Of a DNA stretch of 64,000 bases, positions 1 to 64,000 are shown piece after piece; the stretch's first letter is position 1; every line of letters starts with the position of its first letter. The notes beneath the pieces are model-generated. The model was not told the origin of the DNA, ran no database searches, and worked only from the letters and a program-made list of their open reading frames with translations. The DNA is from Dehalococcoidia bacterium. GTDB taxonomy: Bacteria; Chloroflexota; Dehalococcoidia; Bin125. The stretch spans positions 256,001-320,000 of the forward strand of contig CAXXRD010000001.1 in NCBI GenBank assembly GCA_963663895.2, given 5' to 3'. A program made the position numbers and the translations under genes.

Positions 1-191
1 ATGACAACTGTTGCTGCGGACACTAGTGGCACTACCGATAGTTGTCAACCGCAACAATTGCCATCGGAACGCATTGCCGTTGGCATGTGTTGGGGAGTAC
101 AAGTATCCTGGCGGCAGAGGCCCGTCCGGGTTAGGTTTTCTCCGCCGTCGGTACGCCAACCTTCTATTACGATGAGTCCGGTGAGACGCGT

Positions 192-698
192 ATGCCCGAT
201 CCCCAGCACGACGAGCCGCCGCCGGATCCCAGCCGCGATCCCCCGTCGGCGACGGTGGACCTCGTGGTCCGCTCGACCGATCTGCTGAACGCGGTCGCCA
301 AGGGAATGGCGGAAGAGCTGGGGCCTCATGACCTCAGCCCCCTGGAGTTCAGTCTGCTCAGGGTCTGCGCGGAGAAAAGCGAGGTCACCGCGACGGAGCT
401 CGCGGTCGTGTTGCCGGTCGACGCGTCCCGGATCAGCCGCGTCGTGACCAGGCTGGTTGACAAGGGCTTGCTGAGCCGCCGCCGGCTGCGCAACGACCGG
501 CGCATCGTGATGCTGCGGTTGTCCGATGAAGGCGCCGCCCTGACGGCCCGGCTCCACCAGCGGCTACGCGCCTACGACGTCAGGCTCACCAAGAACATCG
601 CGGAGGAAGATCTGGACGTGTTCGCGTCCGTCGTCTCCAGGATCCTCGCCAACTACATGCGCATCGCCTCCCCCCCCCCCCCCCCGCTAAACCACTAG
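192..698 (+). CDS. MarR-family transcriptional regulator
   Basis: Winged-HTH pattern LSPLEFSLL...TATELA...SRISRVVTRLVDKGLL and DRR wing motif. Confidence 0.9.
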   Translation: MPDPQHDEPPPDPSRDPPSATVDLVVRSTDLLNAVAKGMAEELGPHDLSPLEFSLLRVCAEKSEVTATELAVVLPVDASRISRVVTRLVDKGLLSRRRLRNDRRIVMLRLSDEGAALTARLHQRLRAYDVRLTKNIAEEDLDVFASVVSRILANYMRIASPPPPPLNH

Positions 699-744
699 AC
701 GCAAGGGTCTCCGGGGGGTCCCGCCGCGGCGCGCGCGATTCCGG

Positions 745-1572
745 CTAGGCGAGGGGCTTGTTGGCGACGGCCTCGCCGTAGGCGAGGGCGGCGAACGCCG
801 CGGCATGGTCCTTCCACTGCTCGTAGGCGTCATGGATGTGCTTGCACAACGTTTCGGTCGCCGCCCCGTATTTGATGGCCGCCTCCGTGATCTCCGGCGA
901 CAGGAACCACTGATTGGCGATGCGATGGATGAAGGCGACATCCTCGGGGGTGTTGTACACAGTGAACGAGGCCGTCATGCGCAGGTTGGTGAAGCCGGCC
1001 GCGAGGATATGCCCCTTCATATCCTTGCCCATCTGGGGGTGCCCCTCATCGGCCGTCAGCAGGTCCTCGAACATGTCCCACGCTTTGCGGATCACGCCGA
1101 AGTCGGGATGGGTGAAGGATGATCCGGTGATCATCTCCCGACAGGCGAGCAGGCCGCCGGGCTTGAGGACGCGCCGGACCTCGGCGAGGACGGCGGCCGT
1201 GTCGGGGATGTGCATGAGCACGTTGTGGCAGTGGGCGACATCGAAGAAGCCGTCCTCGTAGGGAAGGGCGGTCACATCCCCCACGCGAAAATCCGTGTTG
1301 TCACGCCCCGCCGCCTGCGCCACGGACCGCGCCAGGGCGATCTGGGATTCCTCCATGTCGACGCCGTGCAACTCGCCGGGCGCGATGGCCTTCGCCAGCC
1401 CCACGGAGATGGTGCCCGGGCCGCAGCCGAAATCGAGCACGCGCAGCCCCGGCCGGAGATGGGGGAGCAGATAGGCGGCGCTGGTCTCCGCCGTGTAGCG
1501 CCGGAGCGCTTCCATGAACTCTTCACTGAACCCCATCGTGTAGTCGGGGGTCGCGGACAACTCGTTACTCAT
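745..1572 (-). CDS. Class I SAM-dependent methyltransferase (UbiE/Methyltransf_31-like)
   Basis: Motif I VLDFGCGPG; GVD; GDVTALPYEDGFFDV; RVLKPGG. Confidence 0.9.
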   Translation of the reverse strand: MSNELSATPDYTMGFSEEFMEALRRYTAETSAAYLLPHLRPGLRVLDFGCGPGTISVGLAKAIAPGELHGVDMEESQIALARSVAQAAGRDNTDFRVGDVTALPYEDGFFDVAHCHNVLMHIPDTAAVLAEVRRVLKPGGLLACREMITGSSFTHPDFGVIRKAWDMFEDLLTADEGHPQMGKDMKGHILAAGFTNLRMTASFTVYNTPEDVAFIHRIANQWFLSPEITEAAIKYGAATETLCKHIHDAYEQWKDHAAAFAALAYGEAVANKPLA

Positions 1573-1748
1573 GGTGGCTCATTCTTGGAACTCTTCACTT
1601 AACCCCACCGTGTAGTGGGGATAGGGGTAGACGTATGATACTCACATCTCACTGCTCCTGATCGTCCTGATCAGGATTCGGGAAAGCGATCAAGAGGGGA
1701 GAGTAAGTCCTCCCACACGTCGCCCCTTGCGATATGCCCTGATCGTGT

Positions 1749-1769
1749 CCGATAAGACGCTTTTATCGG
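1749..1769. other. Putative tyrosine-recombinase crossover site (CCGATAA-N7-TTATCGG)
   Basis: Perfect 7-bp inverted repeat around a 7-bp spacer, 30 bp upstream of the recombinase remnant. Confidence 0.5.
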
Positions 1770-1798
1770 TCGGTACCGCTAGAACGGCAGCACTCCTG

Positions 1799-2320
1799 AT
1801 GGCCCCAAAGCGACGCGTGGTGGACCCCCGGCTCGGCGAGCGCCGGCGCGCTGCCCTGGTCCCCGTCGACCGCGCTGCATCCACCGTGGCCGCTGTGGTG
1901 CCGCCCGCCCCCGACGCCGACGAGGCGGAGTTCTCCGCGTACGAGCGCGTGGCCGGCTGGAGCGCAAACACCCGCCGCGCCTATCTGCGCGCCTGGCGCG
2001 CCTGGGAAGCCTGGGCCACGGCCCACGGCGCCCCGGTCCTGCCCGCGCGCGGGCAGGATGTCCGCGCCTATCTCCTCGAGCGCGCCGCTGAGGGGCGGGC
2101 CCTGGCGACCCTGCGGGCCGATGCCGGTGGAATCGCCGCCGTCCACAACGCCGCCCACGAGCCCAATCCCTGCGCCAAGGGCGGGGCCGTGCGGATGGCC
2201 TTGACCCAACTGGCCAAGCAGCGCGGCAGCGCCCAGCGCTAGGTCGCCGTCCTTGATGCCGATGCGGTCGCCGCCATCTACGCCACGGCCTATCGCCCAC
2301 GGAAGGGCAAACGGGACGAT
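1799..2320 (+). pseudogene. Cre-like tyrosine recombinase remnant (N-terminal core-binding domain only)
   Basis: SANTRRAY..AWRAW..W, VRAYL, ALATLR..AGIAAVH; TAG at 2240-2242 followed by in-frame VAVLDADAVAAIYATA; no catalytic domain follows. Confidence 0.7.
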
Positions 2321-2476
2321 TATGCGGGCGAAATCTCAACGTTGCATCGCCTACCTGCTCGCTGCAGTTGCCCGGCAACAGATGCGCCCAAGGCACCAAA
2401 TCGTCCGGGATACACTAAGTGATAATTAGTGATCAAATATTGGTCGCTTTATCTATGAAATAAGTGAATTTTTGAT

Positions 2477-2932
2477 ATGCAAAGTGCGGACATTCCAGCC
2501 CTCAAAGTCCAGCGCCTGCGCGCCAGCGCCCGCCTTCCCGTGCGCGCAACCCCAGGCAGCTCCGGCCTGGATCTCTACGCCGACCTCGGCGGAGCCGGAG
2601 AGACTCTCAACCTCACGGCTATGCCCCAACTCGTCGGCACGGGCATCGCCGTCGAGCCCCCGCCCGGCTGCGAGGTGCAAGTCCGACCGCGATCGGGGCT
2701 GTCTCGCCAAGGAGTCGCCGTCGCCTTCGGCACCATCGACAGCGACTACCGCGGCGAGGTGCTGGTCAACATGGCCTTCCCTGGCGACCCCGGCCGCTCC
2801 TTCCCCATCCGTCACGGCGACCGCATCGCACAGCTGGTCGTCGCCCCCGTGTTGCGGACCGACGTTCTCGAAGTCGACGAACTGACCACGACCGACCGGG
2901 GCAGCAGTGGCTTCGGATCCAGCGGCCGCTAA
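2477..2932 (+). CDS. dut: dUTP diphosphatase
   Basis: Motifs SSGLDL, RPRSGL, GTIDSDYRGE, GDRIAQL, RGSSGFGSSG. Confidence 0.97.
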   Translation: MQSADIPALKVQRLRASARLPVRATPGSSGLDLYADLGGAGETLNLTAMPQLVGTGIAVEPPPGCEVQVRPRSGLSRQGVAVAFGTIDSDYRGEVLVNMAFPGDPGRSFPIRHGDRIAQLVVAPVLRTDVLEVDELTTTDRGSSGFGSSGR

Positions 2933-3061
2933 GGCCGGGGAACCAACTGCCGTCGCCGAACGTTGGAACCTAGTGAAAGCGAGGTGTCGCGGCCGGCCGC
3001 GCGAGCGCCAGCCAACGTGTCGCGCTACAGTACCGAATAGGGTCGGGGACGAGCAGAGAAT

Positions 3062-4666
3062 ATGATGCGGAAGCGCCGACCGATCGCCCTCCTGGGCATC
3101 TCCCTTCTGTGTGTGGCCCTGGTGGCGTGCGGCGGTGGAGACGACCTTTTCAGTCCGGAAACCGTGGCGCCCGGCTCGGGCGAGGACCGCGCCCCAAACT
3201 TCGACGACTTCGACCCCACCGCGGGCGTCCAATCCCCTCCTACCGACGCGGCCCCCGGCGAGCCTGCCGACACCCCCTTTGAAGATCGCTCGGAAGACCG
3301 CCCCGTCGCTCCCGAAGATCCTGCCGTCATCTTGGAAGCGGGCAGTCCCGCCAACGTCCCGGACGCCCCGCGCCAGATCGAGCCCCGCGAGGGAGACATC
3401 GTCTACACCGTACAGCCGGGCGACACGATCGGTTTGATCGCGGTGCAGTTTGGCGTCACCATCAACGCCATCATCGAAGCCAACGGCCTCACGAACCCGG
3501 ACAGAATCGACATCGGCCAAGAGCTGATCATCCCGCCCCAAGCGGCCGACGTCGGCCTTGAAACCGTTCCGGACGACACCGCCGTGCCGGACCGGCCCGC
3601 GGGTTTCACCGCCTTCGCCGACAGCGCCCTCGCCTGGATCGACGCGCGCCAAAGCGTCGGCGACTGCATCATCCCGCTCTTCAATCAATGGGGCATGCCG
3701 CCCGTCTTCGGAGGCGACCGCTGCAACCTCGTCGACACCAACCTGGACGGCTACAGCAGCGCCGCTATTATCTTCACGGACCCCACCCCTTCTGACTTTT
3801 CACAGATCAGCAGCGACCTCGTCATCTTCGAGCCGTCTGGCGATGATGGCACGAGCTTCCGTGTCGCCTACCAACTCTCCGCGACCGGTCCTGCCTTCGA
3901 CATCGCCGTCCTGCACACACGCGATATCAATGGAGACGTGTGGCCCGACATCACCTTCCAAGAAGTTGACTGCGGCGCCTCCAGATGCATCACCATTCTG
4001 CACGTCCTCAGCTGGGATAGCGACACGCAAACCTACGTGGACCTCGCTGCGGGCCTCATCGAGATCGCCGGCGCCGCCTCCTTCGACTTCAGTGACCGCA
4101 CCGGCGACGGCATTGCGGATATCACCATCGCCACTGCCGCCGCCAGCTCCCCGGACGCCGGACCGGCCTGCGGCGCGGGCGACCTCCTCTACAGCGCCCA
4201 CTCCGGCACCCTTCAGCTCATCGAAGCGGACAGCAGCTCCAGCGACTCCCTCATCTGCACCATCGTGCCCGGCAACGAAGCCTTCGCCGCCGGCGCATAC
4301 CAGGACGCACTGGCCGCCTACGAGGAAGCGGTCGGCAACGCCGCCCTCCAAACCGGAGAGATCCCCAACGAGCGAGCCGAACTCACCGCCTTCGCCCACT
4401 TGCGCCAGGCCATCGTCCTTGCGCTCCAGGGCAATACGGCCGCCGCCATCGCCGCAGCGCAGCTAGGCGCAACCGAGGAAGGGCTGCACGCCCGCCTCGC
4501 CAACGCCTTCCTCAGCGGCTACGCCGGCAGCAACGACATCAGCGCCGGCTGCGCCACCCTCAACAACGAGATTGCCCCCCTCGCCGATCAGTTCCGTAAC
4601 TTCTGGAGCCAGTTCGGCTACAGTGCCGCTACCGCCCCAGGCACGGAGGAGCTCTGCCCCTTCTAG
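3062..4666 (+). CDS. LysM-domain lipoprotein
   Basis: Lipobox LVAC; LysM YTVQPGDTI..IA..FGVT...I..ANGL.NPD.I.IGQ.L.IP; acidic DxNGD/DRTGDG loops; helical C-terminus. Confidence 0.85.
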   Translation: MMRKRRPIALLGISLLCVALVACGGGDDLFSPETVAPGSGEDRAPNFDDFDPTAGVQSPPTDAAPGEPADTPFEDRSEDRPVAPEDPAVILEAGSPANVPDAPRQIEPREGDIVYTVQPGDTIGLIAVQFGVTINAIIEANGLTNPDRIDIGQELIIPPQAADVGLETVPDDTAVPDRPAGFTAFADSALAWIDARQSVGDCIIPLFNQWGMPPVFGGDRCNLVDTNLDGYSSAAIIFTDPTPSDFSQISSDLVIFEPSGDDGTSFRVAYQLSATGPAFDIAVLHTRDINGDVWPDITFQEVDCGASRCITILHVLSWDSDTQTYVDLAAGLIEIAGAASFDFSDRTGDGIADITIATAAASSPDAGPACGAGDLLYSAHSGTLQLIEADSSSSDSLICTIVPGNEAFAAGAYQDALAAYEEAVGNAALQTGEIPNERAELTAFAHLRQAIVLALQGNTAAAIAAAQLGATEEGLHARLANAFLSGYAGSNDISAGCATLNNEIAPLADQFRNFWSQFGYSAATAPGTEELCPF

Positions 4667-4768
4667 AGTGTGCTTCCAATCGGTCCACGGAACCGATCGC
4701 AGGTGAATCGCGTCGACCCCTCCCCAGCAGCACCCCATGACTCCGCGCCTGCTGCGCGTGCCTAACCC

Positions 4769-6832
4769 ATGACCCTCGCGGACGCGACGGCATCCCGCGT
4801 CCAAGCGCCCTTCCGCACCCTCTACCGCATGCGGGTGCCGGCGGACTTCACCCCCTTCGCGCTCGCGCTCGCCGTCGGCGTCGCGGCCGGCTTGGGAGCG
4901 GTCGCGTTCACCGAGGCTCTGGAAGGCTTCAACGACCTCCTCCTCGGCGACTTAGCCGGCGCGCTGGAGAACGCCCTGGGGCACTGGACCCTGTTCCTGA
5001 TCCCCGCCGTGGTCGCCCTCCCGGTCGGCATCTTGGTTTTCCGCTTCGCCAGCGAGGCCAAGGGCCACGGAGTTCCCGAGGTCATGCGCGCCGTCGAGAC
5101 CCAGGGCGGGCGCATCCGCCCCCGCGTGGCCGCCGCCAAGACGCTCGCCTCCGCGCTCACGATCGGCGCCGGGGGATCCGTCGGGCGCGAGGGCCCGATC
5201 GTCCAGATCGGCGCCGCCCTCGCCTCGTCGATCGGACAGGTGATGCGCCAGCCGCCCGAAATGGTGACGCTCATGGTCGCGGGCGGCGCCGCCGGCGGGA
5301 TCGCCGCCACCTTCAACGCGCCGATCGCCGGCGTCTTCTTCGCGCTGGAGGTGATCCTGCGCCGCTTCAACGTTCGCAACTTCACGCTCGTGGTCGTCAG
5401 CGCCGTCGTCGCGAACATGATCGCGATCGCCTTCTTCGGCGACCGGCCCGGCATTCTCCTCCCCCGCGAACTCGAGCTGGAGTCCACCATCGAGATCGGA
5501 CTCTACGCCATCCTCGGCGTCGCCGCCGCCGTCACGGGCATCCTCTTCGTGCGCATCCTCTACGGTTTCGAGAGCCTGATCGAGTGGCTCCCCAGCTCGC
5601 CCTACCTCAAACTCACCCTCGCCCTCTTGGGCGTCGGCGCTCTCGGCCTCTGGCACGACGAGCTGTTCGGCACCGGCTTCGGAGCGATCGAAGCGGCCAC
5701 GGTCGGCGGCATCGCCACCGGCACCCTTGCTCTGCTCCTCGTGCTCAAGGTCGTCGCCACCTCGCTGACCCTGGGCGGCGGCGCCTCGGGCGGCGTCTTC
5801 GCTCCCTCCCTCTTCCTCGGGGCGATGCTCGGCGGCCTTCTCGGAGAAGGCTACGCCAGCCTCTTCCCCGATTCCGTCGCGCCCTCGGGCGCCTACGCCA
5901 TCGTCGGCATGGCGGCGGTCTTCGCCGCCGCCGCCCGCGCACCCATCACCTCGCTCTTCATCGTCTTCGAGCTCACCCGGGACTACTCCCTCATTCTGCC
6001 CCTCATGACCGGCGTCGCCATCGCCACCGCCCTCGCCCAGATCATCACCCGCGATACGATCTACTCGATCAAGCTCAGCCGGACCGGCATCCAGCTGCGC
6101 GAAGAGCCGGGCGGCTTCGAGATGGACCAAGGGACCGTCGCCGAAGCGATGCGCACCGACATCCCCCTGGCCGCCAACGACGCCACGCTCGAAGAGCTCG
6201 CCCGCGTCTTCAGCGAAACCGACTCCAGCATCATCGCCGTCACCGACGCCGAGGGACATTTCCGCGGCATTCTCACCACCACCGATTTCACCGCCGCGCT
6301 CGACCGCACCGACGCCGAGCTCACCGCGCGCGACCTCGCCGTCAGCAGCCCGCTCCGCACCTACCCGGACGATAGCCTGCGCACTGTCGTCTCGCTGTTC
6401 GCGGAGCATGGCATACGTCACCTCCCCGTGGTTGCACGCTGGGACCGCCGGCGGCTGCTCGGCATCATCAGCCACCAGGACGTCATCCGTGCGCTCTCGC
6501 GCCGCCCCGCCGGCCAAGCCCCACCCCAGCGCCCCACCAGCCCCGTCCAGCGCCTCGCCGGCGCGGTCCTCATCGAGGTCGCCGTCGAGCCGGACTCCGA
6601 GTTGGTCGGCCGGCGTCTCAGGGAGATCTCGCTGCCCAAGGAGGCCGTCGTGACCACCATTCACCGCGACGACGCCGTCGTCATCCCCCGCGGCGACGTG
6701 GAGATCGAGGCCGACGATCTCCTCACGGTGCTCGCCGAGCCCGCCGTCGAAGCCGCCGTCCGGCGCGCCCTCGCTCCCATCGTGCACGTGGCCGAGCGCG
6801 ATCCGGCCGTCGACCCCGACCCCATCGCCTAA
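4769..6832 (+). CDS. CLC-family chloride channel/H+:Cl- antiporter with CBS pair and TrkA-C domain
   Basis: GHGVPE, GREGP and GVFAP signatures; CBS domains; C-terminal RCK-C (VIPRGD). Confidence 0.93.
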   Translation: MTLADATASRVQAPFRTLYRMRVPADFTPFALALAVGVAAGLGAVAFTEALEGFNDLLLGDLAGALENALGHWTLFLIPAVVALPVGILVFRFASEAKGHGVPEVMRAVETQGGRIRPRVAAAKTLASALTIGAGGSVGREGPIVQIGAALASSIGQVMRQPPEMVTLMVAGGAAGGIAATFNAPIAGVFFALEVILRRFNVRNFTLVVVSAVVANMIAIAFFGDRPGILLPRELELESTIEIGLYAILGVAAAVTGILFVRILYGFESLIEWLPSSPYLKLTLALLGVGALGLWHDELFGTGFGAIEAATVGGIATGTLALLLVLKVVATSLTLGGGASGGVFAPSLFLGAMLGGLLGEGYASLFPDSVAPSGAYAIVGMAAVFAAAARAPITSLFIVFELTRDYSLILPLMTGVAIATALAQIITRDTIYSIKLSRTGIQLREEPGGFEMDQGTVAEAMRTDIPLAANDATLEELARVFSETDSSIIAVTDAEGHFRGILTTTDFTAALDRTDAELTARDLAVSSPLRTYPDDSLRTVVSLFAEHGIRHLPVVARWDRRRLLGIISHQDVIRALSRRPAGQAPPQRPTSPVQRLAGAVLIEVAVEPDSELVGRRLREISLPKEAVVTTIHRDDAVVIPRGDVEIEADDLLTVLAEPAVEAAVRRALAPIVHVAERDPAVDPDPIA

Positions 6833-6850
6833 GCGCCCTGGAGTGCCCGC

Positions 6851-7267
6851 ATGCCTGAACGCACCTTCACGCTGGCGGAAGCGCGGGACCTGATCCCGCG
6901 GGTCGCGCCGATCATCGAAGAGTTCGCGACCAAGCAGGACCGCCTGCAAACGCTCCAGACCATCATGGAGACGATCCGGCGCTCCGCCGCCTCCAACGGC
7001 GGCTCCGCCCACGCGGACACGCGCGCGCAAGAGCGGGAAACCGCCGAGCTTGGCGCGGACCTCCGGCGTGCCCTCCAGGCCCTGCACGAGCTCGGCGCCG
7101 AGCTCAAAGACCCGGATCAAGGGTTGCTGGACTTCCCCGCCCTGCGCGAGGGCCGCCGCGTCTACCTCTGCTGGCGCCGCGGCGAACCGACCATCGACTG
7201 GTGGCACGAGATCAGTGCCGGTTTCGCCGGCCGCCAGCGCATCGTCGAAGAGGAGTGGCTCGACTGA
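6851..7267 (+). CDS. DUF2203-family protein
   Basis: FTLAEA..L.P; KD...GLLDFP; VYLCWR.GE; WWH....GFAGR. Confidence 0.85.
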   Translation: MPERTFTLAEARDLIPRVAPIIEEFATKQDRLQTLQTIMETIRRSAASNGGSAHADTRAQERETAELGADLRRALQALHELGAELKDPDQGLLDFPALREGRRVYLCWRRGEPTIDWWHEISAGFAGRQRIVEEEWLD

Positions 7268-7331
7268 GCCGATGAACCGCACCGCACCGGCCCGGCGCGG
7301 AGAGGCGCGCGCGCAGCAGTGCAGGACTGGC

Positions 7332-7357
7332 GGAACCATTCCCTTGGCGGCGGCGTT
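7332..7357 (+). promoter_or_regulatory. ECF-sigma-type promoter GGAAC-N17-CGTT (copy 1)
   Basis: Same motif and downstream leader recur at 48566 and 50754. Confidence 0.65.
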
Positions 7358-7387
7358 AACTTGGACAAGACGGCCGGAGGGAGCGCC

Positions 7388-8694
7388 ATGCCCCTGCTCC
7401 GCGCGCGGCGCTTTGCAGTACTTCTGCTCGCAGCCGGCCTCGCCCTGGTGCTGGCGAGCGGCCTGGCGGCGTGCGGTGGGTCAGCGGACGACGATCCCCC
7501 GCCCGCACCCAGCGAGACCGCTCCGCCAACCGCAGCACCAGCCGAGCCGCCCGTGCCAGTCGAATCGCCTGCGACGGCTACGCCCACATCGCTGGCGGAG
7601 ACTACGCAAACCCCGAGAATCACGCCCGATCCCCCCACTCCGGAACCGCCCGCAGCGCTGGGTGATCCGCCCCCGCCGCCGGCGGAGGCCACGGCGGCCG
7701 CCGAGACCATGGCCCTCCTTTACGACACCTACGACTTCAGTGGCACCGTGGCGGAGCCGGGCCACTACGTCTTCCTTGAAGATCCCGCCGACACCAGTAC
7801 CGCCGTCACCACCTACGAGGGGGGCTGCGCGACGGCACAGCAACGGCTCTGCTAATCCACACGACGGACGCCCACGGCGTTCCGCAGACGGAACGCTACG
7901 AAGCCGTGGCCACCGGCGACCTCTTCGAGTAGCGCCAGGCCAGCGACTGCTTCGTGCGCTACACGGTGAATGACGTCAAGGACGACCCGGCGGGCGATCC
8001 CCCGCGCAAGCTGCTGGGCGTGGCCTGGATGACCTACGCCTTCACCGGCTGCAGCGGGGCGATCAGCACCGCCGCCACCGCCGTCAGCGTCACCTGGGGC
8101 GCGGTCCTACCCGATCTCGGCGGGACCAGCCTCACGGCGCCCATCCGCCACGGCCCCTTTCAGCTCGTCCCCGAGAACTGGACCGGAGCCGTCGGGACGA
8201 CTGAAGTTCACGAAGCGCCAGTCCTCGACAATCCCAGCTATACCGAAGTCCTGGCCGAGGCCCGGCTCCTGCCCTACTGGCGCGACCCGGCCCTGCCCGC
8301 CGGCTGGACCTTCTGCCGCGCCATTGCCGATCCCACCGAGCTGACCTATGGGTACAGTGCGGTGTATCTGACCCCCCGAGGGAATCCCGGGTTGCTCATC
8401 CAGGGTGCCTTCACGGGGAATCGGGGCGGGGCTAGAGAGGCAGCCTGGCGGCCCAACGGCGCCGATCTGGGCGTTCGCGAAACGCGCGTGATCGCCGGCC
8501 GCCCGGCGCAGGTCATCTACAGCCCGCCGGGGCCCGGCAACTTCTCTTTCTTCCCGGTGTCCGTGTGGGTCTTTGCCGCGGCCGCTGAGAGCGTCCATGT
8601 GCTGCACGGGTACACCAAGAGCCTGCGTGGCAGCAATGTCGACGCCGTCATCGCCATCGCCCGCAGCCTCTTCGCGCCCCCCAACGCGCCTTGA
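7388..8694 (+). pseudogene. Pro/Ala/Thr-rich-linker lipoprotein, interrupted
   Basis: Lipobox LAACGG; +1 shift in G-run near 7820; in-frame TAG at 7930-7932; reading frame continues as ORF 7954-8694. Confidence 0.7.
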
Positions 8695-8802
8695 GGCCGT
8701 GCGTGGGCGTCGCCACCTTGAAACCGAGCGGCGTACGTATCCCGACTCGGCCCTCGCGACCGGCGTGTTTCCGCAAGGGCTCCCGACAGAGAGCGCCGGC
8801 GT

Positions 8803-9657
8803 CTAGTGGCTCTCGAACTCCGCGGGATGACGCCCGTGCGGGTGCGCGTGCGGCTCCGCCGCGTACGTCTGCTTCCCTACCTCGAACACCATCACGTGGC
8901 GTCCGAAAGCCCCCGTCAGCGTCTCCTCCGTCAGGACCTCCTGCGGCACCCCCTGCGCCACCAAGCGCTGGTCCAGCAACAAGGCCCGGTTGTAGCGCCG
9001 GTAGACGCAGGCGATGTCGTGCGTCGCCACGATCAGCGTCTTCCCCTCCGCCACGAGCTCATCGAAGAGATCCAGCATGTCCTCTTCCACGCCCGCATCG
9101 AGCCCGGCGGCCGGTTCGTCCAAGATGAAGACCGCCGGATCCTTCACCAAAGCCCGCGCGAGCAGCACGCGCCGCTGCTGGCCGCCGCTGAGCTCCGCGA
9201 TCTGCCGCTTCTCCAACGCGCGCACTCCCACGCGATCCATCGCCGCCGTGATGGTCGCCCGCGACACGCGGCGCCGCGGCTGCCGCCGTCCGAACCAGGG
9301 CCGGTAGGCGCCCATAGCGACCACGTCGCCGACCGTCGCCGGGAAGTTCCAATCCACCTGCTCCGCTTGCGGCATGTAGCCCACGTGCCGCCGCGCCTCG
9401 GCCGGCTCTTCCCCCAACACCCGCACGCGACCCCGCCAAGGCTCGATCAACCCCAGCAACGTCTTGATCAGCGTGCTCTTGCCCGCGCCGTTGGGGCCGA
9501 TCAGCCCCACGAGTTCCCCGGGTGGAATAGCGAACTCGACCCCCTCGATCGCCGGATGATGACCAGCGTACCCCGTCGTCAGCTGCTCCACCGCGATCGC
9601 AGCGGTTTCCGCCCGCGGGGCCGTCTTCTCAAGCACGGCTTCGGACGCAGGTGTCAT
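8803..9657 (-). CDS. Mn/Zn ABC transporter ATP-binding protein (ZnuC/MntA-like)
   Basis: GPNGAGKS, YMPQ...VDWNFP, LSGGQ, LDEP; His-rich tail. Confidence 0.92.
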   Translation of the reverse strand: MTPASEAVLEKTAPRAETAAIAVEQLTTGYAGHHPAIEGVEFAIPPGELVGLIGPNGAGKSTLIKTLLGLIEPWRGRVRVLGEEPAEARRHVGYMPQAEQVDWNFPATVGDVVAMGAYRPWFGRRQPRRRVSRATITAAMDRVGVRALEKRQIAELSGGQQRRVLLARALVKDPAVFILDEPAAGLDAGVEEDMLDLFDELVAEGKTLIVATHDIACVYRRYNRALLLDQRLVAQGVPQEVLTEETLTGAFGRHVMVFEVGKQTYAAEPHAHPHGRHPAEFESH

Positions 9658-9725
9658 GAATCCTCCAGGACCGCTCGGGAGCAATGTAGCCTAGCAGCTT
9701 GCAGCGATCCGGCGGGCGAAAAGAT

Positions 9726-10585
9726 CTAGTAGTCGAGCAGCAGCACCGGGTCGGCCGTGCGTTGACCCACGTGCATGCCGGGCTCCAACGTCACGACGAG
9801 GCTCGTCGCTTCATCCCAATGCTCCTCCAAGTAGCGGCGCACGAAGCCGCGCCCCGACTGGTCCACGTAGAAATGCCCGACCCGCCCGCCCCCGTCCGCC
9901 GTCTCCACCCACACGATATAGACCGTGCCCTGTACCGTCGGCGGCAATCCGTCCGCGACCAGGGTGTAGACCCGCTTCTGCGGCTCCCAGATCATGCGCG
10001 CCTTGGCCGCCGGCGCCATCTCGGTTCGTCGCAACGACATGATCTCGGTGTCCGGCGCGGAGAGCGAGAACAGCGCCTCCTGCGTGGCGAAGACCGGCTC
10101 GGGCGTCCCCCCAGCAGCGAGCGTGCCGTCCCCCTCCCATGCAAGCTCCTGGACGGGCACCGCCAGCACGCTGCTCTCGCCCTCCAGCTCACCGACGCGA
10201 TCGTGCAGCACGGCGTTCCAGGTCGCCAGCCCGACCACAGCCGCTACCCCGACCGACGCCGCCATCGCCGCCACGCCGCCGGGACGCCGGAAGGCGCTGA
10301 GCCAGGTCGCACTGATGCCGCCCGTGAACAGGCTGCTCCGCTGCCTCTCCGCACCCTCCACCCGGACCGCCTGCGCGAGAACGCGCTGCTTGAGCCGCGC
10401 AGCCGGCGTCACCAGCGGCGTCGCCAGCGCCAGCGCGCCGGCGACCCTTGGAACGCGGCCAGCGTGCGGCCACAATCCTCGCAGTCGTCATCGAGATGCC
10501 GCTCGACCAGAGCGTGCTCCTCCGGATCGAGAGCGGCGAGCGCGTACTCCGCCAGCAGCTCCGCCGCAGCCGCGTGCCGCCGCCC
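9726..10585 (-). pseudogene. RskA-like zinc-binding anti-sigma factor, frameshifted, start missing
   Basis: [12 protein letters not shown]...[12 protein letters not shown] in one frame; TM helix plus Y.VW...G...VTLEP RskA C-terminus in another. Confidence 0.7.
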
Positions 10586-11045
10586 GCGCGCAGCTTCTGC
10601 ATCCCCAAGCGGATGCGGGTCTTCACCGTGCCCAACGGCGTGTCCAGCGCCGCCGCGATCTCCGACTGCGTCATGCCCTTGTAATAGGCCAGCGCGATCG
10701 CCGTGCGCTGCTCCGGCGGCAGCGTCCCCAGCGCCTCTCGCACCAACGCGCGTTGCGCGTGCGCCGCCGCCGCACGCGGTACTGATCGATCGCCAGGTTG
10801 CGCGTCACGCTCAGCAGCCAGCTGAAGAACTTGCCGCGCGCGGGCACGTAGCGCTGCGGCGCTTTCCACAGCCGCGTGAGTACCTCCTGCACCACGTCTT
10901 CGGCGCTTTGCGCATCTTCCAAGACGCCGTAGGCGGTGGAGTAGACCAGCCGGGCGTACCGGTCGTAGAGCGCCTCGAAAGCTCGCACGTCCTGTGCGCC
11001 GATCGCATCCATCAATGCTTCATCGCTTCGCTCGGCACGTTCCAC
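10580..11045 (-). pseudogene. ECF sigma factor (SigK-like), frameshifted
   Basis: Region 2 ([28 protein letters not shown]) and region 4 ([23 protein letters not shown]) lie in different frames. Confidence 0.8.
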
Positions 11046-11226
11046 GCTGGGGAGGATACCCGAGGGTACTTCCGCCTTTGCGTACTCCTACGATCCACCG
11101 GCGTCTTCGGTTGTATGCGCGGGCCGTACGGATCGGGCGCGCGTCCCGGCCGCAGGCAAGCCGGCCCCCGGACGGGTGCTATACTCGCCGCCGTCCTGCC
11201 GCGATCAAGAGGTTCCCCACGGGTTC

Positions 11227-12291
11227 ATGCCCTCCGCTACCGACGCCTTGGGCCGCACCGTCACGCTGGAGCGCGCCCCCGCGCGGGTCGTCTCTCTCGT
11301 CCCCAGCGTCACGGAAGCCGTCGCCACGTTCGGGCAGGGAAACAAGCTCGTCGCCTGCACGAAGTTCTGCGCCGAGCCCGCGGACCTCACCGCCGCCTTA
11401 CGCAAAGTCGGAGGCACCAAGGACCCGGACATCGACGCCATCGCCGCGCTCAAGCCCGACCTCGTCCTCGCCAACGTCGAGGAGAACCGCCGGCAAGACG
11501 TCCAGGCCCTGATCGACGCCGGCCTCACCGTCTTCGTCGGCTATCCCCGCACCGTGCGCGCAGCGATCGACGAGTTCCAGACGATCGGCGAGCTGGTCGG
11601 CACCCCCGCCAGCCCCAGAATCGTGCGAGAGATGAACGAGGCGATCGAGCGGCAAGAAACGCTGAACCAAACCCGCCGCCGCGTCCGCGTCTTCTGCCCC
11701 ATCTGGCGCAACCCCTACATGGCCATCGCCGGCGCCACCTACGCCGGCGATCTGATCCGGCTCGCGGGCGGGGAGAACGTGTTCGAGAGCCACCCCCGCG
11801 GCGCGCGCTATCCCCAGGTGACCCTCGCCGAGATCAAGGCCGCGGACCCCGAAGTCATCCTGCTCCCGGACGAACCCTACCGCTTTCGTCCGCGCCACCG
11901 CGACGAGCTGCGCGTCCTCAGCGATCTCCGCGCGGTCCGCGGCAACCGGATCTATCTCTGCGACGGACGCTGGCTCACGTGGTACGGCCCCCGCATCGCC
12001 GAGGGGCTTGAGGGCGTCGAGAAGCTCCTGGACCACGCCCGCCCGGAATGGAAAGCGCCCGCCGATCTGCCCCCCATCAGCGAGCGCAAGCCCCGGACCC
12101 GCGCCAAGCAAGCCGGCCGTGCCGGCAAGCCCGCGAAGAAACCTACGCAGAAAAAGTCGCCGGCCGCCGCGGCCGAGCCCAGGCACCGGCCCCCGCCCTC
12201 GCGTTTCGCTCCGGGCCAAGAGCCGCCGCTCCCGCCCGGCCTCACCTTTGACGCCGGCGCCCAGGATGTCGTTGACGAGAGGCGCCGCTAG
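11227..12291 (+). CDS. Helical-backbone ABC substrate-binding protein (BtuF/cobalamin-like)
   Basis: RVVSLVPSVTE, VGGTKDPD, PDLVLANVEEN, LPDEPY, WYGPR; no clear signal peptide; basic low-complexity tail. Confidence 0.85.
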   Translation: MPSATDALGRTVTLERAPARVVSLVPSVTEAVATFGQGNKLVACTKFCAEPADLTAALRKVGGTKDPDIDAIAALKPDLVLANVEENRRQDVQALIDAGLTVFVGYPRTVRAAIDEFQTIGELVGTPASPRIVREMNEAIERQETLNQTRRRVRVFCPIWRNPYMAIAGATYAGDLIRLAGGENVFESHPRGARYPQVTLAEIKAADPEVILLPDEPYRFRPRHRDELRVLSDLRAVRGNRIYLCDGRWLTWYGPRIAEGLEGVEKLLDHARPEWKAPADLPPISERKPRTRAKQAGRAGKPAKKPTQKKSPAAAAEPRHRPPPSRFAPGQEPPLPPGLTFDAGAQDVVDERRR

Positions 12292-12315
12292 GCACGGTTG
12301 GCTGGAACACATCCG

Positions 12316-12436
12316 AAAACGGGACAGGGACAGGCCGGAGCCCGTCCCTACAACATGGTGCATATCGCCCCGAAGGGCTCAGCTTGTTGTTGGCCACATT
12401 GCGAGAATGCGAAGCGGCCATTCCCTGACCCACATT
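12316..12436 (-). ncRNA. tracrRNA
   Basis: 12415-12433 matches the CRISPR repeat at 18/19 nt; followed on the minus strand by CCAACAACAAG, a GCCC-UUCG-GGGC hairpin, a GC-rich terminal hairpin and a U4 tract; upstream TGnTAGATT extended -10. Confidence 0.85.
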
Positions 12437-12504
12437 TAATCTACCATAAAACTGCAAGCGGCTCCAACTGCTCGCGAGCGATTAGAAGTCCGACGGAGGT
12501 CTGC

Positions 12505-15500
12505 ATGCCGACGGCTGAAGAAGTATACGGCGACGAGAGCGCTGTGGACGATCGCGCTGAAGAGCCGCGGCTGCGGCTCGGCCTGGATCTTGGGACGAAC
12601 AGCATCGGCTGGGCGCTCTACCGCCTCGACGACGGCGATCCCCCCGAGCCCGTGGCGTTGATCGACGGGGGCGTGCTGATCCACTCGGACGGGCGCAACC
12701 CGCAGAGCCGCGCTTCCAACGCTGCAGTGCGACGCGAGAAGCGCGGGATGCGGCGTAACCGCGATCGCATGCTGCGCCGCCGCCGCCGCGCCGCACGCCT
12801 GCTCCGCAGCCTTGGACTGCTGCCGGACGGCGAGGAGGCTCGCAAGGCTTCAAGGAACCTCGATCCGCTGCAGCTGCGCGCCGAGGCGCTGGACCGCCCG
12901 CTCACGCCGCACGAACTCGGCCGCGCACTACTCTCGTTCGCCGACCGCCGTGGCTTCAAAAGCAACCGCAAGACCGATGGGGGCGAGGACGGCGCCATCC
13001 GCACGGACGTCAGCATCTTGCGGCGGCGGATCGAAGACACCGGCTCGCGCACGCTTGGCGAGTACCTGTGGCGGCGGCGGCGGCGCGGCAAGCCCATCCG
13101 CGCCCGCCTCGGCAACGGCCTGTATCCCGAACGCGCGATGATCGAGGATGAACTCACCGCGATCCGTGCCGCACAAGCCGCGCATCATCCATCGATGATG
13201 CCCGAGACTTGGGACGGCATCATCGCGGCGATCACGTTCCAGCGTCCGCTCAGGCCCGTCGAGCGCGGCCGCTGCACGCTGATCCCGGAAGAGCCGAGGG
13301 CGTACAAGGCGTATCCGTTGTTCCAGCGCTTCCGTATCCGCGAGGAAGTGCTGAACATTGAGGTGGCACCGCCCGGCAAAAGCTACCGGCCGCTCGACAC
13401 CAATGAGCGCGAAAGGCTCGTCGATAAGCTTCTGAGCAGCAAGGACCAGACGTTCGATCAAGTCGTGGCGTTGCTCGGCCTGCCCGACGATACCCGTGTC
13501 AACCTCCGCTCTGCCGCCCGCGACAAGATCGACGGCGACCAGACCGCGTACGTGCTGCGCGCGAAGAAGCGATTCGGCGCGGACTGGGCGCAACTGAGCC
13601 TCGAACGCCAGCAGGAGGTCGTCGAGCGGCTGATCGAGGACGAGGACCCAGACGTATTAGAAGACTGGCTACGGGATGAATTTGGACTAACTGAAGCGGC
13701 GGCCGAGCAAGTCGCCTCGGCACCCCTCCCTTCAGGGACAGGCCGCCTCTCATTGGCCGCGATCGAGCGGTTGCTGCCGCACATGCGGCGAGAACTGCGC
13801 TACCACGACGCCGTGCAGGCGGCTGGGCTTGGCCACCACTCAGACCTGCGCGGCGACGGAAGCATGGATCGTCTGCCTTACTACGGCGAAGTGTTGGAAC
13901 GGCACGTTATCGGTGGCCGCCCCAATGGTCGCAACGATGCAGAGCGATACGGGCGCGTCGCCAATCCGACCGTGCACATCGCCCTCGGCCAAGTGCGGCG
14001 GCTTTTCAACGCCATCGCTGATCGCCATGGCAAGCCCTCTGAAATCGTCGTCGAACTCGCCCGGGAACTCAAACAGAACGAGCAGCAACGCCTCGATTAC
14101 CAGCGGGGACAACGTGAAAACCGTGACCGCAACGAGCGCTTGCGCGAGCTGGCCGCACAAGCCGGTCACCCGGACCCCTCGCCGGTGGACATGCGCAAGC
14201 TGCGCCTGTGGGAGGAGCAGGGACCGCCGAACGGCCGTGTCTGTCCATTCAGCGGCGAGCCGCTCTCGATCGAGCGCGTGCTCTCCGACGCCACCGAGAT
14301 CGAGCACATCCTGCCGTACAGCCGCAGCCTCGATAACAGCATGAACAACACCGTCGTCGCGATGCGCTACGCGAACCGTGAGAAGGGCAACCGTACGCCG
14401 TTCATGGCCTGGGGCCACGACCGTGAGCGTTACGACGCCGTCCTCGCCCGCGCCCGCTTGTTGCCGCAGGGTAAGCAGCGGCGCTTTGAGGAAGATGCGA
14501 TGGAGCGTTGGGAGCGCAGCCGTGATTTCTTGGATCGCCAGCTGAACGAGAACAGCTACCTGTCGCGTCTCGTCCGTGAGTACCTTGAAGCAGCCGTCGT
14601 GCCCAAGCGCATCTGGGTGACACCGGGCCGGATGACGGCGATGCTACGGCGCGGCTGGGGTCTCAACGCCATATTGTCCGAGGACAATGACTGGAAGAAC
14701 CGCAACGATCACCGCCACCATCTGATCGACGCAGCGGTGATTGGCCTCACCTCGCGCTCACTGCTGCAGAAGGTCGCCCGCGCTAGCGGACGCGGCGAGG
14801 ACGGCGAGAGCGTGATCGCCGCCGCCGAGCCGCCCTGGGAGGGCTTCCGTCAGGATGTCGGCGATCTGGTCGAGCGCTGCACCGTGCGCCACCGCCCGGA
14901 CCACTTCCAGCCCGCGCGCGGCAGCACCAGCGGCAGCTTGCACAACGAGACGGCCTACGGAGTCGTCTGCGACGGCGACGGAGAACCGAAGCGCGACGAA
15001 CGAGGCAACATCACACTCGTTGAAACCAAGCCCCTGGAGTCGCTCGATGCGCGGAAGCTTGAAGATATCCGCGACCCCGCGCTGCGCGAGCGCCTGCAGG
15101 CACTGTGGGATCGCGTCGAGGCGGAGCACGCGGGCGAGAGTGCGAAGGTGCGGCAGCACTTCGCCGAGCGTGCGAGGAAGGAACTGGGCGTGCGGCGCGT
15201 GCGCGTGCTGGTTCGGCTGGGCGAGGAGAGCCTCGCTTTCATCCGCGACCAGTCGGGCATCCGCGACCAGTCGGGCCGCATCTACAAGGCGTACAAGACC
15301 GACGGCAACGCCTACATGGACGTCTGGCTGCTCCCCGGCGGGAAGACCCGAGGCGAGACGGTCAGCCGCTTCGACGCCCACCAGCGGGACTTCCCACCAA
15401 AGGTCAAGGCCGAGCACCCGGCCGCGAAGAAGCTCATGCGCCTCCACCGCGACGACATGGTCGCCCTTGGCGAGGGCGAAGACCGACGGATCCTGCGTGT

Positions 15501-15699
15501 CAAGGAACTGTCAGGCCAGAAGATCATTCTGGTCGAGCACAAGCAGGCTGGCAAAGCTAAGGAGATGCCGCTGGTTAGCAAGCAGGCGACCCGCGTACTC
15601 AAAGAGGGGCTGCGCAAGGTATCCGTGGATATCACCGGGCGCGTGCAGGACGGCGGCCCGTTCGACTCCGACGGACGCGGCAAGAGCAGCAAGAGCTGA
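12505..15699 (+). CDS. cas9: Type II-C Cas9 (1064 aa)
   Basis: RuvC-I LGLDLGTNSIGWA; Arg-rich bridge helix; RuvC-II VVELARE; HNH EIEHILPYS..N..N.EKGNRTP; RuvC-III HHLIDA; GGAGG RBS before ATG 12505. Confidence 0.98.
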   Translation: MPTAEEVYGDESAVDDRAEEPRLRLGLDLGTNSIGWALYRLDDGDPPEPVALIDGGVLIHSDGRNPQSRASNAAVRREKRGMRRNRDRMLRRRRRAARLLRSLGLLPDGEEARKASRNLDPLQLRAEALDRPLTPHELGRALLSFADRRGFKSNRKTDGGEDGAIRTDVSILRRRIEDTGSRTLGEYLWRRRRRGKPIRARLGNGLYPERAMIEDELTAIRAAQAAHHPSMMPETWDGIIAAITFQRPLRPVERGRCTLIPEEPRAYKAYPLFQRFRIREEVLNIEVAPPGKSYRPLDTNERERLVDKLLSSKDQTFDQVVALLGLPDDTRVNLRSAARDKIDGDQTAYVLRAKKRFGADWAQLSLERQQEVVERLIEDEDPDVLEDWLRDEFGLTEAAAEQVASAPLPSGTGRLSLAAIERLLPHMRRELRYHDAVQAAGLGHHSDLRGDGSMDRLPYYGEVLERHVIGGRPNGRNDAERYGRVANPTVHIALGQVRRLFNAIADRHGKPSEIVVELARELKQNEQQRLDYQRGQRENRDRNERLRELAAQAGHPDPSPVDMRKLRLWEEQGPPNGRVCPFSGEPLSIERVLSDATEIEHILPYSRSLDNSMNNTVVAMRYANREKGNRTPFMAWGHDRERYDAVLARARLLPQGKQRRFEEDAMERWERSRDFLDRQLNENSYLSRLVREYLEAAVVPKRIWVTPGRMTAMLRRGWGLNAILSEDNDWKNRNDHRHHLIDAAVIGLTSRSLLQKVARASGRGEDGESVIAAAEPPWEGFRQDVGDLVERCTVRHRPDHFQPARGSTSGSLHNETAYGVVCDGDGEPKRDERGNITLVETKPLESLDARKLEDIRDPALRERLQALWDRVEAEHAGESAKVRQHFAERARKELGVRRVRVLVRLGEESLAFIRDQSGIRDQSGRIYKAYKTDGNAYMDVWLLPGGKTRGETVSRFDAHQRDFPPKVKAEHPAAKKLMRLHRDDMVALGEGEDRRILRVKELSGQKIILVEHKQAGKAKEMPLVSKQATRVLKEGLRKVSVDITGRVQDGGPFDSDGRGKSSKS

Positions 15700-15703
15700 G
15701 CCG

Positions 15704-16612
15704 ATGGAGCGCCGCGTGCTCGATATCGCCGAGGGGCGGCGCCATCTCTCGAAACGGCGCGGCTCGCTGCTCGTGACCCGCGATCCGGGCACGCCCGAGG
15801 CGTGCGAGACGCTCGTGCCATTCGATGAGATCGAGTCGGTGATCGTGCATGCCCCGCAGGCGTCCTACTCGAATGCGGCGGTCACCGAGTTGGCCCGGCG
15901 CGGCATCCCAGTGGTCTGCTGCGACAAGACGCACACGCCGGTCGCCTGGCTGTGGCCGGCCGAGGCGAACTTCGAACAGAGCCGCCGCATGGCGGCGCAG
16001 GCGACGATGCCGGAGCCGCTGCGTGATGCGCTGTGGGCGCGCATCGTGACCGCCAAGATCGAGGCCCAAGCCGCCGTCGTCCGCGGCGAGGGCTCCGGGA
16101 ATGATGGCTTCCTGGAGTTCGCTCGATCCGTGCAGCCGGGCGACCGCAGCAACGTCGAGGCGCAGGCGGCGCGCCTCTACTGGAAATTATTGTTCGACGA
16201 CTTCTTCCGGCGGGCGCGCCACGGCCGGCCGCCGAACGGCCTGCTCAACTACGGCTACGCGATTCTGCGCGCGACGGTCGCACGGTACCTCTGCGCGGCG
16301 GGGCTGCACCCCTCGATCGGCCTGCACCACCGCAACCGCTTCAACGCCTTCTGCCTTGCCGACGACCTCATGGAGCCCTTCCGTCCGGCGGTCGATCGCG
16401 CCGTGCTGGCGCTCTGGAGGGATGGCCGCGAGGAGGTGACGGCGGAGACGAAGCCAGCGCTCGCGGCGGTGATGGCGGAGACGGTGCGGACCGACCGCGG
16501 AGCGGCCCCGCTCAGCCGCTGCGTCGAGCGGGCGGCACAGTCGCTCGCGCAGTCGGTGCTTGATGGAGAGGACCTGCTGCACCTCCCCGACGGCGCCGCG
16601 ATCGCCGGATGA
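15704..16612 (+). CDS. cas1: Type II Cas1
   Basis: NVEAQAARLYW, NGLLNYGYAILR, GLHH.N..N.FCLADDLMEPFRP. Confidence 0.97.
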   Translation: MERRVLDIAEGRRHLSKRRGSLLVTRDPGTPEACETLVPFDEIESVIVHAPQASYSNAAVTELARRGIPVVCCDKTHTPVAWLWPAEANFEQSRRMAAQATMPEPLRDALWARIVTAKIEAQAAVVRGEGSGNDGFLEFARSVQPGDRSNVEAQAARLYWKLLFDDFFRRARHGRPPNGLLNYGYAILRATVARYLCAAGLHPSIGLHHRNRFNAFCLADDLMEPFRPAVDRAVLALWRDGREEVTAETKPALAAVMAETVRTDRGAAPLSRCVERAAQSLAQSVLDGEDLLHLPDGAAIAG

Positions 16613-16941
16613 GCACGTTCAGCGGATATCGCTTCATGTGGATGCTGGTGATGTTCGACCTGCCGGTGCTGACGAAGCGTCAGCGCAAACGCGCGACGAA
16701 GTTCCGCACCGACCTGCTCGATCTCGGGTTCGAGATGGCGCAACTCTCGGTCTACATGAAGTTCTGCGGGGGGCGCGACGCCGCGGACGCCTTAGCCGCG
16801 CGCGTCGAACGCCGCGTGCCGGTGCAGGGGCGGGTCAGCGTGCTCGTGTTCACGGACAAGCAGTACGGACGCATGCGGGTGTTCAGCAGCGGCAGCCGCG
16901 AGTCCCGGAAAGCGGAGCGCGGCCAGCTGCTCATGCTGTAG
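16609..16941 (+). CDS. cas2: Cas2
   Basis: MWMLVMFDLPV, F...LLDLGFEM.Q.SVY, TDKQY. Confidence 0.97.
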   Translation: MSTFSGYRFMWMLVMFDLPVLTKRQRKRATKFRTDLLDLGFEMAQLSVYMKFCGGRDAADALAARVERRVPVQGRVSVLVFTDKQYGRMRVFSSGSRESRKAERGQLLML

Positions 16942-17004
16942 CGCCTGCGCCGCCTCGGACGGGATGGCGCGAGTCCACGGCTCGCCCTGGCCGCCAGGCT
17001 ATCT

Positions 17005-17766
17005 ATTTTAGTGGGTCAGGAAATGGCCGGCAACCAAAACTGCTCTCCCCATTGTGAGCAGGCCAGACGAATTTTAGTGGGTCAGGAAATGGCCGGCAAC
17101 CAAAACAGCAGCGGCACGCTGACTGGAGCGCTGGGATTTTAGTGGGTCAGGAAATGGCCGGCAACCAAAACACACGGGAGAGCGGGAGCGGAGCGAGGAT
17201 TATTTTAGTGGGTCAGGAAATGGCCGGCAACCAAAACGTGAAGGGAACCTGGAGCGCATAGGCGGTCATTTTAGTGGGTCAGGAAATGGCCGGCAACCAA
17301 AACCAATGGGATCGTGACAACCTGCTAGCCGCGATTTTAGTGGGTCAGGAAATGGCCGGCAACCAAAACACGTCTAGGGCGCATCGGCTATACCACGCAT
17401 ATTTTAGTGGGTCAGGAAATGGCCGGCAACCAAAACGCAGTGAGGGTCAGATCCGCAGGTATCACGATTTTAGTGGGTCAGGAAATGGCCGGCAACCAAA
17501 ACACGGACAAGAGCCGGCCCGTGCTCACGATGATTTTAGTGGGTCAGGAAATGGCCGGCAACCAAAACCGCGAACGGCTGCGGAATCAGTTCCGCGTGAT
17601 TTTAGTGGGTCAGGAAATGGCCGGCAACCAAAACGACGTACGGGACTACATGCAGCAGGGGGTGATTTTAGTGGGTCAGGAAATGGCCGGCAACCAAAAC
17701 GACGTACGGGACTACATGCAGCAGGGGGTGATTTTAGTGGGTCAGGAAATGGCCGGCAACCAAAAC
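17005..17766 (-). CRISPR. CRISPR array: 12 identical 36-bp repeats, 11 spacers of 29-31 bp
   Basis: Repeat ATTTTAGTGGGTCAGGAAATGGCCGGCAACCAAAAC on + (GTTTTGG...TAAAAT on -); strand inferred from GTTTT start and tracrRNA complementarity; last two spacers identical. Confidence 0.99.
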
Positions 17767-17827
17767 GCTACATACAGTATCTAGTATCCTAGGCTTTGTC
17801 CCGGTCACTTTTTAAGAACAGGGCAGG

Positions 17828-18412
17828 CTAGCTGGTCCCCGCAGGCTCTCCCGCCAACCCAATCTCCTCCGCGATGCCCCGCATCGCCTCGATCACCTCT
17901 CCGATATGATCATTCAACTCGACGCCCAACTCCTGCGCCCCGTTGATGATGTCGTCCCGGTTCACCGCGCGCGCGAAGGCGGGCTCCTTCAGCTTCTTCC
18001 GCACCGACTTCACCTTGACATCGTGAATCGACTTCGACGGCCGCACCAGCGCCACCGCCACGATGAAGCCGGACAGCTCGTCCACGCCGTACAGCGTCCT
18101 CTCCAGGGCCGAATCGCGTGAAACCCCCGTCGCCGGGTTATGGGATTCCACCGCCCGCGCCAGAACCTCCGGCCAGCCCCGCTCGCGCATGATCCCCGCG
18201 CCGACGCGCGCGTGCTCGTCGACATCGGGATGCTGCTCGTAATCGAAGTCGTGCAGCATGCCCGCGATCGCCCACTGCTCCTCGTCCGCTCCCGCCTGCC
18301 GCGCGAACGCCCGCATCACCCCCGCCACGCAGAGCGCGTGCTTCCGCAGTGAGTCGGATTGCGTGAACTCGCAAAGCAGCGCCCAGGCCTCGGCACGCGT
18401 CGGATTGTCCAT
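17828..18412 (-). CDS. HDIG/HD-domain protein
   Basis: LRKHAL, GMLHDFDYE, DELSGF, FARAVNR. Confidence 0.9.
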   Translation of the reverse strand: MDNPTRAEAWALLCEFTQSDSLRKHALCVAGVMRAFARQAGADEEQWAIAGMLHDFDYEQHPDVDEHARVGAGIMRERGWPEVLARAVESHNPATGVSRDSALERTLYGVDELSGFIVAVALVRPSKSIHDVKVKSVRKKLKEPAFARAVNRDDIINGAQELGVELNDHIGEVIEAMRGIAEEIGLAGEPAGTS

Positions 18413-18431
18413 CGATCTCCCTCCAATCGAT

Positions 18432-19256
18432 TCAGACGGCGCGGCCGCTATCGAAGAGCAGCGCCCGCGCGAGCAGCTCGCCCGCCAGGACCGCTCCCGT
18501 CACCAAGTACAGCAGCCCCGTCGCCGACATCATGGAGCGTATCCGCGACGAGGACCACGCCATCCACCCCAGCACCAGCGAGAAGGCGAGGCCCACTCCC
18601 ACGCGCAGCCAGAACGCCCGGTTCGCCTCGATCGCCAGGTCCCGCCCCCCCGCCGGCCGCTCGTCGATCGGCGCCACCACCGCCAGTACCAGCAGCAGCA
18701 CCTGCACCGTCAGCAGCACGAGCAGCAGGAAGGTCACCTCGTTCAGCGGCTTGGCGGGCAGTCGCGGCGTCACCAAATACCAGTGGCCCAAACTCAAGCC
18801 GACCGCGGCCAGTCCCAAGGTCAGCGTGCCCGCCAACAGACTCACGAACACCAATCCGAAGTTCCACGCCGGCAGGCGCAGCATCATGGCGAGCAGCACC
18901 AGCACCACCACCGCCAGCGCCGCCAAGCAACCCGCCGCCACCCGGCCCGCGCGCGGGCGCTTCGCATAGAGCAGCGCGGGGTACAGCGCGCTCAGCCCGG
19001 TGGCGACCGCCAGCAGCGCCGCGATCGCGTCACGCGGGCCCGTATCCAGCCGGTAGCCGTTCACCGAAACCCCATCCAGCTCCAGCGCCAGCCACAGCGC
19101 CAGCCCCATCACCGGCGGCACCATCAGCGTCGTCGCCCGCACGAACCCCACGGTCGCATTGCCCCGCAGGTCCACGGCCAGCATCACCATGCTCGCGCCC
19201 AGGGCGAGCTCGGCCAGCACCAAGAACAGGACGTATGGCAGGGCGTCGGATTCCAC
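18432..19256 (-). CDS. Multi-pass membrane protein
   Basis: About 8 hydrophobic segments; LGHWYLV.P and SATGLLY motifs. Confidence 0.75.
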   Translation of the reverse strand: MESDALPYVLFLVLAELALGASMVMLAVDLRGNATVGFVRATTLMVPPVMGLALWLALELDGVSVNGYRLDTGPRDAIAALLAVATGLSALYPALLYAKRPRAGRVAAGCLAALAVVVLVLLAMMLRLPAWNFGLVFVSLLAGTLTLGLAAVGLSLGHWYLVTPRLPAKPLNEVTFLLLVLLTVQVLLLVLAVVAPIDERPAGGRDLAIEANRAFWLRVGVGLAFSLVLGWMAWSSSRIRSMMSATGLLYLVTGAVLAGELLARALLFDSGRAV

Positions 19257-19288
19257 AGCTCACATGCTCCGCGATTCGCGCGCCGCCC

Positions 19289-19888
19289 TCAGCGCTCCGC
19301 CAGCCAAGCAGCCACCGCGCCGTAGTCAGCGCCCTGCTGCGCACGCGAGCGCCGGCCCATCGTCTGCCCCGACGGGTGATAGAGGGATGCGATATGCCGC
19401 TCCCCCCAAGGCGCAATCCGTCCGGCATCCACGCCGAACCGCAGCCCGTGCGGCTCAATCCTGCCCAATGCATCCAAGGCCACCCGCCCAAGCGCCACCA
19501 CCAACGACGGATCGACAAGCGCAATCTGCCGGCGCAGGAATCGCGAGCAGGCCGCCACCTCTCCCACGCTGGGCGTCCGGTTGCCACCCCGTGGATCGGG
19601 TGGGTGGCACAAGACCGCGTTGGTCACGAACGCCGCCGCGCGATCGATGCCGGCCAACCCACAGTACCGCTCGAAATTATCGCCGCTGCGGTCGCCCCGC
19701 AGGGGTACGCCGCTGCGCACCGCGCCCAGATAGCCCGGTGCTTCCGCCACGAACATGACCGCCGCCGGCGCCGCTCCGTTCGCCGGCCCCAGCACACTCG
19801 ATCCCGCCCGCATGCCAGGGCAACGGCGGCAGCGGCGTGCCTCATCGCTCAGCGATACCAGTGTCTGGGACAGCGTCATGTGCACCAT
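19289..19888 (-). CDS. Uracil-DNA glycosylase (family 4-like, Fe-S)
   Basis: CRRC, FVAEAPG, TNAVLC.P, NRTP...E...C, ALGRVA, YHPS. Confidence 0.9.
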   Translation of the reverse strand: MVHMTLSQTLVSLSDEARRCRRCPGMRAGSSVLGPANGAAPAAVMFVAEAPGYLGAVRSGVPLRGDRSGDNFERYCGLAGIDRAAAFVTNAVLCHPPDPRGGNRTPSVGEVAACSRFLRRQIALVDPSLVVALGRVALDALGRIEPHGLRFGVDAGRIAPWGERHIASLYHPSGQTMGRRSRAQQGADYGAVAAWLAER

Positions 19889-19914
19889 GCCCGCGCATCA
19901 GCCGCCGAATCTCG

Positions 19915-20166
19915 CTAAATCTTGAGCGCTAGCACTTCCCGCCTGAGTCCCGCATCGCCGAACTCCACCTGGGCGGACAGCACCCGAAAGCGTCGCCGCC
20001 CCCCGCCTCTGGTCACCACGAAGGTATCTCCCTTCGACCAAAAGTAATCGGTATCCAGCGTGTCGATCAGCGACTCTTTCCTCTCCGAAAACGGATCGGA
20101 TTCCCAGATCTCCGTCAGCACGGAAGCGCTCCTTCCTCGCCGCACCGAACGCGACGCTTCACCCAA
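19915..20166 (-). CDS. Small hypothetical protein
   Basis: 83-aa ORF with protein-like composition, co-oriented with its neighbours. Confidence 0.55.
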   Translation of the reverse strand: MGEASRSVRRGRSASVLTEIWESDPFSERKESLIDTLDTDYFWSKGDTFVVTRGGGRRRFRVLSAQVEFGDAGLRREVLALKI

Positions 20167-20364
20167 CGTGGCCCGGCCTCTGCATCACCGCATCGGCCCG
20201 TTCACAACAGGAGCGATACGCCGCCACCGCGGCCGCGGGCAGGCTACGAAGCGCCTCGCTCGCGTCCGAGCATACCCCGGCCCGCCCGTACCCTTCCTTC
20301 CGTCCGGGAGCAGGCCGTATCAGCACGACGTGCTACGCGGCCTGCGGACGGCTCCTTCCCGAGA

Positions 20365-21273
20365 CTACTGACGGACCTGGCGCACCAGTTCCACCACGCC
20401 CGCGATCTTGCCCAGCAGCGGGATCACATACACACCCGCACTCCATCCCCGCACGGTCTGCACGAACTCGTACGCCATCTCCAGACCGAGCTCCGCCGCA
20501 CCATCGCCGGCACGCTCCATGGCCTCCACCACCGTCGGCGGCACCGTGATCCCGGGGACGTTCTCCGCCATGTAACGCGCGTTGCGACCGCTCACTAAGG
20601 GCATCACCCCCAAAATCACCGGCCGCCCGATCGCCTCCGCCCGCTCCAAAAACCGCTCGATCACCTCCAACTCGTACGACGGCTGCGTGAAGAAGACGTC
20701 GGCTCCGCGTCGGACCTTCTCGCCCAGCCGCGCAATCTCCGCGTCCAAGTCGGAGGCTCCGGGATTCGCGGCCGCCGCGATCGTGAACGCCGCCTCGCCG
20801 CCCAGCGCGTTACCCGCCGAATCCACGCCGCCGTTGAGCATGGCGATCAATTCGATCAAGCCTTCCGCCTTCACGTCCCAGACACCGGTCGCGTTGGCAT
20901 AGCGGCCCAGCGCCGGCGGGTCGCCCGACAGCGCGATCACCGAGCGAATCCCCTGCATGTGCCCACCCAACAGATCCGCCTGGAGCGCCATCAAGTTCCG
21001 GTCGCGCGCGGCGAAGTGAACGATCGCCTCCACACTCGTCCGGCGCTGTACCTCCGCCGCAAACGCCAGCGGGCTCATCCGCACCGACGCCATCGGATTA
21101 TCGCCCACATCGACGCAATCCACGCCGGCTTCGCGCAAGGCTTCGGCGGCAGCGACCCCATCCTCGGCTGCAAGCCCGTGGGGCGGATCTAGCTCCACGG
21201 ACAGAATCCACTCTCCGGCATCCAGCTTGCGCCGGAGTCGGTAGTCCACGGGGCTCTGATCGCTTGCCGTCAC
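20365..21273 (-). CDS. metF: Methylenetetrahydrofolate reductase (YitJ C-terminal-domain type)
   Basis: SVELDPP, D.PMASVRMS, RDRNLMALQ.DLLG, GDPP, GADVFFTQP. Confidence 0.85.
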   Translation of the reverse strand: MTASDQSPVDYRLRRKLDAGEWILSVELDPPHGLAAEDGVAAAEALREAGVDCVDVGDNPMASVRMSPLAFAAEVQRRTSVEAIVHFAARDRNLMALQADLLGGHMQGIRSVIALSGDPPALGRYANATGVWDVKAEGLIELIAMLNGGVDSAGNALGGEAAFTIAAAANPGASDLDAEIARLGEKVRRGADVFFTQPSYELEVIERFLERAEAIGRPVILGVMPLVSGRNARYMAENVPGITVPPTVVEAMERAGDGAAELGLEMAYEFVQTVRGWSAGVYVIPLLGKIAGVVELVRQVRQ

Positions 21274-21349
21274 GCCTGCGTATCGCTCCACTCGCAGCCT
21301 AGCGGCTCGGTCGCTTCCATTCGAAGCGCGGCAACCAGAAAGAGATCGT

Positions 21350-21381
21350 AAAAGAAAACGGCCCGCTGACAGCGGGCCGTT
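21350..21381 (-). terminator. Intrinsic terminator after the IscA-like gene
   Basis: AACGGCCCGCT-gtc-AGCGGGCCGTT stem followed by TTCTTTT on the minus strand. Confidence 0.75.
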
Positions 21382-21402
21382 CAACTCACAACGCGAGTGC
21401 GA

Positions 21403-21786
21403 TTAGCAGCAGGACCGTGCTTGACTCGCCCCCGACCCCGCCGCCGTGTCGAATGACGTTCCGCAGGCGCAGGACCGCGCCGCGTTGGGATTGGAGATGC
21501 TGAAACCCTGCTTCATCACGTCGTCGATGTAATCCACCTGCGACCCCCCGATCAGCGGCGCACTCTCGGAGTCCACGAGGAAGCGCACAGTGCCCTTGAC
21601 GATCTCGGTATCGTCCTCTTCCTTCTCCGTCGCCAGCGCCATCCCATACTGGTAGCCGCTGCAACCGCCGCCCACTACAAACACGCGCAGGTATCCGTCC
21701 TCGTAACCCTTCTCCTTGAGCATGGCCGCCGCCTTCTCGGCCGCGAGGTCGGTCACCGTAAGGATCTCTGGCACAACCGTCGTCAT
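21403..21786 (-). CDS. HesB/IscA/ErpA A-type Fe-S carrier
   Basis: GGGCSGYQY and NPNA..SCACGTSF. Confidence 0.95.
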   Translation of the reverse strand: MTTVVPEILTVTDLAAEKAAAMLKEKGYEDGYLRVFVVGGGCSGYQYGMALATEKEEDDTEIVKGTVRFLVDSESAPLIGGSQVDYIDDVMKQGFSISNPNAARSCACGTSFDTAAGSGASQARSCC

Positions 21787-21955
21787 TAGGTCTTCTCCGC
21801 AAGATCGTCGCACCGGCGACTCTAGTTGCAGTCCGGCAGGCCTCGCCCTCGACAGGGAAACCTCCGGCGTTGCCGATTCCCCTGCATCATATTGACCCCC
21901 ATGAAAGAGCGTCTATAGCCTGGAATCAGCGGGCGCTTCCGCGGGAGAGCGTACC

Positions 21956-23125
21956 ATGCCCGACCGGATCTACTTGGACCACGCCGCCACCACTCCCGTC
22001 GATCGCCGCGTGCTCGCGGCCATGATCCCCTACTACCAGAACGCGTGGGGCAATCCTTCTGGCATCTACATGGAGGCCCAGCGGGCCCGGCGCGGTCTCG
22101 ACGAGGCCCGCGAGCAGGTCGCCGACCTGCTGGAATGCCTGCCCACCGAGATTATCTTCACGTCCGGCGGCACCGAATCCGACAATCTCGCCATCCGCGG
22201 CGCGCTCGCCCCCCGTTCAGAGCTCGGCCGGCACGTCATCAGCACTCCGATCGAACATCACGCCGTCCTGCACACGCTGGAAGCCCTCGATCGTGAGGGC
22301 TACGACGTGACGTTGATCCCGGTCGACAGCGAAGGCTTCGTCGATCCAGCGGCCGTCCAGGCCGCTCTCCGCGAAGACACGGCCCTCGTCACCATCATGG
22401 CGGCCAACAACGAGGTCGGCACCCTGCAACCCATCGCCGCGATCGCCCGCGCCGTCAAGGAACGCAACCCCCGCACCCTCGTCCACACCGATGCCGTGCA
22501 GGCCGCCGGCGTTCTCGACATTCGCCCCGACGCCCTCGGCGTCGACCTCATCTCGCTCACTGCCCACAAGATCTACGGCCCAAAGGGCATCGGCCTCCTC
22601 TACGTTCGCCAGCGCACGGAGCTGGAGCCTCAGATCCTCGGCGGCAGTCAAGAGCGCGAGCGGCGCGCGGGCACAGAGAACGTTGCCGGCGCGGTCGCCT
22701 TCGCCGCAGCGCTGGAACTCGCCATCCGGGAGCGCGAACAGCACAGTGACCACGTCCGCCGGCTCCGCGACAAACTCTGGCTTGATCTGCGCGAGCGCAT
22801 CGACGGCCTTCACCTGAACGGCCCCGCGGATTTCGACCGCCGCCTCCCCAACAACCTCAGTCTCTGCTTCAGTGGAGTGGAGGGCGAGAGCATCCTCCTC
22901 CAGCTCGATATGGCCGGCATCGCTGCCAGCAGCGGCTCGGCCTGTAGCACCGGCTCCACCGAGCCCAGCCACGTCCTCACCGCGATGGGCGTCGACAGCG
23001 ACCTCGCCCACGCCGCCGTCCGTCTCAGCTTCGGCGCCGAGAACGATGATTCCCACGTTGACAGGGTCGCGGCGGAGCTCCCACAAGTGATCGACCGCCT
23101 CCGCTCCCTTTCCCCCGTCGCTTAA
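21956..23125 (+). CDS. iscS: Cysteine desulfurase (IscS/NifS group I)
   Basis: YLDHAATT, FTSGGTE, TAHKIYGPKG, SSGSACS. Confidence 0.93.
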   Translation: MPDRIYLDHAATTPVDRRVLAAMIPYYQNAWGNPSGIYMEAQRARRGLDEAREQVADLLECLPTEIIFTSGGTESDNLAIRGALAPRSELGRHVISTPIEHHAVLHTLEALDREGYDVTLIPVDSEGFVDPAAVQAALREDTALVTIMAANNEVGTLQPIAAIARAVKERNPRTLVHTDAVQAAGVLDIRPDALGVDLISLTAHKIYGPKGIGLLYVRQRTELEPQILGGSQERERRAGTENVAGAVAFAAALELAIREREQHSDHVRRLRDKLWLDLRERIDGLHLNGPADFDRRLPNNLSLCFSGVEGESILLQLDMAGIAASSGSACSTGSTEPSHVLTAMGVDSDLAHAAVRLSFGAENDDSHVDRVAAELPQVIDRLRSLSPVA

Positions 23126-23229
23126 CGCGCCCCAGACGCCACGAGCAGATATGATTGGCCCAAGCGCAGCGGCAAGGGTTCTCCAAACTCAGCCCGTGCC
23201 GCGCGCGGCCAGAGAGCGAAAGGCGGAAG

Positions 23230-23922
23230 ATGCCGCACGATCCCAACCTCGTCCCGGTGCTTGACGCAAGCGCCGACTCCATTGAGGCCGATCTCAGCCA
23301 GCAGCTGCTCCTCACCCGCGTGGACGCCGTCCTCACTTGGGCTCGCCGCTCCTCGCTTTGGCCGGTGATGTTCGGGCTCGCCTGCTGCGCGATCGAGATG
23401 ATCGCCACCGCCACCTCCCGCTACGACATCGCGCGCTTCGGCGCCGAAGTCTTCCGTGCCTCCCCGCGCCAGGCCGATCTCATGATCGTCGCGGGTACCG
23501 TCACCTGGAAGATGGCCGTCCCGGTCCGCCGCATCTACCTCCAGATGGCCGAGCCAAAATATGTGATCTCCATGGGATCGTGCAGCAATATTGGTGGGCC
23601 CTTCGCACATGGCTACAGCGTGCTGCCCGGCGTGAACAACGTCGTCCCCGTCGATGTTTACGTCCCCGGTTGCCCACCCCGCCCTGAATCGCTCCTCTCC
23701 GGACTCATGCTGCTGCAGGACGTCATGAAGCAAGAGGGGCTCACCGGAAAGCGACAGCGTCCCGAGCCCAGCGGCGACTTCTCCACGATGCTCCCCCCAG
23801 ACGACCCCATCCGCCGCGAACTGGAGTCGCTCTTCCCACCCTACCTCAGCAAGGACGGGCTCCCTCGCGATCCTGAAACCGGCGCCCTGCCCCACGACAC
23901 CCTCATCGGCGGCAACTCCTAA
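23230..23922 (+). CDS. nuoB: NADH-quinone oxidoreductase subunit B
   Basis: [30 protein letters not shown]. Confidence 0.93.
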
Positions 23923-24405
23923 TGTACGGCCTCGGCGTCGCCAAGGGCATGCTCACCACGGTCAAGCACCTGGTCCGCCCACCCGTCACCGTCCAGTTCC
24001 CCGACGAAACTCGCCCGATCCCCAAGCGCGCACGCACCAACCTCGTCTGGTTCGTCGAGCGCTGCACCGGCTGCAGCACCTGCGCCCAGGCCTGTCCGGA
24101 CGGCTGCATCCTCGTGCAAACCCAGCCGCGCGAGGATGGCTCATTCCTCGTTGAGCGCTACGAGATCGACTTCCGCCTCTGCATGTACTGCGCCCTTTGC
24201 GTCGAGGCCTGTCCCTACGAAGCGATCCAAGTCGGCGGCCCCTACAACGATGTCGTCACCGAACCCCAACCAGCTCTACCGCGATAAGCCCAAGCTCATC
24301 GAACTCGCCAACGACTATCTGCAAAAGAACGACTGGCTCTACCCCAACGGCCAGCCCGCCGTGCCCCAGACGATCCACCCTGCCGACCAGCGGCAGCACC
24401 ACTAA
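23922..24405 (+). CDS. nuoI: NuoI-like 2x[4Fe-4S] protein (frameshift near 24268)
   Basis: VTVQFP, CTGCSTCAQACP, CMYCALCVEACP; C-terminus (LYRDKPKL) continues in another frame. Confidence 0.85.
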
Positions 24406-24418
24406 GCCGAGCACGCCC

Positions 24419-27022
24419 GTGGCCCGCATCACCATCAACAAGCAGCCCTTCGACGTGGAAGAGGGGCGCCCGCTCGTCGAAGTGATCAAGGAACAAGGCT
24501 TCTACATCTCCAACCTCTGCTATATCGACGGTCTGCCTCCGCACGCCGGCTGCCGTACCTGTGTCGTCGAGGTCGAGGGCGCCCGTGGCCTCCCCCTCGC
24601 CTGCAGCACCCCCGTCGCCGACGGTATGGCCGTCCGCACCGATACGCCAGCCGTTCTCGCCATGCGCCAAGAGGTCATGGCCATCATCCTCGCCAACCAC
24701 TCCGATCGCTGCCTCACCTGCCATCGCACCGAGCACTGCAAGACCGGCGAGATCTGTCTGCGCGACAACACCATCACGCACCGCTGCGTCACCTGCTCCA
24801 AGAACTACCGGTGCGAGCTCCAGACGGCCTCCGACATGGCCGCGATCGGTCGTGCCAACATCGAGCCCTACCTCGACGAGGCCCGTACGTTCTACCAGTA
24901 CGATCAGCCTCCCCCCGACACGCACAACCCCTTCCTCGAATTCGATCCCCAGATGTGCATCCTCTGCTCGCGCTGCGTGCGCGCCTGCGACGAACTCCGA
25001 CACACCACGGCTATCGCCCTGGCCGGACGCGGCTTCTCCACCCGTATCGCTTTCGGAGCCGGAGGCCGCATCGACGAGTCCAACTGCGACTTCTGTGGCG
25101 CCTGCATCGACGTTTGCCCCACCGCCACGCTCATGGAAGCCCCGAACAAGTGGATCGCCCGGCCCGACCGCTGGGTCGGCACCGCCTGCACCGAGTGCTC
25201 CATCGGCTGCACCATTCAGCTCGGCGTGCGCAACGGCCGGGGCGTCATCGTCCGCCCCGGACAAGGCAACGACGTGAGCCGGAACCAGATCTGCGTACGC
25301 GGCCGCTTCGGCTACGACCAGATCCGCGATAAGCACCGTCTCAAGACCGGACGGTTCGTCCGTGGCCCCGACGCCACGGACGCCCACCCGCAGGCCGTGA
25401 TCGAAGACGCCGCCGCCAAGCTCCACGCGATCGTCACACAGCACGGCCCCGAGGCGGTCGGCTTCCTCGGCTCCGGCGTCGCTACCAATGAGGACAACTA
25501 CCTTCTCCGCCGCCTCGCCGCTCTGATCGGCAGTCCTCACCTCGACTCGAGCGCCGGCTACATCGACGGGGCCGTGGCCCAACCACTCCGCACGGCCTTC
25601 GGCCACGAACGCCTTCCCGCTTCCCTCGCCGACATCGAGCATGCCGACGCGCTACTCGTCATCGCCGACGACCTCGAATCCAGTCACAACATCGCCGCGC
25701 TGCGTATCAAGGACGCCGTTGTCAACCGCGGCGCCAAGCTCGTCAGCATCGGCCCGCGCGCCTCGGAGATCGATGACTTCGCAGCGGTCGTCCTCCGCGC
25801 CCCGCGTGGAAACACGGCGGGCACCGCTTCGGCCCTGCTGCATGCCCTGCTTGCCGACGCTGCGATTCGCGCCGACCTCGGCGACATAGCCCCCGATCTC
25901 CCAACCACGACCGTTCCTTTCAACATCGCTGAGGCAGCAGGCATCCTCGCCGCCGGGCACGGCAACAGCCTCGCGGTCATCTGTGCGCCCTCGCGCTCCG
26001 ATCCCACCCAGGCCGCCGCCCAGGCCGCAGTCGCCACCAACCTTGCCATCGCCCTCAGAGGCGCCAAGGCCGCCGCCGCGGCCCTACACCTCTTACCCGC
26101 CGACGCCAACGCCGTGGGCCTGCGCGAGATGGGTGTTCATCCCGGCGACACCGGCCTCGGTATCGCGGGCATGTTGGACGCGGCCCGCGCGGGCACGCTC
26201 AAAGCCCTGGTCATCGCCAAGGACAATCCGATACTCACCCTTCCCCACCGTGCCCACACCAGCGCCGCGCTCGAAGCCCTCGACCTCTGCCTCGTCATTG
26301 ACGACATCCCGACCGACACCACCGCGCTCGCGACCCATCTCCTTCCAGATGTCTCGCCCTACGCTAAGGACGGCACCATCACCACCGCCGACCGCCAGCT
26401 GCTGCGTCAGCGTCAGGCGCTGACCGGGCAGGGCCACGCGGCTCCCGCCTGGACTCACCTCGCCGCCCTCGGGATGGCTCTCGCTAACGCCGCCCAGCGC
26501 CCCGCGGACGCTGCGTCTTTCAAGTACGACTCAGCCGCAGACGTCATGGCGGAGATCAGCCACACCGTCGCCGGTTACCAGAACACGGCCTACAGCGAAC
26601 TACTTCGCGGTCGCCGCCTTCCCGGTAAACCCGCGACCGCCAAAGGGCTGCTGCCTCTCGCCCAGCCGACGGCGACTACAGATGTCGACGCGGGCCTCGT
26701 ACTGATCACCAGCCGCGATCTCTACACGGACCGGGAAGCCGCCGCCCTGCGCCTTCCGGACGCCGACCGGCTCCACCGGAGCGAAGCCGTGGAAATCCAC
26801 CCGCGCGACGCAGCGGACCTCGGTCTCAGCGATGGACAAGCCGCTCGGATCGGATCCAACGGCACAACGCTCACGCTTCCCGCCAAAGTGACGGAGGATG
26901 TCCCAGAGGGAACCGTCCACATCGCCGCTCTCGTCGCCGGCGGAAGCGTGAACCAACTCCTCGACGGCAATGAGACCCGTGTCACGGTCCGGCCCGGCGA
27001 GGACGGCTCAGTCCAGCGGTAA
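24419..27022 (+). CDS. NuoG/FdhF-alpha-like Fe-S molybdopterin-oxidoreductase-fold protein
   Basis: 2Fe-2S (LC..CRTC..LAC), HxxxCxxC, CILCSRCVRAC, CDFCGACIDVCP, CTECSIGC..ICVRGRFG; C-terminal IHPRDA domain. Confidence 0.85.
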   Translation: MARITINKQPFDVEEGRPLVEVIKEQGFYISNLCYIDGLPPHAGCRTCVVEVEGARGLPLACSTPVADGMAVRTDTPAVLAMRQEVMAIILANHSDRCLTCHRTEHCKTGEICLRDNTITHRCVTCSKNYRCELQTASDMAAIGRANIEPYLDEARTFYQYDQPPPDTHNPFLEFDPQMCILCSRCVRACDELRHTTAIALAGRGFSTRIAFGAGGRIDESNCDFCGACIDVCPTATLMEAPNKWIARPDRWVGTACTECSIGCTIQLGVRNGRGVIVRPGQGNDVSRNQICVRGRFGYDQIRDKHRLKTGRFVRGPDATDAHPQAVIEDAAAKLHAIVTQHGPEAVGFLGSGVATNEDNYLLRRLAALIGSPHLDSSAGYIDGAVAQPLRTAFGHERLPASLADIEHADALLVIADDLESSHNIAALRIKDAVVNRGAKLVSIGPRASEIDDFAAVVLRAPRGNTAGTASALLHALLADAAIRADLGDIAPDLPTTTVPFNIAEAAGILAAGHGNSLAVICAPSRSDPTQAAAQAAVATNLAIALRGAKAAAAALHLLPADANAVGLREMGVHPGDTGLGIAGMLDAARAGTLKALVIAKDNPILTLPHRAHTSAALEALDLCLVIDDIPTDTTALATHLLPDVSPYAKDGTITTADRQLLRQRQALTGQGHAAPAWTHLAALGMALANAAQRPADAASFKYDSAADVMAEISHTVAGYQNTAYSELLRGRRLPGKPATAKGLLPLAQPTATTDVDAGLVLITSRDLYTDREAAALRLPDADRLHRSEAVEIHPRDAADLGLSDGQAARIGSNGTTLTLPAKVTEDVPEGTVHIAALVAGGSVNQLLDGNETRVTVRPGEDGSVQR

Positions 27023-28115
27023 TACCGACCCAATCCCGAACGTCACTCCAGTCGCCGTCAGGCCGATCACGACCATCCGCGCCCCAGCGAACAACGCACT
27101 CCGTCCCGTCAACACCGACGACAAACCCCCTACCACCGCGAGCGCGAATGCGCCGCCCGCGACCGCCGCGATCAACGCCGAGTACCCTCCTCCGATGAGA
27201 AACGGCAGCAGCGGCACGATCGCCCCAAGCGCGAACGCCAAGAACGACCCGGCCGCCGCCGACCACGGCGAGGCCAGGTCGTCCGGATCCAGCCCCAGCT
27301 CCTCACGCGCCAGCGCATCCAACGCCCGCGCCGGATCCGCCATCAGTTCGTCGACCAAGCGAGCAGCGGTCTCCTCACTGATCCCCTTGCCGCGGTAGAT
27401 GTGCAACAGCTCTTGGCGCTCTTCCGCCGGGTCCAGCTCCAACTCCATCCGCTCCTTGGCCAGCAAATGCTCCAGCAGCTCTCGCTGGCTCCGCACCGAG
27501 ATGTACTCCCCCGCGCCCATGGAAAACGCCCCCGCCAGCAGGCCCGCCGTCCCCGCGATCAACACCGCATCTCCTTCCAGAGATGCACCGGCAACCCCGG
27601 CCACCAAGCTCAAGTTCGACACAAGCCCGTCATTGAGTCCGAACAACGCCGCGCGGAACACACTCGCCGCGTTGCTACTCGCGAAGCCGTGCTCCGCTTG
27701 CGCCAGTTGATCCGGGTCCAGCAAGGTGCGCAGCGCCGCCCGATGCGCGCGCTCCTCATCAACAAGAGCGGGCTGCTTCCGGATCGCCCTGGTACAAGCG
27801 GATATTCGCCAGCTCCTCCGTCCGCAGCCGCGGTAAGACGATCCCTAATCCACCCACCCGCGCCAGCAACACCAGCATCCGCGCGCGCAAACTCGGACCC
27901 GGGCGCCGCACCAACAGCGACTCGTCGCCGAGCAGTGCCGCCCAGTGCCGGGCATGCTCTACCTCCGACTCCGCTAACTCCTCCAACAGCGACACCGTCG
28001 CCTCGTGCCGCGCCGCGCGCGCCAATTGCTCGTAGATCCAGGCGCTCTCCAACTCCTCCGCAATCATCGCGCGGTACTGCTGCGCCCGAGCCGGTTCGAC
28101 GCGCCGATCACTCAC
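27008..28115 (-). CDS. Rubrerythrin-like domain fused to a VIT1/CCC1 transporter (frameshifted near 27720-27780)
   Basis: E..SA..Y..LA, E..HA.HW ferritin-like motifs; [28 protein letters not shown]. Confidence 0.8.
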
Positions 28116-28410
28116 CCGGCTAGGGATAGGGTCGTCCTGCCTGGCGCGCTTCCATTCGCCGTGCACTCCCCCGCAGTTGAGCGGCTGCACCACCACACTC
28201 ACCGTCACGTTCCCTTCACCGATCACAATCCCCAAAACGCCTCGGAACGCTGGCCCGTCCCGCGGACGCTCCACAGTGACGCGAACAAGCGCACCCGTAG
28301 CTGGCGTGACGCATGCGCGGTCGCACAGCACAACCTGTTATGCGATCCTGCAAGACACGATCGAGCAGCCAGCCACCAGGACGCGGCCGATCACCGAGCC
28401 GCGCAGCATA

Positions 28411-29296
28411 ATGACCGCACCTCTCCTCAAGCTTGGCCTGCCCAAGGGCTCCCTGGAAGAGGCGACCCATCGCCCTCTTCCAGCGCGCGGGCTTCGAGAT
28501 CGAAGTGCGCACACCGCTCCTATTTCCCCAGGATCGACGACCCCACACTCGAATGCGTCCTTTTCCGCGCCCAAGAGCTGGCCGCCTACACCGCGGACGG
28601 CATCGTCGATTGCGCCATCACCGGTCACGACTGGATCAAGGAGAGCGCCGCCGACGTCCACGAGGTCAGCGAATCTCCGGTACAGCAAAGCGACCTCCCA
28701 GCCCGCCCGCTGGGTCCTCGCCGTTCCCGTCGAGAGGTAACGTCCAGACGCCGGCCCAGCTCGCGGGCGGCATCGTCGCAACCGAACTCGTCAACGTGAC
28801 CCGTCAATACTTTGCGCAGCGCGGCATCGACGTTCGCGTCGAATTCAGCTGGGGTGCTACCGAAGTCAAGGCGCGTCTCCTGGACGCCATCGTCGAACTC
28901 ACCGAGACCGGCTCCAGCCTGCGCGCCAACAACCTCCGTGTCTTGGACGAGGTTCTCGTCAGCACCACACGCCTTATCGCCAACCATGCCGCTTGGAGCG
29001 ACCCCGCCAAGCGCCAAAAGATCGAAGCGCTTGACACCCTGCTGCAAGGCGCCATCACGGCGCGCGCCAAGGTCGGACTCAAGCTCAACGCCCCGCGCCG
29101 CTCCCTGGACGCCGTCATGGCGGTGATCGGCTCCTTCGGCGAGCACTCCCCGACCATCAGCCCCCTCACGGATGAGGACTGGGTCGCGCTGGAGGTCATC
29201 CTCGACGAGCGCATCGAGCGCGAGATGATCCCGGAACTCCTGCGCGCCGGCGCGAGTGGCCTCGTTTCCTATCCGCTCAACAAGGTCATCTCGTAG
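28411..29296 (+). CDS. hisG: ATP phosphoribosyltransferase, long form (four apparent +1 indels, 28465-28740)
   Basis: [51 protein letters not shown] spread over three frames. Confidence 0.9.
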
Positions 29297-29408
29297 TCGC
29301 CCGCTCCGCGAACCGCACAGCAGCACCCGCTCCATTGTCGGCCCCTGGTTCCCGCCGTAGGATTGCCTCCGCCAGACGACCCGGCTCAGCAGCAGAGTGG
29401 AGTGCCTT

Positions 29409-30842
29409 ATGCCCCTCAAGACGCGCCAAGAGTACGTCGCTTCATTACGGGACGGTCGCGAGGTCTGGTTCCGCGGCGCGCGCGTCGACGACGTCACCAC
29501 CCATCCCGTCATGCGCATCGCCACCGACCACGCCGCCATTGATTACCGCATGGCCGAGGATCCCGCCTACCGCGACCTCGCCATCATCCACGAGGACGGC
29601 CGCGAGTTCAGCCGCTTCTACAAGATCCCTCGTGATGCCGATGATCTGCTCAAGCGATCGCAGCTCATCGAAGCCGGTACCACCGAAGGCGATACGCTCG
29701 TGATCCTGATCAAGGAGATCGGCACCGACGCGATCTTCGCCCTGCTCGCCGTCACCGCCCTCCTGGACGGACCCTATGCCGAGCGCGTGCGCGCTTTTTA
29801 TGAATACTGTCGGGACAACGACCTCGCCGTGGCCGTCGCCCAGACGGACGTCAAGGGCGACCGCCGCAAGCGGCCCAGTGAGCAGGCCGACCCCGACCTC
29901 TACTTGCGCGTGATCGACCGTCGCGACGACGGCGTTGTCGTGCGTGGCGCCAAGGTGCACACCTCCGCCTCCACGCAAGCGCACGAGATCGTCGTTCTCC
30001 CTACCCGCGCCATGGGTGCAGGCGAGGAGGATTGGTCCATCGCCTTCGCGCTCCCCGTCAACACGCCCGGTCTCCGGCTGATCGCCAGTCCCTACGGCGA
30101 CGGCGACCACCGGCCCGGCGAGCGTCCCGTCGCCTCCCGCCACAAAATGATGGAAACCATCACCATCTTCGACGATGTCTTCATCCCCAACGATCGCATC
30201 TTCCTCAACGGCGAGCGTGAAGCCGCCGGCCAACTCGCTCTCACCTTCGTCGAGTACCATCGCTTCACGGCCGTCTCCTACAAGCTCCCCCTCCTGGATG
30301 CGCTCAACGGTGCCGCCGCCCTCATCGCCGACGCCAACGGCATCGTGGGTGCCGGGCACGTCCGCGACAAGTTCGTCGCGTTGATCTCCTACGCCGAGAC
30401 GGTCCGCGGCCTCACCCAGCTCGCCGCGCAGCGCTGCATCCCCAAACCCAACAACCAAGTCGCCCCGGATCCGATGACCGTCAACCTCGCCAAGAGTCAC
30501 TTTGCTCACGGCTACCACGAAGCCGTGCAACACGTGCAAGAGCTCGCCGGCGGCCTGCTCGTCACCGGTCCCGGCGATGAAGACTGGGCCAGCGAGGAAC
30601 TCCGTCCCTTCCTCAGCAAATACCTCGCCGGCCGCGAGGGCATCGGTGGCGAGCAGCGTCTCCGCATGATGAACTTCATCCGCGATCTCACCTCCTCCGA
30701 CTACGGCGCCTACCAGGAGGTCTTGGCCATTCACGCGGAAGGCTCCTTGGAAGCCGAAAAGCTCCAGATCTTCCGCGCCTATCAGGAGAACGGCACAGCC
30801 AAGCGCGTGATCGACCTCGCCAACCGCATGGCAGGCGTCTAG
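29409..30842 (+). CDS. 4-hydroxyphenylacetate 3-hydroxylase / 4-hydroxybutyryl-CoA dehydratase family flavoprotein
   Basis: Y..SLRDGREV, AQTDVKGDR, VVRGAKVH, FDDVFIP, GG.LVT.P. Confidence 0.88.
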   Translation: MPLKTRQEYVASLRDGREVWFRGARVDDVTTHPVMRIATDHAAIDYRMAEDPAYRDLAIIHEDGREFSRFYKIPRDADDLLKRSQLIEAGTTEGDTLVILIKEIGTDAIFALLAVTALLDGPYAERVRAFYEYCRDNDLAVAVAQTDVKGDRRKRPSEQADPDLYLRVIDRRDDGVVVRGAKVHTSASTQAHEIVVLPTRAMGAGEEDWSIAFALPVNTPGLRLIASPYGDGDHRPGERPVASRHKMMETITIFDDVFIPNDRIFLNGEREAAGQLALTFVEYHRFTAVSYKLPLLDALNGAAALIADANGIVGAGHVRDKFVALISYAETVRGLTQLAAQRCIPKPNNQVAPDPMTVNLAKSHFAHGYHEAVQHVQELAGGLLVTGPGDEDWASEELRPFLSKYLAGREGIGGEQRLRMMNFIRDLTSSDYGAYQEVLAIHAEGSLEAEKLQIFRAYQENGTAKRVIDLANRMAGV

Positions 30843-31030
30843 CCTCATATCCCCGCGCATCCGAGGAGCACCAACTCGCCGACCGCAGTGAAGCGATCCC
30901 GCTACACCCAAGATCGAATCGGACCGAGATCGAGCATGGAGCGACGGCAGGATCAGACATGCCAGGCGCCCCCTCGCGCCATACTTGGCAGCGGCGCCCA
31001 TACCGCTAGACTCTAGGGCGCCGCGCGACG

Positions 31031-31726
31031 ATGCGCGGCGACCACCCAAGACCGTCTGCTCGACAAGGAATGCCCGTGCCCGACCTCTCGATCAGCGACC
31101 AAATCATCCTCCTCGCGCTCGGCGAAAACGGCGTGCTTCACCGCCCCAGCGATAGGCAGCTCGATTACGCCATCGCCGGGACCACACTCATCGACCTCGC
31201 CTTCCAAGACCGCATCGACACCGACTTGCAGCGCCTCTTCGTCATCGATCAGTCGCCAACCGGTGATCCGCTACTCGACACGGTGCTCAAAAACATCAGC
31301 GCTGGTCCGCCCGATCAGCCAACGTCGTACTGGATCTCGGAAATTGCCGGCTACGCGCCCGGCCTGCGCCAGCAATTGATCAATGACCTTCTCGCGCGCA
31401 ATCTGATCCGCAAGGATCGAGGCCGTCGGCTGCTGGTATTCAAATCGGAGCGCTATCCGCCGGTCGATCCGATGACCACACGCAATCTGCACCGCCGCCT
31501 GATAGACGTGCTGCTGAGTAGCGAAATCCCCGCGCCCGAGGAAGTCGCATTGGTGAGTCTCGCCAGCGCCTGTTCCCTCCTAGAGCTGCTGCTGCCAAGC
31601 GACAGCCTCAAGCGCATCGAGCCACGTATCGAGCAACTCGCCAAGATGGACCTCATCAGCCGCAACGTGAATCGCACCCTGGCCGAAATCCAGGCTGCCT
31701 ATGTGGTCGCCGCGCCATGGCTCTAA
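31031..31726 (+). CDS. GPP34 (GOLPH3/Vps74-like) family protein
   Basis: ILLAL, LIDLA...RID, PTGDPLLD, RYP; start may be 31070 or 31076. Confidence 0.8.
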   Translation: MRGDHPRPSARQGMPVPDLSISDQIILLALGENGVLHRPSDRQLDYAIAGTTLIDLAFQDRIDTDLQRLFVIDQSPTGDPLLDTVLKNISAGPPDQPTSYWISEIAGYAPGLRQQLINDLLARNLIRKDRGRRLLVFKSERYPPVDPMTTRNLHRRLIDVLLSSEIPAPEEVALVSLASACSLLELLLPSDSLKRIEPRIEQLAKMDLISRNVNRTLAEIQAAYVVAAPWL

Positions 31727-31798
31727 CCCGTCCCGCGGACGCCCCGAGAGAAGCCAGCACGATCCCCGGTGGCGCACCGGCTTAAACAGTACAGGCGC

Positions 31799-32455
31799 AT
31801 GTCCGTACTACCGCTCTTCCCGCTCGATCAGGTCGTCTTCCCCGGACAAAGGCAAGCGCTCTATATCTTCGAGCCGCGCTACCGTCAGCTCGTCCAGGAA
31901 ACCAGGGAGAATGGCACACCCTTCGGCATCGCTCTCATCCGCGAAGGGCAGGAGGTTGGAGGCACCGCCACCACACACGACATCGGCTGTGCCGTGCAAT
32001 TGCGGCACATTGAAGGACTCCCGGACGGGCGTTACAACATCATTTGCCAAGGCGTCCAGCGTTTCCGCGTCCTGGAGCCGCTCAGCGCGGACCCCTACCT
32101 CCGCGCCGAAGTAGAGTTCCTGCCGGAGCCCCAAGACGCCAACGACGAACCCGTCGCTGGCCTCTCTCCCGCCGTGGCCGCGCAGTTCCGGCGATACTCC
32201 GCCCTGGCCCTAGCCCTCCAGGACAGCTGGCAGCGCGAGGTACCCCACCCCATCCGTCCCGTCTTCCTCGCCGACTACATCGCCGCCCGCCTCGACGTCT
32301 CCACACAGGTGAAGCAAGAAGTCCTGGGAGAGCCCACAGCGTTCCGGCGCCTCGAATTTCTCTTGCGCGTGCTGCAGAAGGAGAATCAATCGCTCGCGCA
32401 GCGCCTGCTGCTCCACCGTCGCCACAAGCTGCACGGCCTCGGCGCAGGCAACTAG
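31799..32455 (+). CDS. LON substrate-binding-domain protein
   Basis: LPLFPL..V.FPG..LYIFEPRY, FGI.LI.EG.EVGG, LPDGRY. Confidence 0.9.
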   Translation: MSVLPLFPLDQVVFPGQRQALYIFEPRYRQLVQETRENGTPFGIALIREGQEVGGTATTHDIGCAVQLRHIEGLPDGRYNIICQGVQRFRVLEPLSADPYLRAEVEFLPEPQDANDEPVAGLSPAVAAQFRRYSALALALQDSWQREVPHPIRPVFLADYIAARLDVSTQVKQEVLGEPTAFRRLEFLLRVLQKENQSLAQRLLLHRRHKLHGLGAGN

Positions 32456-32477
32456 CACACTCGCACCCTCCCCTGCG

Positions 32478-33290
32478 ATGCGCGCCATCAACGACGCAAG
32501 CGGCTGGTGGGGACCGCCCGGTCGCGCTCCCTCCCCACTTTCCATCACCGCCCTCATGGAGGCGAAGACCCTTTCACCGGAACTCACCGCCCTGCTATGG
32601 ACCATGCTCGAAGGCGGCGCCTCTCTCATTGTGGCCGCAGGGCCCCAGAGCGCCGGCAAAACCACGCTCCTCACCGCACTCCTCTCCCTCCTCCCGCCCG
32701 CGACTACCGCCTACTACACCCAAGGCTTCGGCGAATCCTTCGCCGACCTCCCATCCCGCCAGGCCGGCGATCCGCCCACCTTCATCCTCATCAACGAGAT
32801 CAGCGATCACCTCTCCACCTATCTCTGGGGGCCACCTGTTCAGCGCGCCTTCTCCCTCCTCCGGGAAGGCTATGCCTTGGCCGGAACCATGCACGCCAAC
32901 CACGCCGAGGAATGTCTCTGGCAGCTCCACTACGGCTGCGGCGTTCCCGCGGACGATCTCGCGCGCTGCGACCTCATCCTCACCATGACCGCGGAGCCGG
33001 GCCGCCGCCGCGTGGCGCAGCTCTTCGCCCTCGCACCGGGCGCGCCCATCGTGCCGCTAGCCTGGTGGGACCGCAGCCACGACGCCTACGTCGTCCTCGA
33101 AAGCGAGGATGCCCGCCGTCGCGCCGCCGCCGTGATCGAGGCCACTCCTCACGCGCTTGCCGCCGAGATCCAGCGCCGCGCCACCTGGCTCATAGCGCTC
33201 ACCGTCACGGGCGCTAACAGCCCGGACGACATCGCAGTCGCGATCGACGCCTTCCACTCCGCGACCGAAGACAGAGCCGAGAGACAGTAA
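32478..33290 (+). CDS. Short VirB11/CpaF-like P-loop ATPase
   Basis: AGPQSAGKTTLL, LINEIS, GTMHA. Confidence 0.75.
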   Translation: MRAINDASGWWGPPGRAPSPLSITALMEAKTLSPELTALLWTMLEGGASLIVAAGPQSAGKTTLLTALLSLLPPATTAYYTQGFGESFADLPSRQAGDPPTFILINEISDHLSTYLWGPPVQRAFSLLREGYALAGTMHANHAEECLWQLHYGCGVPADDLARCDLILTMTAEPGRRRVAQLFALAPGAPIVPLAWWDRSHDAYVVLESEDARRRAAAVIEATPHALAAEIQRRATWLIALTVTGANSPDDIAVAIDAFHSATEDRAERQ

Positions 33291-33363
33291 AACCCCGCAA
33301 AGGACACCCGCAGCCCGCTGCCGTCCCCACTACCTCCCGCAGCAACTCCCGATCCAGGTTGCC

Positions 33364-34059
33364 TTAAGCACCGAGCGCCTTGACTGCCGCCTCAAGGTTC
33401 GACAAGTCCGGTAACGTGACGTCCGGCCTCGCCGCCTCCAGCTCCTCTCGGGTCGCGAAACCGGTCGCAACCGCTACCGCCCGCGCCTCGATCGCGCGGG
33501 CTGCTCGAACATCGTGCGGCGTGTCCCCGATCACCACCACGGCAGCGTCCGGCGCACGTGGCCGCAAGCGCGAAACCCCAATCGCCAATAGCTCCGCCCT
33601 CTCCTCCGAGTCCTCGCCGAAGCCGCCGTCGCCGAAGTAGCCCTGCAAGCCGAAATGCGCCAGCTTGATAAATCCCGATCGCCGGAAGTTCCCCGTCCCC
33701 AGCCCCAGCACCGCCCCCCGCGCCCCCAACGTGCGCAGGAGCTGACGCACGCCCGGCAAGACGCAACCGTCCGTTTTCGCCAAGACCCCCGGGAGAATCG
33801 AAGCATACGCATCCAGGAGGGCGGCTCGGGTTTCGGTGCGGTCCGGCAGTCCATGCAGCGCCAATGCTCGCCCCACGATCCACGAGTCCGAGCGGCCGCT
33901 CAACTCGATCGAGCGCAGCGCCTCTGGCACGCCGAACATCTGATCAAACGCCAGCGCCAGCGCCCGCACGCCTGCGCCGCCCACCCGAATCAGCGTGCCA
34001 TCGATATCGCACAGAACGATTGGCCCAGGCGCTGGATCGGACGCAGCCTCAGTCGTCAA
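33364..34059 (-). CDS. HAD-family hydrolase
   Basis: DIDGTL, TGN, IGDTPHD. Confidence 0.9.
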   Translation of the reverse strand: MTTEAASDPAPGPIVLCDIDGTLIRVGGAGVRALALAFDQMFGVPEALRSIELSGRSDSWIVGRALALHGLPDRTETRAALLDAYASILPGVLAKTDGCVLPGVRQLLRTLGARGAVLGLGTGNFRRSGFIKLAHFGLQGYFGDGGFGEDSEERAELLAIGVSRLRPRAPDAAVVVIGDTPHDVRAARAIEARAVAVATGFATREELEAARPDVTLPDLSNLEAAVKALGA

Positions 34060-34639
34060 GATCGACGTCCGCGAAGCCGCCGCGCACCCGCAGGCGCAGA
34101 CCCTTCGCCTCCTCGGGCACGTCGAACACCAACACCAAATCCACGGTCAACCCCGGCTGAAGCTCCACCGTCAGCCCGTCCTCCCGCGCGGGGTCCCGTA
34201 GCGCAGCGGTCGCACTCGCCTCCGGCACGGGCGAATAACTGCGACCCAGCTCGTCAAGCAGCTGTACTCGTTCGCGCAGCGTGATCGGATCCATTCCTGT
34301 GTTGCGCGCCGTCAACGCAATCACTACGAAGCGCCCCTGCGCGTCAACACCGTCGCGGTTCTCCCCCACCTGACTGCCAAAGCGGCGCTCGGTAACCAAA
34401 AGTCGCAGGTCTCCCACTTGGAACGCCTCCGCCAGCGCCACTACGGCGCCGGCAAACTCCACCCGCCCACCCATGGCGTCGCCGACTTCGGACGCTCCCT
34501 CCGAGGAGAGGGCGAGCGGATCCTCGTCATCACCCGACTCGAATTGGCCCGTCGCGAACAAGAACACCACCACCGCCACCACCACCGCGCCAACGAACAA
34601 CGCGAACACCTGTGTGCTGCGTAAGACCTGCCAGTTCAC
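34049..34639 (-). CDS. DUF4352-like membrane-anchored protein
   Basis: N-terminal TM; FVVI.L...N; L.D..GR.Y; LQPG...LVFDVP. Confidence 0.75.
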   Translation of the reverse strand: MNWQVLRSTQVFALFVGAVVVAVVVFLFATGQFESGDDEDPLALSSEGASEVGDAMGGRVEFAGAVVALAEAFQVGDLRLLVTERRFGSQVGENRDGVDAQGRFVVIALTARNTGMDPITLRERVQLLDELGRSYSPVPEASATAALRDPAREDGLTVELQPGLTVDLVLVFDVPEEAKGLRLRVRGGFADVDLDD

Positions 34640-34732
34640 TCGATCACCACCGGATCCAGCCCCCTGATCTGCAAAAATCCTCGAATCAAGTCCGGCCGGC
34701 CGCCTGCCTCATCAAACGCAAGCACCCGGCTA

Positions 34733-34920
34733 CTCCCCTGCCGCTGCGGCGCACGACTCCGTGCATAGACCATAGCGGGCTATCCCCAGCGCGGCGACGA
34801 GCGTCGTCCGGCCGTCGCACGCCGGTGGAGTCAGCCGATCTTCTCTCAAGATCAGTCAAGATCAACAGACCGGGCGACCGCCGATCGGATCCCCGGCCAC
34901 ATGGGCCACCGCACCGGGAA
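34733..34920 (-). ncRNA. Candidate 6S RNA
   Basis: ~188-nt intergenic element; ends pair (TTCCC/GGGGA, TGCGGTG/CGCCGCA); long apical stem; AU-rich TCTTGACTGA segment; CGGCA.GGG 3' end. Confidence 0.5.
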
Positions 34921-34961
34921 AAGCACACCCTTCCGCTTTCACTGGCAGCGGGTGAGGGCGC

Positions 34962-35309
34962 CTACTTCTCCGTTGGCAGCCCGGCTTCGATCCAAGCGTC
35001 CGTCCCACCTTCGATATTGTACAGCTTGGTAAACCCAGCCGCCGCCGCGAACTCCGCCGCCACAGCGCTGCGCTGACCCTTCTTACAGATGAACATCACC
35101 GGCGCCTCTTTGCTGCCCGCCACTTGCTCTACTTCAGCCGCGCGCGAGAACACGTGCTTGTGCGGAATCAGCGGGGCACCGACCACGTGCCCCTCCGCGT
35201 ACTCATCCGCCTCGCGCACGTCGATCACCGGCACGCCCGCGATCTGCAACTCGCGTGCCTCTTGTACCGTGATCCGCTCGAACGGCTCCGCCAGCTCTTC
35301 ACTCATCAT
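34962..35309 (-). CDS. Rhodanese-like sulfurtransferase
   Basis: IDVRE..EY..GH..GA, ICKKGQRS, EGGT.AW...GLP. Confidence 0.9.
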   Translation of the reverse strand: MMSEELAEPFERITVQEARELQIAGVPVIDVREADEYAEGHVVGAPLIPHKHVFSRAAEVEQVAGSKEAPVMFICKKGQRSAVAAEFAAAAGFTKLYNIEGGTDAWIEAGLPTEK

Positions 35310-35501
35310 CGTCACCTTCGTCAGCCAGGCCACACCGGCCCTCGCGCCCATACTTCTCCGCAGTGTATCCCAGCCACCAGCACGACCGCCTGCTCCATGC
35401 GCAGGTTGACCGCCTCTCTGCAGCTCAATTAGCCTCCCGCCGCCGTAGCGACCACGCCGCGCGGATGCAGCTAGGCGACGCGCCGCCCGCGGGGGGCGAC
35501 C

Positions 35502-37265
35502 ATGGACTACCAGCCGATCGTCAAGCCACCGCTCGATCAATTCTCCGTCTCCCCCAACCTCAATGACTGGAAAGCGCGTCGCGCTGCACACAGCTGGGAT
35601 GCCGTCCGTGCCGAGCTAGACGGTCTCCCGAACGGCGGCGGCCTCAACCTCGCCCACGAAGCGATCGACCGCCACGCCAACAACACTCCCGACAAGGTGG
35701 CGATGCGTTGGGTCACGGCCGCAGGTGAGGGCGAAGACTATACCTACGCGGATATGAAGCGTCTCTCCAACAGGTTCGCCAACGCTCTCCGCGATCTCGG
35801 CATCCAGAAAACCGACCGGGTCTTCGTATTCATGGATCGCACCCCAGAGCTCTATGCCGCCGTCTTCGGCACCCTCAAGAACCTCAGCATCATCGGACCG
35901 CTCTTCTCCGCCTTCGGACCGGAGCCCGTCCGCGATCGCCTCCAGCACAGCCACGCCCGTGTCCTCGTCACCACTCCCGCCCTCTACAAGAAAGTCGAGC
36001 AGATCCGCGCCGACCTCCCCCACCTCGAGCACGTCCTCCTCACCGACCATGGCGCCACGGTCCCCGAGATCCCCGGCACCCAGCCCCTCGACGCCCTTCT
36101 CAACGCCGCCTCCGAAGAGTTCGAGATCCCACCGACCGCCGCCGAGGACTGGTCCGTCATGCATTACACCAGTGGGACCACCGGCAAACCGAAAGGCGCC
36201 GCCCACGTGCACAGCGCCGTCCTCGGGCACTACCTCACGGGTAAATACGCTCTCGACCTCCACCCCGAGGACCTCTACTGGTGCACCGCCGATCCCGGCT
36301 GGGTCACCGGCACCTCCTACGGCATGTTCGCACCATGGACCAACGGCGTGACCAACATCATCTACGCCGGCGGCTTCGGCGCGCGCGGCTGGTATCGCGT
36401 TCTGCAAGACCAGCAAGTCACCGTCTGGTACACCGCCCCTACCGCCATTCGCATGCTCATGAAAGCCGGCACTGCCGTCGTCAAGTCCTTCGACACCTCT
36501 GCCCTGCGCTTCATGGCCAGCGTCGGCGAGCCCCTCAACCCCGAAGCCGTGCTCTGGGGGCAAGAAGCGTTCGGCATCCCCTTCCACGACAACTGGTGGC
36601 AGACCGAAACCGGGATGATCATGATCGCCAACTACGCCTCCCAAGACATCCGTCCCGGGTCCATGGGCCGCCCGATGCCCGGCGTCGAGCCGGCCATCAT
36701 CCAACACAACGAGGCCAGCGAAACGTACGAAGCGGTCGTCGAGCCCGGCGTCGAAGGCGACCTCGCGGTCCGCCCTGGCTGGCCCTCCATGTTCCGCACT
36801 TATTGGGAAGACCAAGAACGCTACGCCAGCCGCTTCAAAGACGGCTGGTACCTCACCGGCGATCGCGCCCGCCGCGATGCCGACGGCTATTTTTGGTTCG
36901 TTGGCCGCTCGGATGACGTGATCAACACCGCCGGCCACCTCGTCGGCCCCTTCGAAGTCGAGAGCGCCCTCATTGAGCACGAAGCGGTCGCCGAAGCCGG
37001 CGTGATCGGCAAGCCCGACCCCATCGCCATGGAGATCGTCAAAGCGTTCGTCGCCCTCAAAGACGGCTACACGCCCAGCGACAGCCTGCGCAACGAGCTC
37101 ATCGGCTTCGCCCGCCGGAAGCTCGGCCCCGGCGTCGCTCCTCGCGAGATCGACTTTCTGCCCTCACTCCCCAAGACACGCAGCGGCAAGATCATGCGCC
37201 GCCTCCTCAAGGCGCGAGAGCTCGGTCTGCCCGAAGGCGACACCAGCACCCTCGAAGACGACTAG
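35502..37265 (+). CDS. acsA: Acetate--CoA ligase (AMP-forming)
   Basis: YTSGTTGKPKG, WCTADPGWVTG, DNWWQTETG, LPKTRSGKIMRR. Confidence 0.95.
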   Translation: MDYQPIVKPPLDQFSVSPNLNDWKARRAAHSWDAVRAELDGLPNGGGLNLAHEAIDRHANNTPDKVAMRWVTAAGEGEDYTYADMKRLSNRFANALRDLGIQKTDRVFVFMDRTPELYAAVFGTLKNLSIIGPLFSAFGPEPVRDRLQHSHARVLVTTPALYKKVEQIRADLPHLEHVLLTDHGATVPEIPGTQPLDALLNAASEEFEIPPTAAEDWSVMHYTSGTTGKPKGAAHVHSAVLGHYLTGKYALDLHPEDLYWCTADPGWVTGTSYGMFAPWTNGVTNIIYAGGFGARGWYRVLQDQQVTVWYTAPTAIRMLMKAGTAVVKSFDTSALRFMASVGEPLNPEAVLWGQEAFGIPFHDNWWQTETGMIMIANYASQDIRPGSMGRPMPGVEPAIIQHNEASETYEAVVEPGVEGDLAVRPGWPSMFRTYWEDQERYASRFKDGWYLTGDRARRDADGYFWFVGRSDDVINTAGHLVGPFEVESALIEHEAVAEAGVIGKPDPIAMEIVKAFVALKDGYTPSDSLRNELIGFARRKLGPGVAPREIDFLPSLPKTRSGKIMRRLLKARELGLPEGDTSTLEDD

Positions 37266-37273
37266 GTCCTCCC

Positions 37274-37858
37274 ATGCCCCAATACTCCAACGCCGACATC
37301 GCCGCTTTGACTGAAAAAATGGCAACTGAACGCGCCGCGCTCTTCGCCATCGCCGAGAGCCTCACCGAGGGACGGGCCAATGCCGTCCCCCAGAACGCCG
37401 TGGGGGAAGAGCAGTGGACGGCCAAGGAGCAACTCGCGCATCTCCTCGAGTCCGACCGCATGCATGTGAACTTCGCGCGCGCCGCGCTCGAACAAAACGG
37501 CGCCGACATCACCGGCCTGCGGACGGCCATCGGCGAGGGAGTCGCCATCCCCATCGAGGACGCGCCCGGCCATTCGATCCCGGAAATCGTCGCCGCCATG
37601 AAGGAGGAGCGGGCTCGCGCCCTCGCCTTCATCGCCACGCTCTCCCCCTCCGATTTCGAGCGCACAGCGAAGGACAACGAGTTCGGCGAACTCACCGTTA
37701 TGCAGTGGCTCCGCTCCCTGTACCGGCACGACCGCCAGCATGCCGCCCAAATCCAGGACCGCCCGTCCGACTACGAACCACGCTATCTCAGCGGCAAGGA
37801 ACCCGAACAACGCCTCGCACGCATCGCCAAACACAAGGCGCGTCAAGCACCCGCCTAG
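37274..37858 (+). CDS. DinB-family protein
   Basis: WT.KE.LAHL; HDRQH.AQI. Confidence 0.8.
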   Translation: MPQYSNADIAALTEKMATERAALFAIAESLTEGRANAVPQNAVGEEQWTAKEQLAHLLESDRMHVNFARAALEQNGADITGLRTAIGEGVAIPIEDAPGHSIPEIVAAMKEERARALAFIATLSPSDFERTAKDNEFGELTVMQWLRSLYRHDRQHAAQIQDRPSDYEPRYLSGKEPEQRLARIAKHKARQAPA

Positions 37859-37875
37859 TCCGCTCGGCCGCCGTC

Positions 37876-38859
37876 ATGCGAGTCTTCGTCACACGGGACC
37901 TTCCCGGCCGCGGCCTCGACCGCCTCCGCCACGAGCCGGGACTCCACGTCGACCTCTGGCCGGAGGAGTTCCCACCACCGCGCCGCGCCATGCTGCAGCG
38001 CACCGCCAACGCCGCCGGCCTCCTCTGTCTCATCACGGACCGCGTCGACACAGAGCTCTTGGAGCACGCCGGCCCGCAGCTCAAGGTCGTCTCGCAGATG
38101 GCCGTCGGTGTCGACAATATCGACGTCGCCGCCTGCGCCGCGCGCGGGATTCCCGTCGGGAACACACCGGGCGTCCTCACCGAGACCACCGCCGATCTTG
38201 CCTTCGCTCTGCTCCTCGCTGCCGCCCGGCGCCTCGTCGAAGCGGCCTCCTACGTGCGTCTCGGACAGTGGCGCACTTGGTCGCCCACCACGCTGGCCGG
38301 CGCAGACATCCACGGCGCCACCCTCGGCATCATCGGCTTTGGAGCCATCGGCCAAGCCCTCGCCACCCGCGCCACCGGCTTCGGCATGCGCACGCTCTAC
38401 TGGTCGCGCCGGCAGAAGCCCCAGGCGGCAGAGCGCCTCGGGGCCAGCTACCAGGACTTGCCCGCGCTCCTCGCACAATCCGACTTCGTCAGCGTGCACT
38501 GCGCCCTCACAGCGGAAACTCACCACCTCATAGACGCAGACGCTCTCGCCTGCATGCCCGCACACGCCATCCTCATCAACACCGCTCGCGGTCCCCTCGT
38601 CGACGAAGCGGCCCTGATCGAAGCCTTGCGTAACCGGCGGATCGCTGGCGCAGCCCTGGATGTCGTCACGACCGAGCCCATCAAGTCCGATAACCCCCTC
38701 CTCGCCATGCCCAATGTGATCGTCCTCCCGCACATCGGCTCCGCCAGCCTCGCCACCCGCACGAAAATGGCCGATCTGGCGGTCGATAATCTCCTCGCAG
38801 GTCTCCGGGGCCAGCCCCTGCCCCACCAAGTCCCGCCTCCAGAGCCGCGCACGCGTTGA
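37876..38859 (+). CDS. D-glycerate dehydrogenase / glyoxylate reductase
   Basis: AVGVDNID, NTPGVLTETTAD, GFGAIG, INTARG, PHIGSA. Confidence 0.92.
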   Translation: MRVFVTRDLPGRGLDRLRHEPGLHVDLWPEEFPPPRRAMLQRTANAAGLLCLITDRVDTELLEHAGPQLKVVSQMAVGVDNIDVAACAARGIPVGNTPGVLTETTADLAFALLLAAARRLVEAASYVRLGQWRTWSPTTLAGADIHGATLGIIGFGAIGQALATRATGFGMRTLYWSRRQKPQAAERLGASYQDLPALLAQSDFVSVHCALTAETHHLIDADALACMPAHAILINTARGPLVDEAALIEALRNRRIAGAALDVVTTEPIKSDNPLLAMPNVIVLPHIGSASLATRTKMADLAVDNLLAGLRGQPLPHQVPPPEPRTR

Positions 38860-38942
38860 CGCTGTTTTCAGCCTCCGCCTAGGATGCGGCCAGCACCAAA
38901 ACACCGAGTTCGCGACCCCGTCGACGGGCCCTTCGGCAGCGG

Positions 38943-39590
38943 ATGCGCGCCAGTAGTAGCGACCCCGGCAACCTATGGCTCGCCCGCATCCTTTGGGATT
39001 CGGGCGCGGTCGAGTTTGGGAAGTTCAACGTCGGCTCCACCACCGACTCCCCGATCTGGGTCAACGTCAGACGCATCGTCAGCAACCCGCGTGCCCTGCG
39101 CGCGGTCGGTCAGCTCATCCGCGAGCACACCCGCACCCTCAGCGGCATGTTGCGCCCCGCCATGGCCCCCTTCGAACTCGTCGCCGGCGTTCCTATCGGC
39201 GGCCTCCACATCGCGACCGCTTACGCCCTCGTCGCCGACCTCCCGCTCATCTACCCCCACCCGCGCGCCGGCACAGAGCACTACGAAGAGATCGAGGGAT
39301 CATACTTCCCCGGCCAGACCGCGCTCATCGTGGACGACCTCATCACCGGCGGCACCAGCATGCTCGCCACCGCCGAGACCCTCCGCTCCGCCGGCCTCAT
39401 GGTCCACGACGCCGTCGCCCTCCTCGACCGTCAAGCGGGGGGCCAGCAGCGCTTGCAGGCCGTCGGCATCCAGCTGCACGCCCTGCTCACCCTCGAAATG
39501 CTGCTCAACTACCTCGAATCATCCAACCGCATCACCGAGGCGCAGTACGCCCGCTGCATGGCCTACATCCAGCGCACCAACGAGTACTGA
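38943..39590 (+). CDS. Orotate-phosphoribosyltransferase-like protein (divergent)
   Basis: PRPP loop IVDDLITGGTS, LLDRQ.GG; usual catalytic Lys residues absent. Confidence 0.75.
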   Translation: MRASSSDPGNLWLARILWDSGAVEFGKFNVGSTTDSPIWVNVRRIVSNPRALRAVGQLIREHTRTLSGMLRPAMAPFELVAGVPIGGLHIATAYALVADLPLIYPHPRAGTEHYEEIEGSYFPGQTALIVDDLITGGTSMLATAETLRSAGLMVHDAVALLDRQAGGQQRLQAVGIQLHALLTLEMLLNYLESSNRITEAQYARCMAYIQRTNEY

Positions 39591-39611
39591 GGGGTCGAGA
39601 AAGCCGCGCGT

Positions 39612-39827
39612 CTACAACAGCCGCCACAGCGGCTTGCGGCCGGGCCGCGGATCGTAGTTCGCCTTGAACATCTCGAGCTTATCGCGCTCGATCAAATACT
39701 TCCCCGCGAACAAGGTCGCCGGCACCTTCTTCTGCTTGATCAGGCGCCGCAAACTCTGCGGATGAACCGACAGCTCGCGCGCAGCTTCGACCAAGTCCAG
39801 GTAATTCTCGAACGGCGCCTCGCCCAC
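39612..39827 (-). CDS. Small HTH_17/excisionase-like DNA-binding protein
   Basis: YLDLVEAARELSVHPQSLRRLIK..KVPA...GKYLI. Confidence 0.8.
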   Translation of the reverse strand: MGEAPFENYLDLVEAARELSVHPQSLRRLIKQKKVPATLFAGKYLIERDKLEMFKANYDPRPGRKPLWRLL

Positions 39828-39996
39828 GACCGCTCCATCTCTATTCGCTCATCTGCATATGTAATAATACCGGCAGGGATATAATTAGTAAAGTCTCGGT
39901 CCCTTCCTGGGATCCTACTTAATCGACCACGCCACGCTCGCTCGGCTAGCCTCAACTCGCCTTGGATTGCAGCCACACAGCGCATTGCCGGAGAAA

Positions 39997-40698
39997 ATGA
40001 TGAGCGAGGCCCTTCTGGATCAAGCGCGGGCAGAGGGCCGCACCGTGCTCAACGAGGTCGAATCGAAGCAGATCCTCGCGGCCGCTGGTCTCCCCATCAT
40101 TCCTACCGAGCTTGCCACGAGCCCGAGTCACGCCGCCGAGATCGCCGCTGTCCTCGGCTTCCCCGTCGCACTCAAAGTCGTCGCTACCGCCATCTCCCAC
40201 AAAAGCGACCACGGCGGCGTTGTCCTTAACCTCCCAGACGCGGCAGCGGTGCGCGCCGCCTACGACGAGATCCGCGCCGCTACCAGCCACCTCGCCGCCT
40301 TCGAGGGCGTCTCCGTCCAACCGATGGCCGCTCCAGGCGTCGAACTCGTGGTCGGACTCGCGCGCGATCCCCAATTCGGACCCGTCGTGATGGTGGGGCT
40401 GGGGGGCGTCTTGGTTGAACTGCTGGAAGACATCGCGCTTCGCCTCGTTCCCCTGACCCCGTCCGACGCCGCCGCGATGATCCGCGAGATCAAAGGCCTC
40501 CCTCTACTCCAGGGCTACCGCGGCGCCCTGCCCGCAGACCTCGCCGCCATTGAGGCGATCCTCCTCGCCGTCTCCCGCTTCGCCGTCGCGAATCCCGACA
40601 TCGCCGAACTCGACCTGAACCCGGTCATCGCCGGCCCCGACGGCGCGCGCGCGGTCGACGCCCGTATCGTGCTGATCGAGAACGAGCACTCCCCGTGA
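39997..40698 (+). CDS. NDP-forming acyl-CoA synthetase, ATP-grasp subunit
   Basis: GFPVALK, HKSD.GGV, DPQFGP, ELDLNP. Confidence 0.92.
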   Translation: MMSEALLDQARAEGRTVLNEVESKQILAAAGLPIIPTELATSPSHAAEIAAVLGFPVALKVVATAISHKSDHGGVVLNLPDAAAVRAAYDEIRAATSHLAAFEGVSVQPMAAPGVELVVGLARDPQFGPVVMVGLGGVLVELLEDIALRLVPLTPSDAAAMIREIKGLPLLQGYRGALPADLAAIEAILLAVSRFAVANPDIAELDLNPVIAGPDGARAVDARIVLIENEHSP

Positions 40699-42161
40699 CA
40701 ACCGCCGGCGAGGCCAACGCGACGCACGCAGCCGTCCAGTCCGAGCTGCGACAGCGCCTAGCGCGCGTGTTAAACCCACGCTGCATCGCCGTTGTGGGCG
40801 ACAAACAGGTCCGAAACTACAGCTGGCTCAAGAGCCTCAAGCCTTTCACCGGTTCCCTCTACTCCGTCCAAGTCGACGAACGGGAGATCCCAGGCATCGA
40901 AGAACTCGGCGTCAAGAATTTTGGGGCCCTCGCGGACATCCCCGAGCCCATCGACTTCGTCGTCTGCGCCGCCCCTCGCGCGGTTGCTCCCCATATCGTC
41001 CGCGACTGCATCGCCGTCGGCGCGGGGGGAATCGCCCTCTTCACTTCGGGCTTCAGCGAACACGGCGATGAGCAGGGCAAGCAGCTCGAGCAAGAACTCA
41101 TCCAACTCGCCCGCGACGCCCGCCTCCCCCTCATCGGTCCCAACTGCATGGGCCTGCACATTCCCCGCCTTGGTGTTCGCTTCAGCACCGACCAGCCCGT
41201 CCATGCCGGCGGGGACATCGCCTTCATCTCCCAGAGCGGCACCCACGGCCTGAACTTCAGCCTGGGGGCAGCCCTCCACGGGTTGTATTGCAGCACGCTC
41301 GTCTCGTTCGGCAACGGCGCCGTCTTGGAAGCCGCCGATTACCTCGACTATTTCGCCGACGACGACACCACCGAGGTCATCGGCATGTACATTGAGGGCG
41401 TCCGCGACGGTCCCCGTTTCGCCCGCGTCCTCCGGGATGTCGCACGGCGCAAGCCCGTCGTCGTATGGAAGGGCGGTCAAACGGAAGTCGGGAAGCGGGC
41501 CACCCTCTCCCACACCGCCTCCCTCACGACCAACAGCCGCGTCTGGAACGCCCTCGTCAAACAGGCCGGCGCCATCCCGGTCGATAGCTTGGACGAAATG
41601 CTCGACGTCGTGAAGGCGCTGCGCCACCCGCACCCCACGACCGGCCGCAGCGTCGCCCTCGCCGCCATGACCGGTGGGCAGTCGGTCGTCATCGCCGACG
41701 ACTTCGCCAAGGCCGGCTTCGAAATCCCCATCTTCAGCGCCGCCTCCAGCGCCCGTCTCCGCGAGTTCGTCAACGTCATCGGCGGCTCGGCCGAGAACCC
41801 CCTCGATCTCGTGAACACCGTCCTTTACGACGCGACCGCCGTGCGCCGCGTTCTCGACATCCTCAACGAGGACCCCAAGATCGACGCCATCGCCTTTGAG
41901 GTGTCCGCCTACATCATGCACGGCCGCTGGGCCAAGGACCCTGCGCTGCTCGAAGCGCTCCTGGACACGGTGGCCGCCTTCAACCGAGCAAGCACGAAAA
42001 CCTTCGCCGTGATCATCTACCCCGGCCACGTCGAGGCGAAGGCCGCTGACGTGCGCGACGCCCTCCAACAGCGCGGCGTCGCGACCTACCCCACCTTTGC
42101 CCGCGCCGCCACGGCCTTGGCGAAAGCGATCGCCTTCCACGCGGCGCGAGCCGAGCCTTGA
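40695..42161 (+). CDS. NDP-forming acyl-CoA synthetase, CoA-binding subunit
   Basis: SGF.E, IGPNCMG, FISQSG, KGG.T..G..A..SHT, NPLD. Confidence 0.92.
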   Translation: MTTAGEANATHAAVQSELRQRLARVLNPRCIAVVGDKQVRNYSWLKSLKPFTGSLYSVQVDEREIPGIEELGVKNFGALADIPEPIDFVVCAAPRAVAPHIVRDCIAVGAGGIALFTSGFSEHGDEQGKQLEQELIQLARDARLPLIGPNCMGLHIPRLGVRFSTDQPVHAGGDIAFISQSGTHGLNFSLGAALHGLYCSTLVSFGNGAVLEAADYLDYFADDDTTEVIGMYIEGVRDGPRFARVLRDVARRKPVVVWKGGQTEVGKRATLSHTASLTTNSRVWNALVKQAGAIPVDSLDEMLDVVKALRHPHPTTGRSVALAAMTGGQSVVIADDFAKAGFEIPIFSAASSARLREFVNVIGGSAENPLDLVNTVLYDATAVRRVLDILNEDPKIDAIAFEVSAYIMHGRWAKDPALLEALLDTVAAFNRASTKTFAVIIYPGHVEAKAADVRDALQQRGVATYPTFARAATALAKAIAFHAARAEP

Positions 42162-42255
42162 GTCCCTGCTATCGTCGCGCGCCAGCGCGCGCACCGAATA
42201 TGGGACCCGAAACGAAGCCGCTCGGCGACCGGGATCGTGCGAAGAGGCGAACCGA

Positions 42256-43449
42256 ATGAGGAACCGCATCTACGTCGACCACGCAGCGACCACCGCCGTC
42301 CGCCCGCAAGTGGCTGCGGCCATGGCGCCCTTTGCCAGCGAGCGTTTCGGAAACCCCAGCAGCCTCCACGCGCTCGGACGCGCCGCCGCAACCGCCGTCG
42401 ACGACGCGCGCGCGGTGGCAGCCGCCGTGCTCAACGCCCGGCCCGGCGAGCTGATCTTCACCAGCGGCGGTTCGGAGTCCATCAACAGCGCTCTCAAGGG
42501 CGTGGCCTTCGCGCAGCGTCTGGCCGGAGCGGGGCACCGCATCGTCACCACGCCCATTGAGCATCACGCCGCCTTGCACACCTGCGATTATCTGGAGCGT
42601 TTCGGCTTCGAGATCGCCCACGTTCCCGTCGACGCCGAAGGCACGGTCAGCCCCGGCGCCGTCGTCCGCGCCATGGACCCGGACACCGCGCTCGTCAACG
42701 TCATGCTCGCCAACAACGAGGTAGGCACCCTGCAACCCATCGCCGAGATCGCCCAAGCCGTCCGCCAGCGAGGCGCCGCCTTGGACCGCCGCATTCCCCT
42801 TCACACCGACGCCGTCCAGGCGCCCGGCCAACTCCCACTCGACGTCCAGGCCCTGGATGTCGACTTGCTCAGCCTCTCCGCGCATAAGTTCGGCGGGCCC
42901 AAGGGCGCCGGTCTCCTCTACCTGCGGCGCGGCACCCCCTTCCTTCCGCAACAGACCGGCGGCGGGCAGGAGCGCAACCGCCGCGCCGGGACGGAGAACG
43001 TCGCGGGCATCGTGGGCCTGGGCGCCGCCCTCGACCTCGCGGAGACCGAACGCGCGGACTTCGTCCGCCACACCTCCGCCTTGCGCGATCGCCTGCTCCG
43101 TCGCGCCCTGGACGATATCCCCGGCGCCGTACGCAACGGCCCCGCCAGCGATCGCCTCCCGAACAACGCCAACATCCGCTTCGACGGCACCGACGGCCAA
43201 GCGCTGCTCGAAGCGCTCGACAGCGCCGGCATCGACGCCTCCAGCGGCAGCGCCTGCACCACCGCATCTTGGGAGCCCAGCCACGTCCTGCTCGCCATGG
43301 GCATCGACCAAGACCAAGCCGCCGGCAGCTTGCGCTGCTCCTTCGGCCTCACCAACACGCCGGCCGATGTCGACCGCATCTTCACCGAGTTGGCGCGCAT
43401 CGTGTCGGCGCTGCGCGCGGGCGCGCCCGCCACTCCCAGCACGGTTTAA
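42256..43449 (+). CDS. Cysteine desulfurase, second paralog
   Basis: YVDHAATT, FTSGGSE, SAHKFGGPKG, SSGSACT. Confidence 0.92.
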   Translation: MRNRIYVDHAATTAVRPQVAAAMAPFASERFGNPSSLHALGRAAATAVDDARAVAAAVLNARPGELIFTSGGSESINSALKGVAFAQRLAGAGHRIVTTPIEHHAALHTCDYLERFGFEIAHVPVDAEGTVSPGAVVRAMDPDTALVNVMLANNEVGTLQPIAEIAQAVRQRGAALDRRIPLHTDAVQAPGQLPLDVQALDVDLLSLSAHKFGGPKGAGLLYLRRGTPFLPQQTGGGQERNRRAGTENVAGIVGLGAALDLAETERADFVRHTSALRDRLLRRALDDIPGAVRNGPASDRLPNNANIRFDGTDGQALLEALDSAGIDASSGSACTTASWEPSHVLLAMGIDQDQAAGSLRCSFGLTNTPADVDRIFTELARIVSALRAGAPATPSTV

Positions 43450-43592
43450 GCCACCGCCGCCGCCCTCGCGCCCAGCTCACCCAGCCGCCCAGACGGCGAC
43501 CGCGAGAGGCACACGCAACCGGCCCTGGCGCAGCGCAGCGAGAGCGGCGCGCGCCGCTGGCCGCGAGCCTATCCCTCACCTAGTCTCCCAAT

Positions 43593-44243
43593 ATGCCCAG
43601 GCGCCGCCTCGCCCGTCTGCTGCGCGTCCGCTCCCCGGCGCTGCCCGACGCTCGCATCGTCGTGGGTCTCGGCAATCCCGGCGTCACGTACGCCAGGCAT
43701 CGCCACAACGTGGGCGCTCGTGTCGTTGAGCGCTTGGCGGAGCGCCTGCGCCTGCCCCTAGAAGACAAGGCCAAACTCGTCTGGAGCGGACAAGGCCGAA
43801 CATCCTACGGCCCGGTCGTCCTCGCCGAGCCGCGCACCTACATGAATGAAAGCGGCCGCGCGGTCCAGGCGCTGCTCACCCGCCACCGCGCCGATCCCAG
43901 CGCCCTGATCCTCGTTTACGACGAAGTCGACTTGCCCAACGGCCGCGTCCGGATCCGCCCCGGCGGCGGCGACGGCGGCCAGAAGGGCATGCGCTCGATC
44001 GCCCAAGCGGTCGGCTCGCTGGATTTTCCCCGCGTTCGCATCGGCATCGGCCGCCCGTTCGTCCACGGTCAGCCGTCCTGGGACCCCGGCGCCGTCAGCG
44101 ACTACGTCCTCGCCGACCCCGGACTGGACCAAGCCGCCGCGCTCGCGCAGGCCGAAGCGAAAGCCGCCGAAGCGGTCATCGCCATCCTGCGGGATGGTGT
44201 CGAGACCGCCATGAACCGCTTCAACGCCGCCGTGGACGGCTAG
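43593..44243 (+). CDS. pth: Peptidyl-tRNA hydrolase
   Basis: VGLGNPG..Y..RHNVG, P.TYMNESG, RVRIGIGRP. Confidence 0.95.
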   Translation: MPRRRLARLLRVRSPALPDARIVVGLGNPGVTYARHRHNVGARVVERLAERLRLPLEDKAKLVWSGQGRTSYGPVVLAEPRTYMNESGRAVQALLTRHRADPSALILVYDEVDLPNGRVRIRPGGGDGGQKGMRSIAQAVGSLDFPRVRIGIGRPFVHGQPSWDPGAVSDYVLADPGLDQAAALAQAEAKAAEAVIAILRDGVETAMNRFNAAVDG

Positions 44244-44365
44244 ACCGGAGAGCCCTTCCACCGCACGCGGCAGGAGCGCGGAAGGCCGCCGCATTCGAGC
44301 GGCCTACACTCAACCCATCAAAGCGCTACGGCGGAGGGGACCACGCGGCCGGTCTCCGCCAAGCC

Positions 44366-47300
44366 TTGACGAGGACGGCAGCACGGGTGAGCGCCAGCCC
44401 TGACTCGGTCCACATCAAATCCGCAGGCCTCTTATCGGCCTTGCTTCCCGATATCGAAGCGGCCGTGCGCGAGGCGATCGGCGGCGCGCCGACGCGGACC
44501 CGGCGAGCACCCCACACCCTCGGCCTGCCCGACGGCGCCAAAGCGGCCGTGGTCGCTGCCCTGCGGCGCTTGTACGACGGGCCGATCCTCCTGATCACCT
44601 CTAAACCCACCCTCGCGCAAGACTATCTGGAAGACCTCCGCGCTTGGCTGCCACCCCATCAGGACGACGCACTTCTGCTCTTCCCGCCCCGTGAGTCGCT
44701 CCCTTACGAGCGCACCTCGCGGGAAAGCGCCGCCAGTCATGCCCGCCTGCGCGTCCTCGCCGCTCTCGCAGCCCGCGGCAACCGCCCTTTCGTCGTCACG
44801 GACGTGCAAGCCTTAGCACAGCGCACGCGCGCCGCGACCGCCGGCGCCAAGGCGCACGCCGGACTCAGCCTCCCCCGGCTCCAGGTCGGCGGACGGCTCC
44901 CCCTCGACCCCTTTCTCGCCGCTCTCGACAGCGGCGGCTACCGATCCGCCACCGTGGTCGACGAGCCCGGCGCCTTTGCCCGCCGCGGCGGCATCGTCGA
45001 CGTCTTCCCCGCTACCGACGACGCCGCCCTCCGCATCGAACTCCTCGGTGACGAAATCGCAAGCCTGCGCCGCTTTGATCCCGCCACGCAGCGCTCCATC
45101 GCAACGCTGCGGGAAACCCCACTCGGCGTCGCGACCGAGGCCGAAGCGGGCGAGGACGCCATCGCACTGGCCTCCTCGCTTGATCTGGAAGGTCTCCGCG
45201 GCGAAGCCGCTACCGCCTTCGCCACCGACCTGGAGCAGATCACTCGCGTCTCTCTGCCCTCGCAACTCAGCTTCTGGACGCCTTTCATCGCGCGCGGCCT
45301 CCTTTGGGACCACCTGCCGCCGGAAACGCTCGTGATCTGGGATGAGCCGGACGAATCCCGCGCCCTCCTCGACGACATCGTTCAGGAAGACAAGCGCGTC
45401 CGCGACGATCTCGAGGCGGGCGGGCGGATCCCCGCACGTCTCCCTCTCCCCCACGCCGCCTTCTCCGCCGTCAGTAGTCCCGCCGATACCCATTCCCGCA
45501 TCAACCTCGCTCGCTTCGCCAGCGACGCACACAGCACTCACGTCACCCGCCTCCCTTTCCAGCCGGTGGAGGCCTACGGCGGCCGACTCCGCACCCTCAT
45601 CGAAGACCTCAGCCGACCGCGCACATCCCGGACGCGCACCGTTCTCATCACCCAGCAGGCACCCCGCCTCGTCTCGCTATTCGCCGAGCACAGCCTCGCA
45701 GTCGGCGTCACCCCAGACGGCACCGCTCTCACGGTGCTGCACGGCTCCGCGCCCCAAGGCTGGCGCCTCCAGCGCGACCAAGATCCCCTCACCCTGCTCA
45801 CCGACGCCGAGATTTTCGGCTTCGCCAAGCAGCGCCGTACGGTCGCCAAGCGGAGCCGCAAGCACGCCACCTTCCTCCAAGACCTGCAGCCGGGCGACCT
45901 CGTCGTGCATATCGAGCACGGCATCGGCCGCTTCGTAGGACTGACGCGCGAGCAGGTCGGCGACCGGCAGCGGGAGTATCTGCAACTCGCTTACGCCGAC
46001 AACGATCGTCTCCTCGTCCCCACGGACCAGCTCCATCGTCTTCAGCGCTACGTCGGCGCCAGCGACGCGCCCCCAACCCTGACCCGCCTCGGCAGCCAGC
46101 AGTGGGCGCGCGCCAAGCAGCGGGTCCGCGCCTCCGTCCGCGAGCTCGCGGAATCCCTCCTCAAACTTTACGCCGCGCGCGAGATCCTGCCGGGGGTCGC
46201 CATCCCGCCCGACGGTCCCTGGCATATGGAGCTGGAAGCCTCCTTCCCCTTCGTTGAAACGCCCGATCAAGCCGCCGCCGCCCAAGCCGTCCGCGCCGAC
46301 CAAGCCCGCCCCCGCCCCATGGACCGCATCATCATCGGCGACGTCGGCTACGGGAAGACCGAAATCGCCGTCCGCGCCGCCTTCCGGGTTGCCACCGCCG
46401 GGCAGCAGACGGCGATGCTGGTCCCCACCACCGTCCTCGCGCAGCAGCACGAAGAAACCTTCCGCGCCCGCCTCGCCCCCTTTCCCGTACGCGTCGAGGT
46501 CCTCTCCCGCTTTCGCTCCCCCGCCGCGCAACGCGCCATCCTCCAGGACCTCGCCGCCGGCCGCATCGACATCCTCATCGGCACCCACCGGCTCCTTCAG
46601 CGGGATGTGCAGTTCAAATCACTCGGCCTCGTCGTCATCGACGAAGAGCAGCGCTTCGGCGTCGCCCACAAGGAGCGTCTCAAGCAGCTCCGACGGGAGG
46701 TCGACGTCCTCACCCTCTCCGCCACCCCCATTCCCCGCACCCTCCACATGGCTCTGGCGGGCATTCGCGACGTTTCCACCATCGAGACGCCCCCGGAGGA
46801 GCGCCTCCCCATCGCCACCTACGTCATGGAGACCGACGACCAAACCGTGCGCGAGGCGATCATCCGCGAGCTCGAGCGCGGGGGGCAGCTCTACTTCGTG
46901 CACAACCGCGTCCTCTCCATCGAAACGGTCGCCCGCTGGCTGCGCGACCTCGTCCCAGAGGCCCGCATCGCCGTCGCCCACGGGCAGATGCCGGAGCGCG
47001 ACCTCGAACGCATCATGCTCGACTTCACCGCCGGCACGACCGACATCCTCGTCTGCACCACCATCATCGAGTCCGGCCTGGACATCCCCAACGTCAACAC
47101 GATCATCATCCACCAGGCCCACCGCCTCGGACTGGCGCAGCTCTATCAGCTCCGCGGGCGCGTCGGGCGCGGCGCCACGCAGGCCTACGCCTATCTCCTC
47201 TACGACCGCTACGCCGGCCTCACCGAGCCCGCCCAAAAGCGGCTCCAGGCGATCTTCGAAGCCACCGAACTCGGCGCCGGCTTCCAGATCGCCATGCGCG

Positions 47301-47938
47301 ACCTCGAGATCCGCGGGGCCGGCAGCCTGCTCGGCGCCGAGCAGAGCGGGCACATCGGCGCCGTCGGCTTCGAGCTCTACACGCAGCTGCTCGCCGAGGC
47401 CGTCGAGCAGCTGCGCGCCGCACAGGAAGGCCGTCCTCCCGCGCCGCCAGAGCGTGCCCCCGCCGTCGCCCTCGACCTCCCCATCGCCGCCCACATCCCC
47501 GAAAGCTACATCCCGGACACCAACCTGCGCCTGGCGGTCTACCAAGAGCTGGCGGCCGTCGCCCAGCTCTCGGCCGCGGACGACCTCGCCGCCGCCCTCG
47601 TCGACCGTTTCGGCCCCATCCCCCCTCCGTTGGAGACCCTCATCGCGGCCGTCCGCATCCGTACGCTCGCCGCCAACCTCGGCGCCACGTCACTCGCGCG
47701 CGAGGAAAACGCGTTCGTCCTGCGCCTGACCGCGGGCAGCCGACCGCCACCCCTGCCGCCGACGGCGCTGCCGCCCGGCGTCGCAATCGGCCGCACCCTG
47801 ATCCGGTTTCAGCCCCGCGCGCTCGGCGACGACTGGCTATCCGCCCTGGAGGCCGCGCTCCGCACCCTGCTGCGGCTCCATCCGGACGGAAGCACGCAGC
47901 CGGCCGCCTCGGTACCGTCACCTGCAGCGCACCCATAA
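44366..47938 (+). CDS. mfd: Transcription-repair coupling factor (start uncertain)
   Basis: [46 protein letters not shown] domain. Confidence 0.97.
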
Positions 47939-47973
47939 GCGTCCGCGATCTACACTGCAACCGAGGAGCCCCC

Positions 47974-48294
47974 ATGAGCGACGACCCCTACAAGCAATCC
48001 GACGACTTCGAGGACCCCTTTCAGAACTCCGGCGCGAGCATGTGGAAAGACGCCGAGCGCGACGCCACCCGCATCGCGCGCGACGCGAACCGGGCCGAAC
48101 GCACCCAAGCCGCGCCCGGCGCAGAACAACCACCGCCCTCCATGGCCGCCCCTTCCCGCGCCGGTACTCCGGAGGGAGGTCCCATCCCAGATGCTCAATC
48201 GAGCGAGAAAGCCCGCCGCCGCAACCGCTCCTGGATCATCCCGCTCGTCATCTTCATCGTCATCATTCTGATCAACGTGATCCGCGACGGATAG
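47974..48294 (+). CDS. Hypothetical protein with C-terminal TM anchor
   Basis: GAGGAG RBS; hydrophobic WIIPLVIFIVIILI. Confidence 0.7.
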   Translation: MSDDPYKQSDDFEDPFQNSGASMWKDAERDATRIARDANRAERTQAAPGAEQPPPSMAAPSRAGTPEGGPIPDAQSSEKARRRNRSWIIPLVIFIVIILINVIRDG

Positions 48295-48365
48295 ACGAGC
48301 CGCCCTCGCCCGCCCCGGCCGCGGCACTAACGTGTCCGCCTGCTAGCATCATTCCGACCGGCCGT

Positions 48366-48442
48366 CGGGGCGTGGCGCAGTCCGGTAGCGCACTTGACTG
48401 GGGGTCAAGAGGTCGCTGGTTCAAATCCAGTCGCCCCGACCA
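48366..48442 (+). tRNA. tRNA-Pro(GGG)
   Basis: Full cloverleaf CGGGGCG...CGCCCCG-ACCA; anticodon arm CTTGA-CTGGGGG-TCAAG; GTTCAAATC T-loop. Confidence 0.97.
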
Positions 48443-48565
48443 CAATCTCTCTAGGATTTCAGGGGTTTCCGAACATAGCCCGATCGACGGTCCGGTCCAC
48501 GGGCCACTGACGGGCCAGTAAATCGCGCCCCTGTACGTGAAAACGTGCGATCGGGGATCCCGTAC

Positions 48566-48592
48566 GGAACTTATTCCCCTGGCCGTGGCGTT
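48566..48592 (+). promoter_or_regulatory. ECF-sigma-type promoter GGAAC-N18-CGTT (copy 2)
   Basis: Homologous to the 7332 and 50754 leaders. Confidence 0.6.
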
Positions 48593-48623
48593 AAGTTGGA
48601 CGAGACGGCCGAGAGGGGGCGTG

Positions 48624-50451
48624 ATGCCGGTCCGGCGGGCACGGCGACCGTGGCACTTCTTGCTGATATCCAGTTTCGCGTTGCTGCTGGCCAGCAGCCT
48701 CGTGGCGTGTGGTGGGTCCTCGGACAACGACACCCTGTCCCCGGTGCCAGGCGAGCCAGCTGTCGTGGCCGCGCTTTCACCGGAGGCCGAGGCTGCACAA
48801 ACCCCGGCAGCCATCCCCGAGCCGTCAGCCGAATCGGTGGAGCCGCCCGTGCCGGATCCACCCGCCGTGCCAACCGAACCATCCGCGTCAGACCCACCGA
48901 CACCGACCGCGGAGGCCATCTCCACAGAGACCGTTATTCCCTCCCATCCCGGCGTCGCGCTGATCGAAGCCGGCACCCGGTGCCTTCGAGCACCATACCT
49001 TTGCGGCGGGCGAACGTATTGACTGGACGCACGGCATCTTGGTCCTCGACCCCGAAACCGGACGCACCGAGGGCTACGCCGTCGCGGAGGCGATGCTGGA
49101 TGGCTACGACTGGTATTGGCTATGGCTAGATTCCGGGGGTTGGATCGTCGCGGATGGCAGCTCCCAGCAAAAATCGAGCTTCGTGCTCCACCGAGCAACG
49201 GGGCAATCGTGGAGCTGGCCGTCGAACGCCCTGCAGCTGGTGGCAGCATCACGCGAGCATCTCTTATTCGCGGAAATAACCCGTTCCGCTCCCCCCTTCA
49301 CCGGTCGCCTCACGATCACCAATCGCGCGATGAAAGAGGTGGGTCGCTTCTCCATCGCCTCTGGATGGGACCCACGTGCCGTCTTCTCGCCGGACGGACG
49401 CACCATCGCGCTCAGTGAGGGGAGGGGAGGGGAGGGAGGGAGTGTCTACCTCATCGCGGTGGAGTCGGCGCGTCCCACCGTCCTGCTTCAAGCCGGAGCC
49501 CATGATGGTCCGACGTCAGCGTGGATCGACCTGCGGTATGAGGGGCCCGGTTTCCTGGTGAGGGCGGAATACACGAAAGAATCCGACGAAACCCATCGGG
49601 AAGAGCACTACTTCCGTTGGGAGGACGGGTCGCTCTCTGATCCAACTCCCGTCTCCTGCGAGGGGCAGCCCTCTCCAGACGGTCGCTACGTGGCGCGGCC
49701 CGTCGGCGGCTACGTCTACGAAACGCACTCCGGCGTGCATGCCCGTGAAGACCCCTGGCCGTCGCTCGTCATCACCGAGGCGGCCACCTGTGCCCCACTC
49801 TTCCGCGTGCGATCGGCACAAACGTTCTCGCCTACGTGGCAGGCTGCTTGGCTGCCCAGCAGCGACGGATTCGTCATCCATATGCGTGACGGCGGCATGA
49901 TGGTGCGCGTCCGTCCCACACCTGATCTGGTCCGCTTGCCTGGGTCGGGTGAACCGGCGCCCACGGGGGACGGACGCTACTTTGGGTACGGCGCGCGAGT
50001 GTACGACGCCCTTGAGGACCGCTGGCTTGGCCCTGTCCTCTTCCGAGACGGTCCGGCCGGATGGGGAGATTCCCACCGCGAGCGCTGGTTCCAGATCCTC
50101 CCGTACGTGTGGGGGCCAGACGGCTGGCTCGAGTGGCTTCTCTTGCCGCCCAAGATCGAATTCCCCCCGTTCAGGAATGAGATCGCCTTTCGCGTGGCCG
50201 GGACCGGCAGCTGCCTCCGCCTCCGCGCGGCCCCGGGGGAGGAAAGTGAGACCCAGGACTGCCTTCCCGATGGCGCACGCCTCGTGCTGGCCGAACCGAA
50301 CGAGCCACCGCACGACCTCTGGCGCCCCCAACCCCATCCCGCGGTTGCCTGGACAGAACCGAGGTTCGTTCCACGATCCACGTGGGTGCATGTTCGAACG
50401 GAAGCCGGCGCCGAGGGCTGGGTCAGCCACGACTACCTGGAGCACGACTGA
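48624..50451 (+). CDS. Lipoprotein with TolB/WD40-like repeats and C-terminal SH3b-like domain (frameshift near 48980)
   Basis: Lipobox LVACGG; FSPDGR/SPDGRY repeats; CLRLRAAPG...WVHVRT..GAEGWVSHDYL. Confidence 0.7.
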
Positions 50452-50569
50452 GGGGCCATGTAGGCCCTCGCTTGCGAGCTAGCAGAACCCCCTTGATAGC
50501 GACGGCGTTACGCTTGACAGGACCATCGGGATTGTTCGCGGAGACATGCGGACCGCAGGAGTGCGCGAG

Positions 50570-50640
50570 GCCGTCGGCTCGACTGGAGCTACTGTTTCGT
50601 AAACAGCAGGTCGAGGGTTCGAATCCCTCAGCCGGCTTCA
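50570..50640 (+). pseudogene. Degenerate tRNA-Thr(CGT) / att-like remnant
   Basis: Intact anticodon arm CTGTT-TCGTA-AACAG and T-arm GAGGG-TTCGAAT-CCCTC; 5' acceptor and D arm partly deleted; ends TTCA. Confidence 0.75.
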
Positions 50641-50753
50641 CTCACCCAGATCAGATGCGACGTGACGGCGGTCTCGTGGCCTGCGCGCGGTCCACTGACG
50701 AGCCACGAAGTCACGCTCCCGCGCGTGGAGCGACTCGATCGTGGGCCCCATGC

Positions 50754-50779
50754 GGAACCCTTCTTGTAGCAGCGTCGTT
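50754..50779 (+). promoter_or_regulatory. ECF-sigma-type promoter GGAAC-N17-CGTT (copy 3)
   Basis: Homologous to the 7332 and 48566 leaders. Confidence 0.65.
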
Positions 50780-50811
50780 AACCTGAATAAGACGGCCGGA
50801 AGGGGGACGCT

Positions 50812-51219
50812 ATGCCGGTCCGGCAGCCACGCCGGTCGTGGCGCTTCATGCTGGTTCCCGGCCTTGCATTACTGCTGGCGAGTAGCCTCGTGGCGTGCGG
50901 CGGCTCCGCGGGCGACGATCACCAACCAGCGGCCGCGGAGACTGAACCGCCGACAGCCTCAGCAGCCGAGCCGCCCACGCCCAAGCCAGCCCGTCCAGCG
51001 GCGGAGACCTCGCCTGCCGATCCCACCCCCACCGATGCGGATGCAACAATCATGACGCCGGACATGGAGTTGGGCACGGATGCTGTCGGCACGCTCGCAG
51101 CGGCGGGCACCAGTGCATGCTTGGGGACCGATAGGGGGATAATGGACGGCTACGCGGACATCGACAGCGAACCAACCTATATTGCACCGGGAGAGATATC
51201 CCATGCGACGGTGGCCTGA
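50812..51219 (+). pseudogene. N-terminal fragment of a lipoprotein paralog of 48624-50451
   Basis: MPVRQPRRSWRF..ALLLASSLVACGG nearly identical to the 48624 signal peptide; body missing. Confidence 0.65.
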
Positions 51220-52369
51220 GCGCATTCTTGTCTTCGGCTCGATGGTGGTCCTGACGCTGGCCGTGCTGGCCTGTGGAGGGGACGACGACGTCTTCAGGAT
51301 CGGGGTCATGGAATCGCTGACGGGCCCTGGCGAGACTTACGGCACGGTCGCGCATCAGGCCAAACAGATGGCCGCGGACGAGATCAACGCCGCGGGCGGC
51401 ATCAACGGGCGCAGGCTGGAGTTGGTCGTCGAGGACTCCCAATGCAACGCCCAAAGCGCGATCACCGCGTATAACAAGCTGACAGACGTGGAGGGCGTGA
51501 AGATCATCCTGGGAACGTCGTGCAGCGGCGCGATGCTCGGCGCCGCGCCGCTGGCAGAGGCCGACGGCGTGATCCTGTTCTCCGGACTGGCGAGCAGCCC
51601 CGACATCGCCAAGGCGGGTGACTACATCTTCCGCACCCAGATCAGCGACATCCACGTGGGCATCGCCACCGGTAATGTCCTCTGGGCCGACGGCATCCGC
51701 CAGCTGGCCACGATCACCGAGACGACCGACTACGCCGAGGGCGTCAGGCGCACCTCGGTCGCACAGTTCGAGAAGCGCGGAGGCACGGTGGTAGCCGCGG
51801 AGCGGTTCGGGTCCGAGAACATTGACTTCAGGAGCCAGCTCACGAAGCTGCTCGCCGCCGAGCCGGACGCACTGCACATCGCTCCCCAGTCCGAGTTCGC
51901 GGCGGGGACGATCGTCAAGCAGGCGCGGGAGCTAGGGTACCAGGGCCCGATCTACGCGGAGACGATATCCGTGGGCACGACCGCCCTCGATGTCGCGGGC
52001 CCGGCGGCGGACGGCATGAAGGCCATCACGGCCGACCTGGACCCCGCCAACGCGAAGGGGCAGGAGGTGCTGGCCAACTTCAGGAAGCGCTACGACTACG
52101 TCACGCTGCCGTGGCATCTGGGATCGGCGTACGACAACGTGTACATCGCGGCCGAGTGCCTCAAGCAGACCGGCGACGACCAGGACGCGGACGGCTTCCG
52201 GGACTGCATGTACGCCATCACCTGGAGCGGCGCGATCGGGGACCACTATCGCTTCGACTCCGACGGCGAGGTGGTGGGGCTGTCTCGGGTGGTCGTCGAG
52301 GTGCTGCCGGTCGCCGAGCGTACCGCGGAGCGAAAGTACAAGGTCCTCGGCCCCGCCCCCAAGCCGTAA
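51203..52369 (+). CDS. LivJ/LivK-like ABC substrate-binding lipoprotein
   Basis: Lipobox VLAC; SLTGP, EINAAGGINGR, ILG..CS, YIFRT, DFRSQL. Confidence 0.9.
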   Translation: MRRWPERILVFGSMVVLTLAVLACGGDDDVFRIGVMESLTGPGETYGTVAHQAKQMAADEINAAGGINGRRLELVVEDSQCNAQSAITAYNKLTDVEGVKIILGTSCSGAMLGAAPLAEADGVILFSGLASSPDIAKAGDYIFRTQISDIHVGIATGNVLWADGIRQLATITETTDYAEGVRRTSVAQFEKRGGTVVAAERFGSENIDFRSQLTKLLAAEPDALHIAPQSEFAAGTIVKQARELGYQGPIYAETISVGTTALDVAGPAADGMKAITADLDPANAKGQEVLANFRKRYDYVTLPWHLGSAYDNVYIAAECLKQTGDDQDADGFRDCMYAITWSGAIGDHYRFDSDGEVVGLSRVVVEVLPVAERTAERKYKVLGPAPKP

Positions 52370-52399
52370 CCGTTCATACTCTTGCCCGGCTTCCCGGAC

Positions 52400-52530
52400 G
52401 CTCCGTCCCAACCCCACCCGCGGTGGCCTGGACGCAGCCAGAGGCCGGCCCCCGATCCACATGGGTCCACGTCCGCACGGAGGACGGCGCCAAGGGCTGG
52501 GTCAGCCACGACGACCTGGAGCATGACTGA
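52400..52530 (+). pseudogene. C-terminal SH3b fragment of the same lipoprotein family
   Basis: AVAWTQPEAGPRSTWVHVRTEDGAKGWVSHDDLEHD* aligns with the end of 49039-50451; DNA repeat of 50327-50453. Confidence 0.8.
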
Positions 52531-52544
52531 GGCGCGGAGGTGGA

Positions 52545-53359
52545 GCCCTGCTCGCATCGACGGCGTTCAGCGCGCGCACCGTCACGCTCCGGTGGAAGCC
52601 CCGCGAAGCGAAGACGTAGTCGAGTTGGTTCTGGGCGGTCTCAGGAGTCCGGCGAGTAGTTGTAATACATGGGGACGTTGCGGGTATCCGGTGACAGGCC
52701 CCGTGGCGTGGGGCACGCCTGCCGGCCGCCATCCGGGCACCGAGGACCCAAGAGCTCCAGACCGAGCGCGGCCATCCGGTCCGTGACCGTGCGGTCCCGG
52801 GCCGGCAGCGCCAACGGATTATCATCGGTGGCGCCGTAGATCATGTTGAGGTCCCCGGCCGCCAGGATGCGGTGCGTGCTCGGATCGATGTCGCCGATGA
52901 AGGCCGACAGGTCCGAGAGGATCCGGTGCGCCGAGCCATCCGCATACCCCACGCGCCATTTGCTGCCGGCAAAGGAGTGCGGCTTGATCCAGCGCGCGTA
53001 CATGGACACCGCGATAAACGGCGGCGCGCTCTCGGAATCACGCGGGCGACGGCGATGGTGCCGATCCCGCTGACCGCGATCTCGTCTGCAGCCGTCTCGC
53101 TGATCGGGCCGACCTGCTTGAACCACTCGACTTCCACGCGGTCCGACAGCTTCACCACCATCGGCCCCCGATCGTACAAGCCTTCGCAGCGACTCTCGCG
53201 CCAGTGCTCCACGGGCCCAGCGTTGACTGCACCGGCCACGGCGGACGGCACTTGGCCCGTCGTCTCCTGGAGCAGCGCGACATCGGCATCCATCTGCACG
53301 AGCTGACGCCACGCCTCGTGTCGCTTGGCGATATTCCAGCTCACGACGGTGATCGTCAC
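52545..53359 (-). pseudogene. Endonuclease/exonuclease/phosphatase (EEP) family, frameshifted and 3'-truncated
   Basis: VSWNI, DVALLQE, AGDLN, QLDYVF in three frames; terminal SDH motif missing. Confidence 0.75.
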
Positions 53360-53472
53360 ATCGTTCTCCAGGGACTTCGCAGGCCACACGTACCTCCAGC
53401 AGGATCGGGTACTTGGGGTGGACTGCGGCCCCCTCATTGGAGGCAACGGGCAGCGCGTTACGTGGAAGCGAC

Positions 53473-54498
53473 CTATCCCTCTTCGATAACCAACATCCAC
53501 GTCCGCTTTAGCGGCAACTCGGCTTGAAGTTCCTTGTCTAGTCGGTCATAGGCTTCCTGGATTGCTCGGATGAGGTCGGTCTGGTCCCAGAGCCGTATCT
53601 CAAAGAACAGTTGCCTCGCTTCCTGTCTGACCGACTGTTTGTAGCCGCCCCAAGCGACGATCAGGCCATGCTCCGCCCGGTAGTTCTTCATGACACCCTG
53701 GAGTTCCCGGAGCACGGTCACGTCGATGCGGTCATCGCCTGACTTGACTTGGACGCAAAGATGCGGGGCAGCGAAGCCCATGGGACCCTGACCCGCCACG
53801 ATGTCGACGCCGCCGTCCACACCCGGCGGAGAGGTGCGGACGGTATAGCCCTGAGCTCGCAGCACACCAGCGACGAGGCGGGCAAGGTCGTGTCCCCGGA
53901 ACTTGCGACCAATAAAGTCGACGATCTGGTCTGTCGCTTGGGTGGCGAGGTCAATCGCGGCGTTCTCAATGCCGCTGTCGTCGTTATCCGGCGATGTCGA
54001 TATAGCAGGCGGAGGAAGCCTCTCGCCCTCCAGCATCGCCCGGATCCGCGCCTCCGCGTTGTTGCGCTTGACTTCGAACACCGTCATCGCGCCACCAAGG
54101 GAGAAACGGAGGTCGCTGTCAATCTTGCTGCGCGGGATGTCGGTGGCTAGCCAATCGACCGGGCGCTGATGCTTGGCATCGGAAGGCGCGTCCGGCTGGT
54201 ATCGGTATGGTCCGGTGACCCGGCCGAAGGCTACAGCGCCTTGCATCTTGAGTGGGAGGGCGACGATGTCGCCGACCTGGAAGCGCTTGCTGAAAGCCCA
54301 AAGCTGACTCTCCCAGTTCTTGACCGCATTCGGGTTCTCGTCGGAGTAGGTATCCAACATGGATGCCAGTAGCGCGTCGCGCGAGGTGAAGCTGCTAAGG
54401 TCTGGCAGATCATCCCACCCCACCACGACCACGTTATTGGAGAGCGCGTAGCTCTCGTTCTCGCCGTGCCGTCCCGCTCGCGCAACCCATAACGCCAT
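53473..54498 (-). CDS. Mrr-family restriction endonuclease
   Basis: N-terminal W.ARAG..GE domain; C-terminal PPG.DGGVDIVA...CVQVK..L.G...IRLWD Mrr_cat motif. Confidence 0.85.
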   Translation of the reverse strand: MALWVARAGRHGENESYALSNNVVVVGWDDLPDLSSFTSRDALLASMLDTYSDENPNAVKNWESQLWAFSKRFQVGDIVALPLKMQGAVAFGRVTGPYRYQPDAPSDAKHQRPVDWLATDIPRSKIDSDLRFSLGGAMTVFEVKRNNAEARIRAMLEGERLPPPAISTSPDNDDSGIENAAIDLATQATDQIVDFIGRKFRGHDLARLVAGVLRAQGYTVRTSPPGVDGGVDIVAGQGPMGFAAPHLCVQVKSGDDRIDVTVLRELQGVMKNYRAEHGLIVAWGGYKQSVRQEARQLFFEIRLWDQTDLIRAIQEAYDRLDKELQAELPLKRTWMLVIEEG

Positions 54499-54772
54499 GT
54501 GCCACCCCCTAGATCGGATACGAGCACTGGATCGGCGAGGCGTCAACCCGCGCGGGGATCACCACACATAGAGTCGACCCACCCAATCGTCGGGCCGCCT
54601 GGGCACGCGAGCCCCAGCCTCGCAGCCGGGCTCTTCCTGTGGGCGGCGGTTCGCCTACTGCCTGCTTCCTATCGTCGATCTGGAAAAGAGGACCCCTATC
54701 GCGTCCTGTCCTATGCGGGTGATTCTCGACGAACCACCTGGCGTCCTCTCGGAGTCCTTCGCGATCGGGACC

Positions 54773-55231
54773 TCACTCGCCCCGGCAGTACTGGACCTCG
54801 ATCGCCCGCAACTTCCCCAGCCGGCGCACGTGCCGCTCCTCGCCGCTGAACCGGGCCCCGAGCCATGCCCGCACGATCTCGGCCGCCAGCTCCGGTCCGA
54901 TCACCCGCGCTCCCAGGCAGAGCACGTTCACGTCGTCGTGCTCGACTCCCTGGCGCGCCGAGTAGGTGTCGTGACTCAGCCCCGCGCGCACGCCGGGGAT
55001 CTTGTTGGCCGCCACCGACGTCCCGATGCCGCTCCCGCACACCAGCAAGCCGCGCTCCGCCTCCCCGCGGGTGACCGCCTCCCCCACCGCCCGCGCGAAG
55101 TCGGGATAGTCGACCGGCTCCGGCCCGTCGCTCCCCAGATCGAGCGTCTCGTGTCCCTCGGCCTCCAGCAAGGCGAGGAGGTCCCGTTTCAAGGGAACGC
55201 CCGCGTGGTCCGCGCCGACGGCGATTCGCAC
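54773..55231 (-). CDS. rpiB: Ribose-5-phosphate isomerase B
   Basis: [38 protein letters not shown]. Confidence 0.95.
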
Positions 55232-55280
55232 CGCTAGACCCTCCGCTACCCTCCCCGCATTCGCAACCGCGGCGTGGGCA

Positions 55281-55613
55281 CTACTCTGCGGTCTTCCGCT
55301 CCGTGATCGGCGTGTAGTAGCAGGCGAATAGGTCCTCTTGATCCAGCGCTCCGCTGATCACCATTCCCTCGGCCGCCGCCTCGATCGCCGCCTTCGTCGC
55401 GTCCAAGTCGTCGGACTCGACCTCGTAGATGCACAGGTAGCCGTACGGCGACTCCTGCGCGGGGTTCATCGGCGCTAGACGGAAGCGCTGGGCCGCCACG
55501 AACCCCGGCACCTGCAGCACATCGTCCAGGTGCCGGTTGCTGTACCAGTCGTTGTACTCGTCCTCGCGATCCGTCACCGGGTTGCTCAGCACGATGAAGT
55601 GATGCCGCGCCAT
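55281..55613 (-). CDS. Dimeric alpha/beta-barrel (EthD/DUF4286-like) protein
   Basis: EYNDWY...H..DVL.VPGF..AQRF, YL.IYE; GGAGG RBS. Confidence 0.8.
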
Positions 55614-55728
55614 CCCGCCGCCTCCTTCGCTCGCGTGCGCGTCAGGCGCACTCCCGGCCCGCTCCCGTCGAAGCGGCCCCAATACCCCGGCCAAGCACGC
55701 CGGCCACGGAACAGGGAAGGCGGGGCCG

Positions 55729-56196
55729 CTAGACCTCCGCCATCCGCTCTTGCACCCAGCCCTTCTCGTAGGTCGTGAAGAAGCCCAAGTGGATGCGGAC
55801 CGTGTCGCACAGCCAGCGCCCGTCCACTTTCTTGTAGGTGTCCTCGTACGTCGCCGCAAAGAAGGTCGCGTGCCCGTTGACCGTCGCCGGCATCCAGATG
55901 TACCAGGTGCCTTGCGCGTCGGTCCCGTTCGAATCCACGTCGATGATGTGCCCCAGGGTGTAGTGCAGTGCGAACGTGTAGCTGCCGGAGACCTCGGCGA
56001 AGAAGTCGTGGATCTCCTGCTTTCCCTTGAGATGGAAGCCCAGTTCGTCCGCGTCCCAGGTCGCGTTCTCCGTGAAGAGATTCGACAGGCCCACCGGCTC
56101 GTAGTCGTTGTCGCAGAGCTTGGCATAGACCTGCTTCAGCCGCCGGATCTCCTCGATGTCCTCCAGTCGCTGCACCCGTTCCTCAAGCGATGCCAT
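55729..56196 (-). CDS. SnoaL/NTF2-like protein (LinA/BaiE-like)
   Basis: RLEDIEEI..LK..Y...CD, LFTE.A.W, HY, GTWY, Y.D.Y.K.DG.W. Confidence 0.88.
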   Translation of the reverse strand: MASLEERVQRLEDIEEIRRLKQVYAKLCDNDYEPVGLSNLFTENATWDADELGFHLKGKQEIHDFFAEVSGSYTFALHYTLGHIIDVDSNGTDAQGTWYIWMPATVNGHATFFAATYEDTYKKVDGRWLCDTVRIHLGFFTTYEKGWVQERMAEV

Positions 56197-56320
56197 GGCC
56201 TCTCCTTCTCAAAACCAGCAATCCGTGGAGCCGCAGGCTAACACGCTCCGCCTTCCCGCAAAGACGCGCGCCGGTCGCCCCGCCGGGGGCAGGCCCGGCG
56301 CAGTTACACCCCAACGAAAC

Positions 56321-56803
56321 TCAGGCGTAATCGCGCTCGTCGACCCGGATCCGCTCCTCCACCCACCCTTTCTCATAGGTTGTGAAGAACCCGTAGTCGA
56401 TCCGCACCGACGCAAACAGCCAGCGGCCGTCCACCTTCTTGTACGTATCTGTGTACTGCGCCGCCGTCCAAGTCGCGTCGCCATGGATCGTGGCCGGCAT
56501 CCAGATATACCAAGTGCCCTGCGCATTCACCCCATCATCTGCCACGTCGATCAGGTGCCCCAGGATGTAGTGCAGCGCAAAGCTGTTGTCGTTGGACACC
56601 CCGGCGAAGAAATCGTGGATCCGCTGCCGCCCCGTCAGATGGAAGTGCAGCTCCATCGCGTCCCAGGTCGCGTCCTCCGTAAACAGCGAGGCGATCCCGT
56701 CCGGATCGTACCCGGCATCGCAGTAGCCCGCGTACTCCTGTTTCAACCGGCGGATCGCCTCAATGTCTTCCAGTCGCTGCACCCGCTGCTCGAGCGTCGC
56801 CAT
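56321..56803 (-). CDS. SnoaL/NTF2-like protein, tandem paralog
   Basis: Same motifs; closely similar to 55729-56196. Confidence 0.88.
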   Translation of the reverse strand: MATLEQRVQRLEDIEAIRRLKQEYAGYCDAGYDPDGIASLFTEDATWDAMELHFHLTGRQRIHDFFAGVSNDNSFALHYILGHLIDVADDGVNAQGTWYIWMPATIHGDATWTAAQYTDTYKKVDGRWLFASVRIDYGFFTTYEKGWVEERIRVDERDYA

Positions 56804-56991
56804 GTCGGCTCCTCACCCTTCCACAAGAGGCGGTGCGCCTCGTCTCGTCACGTCGCGTCCGGAGCGTCTCTCCTGTGGCTTCAGTAACGGCTTCAGTAAC
56901 GATCGCGCGCGACGCTGGGCCACCGTGGCCGCATCATAGGCACGGGCATCGGCGCCGTCGAATGCCGGCAGCCTCCAGCGGACCGTCCGAT

Positions 56992-57225
56992 CTACCGCCG
57001 CGAACGGCGCCCCGAAGCGCCGGGGTCGTCTCCGGCTCGAAACCCCTCACAGCGATGCACCGGCAGCGGCGGATACCTCCGAAAGCGCGCATCCGAGTCC
57101 GAGAGCCCGCACCGGACGAACCGCGACCCGCGCGCGCTTTCCACGACGCGCGTCCAAGCGCAACGCGCACACAAGCCCACCCGCACGCCATGCCCCGGCT
57201 CCACCAAGCGCGATCCCGCTTCCCT
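56992..57225 (-). CDS. Small four-Cys hypothetical protein (start uncertain)
   Basis: GLCARC...RGSRF.RC..S..D.RF.RYP.LPV..C.GF. Confidence 0.6.
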   Translation of the reverse strand, partial: REAGSRLVEPGHGVRVGLCARCAWTRVVESARGSRFVRCGLSDSDARFRRYPPLPVHRCEGFRAGDDPGASGRRSRR

Positions 57226-57326
57226 CGCGATCCCTGCGGCGCGCTTGCATCCTATCGCCCTATCGCCGCCGCAGATCAAACCGGGAGGAGGCCGCCGTGG
57301 TCGCATCCGAACGCGTCCGAATGACC
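57129..57326 (+). repeat. Diverged direct repeat, copy A
   Basis: Aligns with 59486-59675. Confidence 0.85.
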
Positions 57327-57632
57327 TCCTACAGCGTCGGCAAAGCCGCCGTCGCCACCCTGACCCGGGCGCTCGCTGTCGACCACGGGCGCGATGGCAT
57401 CCACGCCAACTGCATCATGCCCGGACCGGTCTATCCGTCCATGGTCTACTCGGGCGGCATGCCGGACGAGCTGTGCGAGCGGCGCTGCAATACCTCGTTG
57501 CTCAAGATCGAGGATGAAGGCTGGAACATCGGTTGGGCCACCGTCTTCCTGGCCCCCGATGAAGCGCGCGACGTGACCGGAGTGATTCCGGCGGTCGATG
57601 GTAGCGTGACTGTGCGCGGGCCCGACCGCTAG
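57297..57632 (+). pseudogene. C-terminal fragment of an SDR oxidoreductase fused to a crotonase start
   Basis: YSVGKAAV..LTR.LA.D.G..GI.AN.I.PG, FLA.DEA..VTG..VDG; no Rossmann N-terminus. Confidence 0.75.
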
Positions 57633-59136
57633 GGCTCGTTCGAGGCGATCACGAAGACCGCTGCTGCGCCAGCGTCCTCGCCGACCGCCGCATCCGCCAG
57701 CCACGAACCAATCACGACCTCGCCCGCGTTGAGATCGATCACCCAGCCGAACTCTGCCTTTTCGCCAGCCGTCGCCGGATCGACCGGCCCCAACACCCCA
57801 CGCTCAACCCAGGCCTCGTCGACGAGCTCGAAGACGTACGCCGCACCCGTGCGATAGAGACCGGTTTCCGGATCGGCACGGCCCGGCGATGCCACGACCA
57901 TTATGTTGCCATCGATCGCCGACGCGTAGCCGAACCAGTCATTGGCGGCGCCATCGGACGCCACCAGACGCGTGTCGTATTCCCAAGTGTCGTACAGGCG
58001 CCACAGGTACAGCACCCCGGCATCCCAGCCTTCCTGGTCGTGACCGTGAGCGCCCGCCGCGATCTTAGGCAGGTCCAGGGCGACCTGCGTGCCAAGCCCG
58101 TCACCCGCGCCGCCGTCCGGCGCGACGTACTTGCCCGTAAAGTTCCAGGCGAATTCGAACTGGTGGTAAACGTAGATGGCGCCGACGTCGGAATACTCTC
58201 CGTCGTATCCCGGCGCGCCAACCACCAGCGCGTTCTCCTGCAGATCAATGTCGCGCCCGAACTGGTGTGAGGGCTGCGGATCGGGGGGGACCACGCGTGC
58301 TTCGAGCCGCCACTGTCCCTTCGACTCGCGGTACACGTAGACAGCGCCGACTCTCTCTTCGTCCACGGTGTCACCCCAGGCGGCGATCGCGAGACGGTCG
58401 CCGTCGATCGCCACCGACCAGCCAAACGAGGCCCCCGGCAGCACCGGCTCCGGCAACAGCGTGGCCGTACGCCGCCACACGCCACCGATCACCTCGTACA
58501 CATAGGCGCTGCCGGCATCGACGACCAGGTCCTCGCTACCGACGAGTGCGACATCCTCATACGGAGCGCCAATCACGAGGCGGCCGTCATCCAGCGCGAG
58601 CCAGCGCCCAAACCAGCCCAGCCGCTCGCCATAGGGCGGCAGCAGCAGGGCCGTCTCCACCCACTCCCCGTCCTGCCGCTCAAAGACGAACACAGCGCCA
58701 GCGTTCTCCGCGACCGCATCATGGTACGGCGCGCCCACGGCGATGATGTCGCCATCGATCGCAGCCGACCAGCCATATTCATCGCCCATCGCCGATGCGC
58801 TCGGTAGCAGTGGCACGCCCGCGGCGAGAGCCTGCCGTGGGTCGGCTACGCGCGGCGGCGGCCCGCCGTAAGTGTTCTGCTGTGGCGGCGCCTGCGGATC
58901 CGTCTGTGTCGTCGTGGGTTCGCCTGCGTCCGCACCATAGCCAGCTTCAGCAACCGCGGCCGGCTCCTCCTGCTGCATCTGCGCCTGCGCAGGCGTGGGC
59001 TCGGGCTGGGCTGAACGCTGACTTGCGATGCCGGCTGTTCGGCGGTCTCCGCGTCCGGCGCGGCGTCATCGGAGCAGGCCAGCGCGGTCGCCGCCAGCAC
59101 GCAAACGAACGACCAGAACCAGCCGCGACTCCGCAT
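57629..59136 (-). CDS. FG-GAP-repeat beta-propeller lipoprotein (frameshift near 58990)
   Basis: Lipobox ALAC; seven FG.SVAIDGD..VGAP..AGAVYVF repeats. Confidence 0.85.
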
Positions 59137-59180
59137 CGCGGCGAGCGTAACGCCGTGTCTGCTTAGTCGCGAGCCGTCGC

Positions 59181-59476
59181 CTAGTCCTGAGAGCACGGCT
59201 CGCGCTTCTCGCGGAAGGCGGCCGGGGCTCGGCCGCCGCCGTCCCGCTCATGGTCATGCCGTCCATCGCCAAGGAGAATGGCCGCGCCAAGTTGGACATG
59301 AACTTGATCCACTCGTTGACCGGCACCTCAAAGGCTGAAATGGCGCTCAGCGATCCACGGGTGAGACGATCCGCCGGCGCTAGCGCGGTCGGCATCGCCT
59401 CGTCGTCCTCGACCACCGAGCGGACCAAGTCTATCGCCGCAGCACCGTTGGCCCGGATATGTTCGCCGGTCATCAC
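59181..59476 (-). pseudogene. C-terminal fragment of an enoyl-CoA hydratase
   Basis: MMTGEHI.A..A..I.LV..VV; terminal AFREKREP in a shifted frame. Confidence 0.6.
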
Positions 59477-59485
59477 GTGCTACTG

Positions 59486-59675
59486 CGCGCGCACGTTCCA
59501 CCACTCGCGTCCAAGCGCAACGCGCGCACAAGCTCACTCGCCCGCCATCTCCCGGCTCCCCAAGCGCGATCCCACTTCCCTCGCTATCCTTGCGGCGCGC
59601 TTGCATCCTATCGGCGCCGCGAACCACACCATGAGGGAGTCCGCCATGTCCGCATCCGAACGCGTCCGACTGACC
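59486..59675 (+). repeat. Diverged direct repeat, copy B
   Basis: Aligns with 57129-57326. Confidence 0.85.
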
Positions 59676-60422
59676 AGCGAGGACCGTGACGGCGGACGCA
59701 TCGTCACCATCACGATTGACTATCCCGAGCGTCTCAACGTCCTCAACACGCCCATCATCCAGGACCTCATCGACACGGTTCACCGGCTGAGCGCCGACGA
59801 GCAGATCCGCGCCATCGTCATCACCGGCGCGGGCGACCGCGCCTTCGTGGGCGGGGCCGACGCCTTCGAACTCGTCGAGCTCAACGCCCGCACGGCCGAG
59901 ACGTTCATCACCAGCTTCCATCGCTTCCTCGCCGCCTTGCGCGATTGCCCCATCCCCGTCATCGCTCGCATCGACGGCCACTGCCTCGGCGGCGGCATGG
60001 CCCTGGCCGCCGCCTGCGACCTCCGCGCCGCCAGCGACCGCTCCACCTTCGGCATGCCCGAGGTGCGCGTCGGTATCCCCTCCGTGATCGAGGCCGCCCT
60101 CCTCCCCGGCATCATCGGCTGGGGCCGCGCCCGCGAGCTTCTCTACACCGGCGACACCGTGGATGGCGCCACCGCCGCCGCTTGGGGCCTGATCGAACGG
60201 GTCGTGCCCGCGGATCAACTCGACGCCGCCGTGGACGGCTGGATCACCTCCATCCTCGCCTGCGGCCCCCGCGCCATTCGCGCCCAGAAAACGCTCATGC
60301 ACAAATGGGAGTCCCTCCCCCTCACCGCCGCTATCGCCGTCGGCATCCCCGTCTTCGCCGAGGCCTTCGCAACGGACGAGCCCCGCACCTACCTCAAGAG
60401 CTTCCTCAACCGCCCACGCTAG
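59646..60422 (+). CDS. Enoyl-CoA hydratase/isomerase
   Basis: AFVGGAD, PVIARIDG.CLGGG, FGMPEV.VG. Confidence 0.92.
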   Translation: MSASERVRLTSEDRDGGRIVTITIDYPERLNVLNTPIIQDLIDTVHRLSADEQIRAIVITGAGDRAFVGGADAFELVELNARTAETFITSFHRFLAALRDCPIPVIARIDGHCLGGGMALAAACDLRAASDRSTFGMPEVRVGIPSVIEAALLPGIIGWGRARELLYTGDTVDGATAAAWGLIERVVPADQLDAAVDGWITSILACGPRAIRAQKTLMHKWESLPLTAAIAVGIPVFAEAFATDEPRTYLKSFLNRPR

Positions 60423-60433
60423 GCGCCGCTCTC

Positions 60434-61681
60434 CTAGCCCACGACCCCCTCGATCACCAGCTCGGCGATCTGCTCGTCGTCGTATCCCAACCACTGCGTC
60501 AGCACCTCGGCGCTATGTTGCCCCAACTCCGGCGCCACCCCCCGAATACACCCCGGCGTCTCCGTGAACGTGACCGGATGGTTCAGGTACGGCTGCGGTC
60601 CGTAGCGCGGATGATCGACCTCCACGACGTACTCATTCGCCTGCACCGCCGGGTCGGTGAGCAGATCCCCGACTTTCTGCACGCGATCGAAGATCAGGTC
60701 CGGTTGGGTTTTCAGCCGGCGTTCCCACTCCGCGAACGGCTCCGAGGCAAAGAGAGCGTCCAGCAGCGCGATCAGCGCGCGGCTGTTCTTCGCCCGCGCC
60801 TCGATCGAGCAGAACCGCTCATCGTCCACCAATGACTGCAATCCCATCGCCTCGCAGAACTTCGGCCAATCACGTTCCGCGTCGGTGATGCTCAGCATGA
60901 TCCAACGGTCGTCCGCACAGCGGTACCAGTTCGCGATGGGGCTCGCCGCCCTATCCCGATCGAAGCGCGGCCATTCGTCCATCCCCTTCAAGAACGCGTT
61001 GCCGATCCCCCAGTGCTGGATCCACAGCGTCGCTTGGATATGCGAGATCTCCACCCTTTGCCCGATCCCTTGACGCTCCCGCGCCCATAGCGCTCCCAGC
61101 ACCCCGTACGCCAGCAACGAGGCCCCCGCCATATCCGCCAGCGCCCGGTTGTTCCACTGCGGCGGATCCCCCGGCCTCCCGTTCGACCACATCAGCCCGC
61201 TCCGCGCCTGCCCCACCGGGTCGTACGCCGGCCGCTCCACCTCTTCGCCCTTAAACCCGTACCCGCATGCCGCCGCGTAGATAATCCGCGGGTTCACCTG
61301 CCGCAGCGCCTCGTACCCCACTCCCAGCCGGTCCAGCACCCCCGGGCGGAAGTTCTCCAGCAACACATCCGCCTCTTTGGCCAGCTCTTTCAGCAGCGCC
61401 ACGCCCCGCGCCTTCTTCAAGTCGACCGCCACCGATCGCTTGCTGCGATTCATCGTCTCGAACGTCGTCGCCTGCCCGTCCGGCAAGCGCAGGTCCATCC
61501 CGCCAGCGAAGATCATGGCCCGCGCCCCGTCCGGCGCCGTCGGACTCTCGATCTTGACCACGTCCGCTCCCAGGTCCCCCAGCATCACCCCGCACAGCGG
61601 CCCGAATCCCCAAGTCGAACACTCGACGACCTTGATCCCCTCCAGAATCCCAGCCGTCGGCGGTAGATCCGTCATCGTCAT
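60434..61681 (-). CDS. Family III CoA-transferase (CaiB/BaiF)
   Basis: GDLGADVVKIE, NRSKRS, ENFRPG, ALADM, APELGQH. Confidence 0.95.
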   Translation of the reverse strand: MTMTDLPPTAGILEGIKVVECSTWGFGPLCGVMLGDLGADVVKIESPTAPDGARAMIFAGGMDLRLPDGQATTFETMNRSKRSVAVDLKKARGVALLKELAKEADVLLENFRPGVLDRLGVGYEALRQVNPRIIYAAACGYGFKGEEVERPAYDPVGQARSGLMWSNGRPGDPPQWNNRALADMAGASLLAYGVLGALWARERQGIGQRVEISHIQATLWIQHWGIGNAFLKGMDEWPRFDRDRAASPIANWYRCADDRWIMLSITDAERDWPKFCEAMGLQSLVDDERFCSIEARAKNSRALIALLDALFASEPFAEWERRLKTQPDLIFDRVQKVGDLLTDPAVQANEYVVEVDHPRYGPQPYLNHPVTFTETPGCIRGVAPELGQHSAEVLTQWLGYDDEQIAELVIEGVVG

Positions 61682-62913
61682 GCCACTACCCCCGCAGCGA
61701 CCAACTCCGCGACCTGTTCTGCCTCATAGCCCAACTCCTCCTGCAAGACCTCACAGGTATGCTCGCCCAGCTCCGGCGCCACCCGCCGGATCGACGCCGG
61801 GGTCTCGGTCAACGTCACTGGATGGTTGAGGAACGGCAGTGATCCGTAGCGCGGATGGTCCACATCCACGATGTAGGCATTGGCTCGCACGGCCGGGTCC
61901 TCCAATAGATCCCCCACATGCTGCACGCGATCGAAGATCAGATCCGGCTGGGTGAGCAGCTGCCTCTCCCAGGCAGGGCGCGGCTGCGTCGCGAACACCT
62001 CATCCAGGACCCGGACCGCCTCCTCGCAGTGCTGCGCCCGAAGCTCCCGGCTCCGAAACCGGGCATCGTCCTGCAGATGCTGCAGCCCCATCGCCTCGCA
62101 GAACTTCGGCCAGTCCCGCTCGTCATCGGCGATGCTCAGCATGATCCACTCATCGTCCGCGCAGCGATACCAATTGAACATCGGGTTCGGCGCCTTCCGC
62201 CGGTCGAACCGCGGCCATTCGTACATCCCCTTCGCCAGCGCGTTCCCCACCCCCCAGTGCTGCAGCCACAGTGTCGCCATAATATGCGATACCTCCACGC
62301 GCTGCCCCACCCCGTGCTGCTCGCGCGCCGCGAGCGCCGCCAGAATCCCATAGGCCAGCGTCGCTCCACCGGACATGTCCGCCAGGGCCCGGTTGATCCA
62401 CACGGGGGGATCATCGGGAGTCCCCGCCGCCCACATCAGACCACTCCGCGCCGCCCCCACCGGATCGAAGGCCGGACGCTCCGTCTCCTCGCCTTTGAAT
62501 CCATACCCGCACGCCGCCGCGTAGATGATCCGCGGGTTCACCTGCCGCAGCGCCTCGTACCCCACTCCCAGCCGGTCCATCACCCCCGGCCGGTAATTCT
62601 CCAAGAAAATGTCGCCCCCCCGCACGAGCTCCTTGATGATCCGCACCCCTTCCGGTGACTTCAGATCAAGCGCCAGCGACCGCTTGTTGCGGTTCATCGT
62701 CTCGTACGTCACCCCACGACCGTCCGGCATCCGTTGATCCATCCCCCCACCCCACACCAGCGTGCGCGCCCCATCCGGCCTCGTGGGACTCTCGATCTTG
62801 ATCACGTCCGCCCCCAGATCCCCCAGCATCAATCCCGCCAAAGGCCCGAAGCCCCACGTCGAACACTCGATCACACGGATCCCGCCAAGTGGCTGCATCC
62901 CCTCGCTCATCAC
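61678..62913 (-). CDS. Family III CoA-transferase, tandem paralog
   Basis: Same motifs; stop overlaps the next start codon. Confidence 0.95.
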   Translation of the reverse strand: MMSEGMQPLGGIRVIECSTWGFGPLAGLMLGDLGADVIKIESPTRPDGARTLVWGGGMDQRMPDGRGVTYETMNRNKRSLALDLKSPEGVRIIKELVRGGDIFLENYRPGVMDRLGVGYEALRQVNPRIIYAAACGYGFKGEETERPAFDPVGAARSGLMWAAGTPDDPPVWINRALADMSGGATLAYGILAALAAREQHGVGQRVEVSHIMATLWLQHWGVGNALAKGMYEWPRFDRRKAPNPMFNWYRCADDEWIMLSIADDERDWPKFCEAMGLQHLQDDARFRSRELRAQHCEEAVRVLDEVFATQPRPAWERQLLTQPDLIFDRVQHVGDLLEDPAVRANAYIVDVDHPRYGSLPFLNHPVTLTETPASIRRVAPELGEHTCEVLQEELGYEAEQVAELVAAGVVA

Positions 62914-63051
62914 ACGCTCCTCTCACGGCGCTACGGGAGCGGCACCGCAAGCTCGGTCACCAAGCCAACCTTCGTACCGGCCTCCTGCCGCAACGCTAAT
63001 CGCTCAGTCAAGCCACCCGCGCCGAATAACGAAGCGCTCCCTCCGGTGGCC

Positions 63052-64000
63052 TCATCCTTTAGCGAACCGGTCGCCCCGGAACATGCCGATCGCGTGTGCC
63101 GTCGCGTCCGCCGTTGCAAGATCCGCCATGATCTCACCCACCACGCTCGCGAACTTGAAACCGTGTCCGGAAAATCCTGCCGCCACGGCCACCTCCGGAT
63201 GATCGGGATGCTGGTCCAAGATGAAGTGCTCATCGGACGTGTTCGTGAACAGGCATGCCTGCAGGGCTACCGTCTTCCCTGCTCCCGCCGGGAAATACCG
63301 CTCCACGAACGATCGCAGCACCGCCTCGTCCGCCGCTCGCGGCGTCCGATCCACCGTGTCCGGATCGCACGCCTCCTCTAGGTGGTGGTACCGCCCTACC
63401 TTGAACCCAGAGACGCCGTCGGCCTCCGGATACACCGGCAGGCCGTAAAAGTGCCCCTCCGGCACCGTCATGTTGAAAACCGGAAAGTGCGACGGCCGGA
63501 ACCACTCCGGGCGCGACGGCGCGAACCAGCCCAGCACCTGCCGCTCCGGCTGCAGCGATCCCGCCAACGGCTCCACGAGCTTCCCCGCCCAAGCCCCCGC
63601 CGTAATTACCAACCGCTCGGCGCGGTATTCCCCAGCTTCCGTCACGACCCGCACTCCGCTCCCATCTATCTCCCAACCCGCCAGCGCCTCGCCCGTGCGC
63701 ACCGTCGCCCCTAACGACCGTGCCGCCTCCACATAGGCAACGATGCAGCGCTCCGGGTCCAAGAACCCGCCTTGCGGTTGCAGCACGGCCATCGTCTCCG
63801 CCGGCAGCCGGTACGCAGGAAACCGCTCGTTCAGCTCCCTGCTCGACAGCACCGCATGCTCCAGCCGATGAAGCGCGCACGCCTTCCGCGACCCCTCGAA
63901 GATCCGATCGCCCCGTGGCCCCGCGTCGATCGAACCCGTAATTCGCAGTAACGAATTCCCACTCACCTCCTCGAGTTCCCGCCACAGATCGTACGCCCGC
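63052..64000 (-). CDS. solA: N-methyl-L-tryptophan oxidase / monomeric sarcosine oxidase (5' end outside window)
   Basis: ITAGAW, FYGLP, CLFTNTSDEHFILD, GFSGHGFKFASVVGE. Confidence 0.9.
   Translation of the reverse strand, partial: RAYDLWRELEEVSGNSLLRITGSIDAGPRGDRIFEGSRKACALHRLEHAVLSSRELNERFPAYRLPAETMAVLQPQGGFLDPERCIVAYVEAARSLGATVRTGEALAGWEIDGSGVRVVTEAGEYRAERLVITAGAWAGKLVEPLAGSLQPERQVLGWFAPSRPEWFRPSHFPVFNMTVPEGHFYGLPVYPEADGVSGFKVGRYHHLEEACDPDTVDRTPRAADEAVLRSFVERYFPAGAGKTVALQACLFTNTSDEHFILDQHPDHPEVAVAAGFSGHGFKFASVVGEIMADLATADATAHAIGMFRGDRFAKG

Follow-up and report, generated by a model that had tools for sequence, protein, structure and literature searches.

An intact type II-C CRISPR-Cas9 cassette in a Dehalococcoidia genome, probably gained as one block

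ThermoCas9 and GeoCas9 come from thermophilic Firmicutes. Their structures (PDB 9ar4, 8jtj and 8uza) are the closest solved ones by sequence to the Cas9 described here, with E-values of 2.4e-70 to 7e-64. Among in vitro validated II-C enzymes, the nearest known to us is PlCas9. The validation of this Parvibaculum lavamentivorans Cas9 is mentioned in PMC6859307, which cites Ran et al. 2015, and PMC12080349 describes type II-C repeats as carrying their own promoters and new spacers as entering at the last repeat.

We analysed a 64,000-nucleotide stretch of DNA (the window; contig CAXXRD010000001.1) from a host that belongs to the Chloroflexota/Dehalococcoidia according to all eight organism-named rows among 120 Mfd matches. 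A 5.5-kb block at 12298–17828 comprises a tracrRNA gene, cas9, cas1, cas2 and a CRISPR array, all of them unbroken. Judged from its sequence, the locus is a complete, ordinary-looking type II-C CRISPR-Cas9 system in which every protein part and both RNA genes are present, as an initial annotation of the same DNA had claimed. Our main reading, to which we assign a probability of roughly 80%, is that the block is an intact II-C immunity cassette that would work as its counterparts in Neisseria meningitidis and Campylobacter jejuni do and that was gained as a single unit.

Cas genes and their surroundings

The cas9 gene (12505–15699, plus strand) runs from an ATG at 12505, preceded by GGAGG 6 nt upstream, to a stop codon at 15699 and encodes 1064 residues. 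Its product matches TIGR01865 with 562.6 bits (cut-off 100) as well as Pfam families HNH_4, RuvC_III and Cas9_a, and it has the type II architecture, in which one large effector combines a split RuvC-like domain with an HNH insertion. Residues D28, E517, H739 and D742 (RuvC) and H601 and N624 (HNH), which we take to be catalytic by analogy with SpCas9, are invariant in 24 aligned homologues and align with the corresponding motifs of a solved II-C Cas9; the catalytic positions reported in the initial annotation are thus intact.

The type II Cas1 of the NMENI class (302 residues; 15704–16612, plus strand) matches TIGR03639 with 243.6 bits, and the genome holds no second cas1. Overlapping it by 4 nt, cas2 (16609–16941, plus strand) encodes 110 residues and matches TIGR01573 with 62.8 bits. 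The remaining DNA of the block is non-coding and consists of 207 nt 5′ of cas9, 63 nt 3′ of cas2, the array and 61 nt past the array. Since these three gaps are too small for csn2 or cas4, whose absence had been noted before, the locus belongs to subtype II-C. The closest solved relatives of the Cas9 (ThermoCas9, GeoCas9, Nme1/Nme2Cas9 and HpaCas9, named from the structure titles) are all II-C enzymes, and the host genome encodes RNase III.

The block is flanked by two convergent genes assigned by domain match: one for a TroA-like metal or corrinoid substrate-binding protein (11176–12291, plus strand) and one for an HD-domain protein that reads toward the array (17828–18412, minus strand). We saw no transposase or integrase between them, in agreement with the initial annotation, which had described ordinary flanks and no mobile element. 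The GC3 of the cas genes is 0.82–0.91 against a window median of 0.83; this host-like composition therefore gives no compositional sign of foreign origin. It had also been stated that the locus is free of frameshifts in a contig that contains some. All three cas genes are indeed open, and a sample of the DNA outside the locus yielded one clear frameshift, an ECF sigma factor split over two frames (10189–11045), and one probable case, a hisG domain with its N-terminal half unmatched. A GC3-phase scan flagged mostly the ordinary borders of genes, and no count was based on it.

Array, spacers and tracrRNA

The CRISPR array (17005–17766) was delimited and oriented by repeat search, promoter scan and cofolding, which place the crRNA sense on the minus strand. 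It contains 12 repeats of 36 nt, all 12 of them exact, as counted before, and 11 spacers of 29–31 nt, ten of which are different; spacers 10 and 11 (17635–17730, minus strand), at the presumed oldest end, are identical. No further repeat copies with up to six substitutions were found in the 2.37-Mb genome. A promoter-like site, TTGCCG-17-TAAAAT, is present in 12/12 repeats, always on the minus strand (0.5 ± 0.8 expected from shuffles), and the repeats of relatives carry a TAAACT-like box in the same position. A search for RNA runs containing the locus gave none. Cofolding of the repeat with the minus-strand tracrRNA gives −88.6 kcal/mol, compared with −61.6 kcal/mol for the opposite orientation. 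The cas2–array spacer (16942–17004) adjoins the repeat at which new spacers should enter, judging from the array orientation and PMC12080349. We saw none of the three ecrRNA-suppressing features, namely an upstream terminator, a guide-sequestering hairpin and a mutated extra repeat: the extra repeat carries no mutation, and folding upstream of the array is like that of shuffled sequence (z ∼0).

The tracrRNA (12311–12436, minus strand) is composed of an anti-repeat, stem-loop 1 and a terminator hairpin. It lies upstream of cas9 and divergent from it, where the initial annotation had placed it, and is conserved in 16 loci, with homologues 5′ of cas9 in 16/16 clade loci examined. In the alignment of these 16 loci, 94.1% of cells are paired, compared with 43–53% in slid controls, and 9/20 pairs show compensatory change; none of 500 shuffles reaches the observed values. 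The anti-repeat:repeat duplex has an energy of −47.3 kcal/mol, in keeping with a type II tracrRNA, and crRNA and tracrRNA covary at eight positions across 13 loci.

The upper stem of the anti-repeat (12415–12433, minus strand) forms 19 bp with nucleotides 12–30 of the crRNA repeat in cofold and duplexfold predictions, with covariation at repeat positions 13, 14, 17, 20, 23 and 24 (13 loci). The predicted lower stem (12385–12397, minus strand) pairs with repeat nucleotides 1–11, of which positions 8 and 9 covary. Between the two stems, and on the tracrRNA side only, the fold leaves a 17-nt insert (12398–12414, minus strand) that could form a small hairpin; relatives have at this site a 12-nt UNCG-capped hairpin with compensatory changes (columns 32–48). 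Stem-loop 1 (12360–12383, minus strand) has a UUCG loop and shows compensatory change in 2/3 pairs (helix 4), and the terminal G+C-rich hairpin (12327–12348, minus strand), followed by GUUUUC (12315–12320), does so in 5/9 pairs (helix 6). A simple terminator scan missed this hairpin because it is followed by only 4 U. A consensus promoter/terminator scan of 12200–12600 found no promoter for tracrRNA or cas9, and an Rfam scan of 11500–18500 (E ≤ 1) gave no match. The Rfam tracrRNA model probably covers other lineages.

Spacer searches, which the initial annotation had suggested as a route to the PAM, returned no protospacer. Compared with phages and plasmids, the whole array gave chance-level matches only (best E 0.7). 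In the own genome the spacers have a single 6-mismatch match, which we take as chance, and among 400 genomes of the class they match relatives' arrays and otherwise only sequences at E > 1e-4. In an exact-pattern search, one of the ten different spacers had no match in viral_contigs or metagenome_contigs.

One could argue from the missing targets that the locus is structurally intact but does not work in immunity, being idle, on its way to a stripped-down state or put to a regulatory use of Cas9. The duplicated oldest spacer would agree with this, as would two relatives (G023 and G026) that carry cas9 with arrays of one or two spacers and lack both cas1 and cas2 in the DNA examined, which marks the lineage as prone to decay. 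However, spacer matches are usually absent for uncultured hosts, and the three genes are open with all catalytic residues kept in a contig that has frameshifts elsewhere. The 12 perfect repeats with ten different spacers, and the open cas9 of a related strain (see below), also speak for a maintained system. We consider a non-working locus quite unlikely and retain the reading of an intact immunity cassette.

Empty sites, distribution and Cas9 relatives

Blastn homology to G001, a genome of the same genus, stops at 12297 and restarts at 17829, so that the cassette stands in place of the short spacer that separates the flank genes in same-genus genomes. In G001 and G002 (also same genus), the cassette is absent, and 80 and 268 nt, respectively, separate the flank genes. 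These empty sites contain unrelated spacers of 67 and 239 nt, in which no repeat, tracrRNA or cas remnant was found. The TroA-like protein is 93% (G001) and 89% (G002) identical to that of the window, and the HD protein is 97% and 88% identical; the two genes are adjacent also in G005, which represents a third genus. No repeats, integrase or transposase marking an insertion were found. Contigs from public runs bridge the junctions: X1 and X2 span both without a difference, and X4, from a sponge metagenome of another study, derives from a ∼93%-identical strain with the cassette at the same site and a cas9 that is open over the covered part. The cassette is therefore not an assembly artefact.

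Within the host family, cas9 is present in 5/36 other genomes; it is found in 0/2 same-genus genomes and in 0/24 genomes from other families of the class (these counts leave out a 67-residue match at E 7e-4). In 18 related loci, none of the four window flank proteins tested lies beside cas genes. Compared with G006, identities are 74% for Cas9, 87% for Cas1 and 92% for Cas2, against a median of 59.5% and a maximum of 74.6% for 15 backbone proteins. Compared with G023, Cas9 is 75% identical, against a maximum of 67.9% for 11 backbone proteins and 61% for Mfd. The backbone sets include acs-like and CoA-transferase matches at 35–38% that are probably paralogues. By these identities, genera of the family resemble each other more in their Cas proteins than in most of the backbone genes compared. 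Horizontal gain of the cassette, as suggested in the initial annotation, is supported by the empty sites, the patchy occurrence of cas genes and the cross-genus Cas identity.

Some of the distribution has a vertical appearance. Family members group roughly by genus in the Cas9 tree (the g9 pair and the g7 pair), and the relatives rank alike by Cas9 and by Mfd identity; vertical descent with losses could thus account for some of the pattern. The cassette as a whole might be ancestral to the host family, lost from G001, G002 and most other members and moved to new places in other genera. A host-like codon composition of the cas genes would fit such a history, and loss is evidently common, given the two relatives without cas1 and cas2. 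This would nevertheless require that the sites in G001 and G002 were left with unrelated spacers and no cassette remnant, and that the flank genes came to be adjacent in a third genus too. It also sits poorly with the different contexts of the cassette in all 18 related loci compared, and with Cas1 and Cas2 identities to G006 that exceed those of all 15 backbone proteins. We regard vertical inheritance as unlikely and favour gain as one block. In the comparison of Cas9 with the host marker Mfd, proposed in the initial annotation, the identities to G023 differ (75% and 61%), and the ranking is the same.

The Cas9 C-terminus had been taken as a sign of alphaproteobacterial ancestry. The nearest Cas9s are instead those of the host's Dehalococcoidia family and of Acidimicrobiia, at 56–88% identity (64–88% for the nearest ones). 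Cas9s of Parvibaculum and Hyphomicrobiales form the sister group at 43–45%, and Paracoccus-type enzymes are 37–39% identical, so that the alphaproteobacterial link is only a distant one. In a quick, unrooted tree, the window Cas9 falls into a clade of host-family and Acidimicrobiia sequences (support 100). All 19 Pseudomonadota rows fall outside this clade, and Parvibaculum Cas9 lies in its sister clade (support 100). On this tree, the clade mixes the Dehalococcoidia family with Acidimicrobiia, and the lineage is shared with unrelated sponge-associated bacteria. The consensus shows that the C-terminal motif is conserved over the whole super-clade, Chloroflexota included, and it is therefore no pointer to Alphaproteobacteria.

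A recent alphaproteobacterial transfer is contradicted by the 43–45% identity and by a clade that excludes Pseudomonadota. These observations make an alphaproteobacterial origin of the locus highly improbable altogether, even though the Parvibaculum/Hyphomicrobiales sister clade has the C-terminal motif too, along with an anti-repeat insert on the tracrRNA side. As the tree is unrooted, the super-clade as a whole may have a deep alphaproteobacterial origin.

PAM reading, proposed mechanism and known systems

The initial annotation had described the PAM-interacting region as short, which does not hold, with ∼280 residues following RuvC-III. The model of this part (pLDDT 85.1) matches the WED/PI domains of SaCas9, CbCas9, HpaCas9 and GeoCas9. 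When the last 275 residues were compared with PDB sequences (E ≤ 1), there was no real match and one chance match to a P450. According to the model, the PAM-reading region is a WED/PI-type fold that is divergent in sequence from the solved domains. A literature search for PAM-characterised Chloroflexi Cas9 orthologues and for Poriferisodalis CRISPR found nothing relevant. Near-identity to a characterised Cas9 would have spoken against novelty; no characterised near relative was found, the Parvibaculum-type enzymes being 43–45% identical. With no match to solved sequences and no such relative, the uncharacterised PAM that had been proposed remains plausible.

By analogy with N. meningitidis and C. 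jejuni, the sigma-70-like minus-strand promoter in each repeat would initiate a crRNA a few bases inside the following spacer. This crRNA would use its repeat part to pair with the divergent tracrRNA through a lower stem of 9–11 bp and the 19-bp upper stem, with the tracrRNA-only hairpin between them, and host RNase III may trim the duplex. Cas9 would bind this duplex together with stem-loop 1 and the terminal hairpin, and RuvC and HNH would cut DNA matching the guide beside a PAM read by the sequence-divergent WED/PI region. Cas1–Cas2 would insert new spacers at the cas2-proximal repeat. The 5.5-kb block, which has no mobility gene of its own, presumably entered between the TroA-like and HD genes once the host lineage had diverged from the two same-genus relatives that are sequenced. 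It probably came from another bacterium of the host's own Dehalococcoidia family or (sponge-type) community.

A wider proposal, which we put forward tentatively and with some doubt, is that this lineage is exchanged across phyla (between Dehalococcoidia and Acidimicrobiia), apparently in sponge-type communities, and uses a three-way-junction scaffold with a tracrRNA-only UNCG-capped hairpin, covarying clade-wide and 17 nt long here. Should Cas9 recognise this hairpin in a specific manner, the hairpin would act as an orthogonality determinant and block cross-talk among co-resident II-C systems. The enzyme would then be a compact nuclease whose PAM is new and whose scaffold is private. For biology, the locus would be a clean natural case in which a complete CRISPR-Cas9 unit, together with its two RNA genes, settled at an intergenic site as a block that has no mobility gene; sister genomes keep the site empty, and one Cas9 lineage is spread across two phyla. 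For tools, it offers an uncharacterised compact II-C Cas9 with a PAM-reading domain unlike any solved one in sequence, and since all parts are readable, one can proceed directly to designing an sgRNA and a PAM screen. Neither point changes the understanding of type II-C.

Compared with ThermoCas9 and GeoCas9, the RuvC-I, bridge helix, HNH and RuvC-III motifs align and place the catalytic residues, and the modelled C-terminus matches their WED/PI domains with a TMq of 0.45–0.46, whereas the sequence alignment is limited to two stretches (about 23–332 and 485–781). Regarding PlCas9, Parvibaculum-type loci belong to the sister clade, and two of them (L028 and L029) likewise have a tracrRNA-side insert in the anti-repeat; the window Cas9 is nevertheless only ∼44% identical to the Cas9s of Parvibaculum sp. 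loci L029 and L037, the comparison being with these rather than with the P. lavamentivorans sequence itself. Nme Cas9 is similar in size (1082 residues in the Nme chains), but the window Cas9 aligns with it over residues 24–760 only (E about 1e-55). The locus differs from the N. meningitidis and C. jejuni systems in its upstream, divergent tracrRNA, in the 17-nt hairpin insert of the anti-repeat and in the apparent lack of the three features that are described as suppressing ecrRNA in II-C. It shares with them the cas9–cas1–cas2 gene set without csn2 or cas4, the 36-nt repeats, an array antisense to the cas genes and a −10-like box at the 3′ end of each repeat.

Components and subtype of the locus

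The genome comprises 2.37 Mb in five contigs (91% complete), with the window on contig C1, and window positions 12298–17828 hold every component of a type II CRISPR-Cas system. The cas9 gene (12505–15699, + strand), preceded by GGAGG 6 nt upstream of its ATG, reads from start to stop and encodes 1064 amino acids that match NCBIfam model TIGR01865 with 562.6 bits (cut-off 100) and the Pfam families HNH_4, RuvC_III and Cas9_a. The initial annotation had described the RuvC and HNH catalytic positions as intact, and an alignment with 23 homologs (49–89% identity) bears this out: D28, E517, H739 and D742 of RuvC and H601 and N624 of HNH show no variation, and the best solved relative, aligned residue by residue, has the same motifs. 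We take these residues to be the counterparts of D10, E762, H983, D986, H840 and N863 in SpCas9 numbering and name them as catalytic on that basis. The sequence of the HNH motif at residue 600 is E-I-E-H (E-V-D-H in ThermoCas9); the Glu before the catalytic His is a conservative change and varies within the clade.

The cas1 gene (15704–16612), the only one in the genome, matches the type II Cas1 model TIGR03639 with 243.6 bits, and cas2 (16609–16941) matches TIGR01573. The non-coding remainder consists of pieces of 207, 63 and 61 nt, which are too small to hide a csn2 or cas4 gene, in agreement with the original description. Judged by its gene content, the subtype is II-C.

All three cas genes are uninterrupted, again as first described, amid frameshifting elsewhere in the contig, of which there is at least one real case: the ECF sigma factor gene (10189–11045, − strand) is split over two overlapping frames, with Sigma70_r2 in 10671–11045 and Sigma70_r4 in 10189–10869. 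Either a frameshift or an error in the assembly accounts for the split; the gene that follows (9726–10475) is anti-sigma-like. The product of hisG (28433–29296) matches the HisG domain only from profile position 54, so that the first third of the domain is missing from the match and the first ~100 residues are unmatched; the gene may carry a frameshift close to its 5′ end.

Guide RNAs and the direction of the array

The tracrRNA gene (12311–12436, − strand) comprises an anti-repeat, a UUCG-capped stem-loop (12360–12383, − strand) and a G+C-rich hairpin (12327–12348, − strand) followed by GUUUUC; the region has no match in Rfam. The RNA alone folds with −61.3 kcal/mol (z −2.66), and together with the minus-strand repeat it reaches −88.6 kcal/mol, compared with −61.6 kcal/mol for the opposite orientation. 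Repeat nt 12–30 pair with 12415–12433 and nt 1–11 with 12385–12397, leaving between the two paired stretches a 17-nt insert (12398–12414) on the tracrRNA side alone. This pairing and the finding that each of the 16 clade loci examined has a homologous RNA gene upstream of its cas9 together confirm the tracrRNA proposed for the locus.

When the tracrRNAs of these 16 loci are aligned, 94.1% of cells are paired (43–53% with slid partners) and compensatory change is seen in 9 of the 20 pairs (0–4 in slid controls), values that none of 500 shuffles reached. The compensatory changes map to stem-loop 1, the terminal hairpin and a small hairpin occupying the position of the insert; in most relatives, this small hairpin has 4–5 bp and a UACG, UGCG, UCCG or CACG cap. 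Covariation between crRNA and tracrRNA is seen at repeat positions 8, 9, 13, 14, 17, 20, 23 and 24 in the 13 loci having both RNAs, and alignment columns 47–48 have two alternative sets of partners, one inside the small hairpin and the other in repeat nt 8–9. A similar insert occurs in two Parvibaculum-type loci (L028 and L029) and in L049. Of the 10 sister or outgroup loci in which an anti-repeat was found, 7 lack the insert and have a bulge of 1–2 nt instead.

The CRISPR array (17005–17766, crRNA sense on the − strand) consists of 12 repeats of 36 nt, all identical as initially noted, and 11 spacers of 29–31 nt, of which spacers 10 and 11 are identical; the genome has no further copies of the repeat outside the array. 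On the minus strand, the repeat starts with GTTTTGG, presumably the usual type II crRNA sense, and each repeat carries a promoter-like TTGCCG-17 nt-TAAAAT. A scan returned 12 such sites, all inside repeats, against 0.5 ± 0.8 in shuffles, and a similar TAAACT box ends the repeats of relatives. According to a published study, every repeat of a II-C array has a promoter of its own, and spacers are added at whichever repeat comes last in the direction of transcription (PMC12080349). Applied here, this would place the acquisition end next to cas2 (17005), make the duplicated spacers 10 and 11 the oldest end and identify 17731–17766 as the spacer-less "extra" repeat.

That study also describes three features by which II-C systems avoid extraneous crRNA (PMC12080349), and none of the three is visible at this array. 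The extra repeat carries no mutation, and transcription of the HD-domain gene (17828–18412, − strand) runs straight towards the array. Since a scan of the 61-nt gap between them (17767–17827) revealed no terminator-like site and no significant hairpin (the 64 nt upstream of the array fold like shuffles, z 0.14), read-through from the HD gene could generate extraneous crRNA from the outermost repeat.

Probable gain of the cassette and the relatives of its Cas9

Comparison with related genomes provides evidence that the cassette was gained. In two genomes of the same genus, G001 and G002, the genes that flank it here, encoding a TroA-like substrate-binding protein (11176–12291, + strand; 93% and 89% identity, respectively) and the HD protein (97% and 88%), lie tail to tail with 80 and 268 nt between the matches. 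At the nucleotide level, similarity to G001 breaks off at 12297 and is picked up again at 17829, and the intergenic spacers of the empty site (67 and 239 nt) share only chance-word similarity with the cassette. The two flanking genes are adjacent also in G005, which belongs to another genus. We found cas9 in 5 of 36 other genomes of the family, in neither of the two of the genus and in none of 24 from other families of the class, discounting a sixth family match of 67 residues (E 7e-4). Four flank proteins of the window were sought in 18 related cas loci, and none was found.

The gene order around mfd (27008–47938, ~20 kb) is shared with G006 and G023, and thus across genera of the family, with protein identities of 53–75%, and this region served as the backbone yardstick. 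Relative to G006, Cas9, Cas1 and Cas2 are 74%, 87% and 92% identical, against a median of 59.5% and a maximum of 74.6% for 15 window proteins with matches in a largely syntenic 40-kb stretch of G006. For G023, Cas9 reaches 75%, whereas 11 proteins reach at most 67.9% and Mfd 61%.

Contigs of two sequencing runs match both cassette junctions without difference. A further run, from a separate study of a sponge metagenome, contains a ~93% identical version that bridges the substrate-binding gene, tracrRNA and cas9 on one side and the last repeat and the HD gene on the other; this strain carries both junctions, and the cassette is therefore older than the strain split.

The host belongs to Chloroflexota, class Dehalococcoidia: of the 120 top-ranking relatives listed for Mfd, eight carry an organism name, in every case Dehalococcoidia, Chloroflexi or Chloroflexota. 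In a large protein collection, the closest Cas9 (88% identity) lies on a 5.5-kb contig, and the next (71–75%) bear names including Candidatus Poriferisocius, Acidimicrobiia and Chloroflexi; Cas9s of same-family genomes are identical to those titled Dehalococcoidia bacterium. Among species-representative genomes, a 56–75% tier comprises Tepidiformaceae, Dehalococcoidia, Microthrixaceae, Acidimicrobiaceae and Candidatus Poriferisodalis, a 43–46% tier comprises other Chloroflexota with Parvibaculum and Hyphomicrobiales, and Paracoccus-type enzymes follow at 37–39%.

A FastTree of 54 Cas9 rows (21 partial matches and one row with an internal stop were dropped) agrees with a quick IQ-TREE of 22 rows; both are unrooted except for the chosen outgroup. 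The window Cas9 groups with that of G006 (support 98) within a clade on a long stem (support 100) of host-family Dehalococcoidia and six Acidimicrobiia rows, and the sister clade consists of other Chloroflexota and Parvibaculum. For the Actinomycetota label, the starred branches force no more than one change, so the data require a minimum of one inter-phylum transfer, which could have run in either direction. Two of the loci, L007 and L010 (named Acidimicrobiia bacterium and Candidatus Poriferisodalis sp.), are nearly identical in Cas9 and tracrRNA (branch lengths ~0.002) and are probably one lineage under two names. Within the host family, the loci of G023 and G026 (Cas9 75% and 69%) have cas9 followed directly by two to three repeats, with cas1 and cas2 absent from the sequence examined, and look like shrunken loci; that of G006, the closest complete family relative, has two repeats and one spacer.

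The horizontal acquisition suggested initially is thus supported by the empty site, patchiness, context and similarity, but the alphaproteobacterial link suggested with it is only distant, with Parvibaculum and Hyphomicrobiales at only 43–46% and Parvibaculum in the sister clade. A simple recent transfer of the cassette, however, is opposed by the host-like codon composition of the cas genes, by a Cas9 tree and identity ranks that follow host relationships in part and by the lack of any mobility gene or terminal repeat marking the block. The cassette was therefore most likely donated by a relative or a neighbour similar to the host in composition.

PAM recognition and comparison with known II-C systems

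Contrary to the original proposal, the PAM-interacting region is not short. About 280 residues follow RuvC-III, and the whole Cas9 aligns with HpaCas9 to residue 986 of 1064 (980 of 1055 in HpaCas9), which makes the region normal in length. Its last 275 residues alone have no sequence match among solved chains. Modelled with AlphaFold2 (39-row alignment, mean pLDDT 85.1), the final 285 residues match the C-terminal parts of SaCas9, CbCas9, HpaCas9, GeoCas9, ThermoCas9 and Nme Cas9s in Foldseek (E 1.5e-8 to 1e-5, TMq 0.40–0.46, 13–20% identity). As modelled, the fold is the known WED/PI arrangement; PAM-reading residues are transferable from no solved structure. Spacer searches gave no convincing target in the organism's own genome, among phages (50,697 records) and plasmids (72,556) or in 400 genomes of the class, and hence no PAM; one spacer was also sought in collections of viral and metagenome contigs and had no exact match there.

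In sequence-level membership tests, the locus comes out as type II and as II-C. Its gene content, its RNA parts and the crRNA biogenesis predicted for it resemble those of the II-C systems of Neisseria meningitidis and Campylobacter jejuni, and it is predicted to work as they do. Its main value lies in a well-documented block acquisition and in a candidate ready for PAM profiling. Unlike those two systems, it has a Cas9 from a lineage for which we found no characterised member in the literature, a PI domain that is divergent in sequence and a tracrRNA with a hairpin within the anti-repeat.
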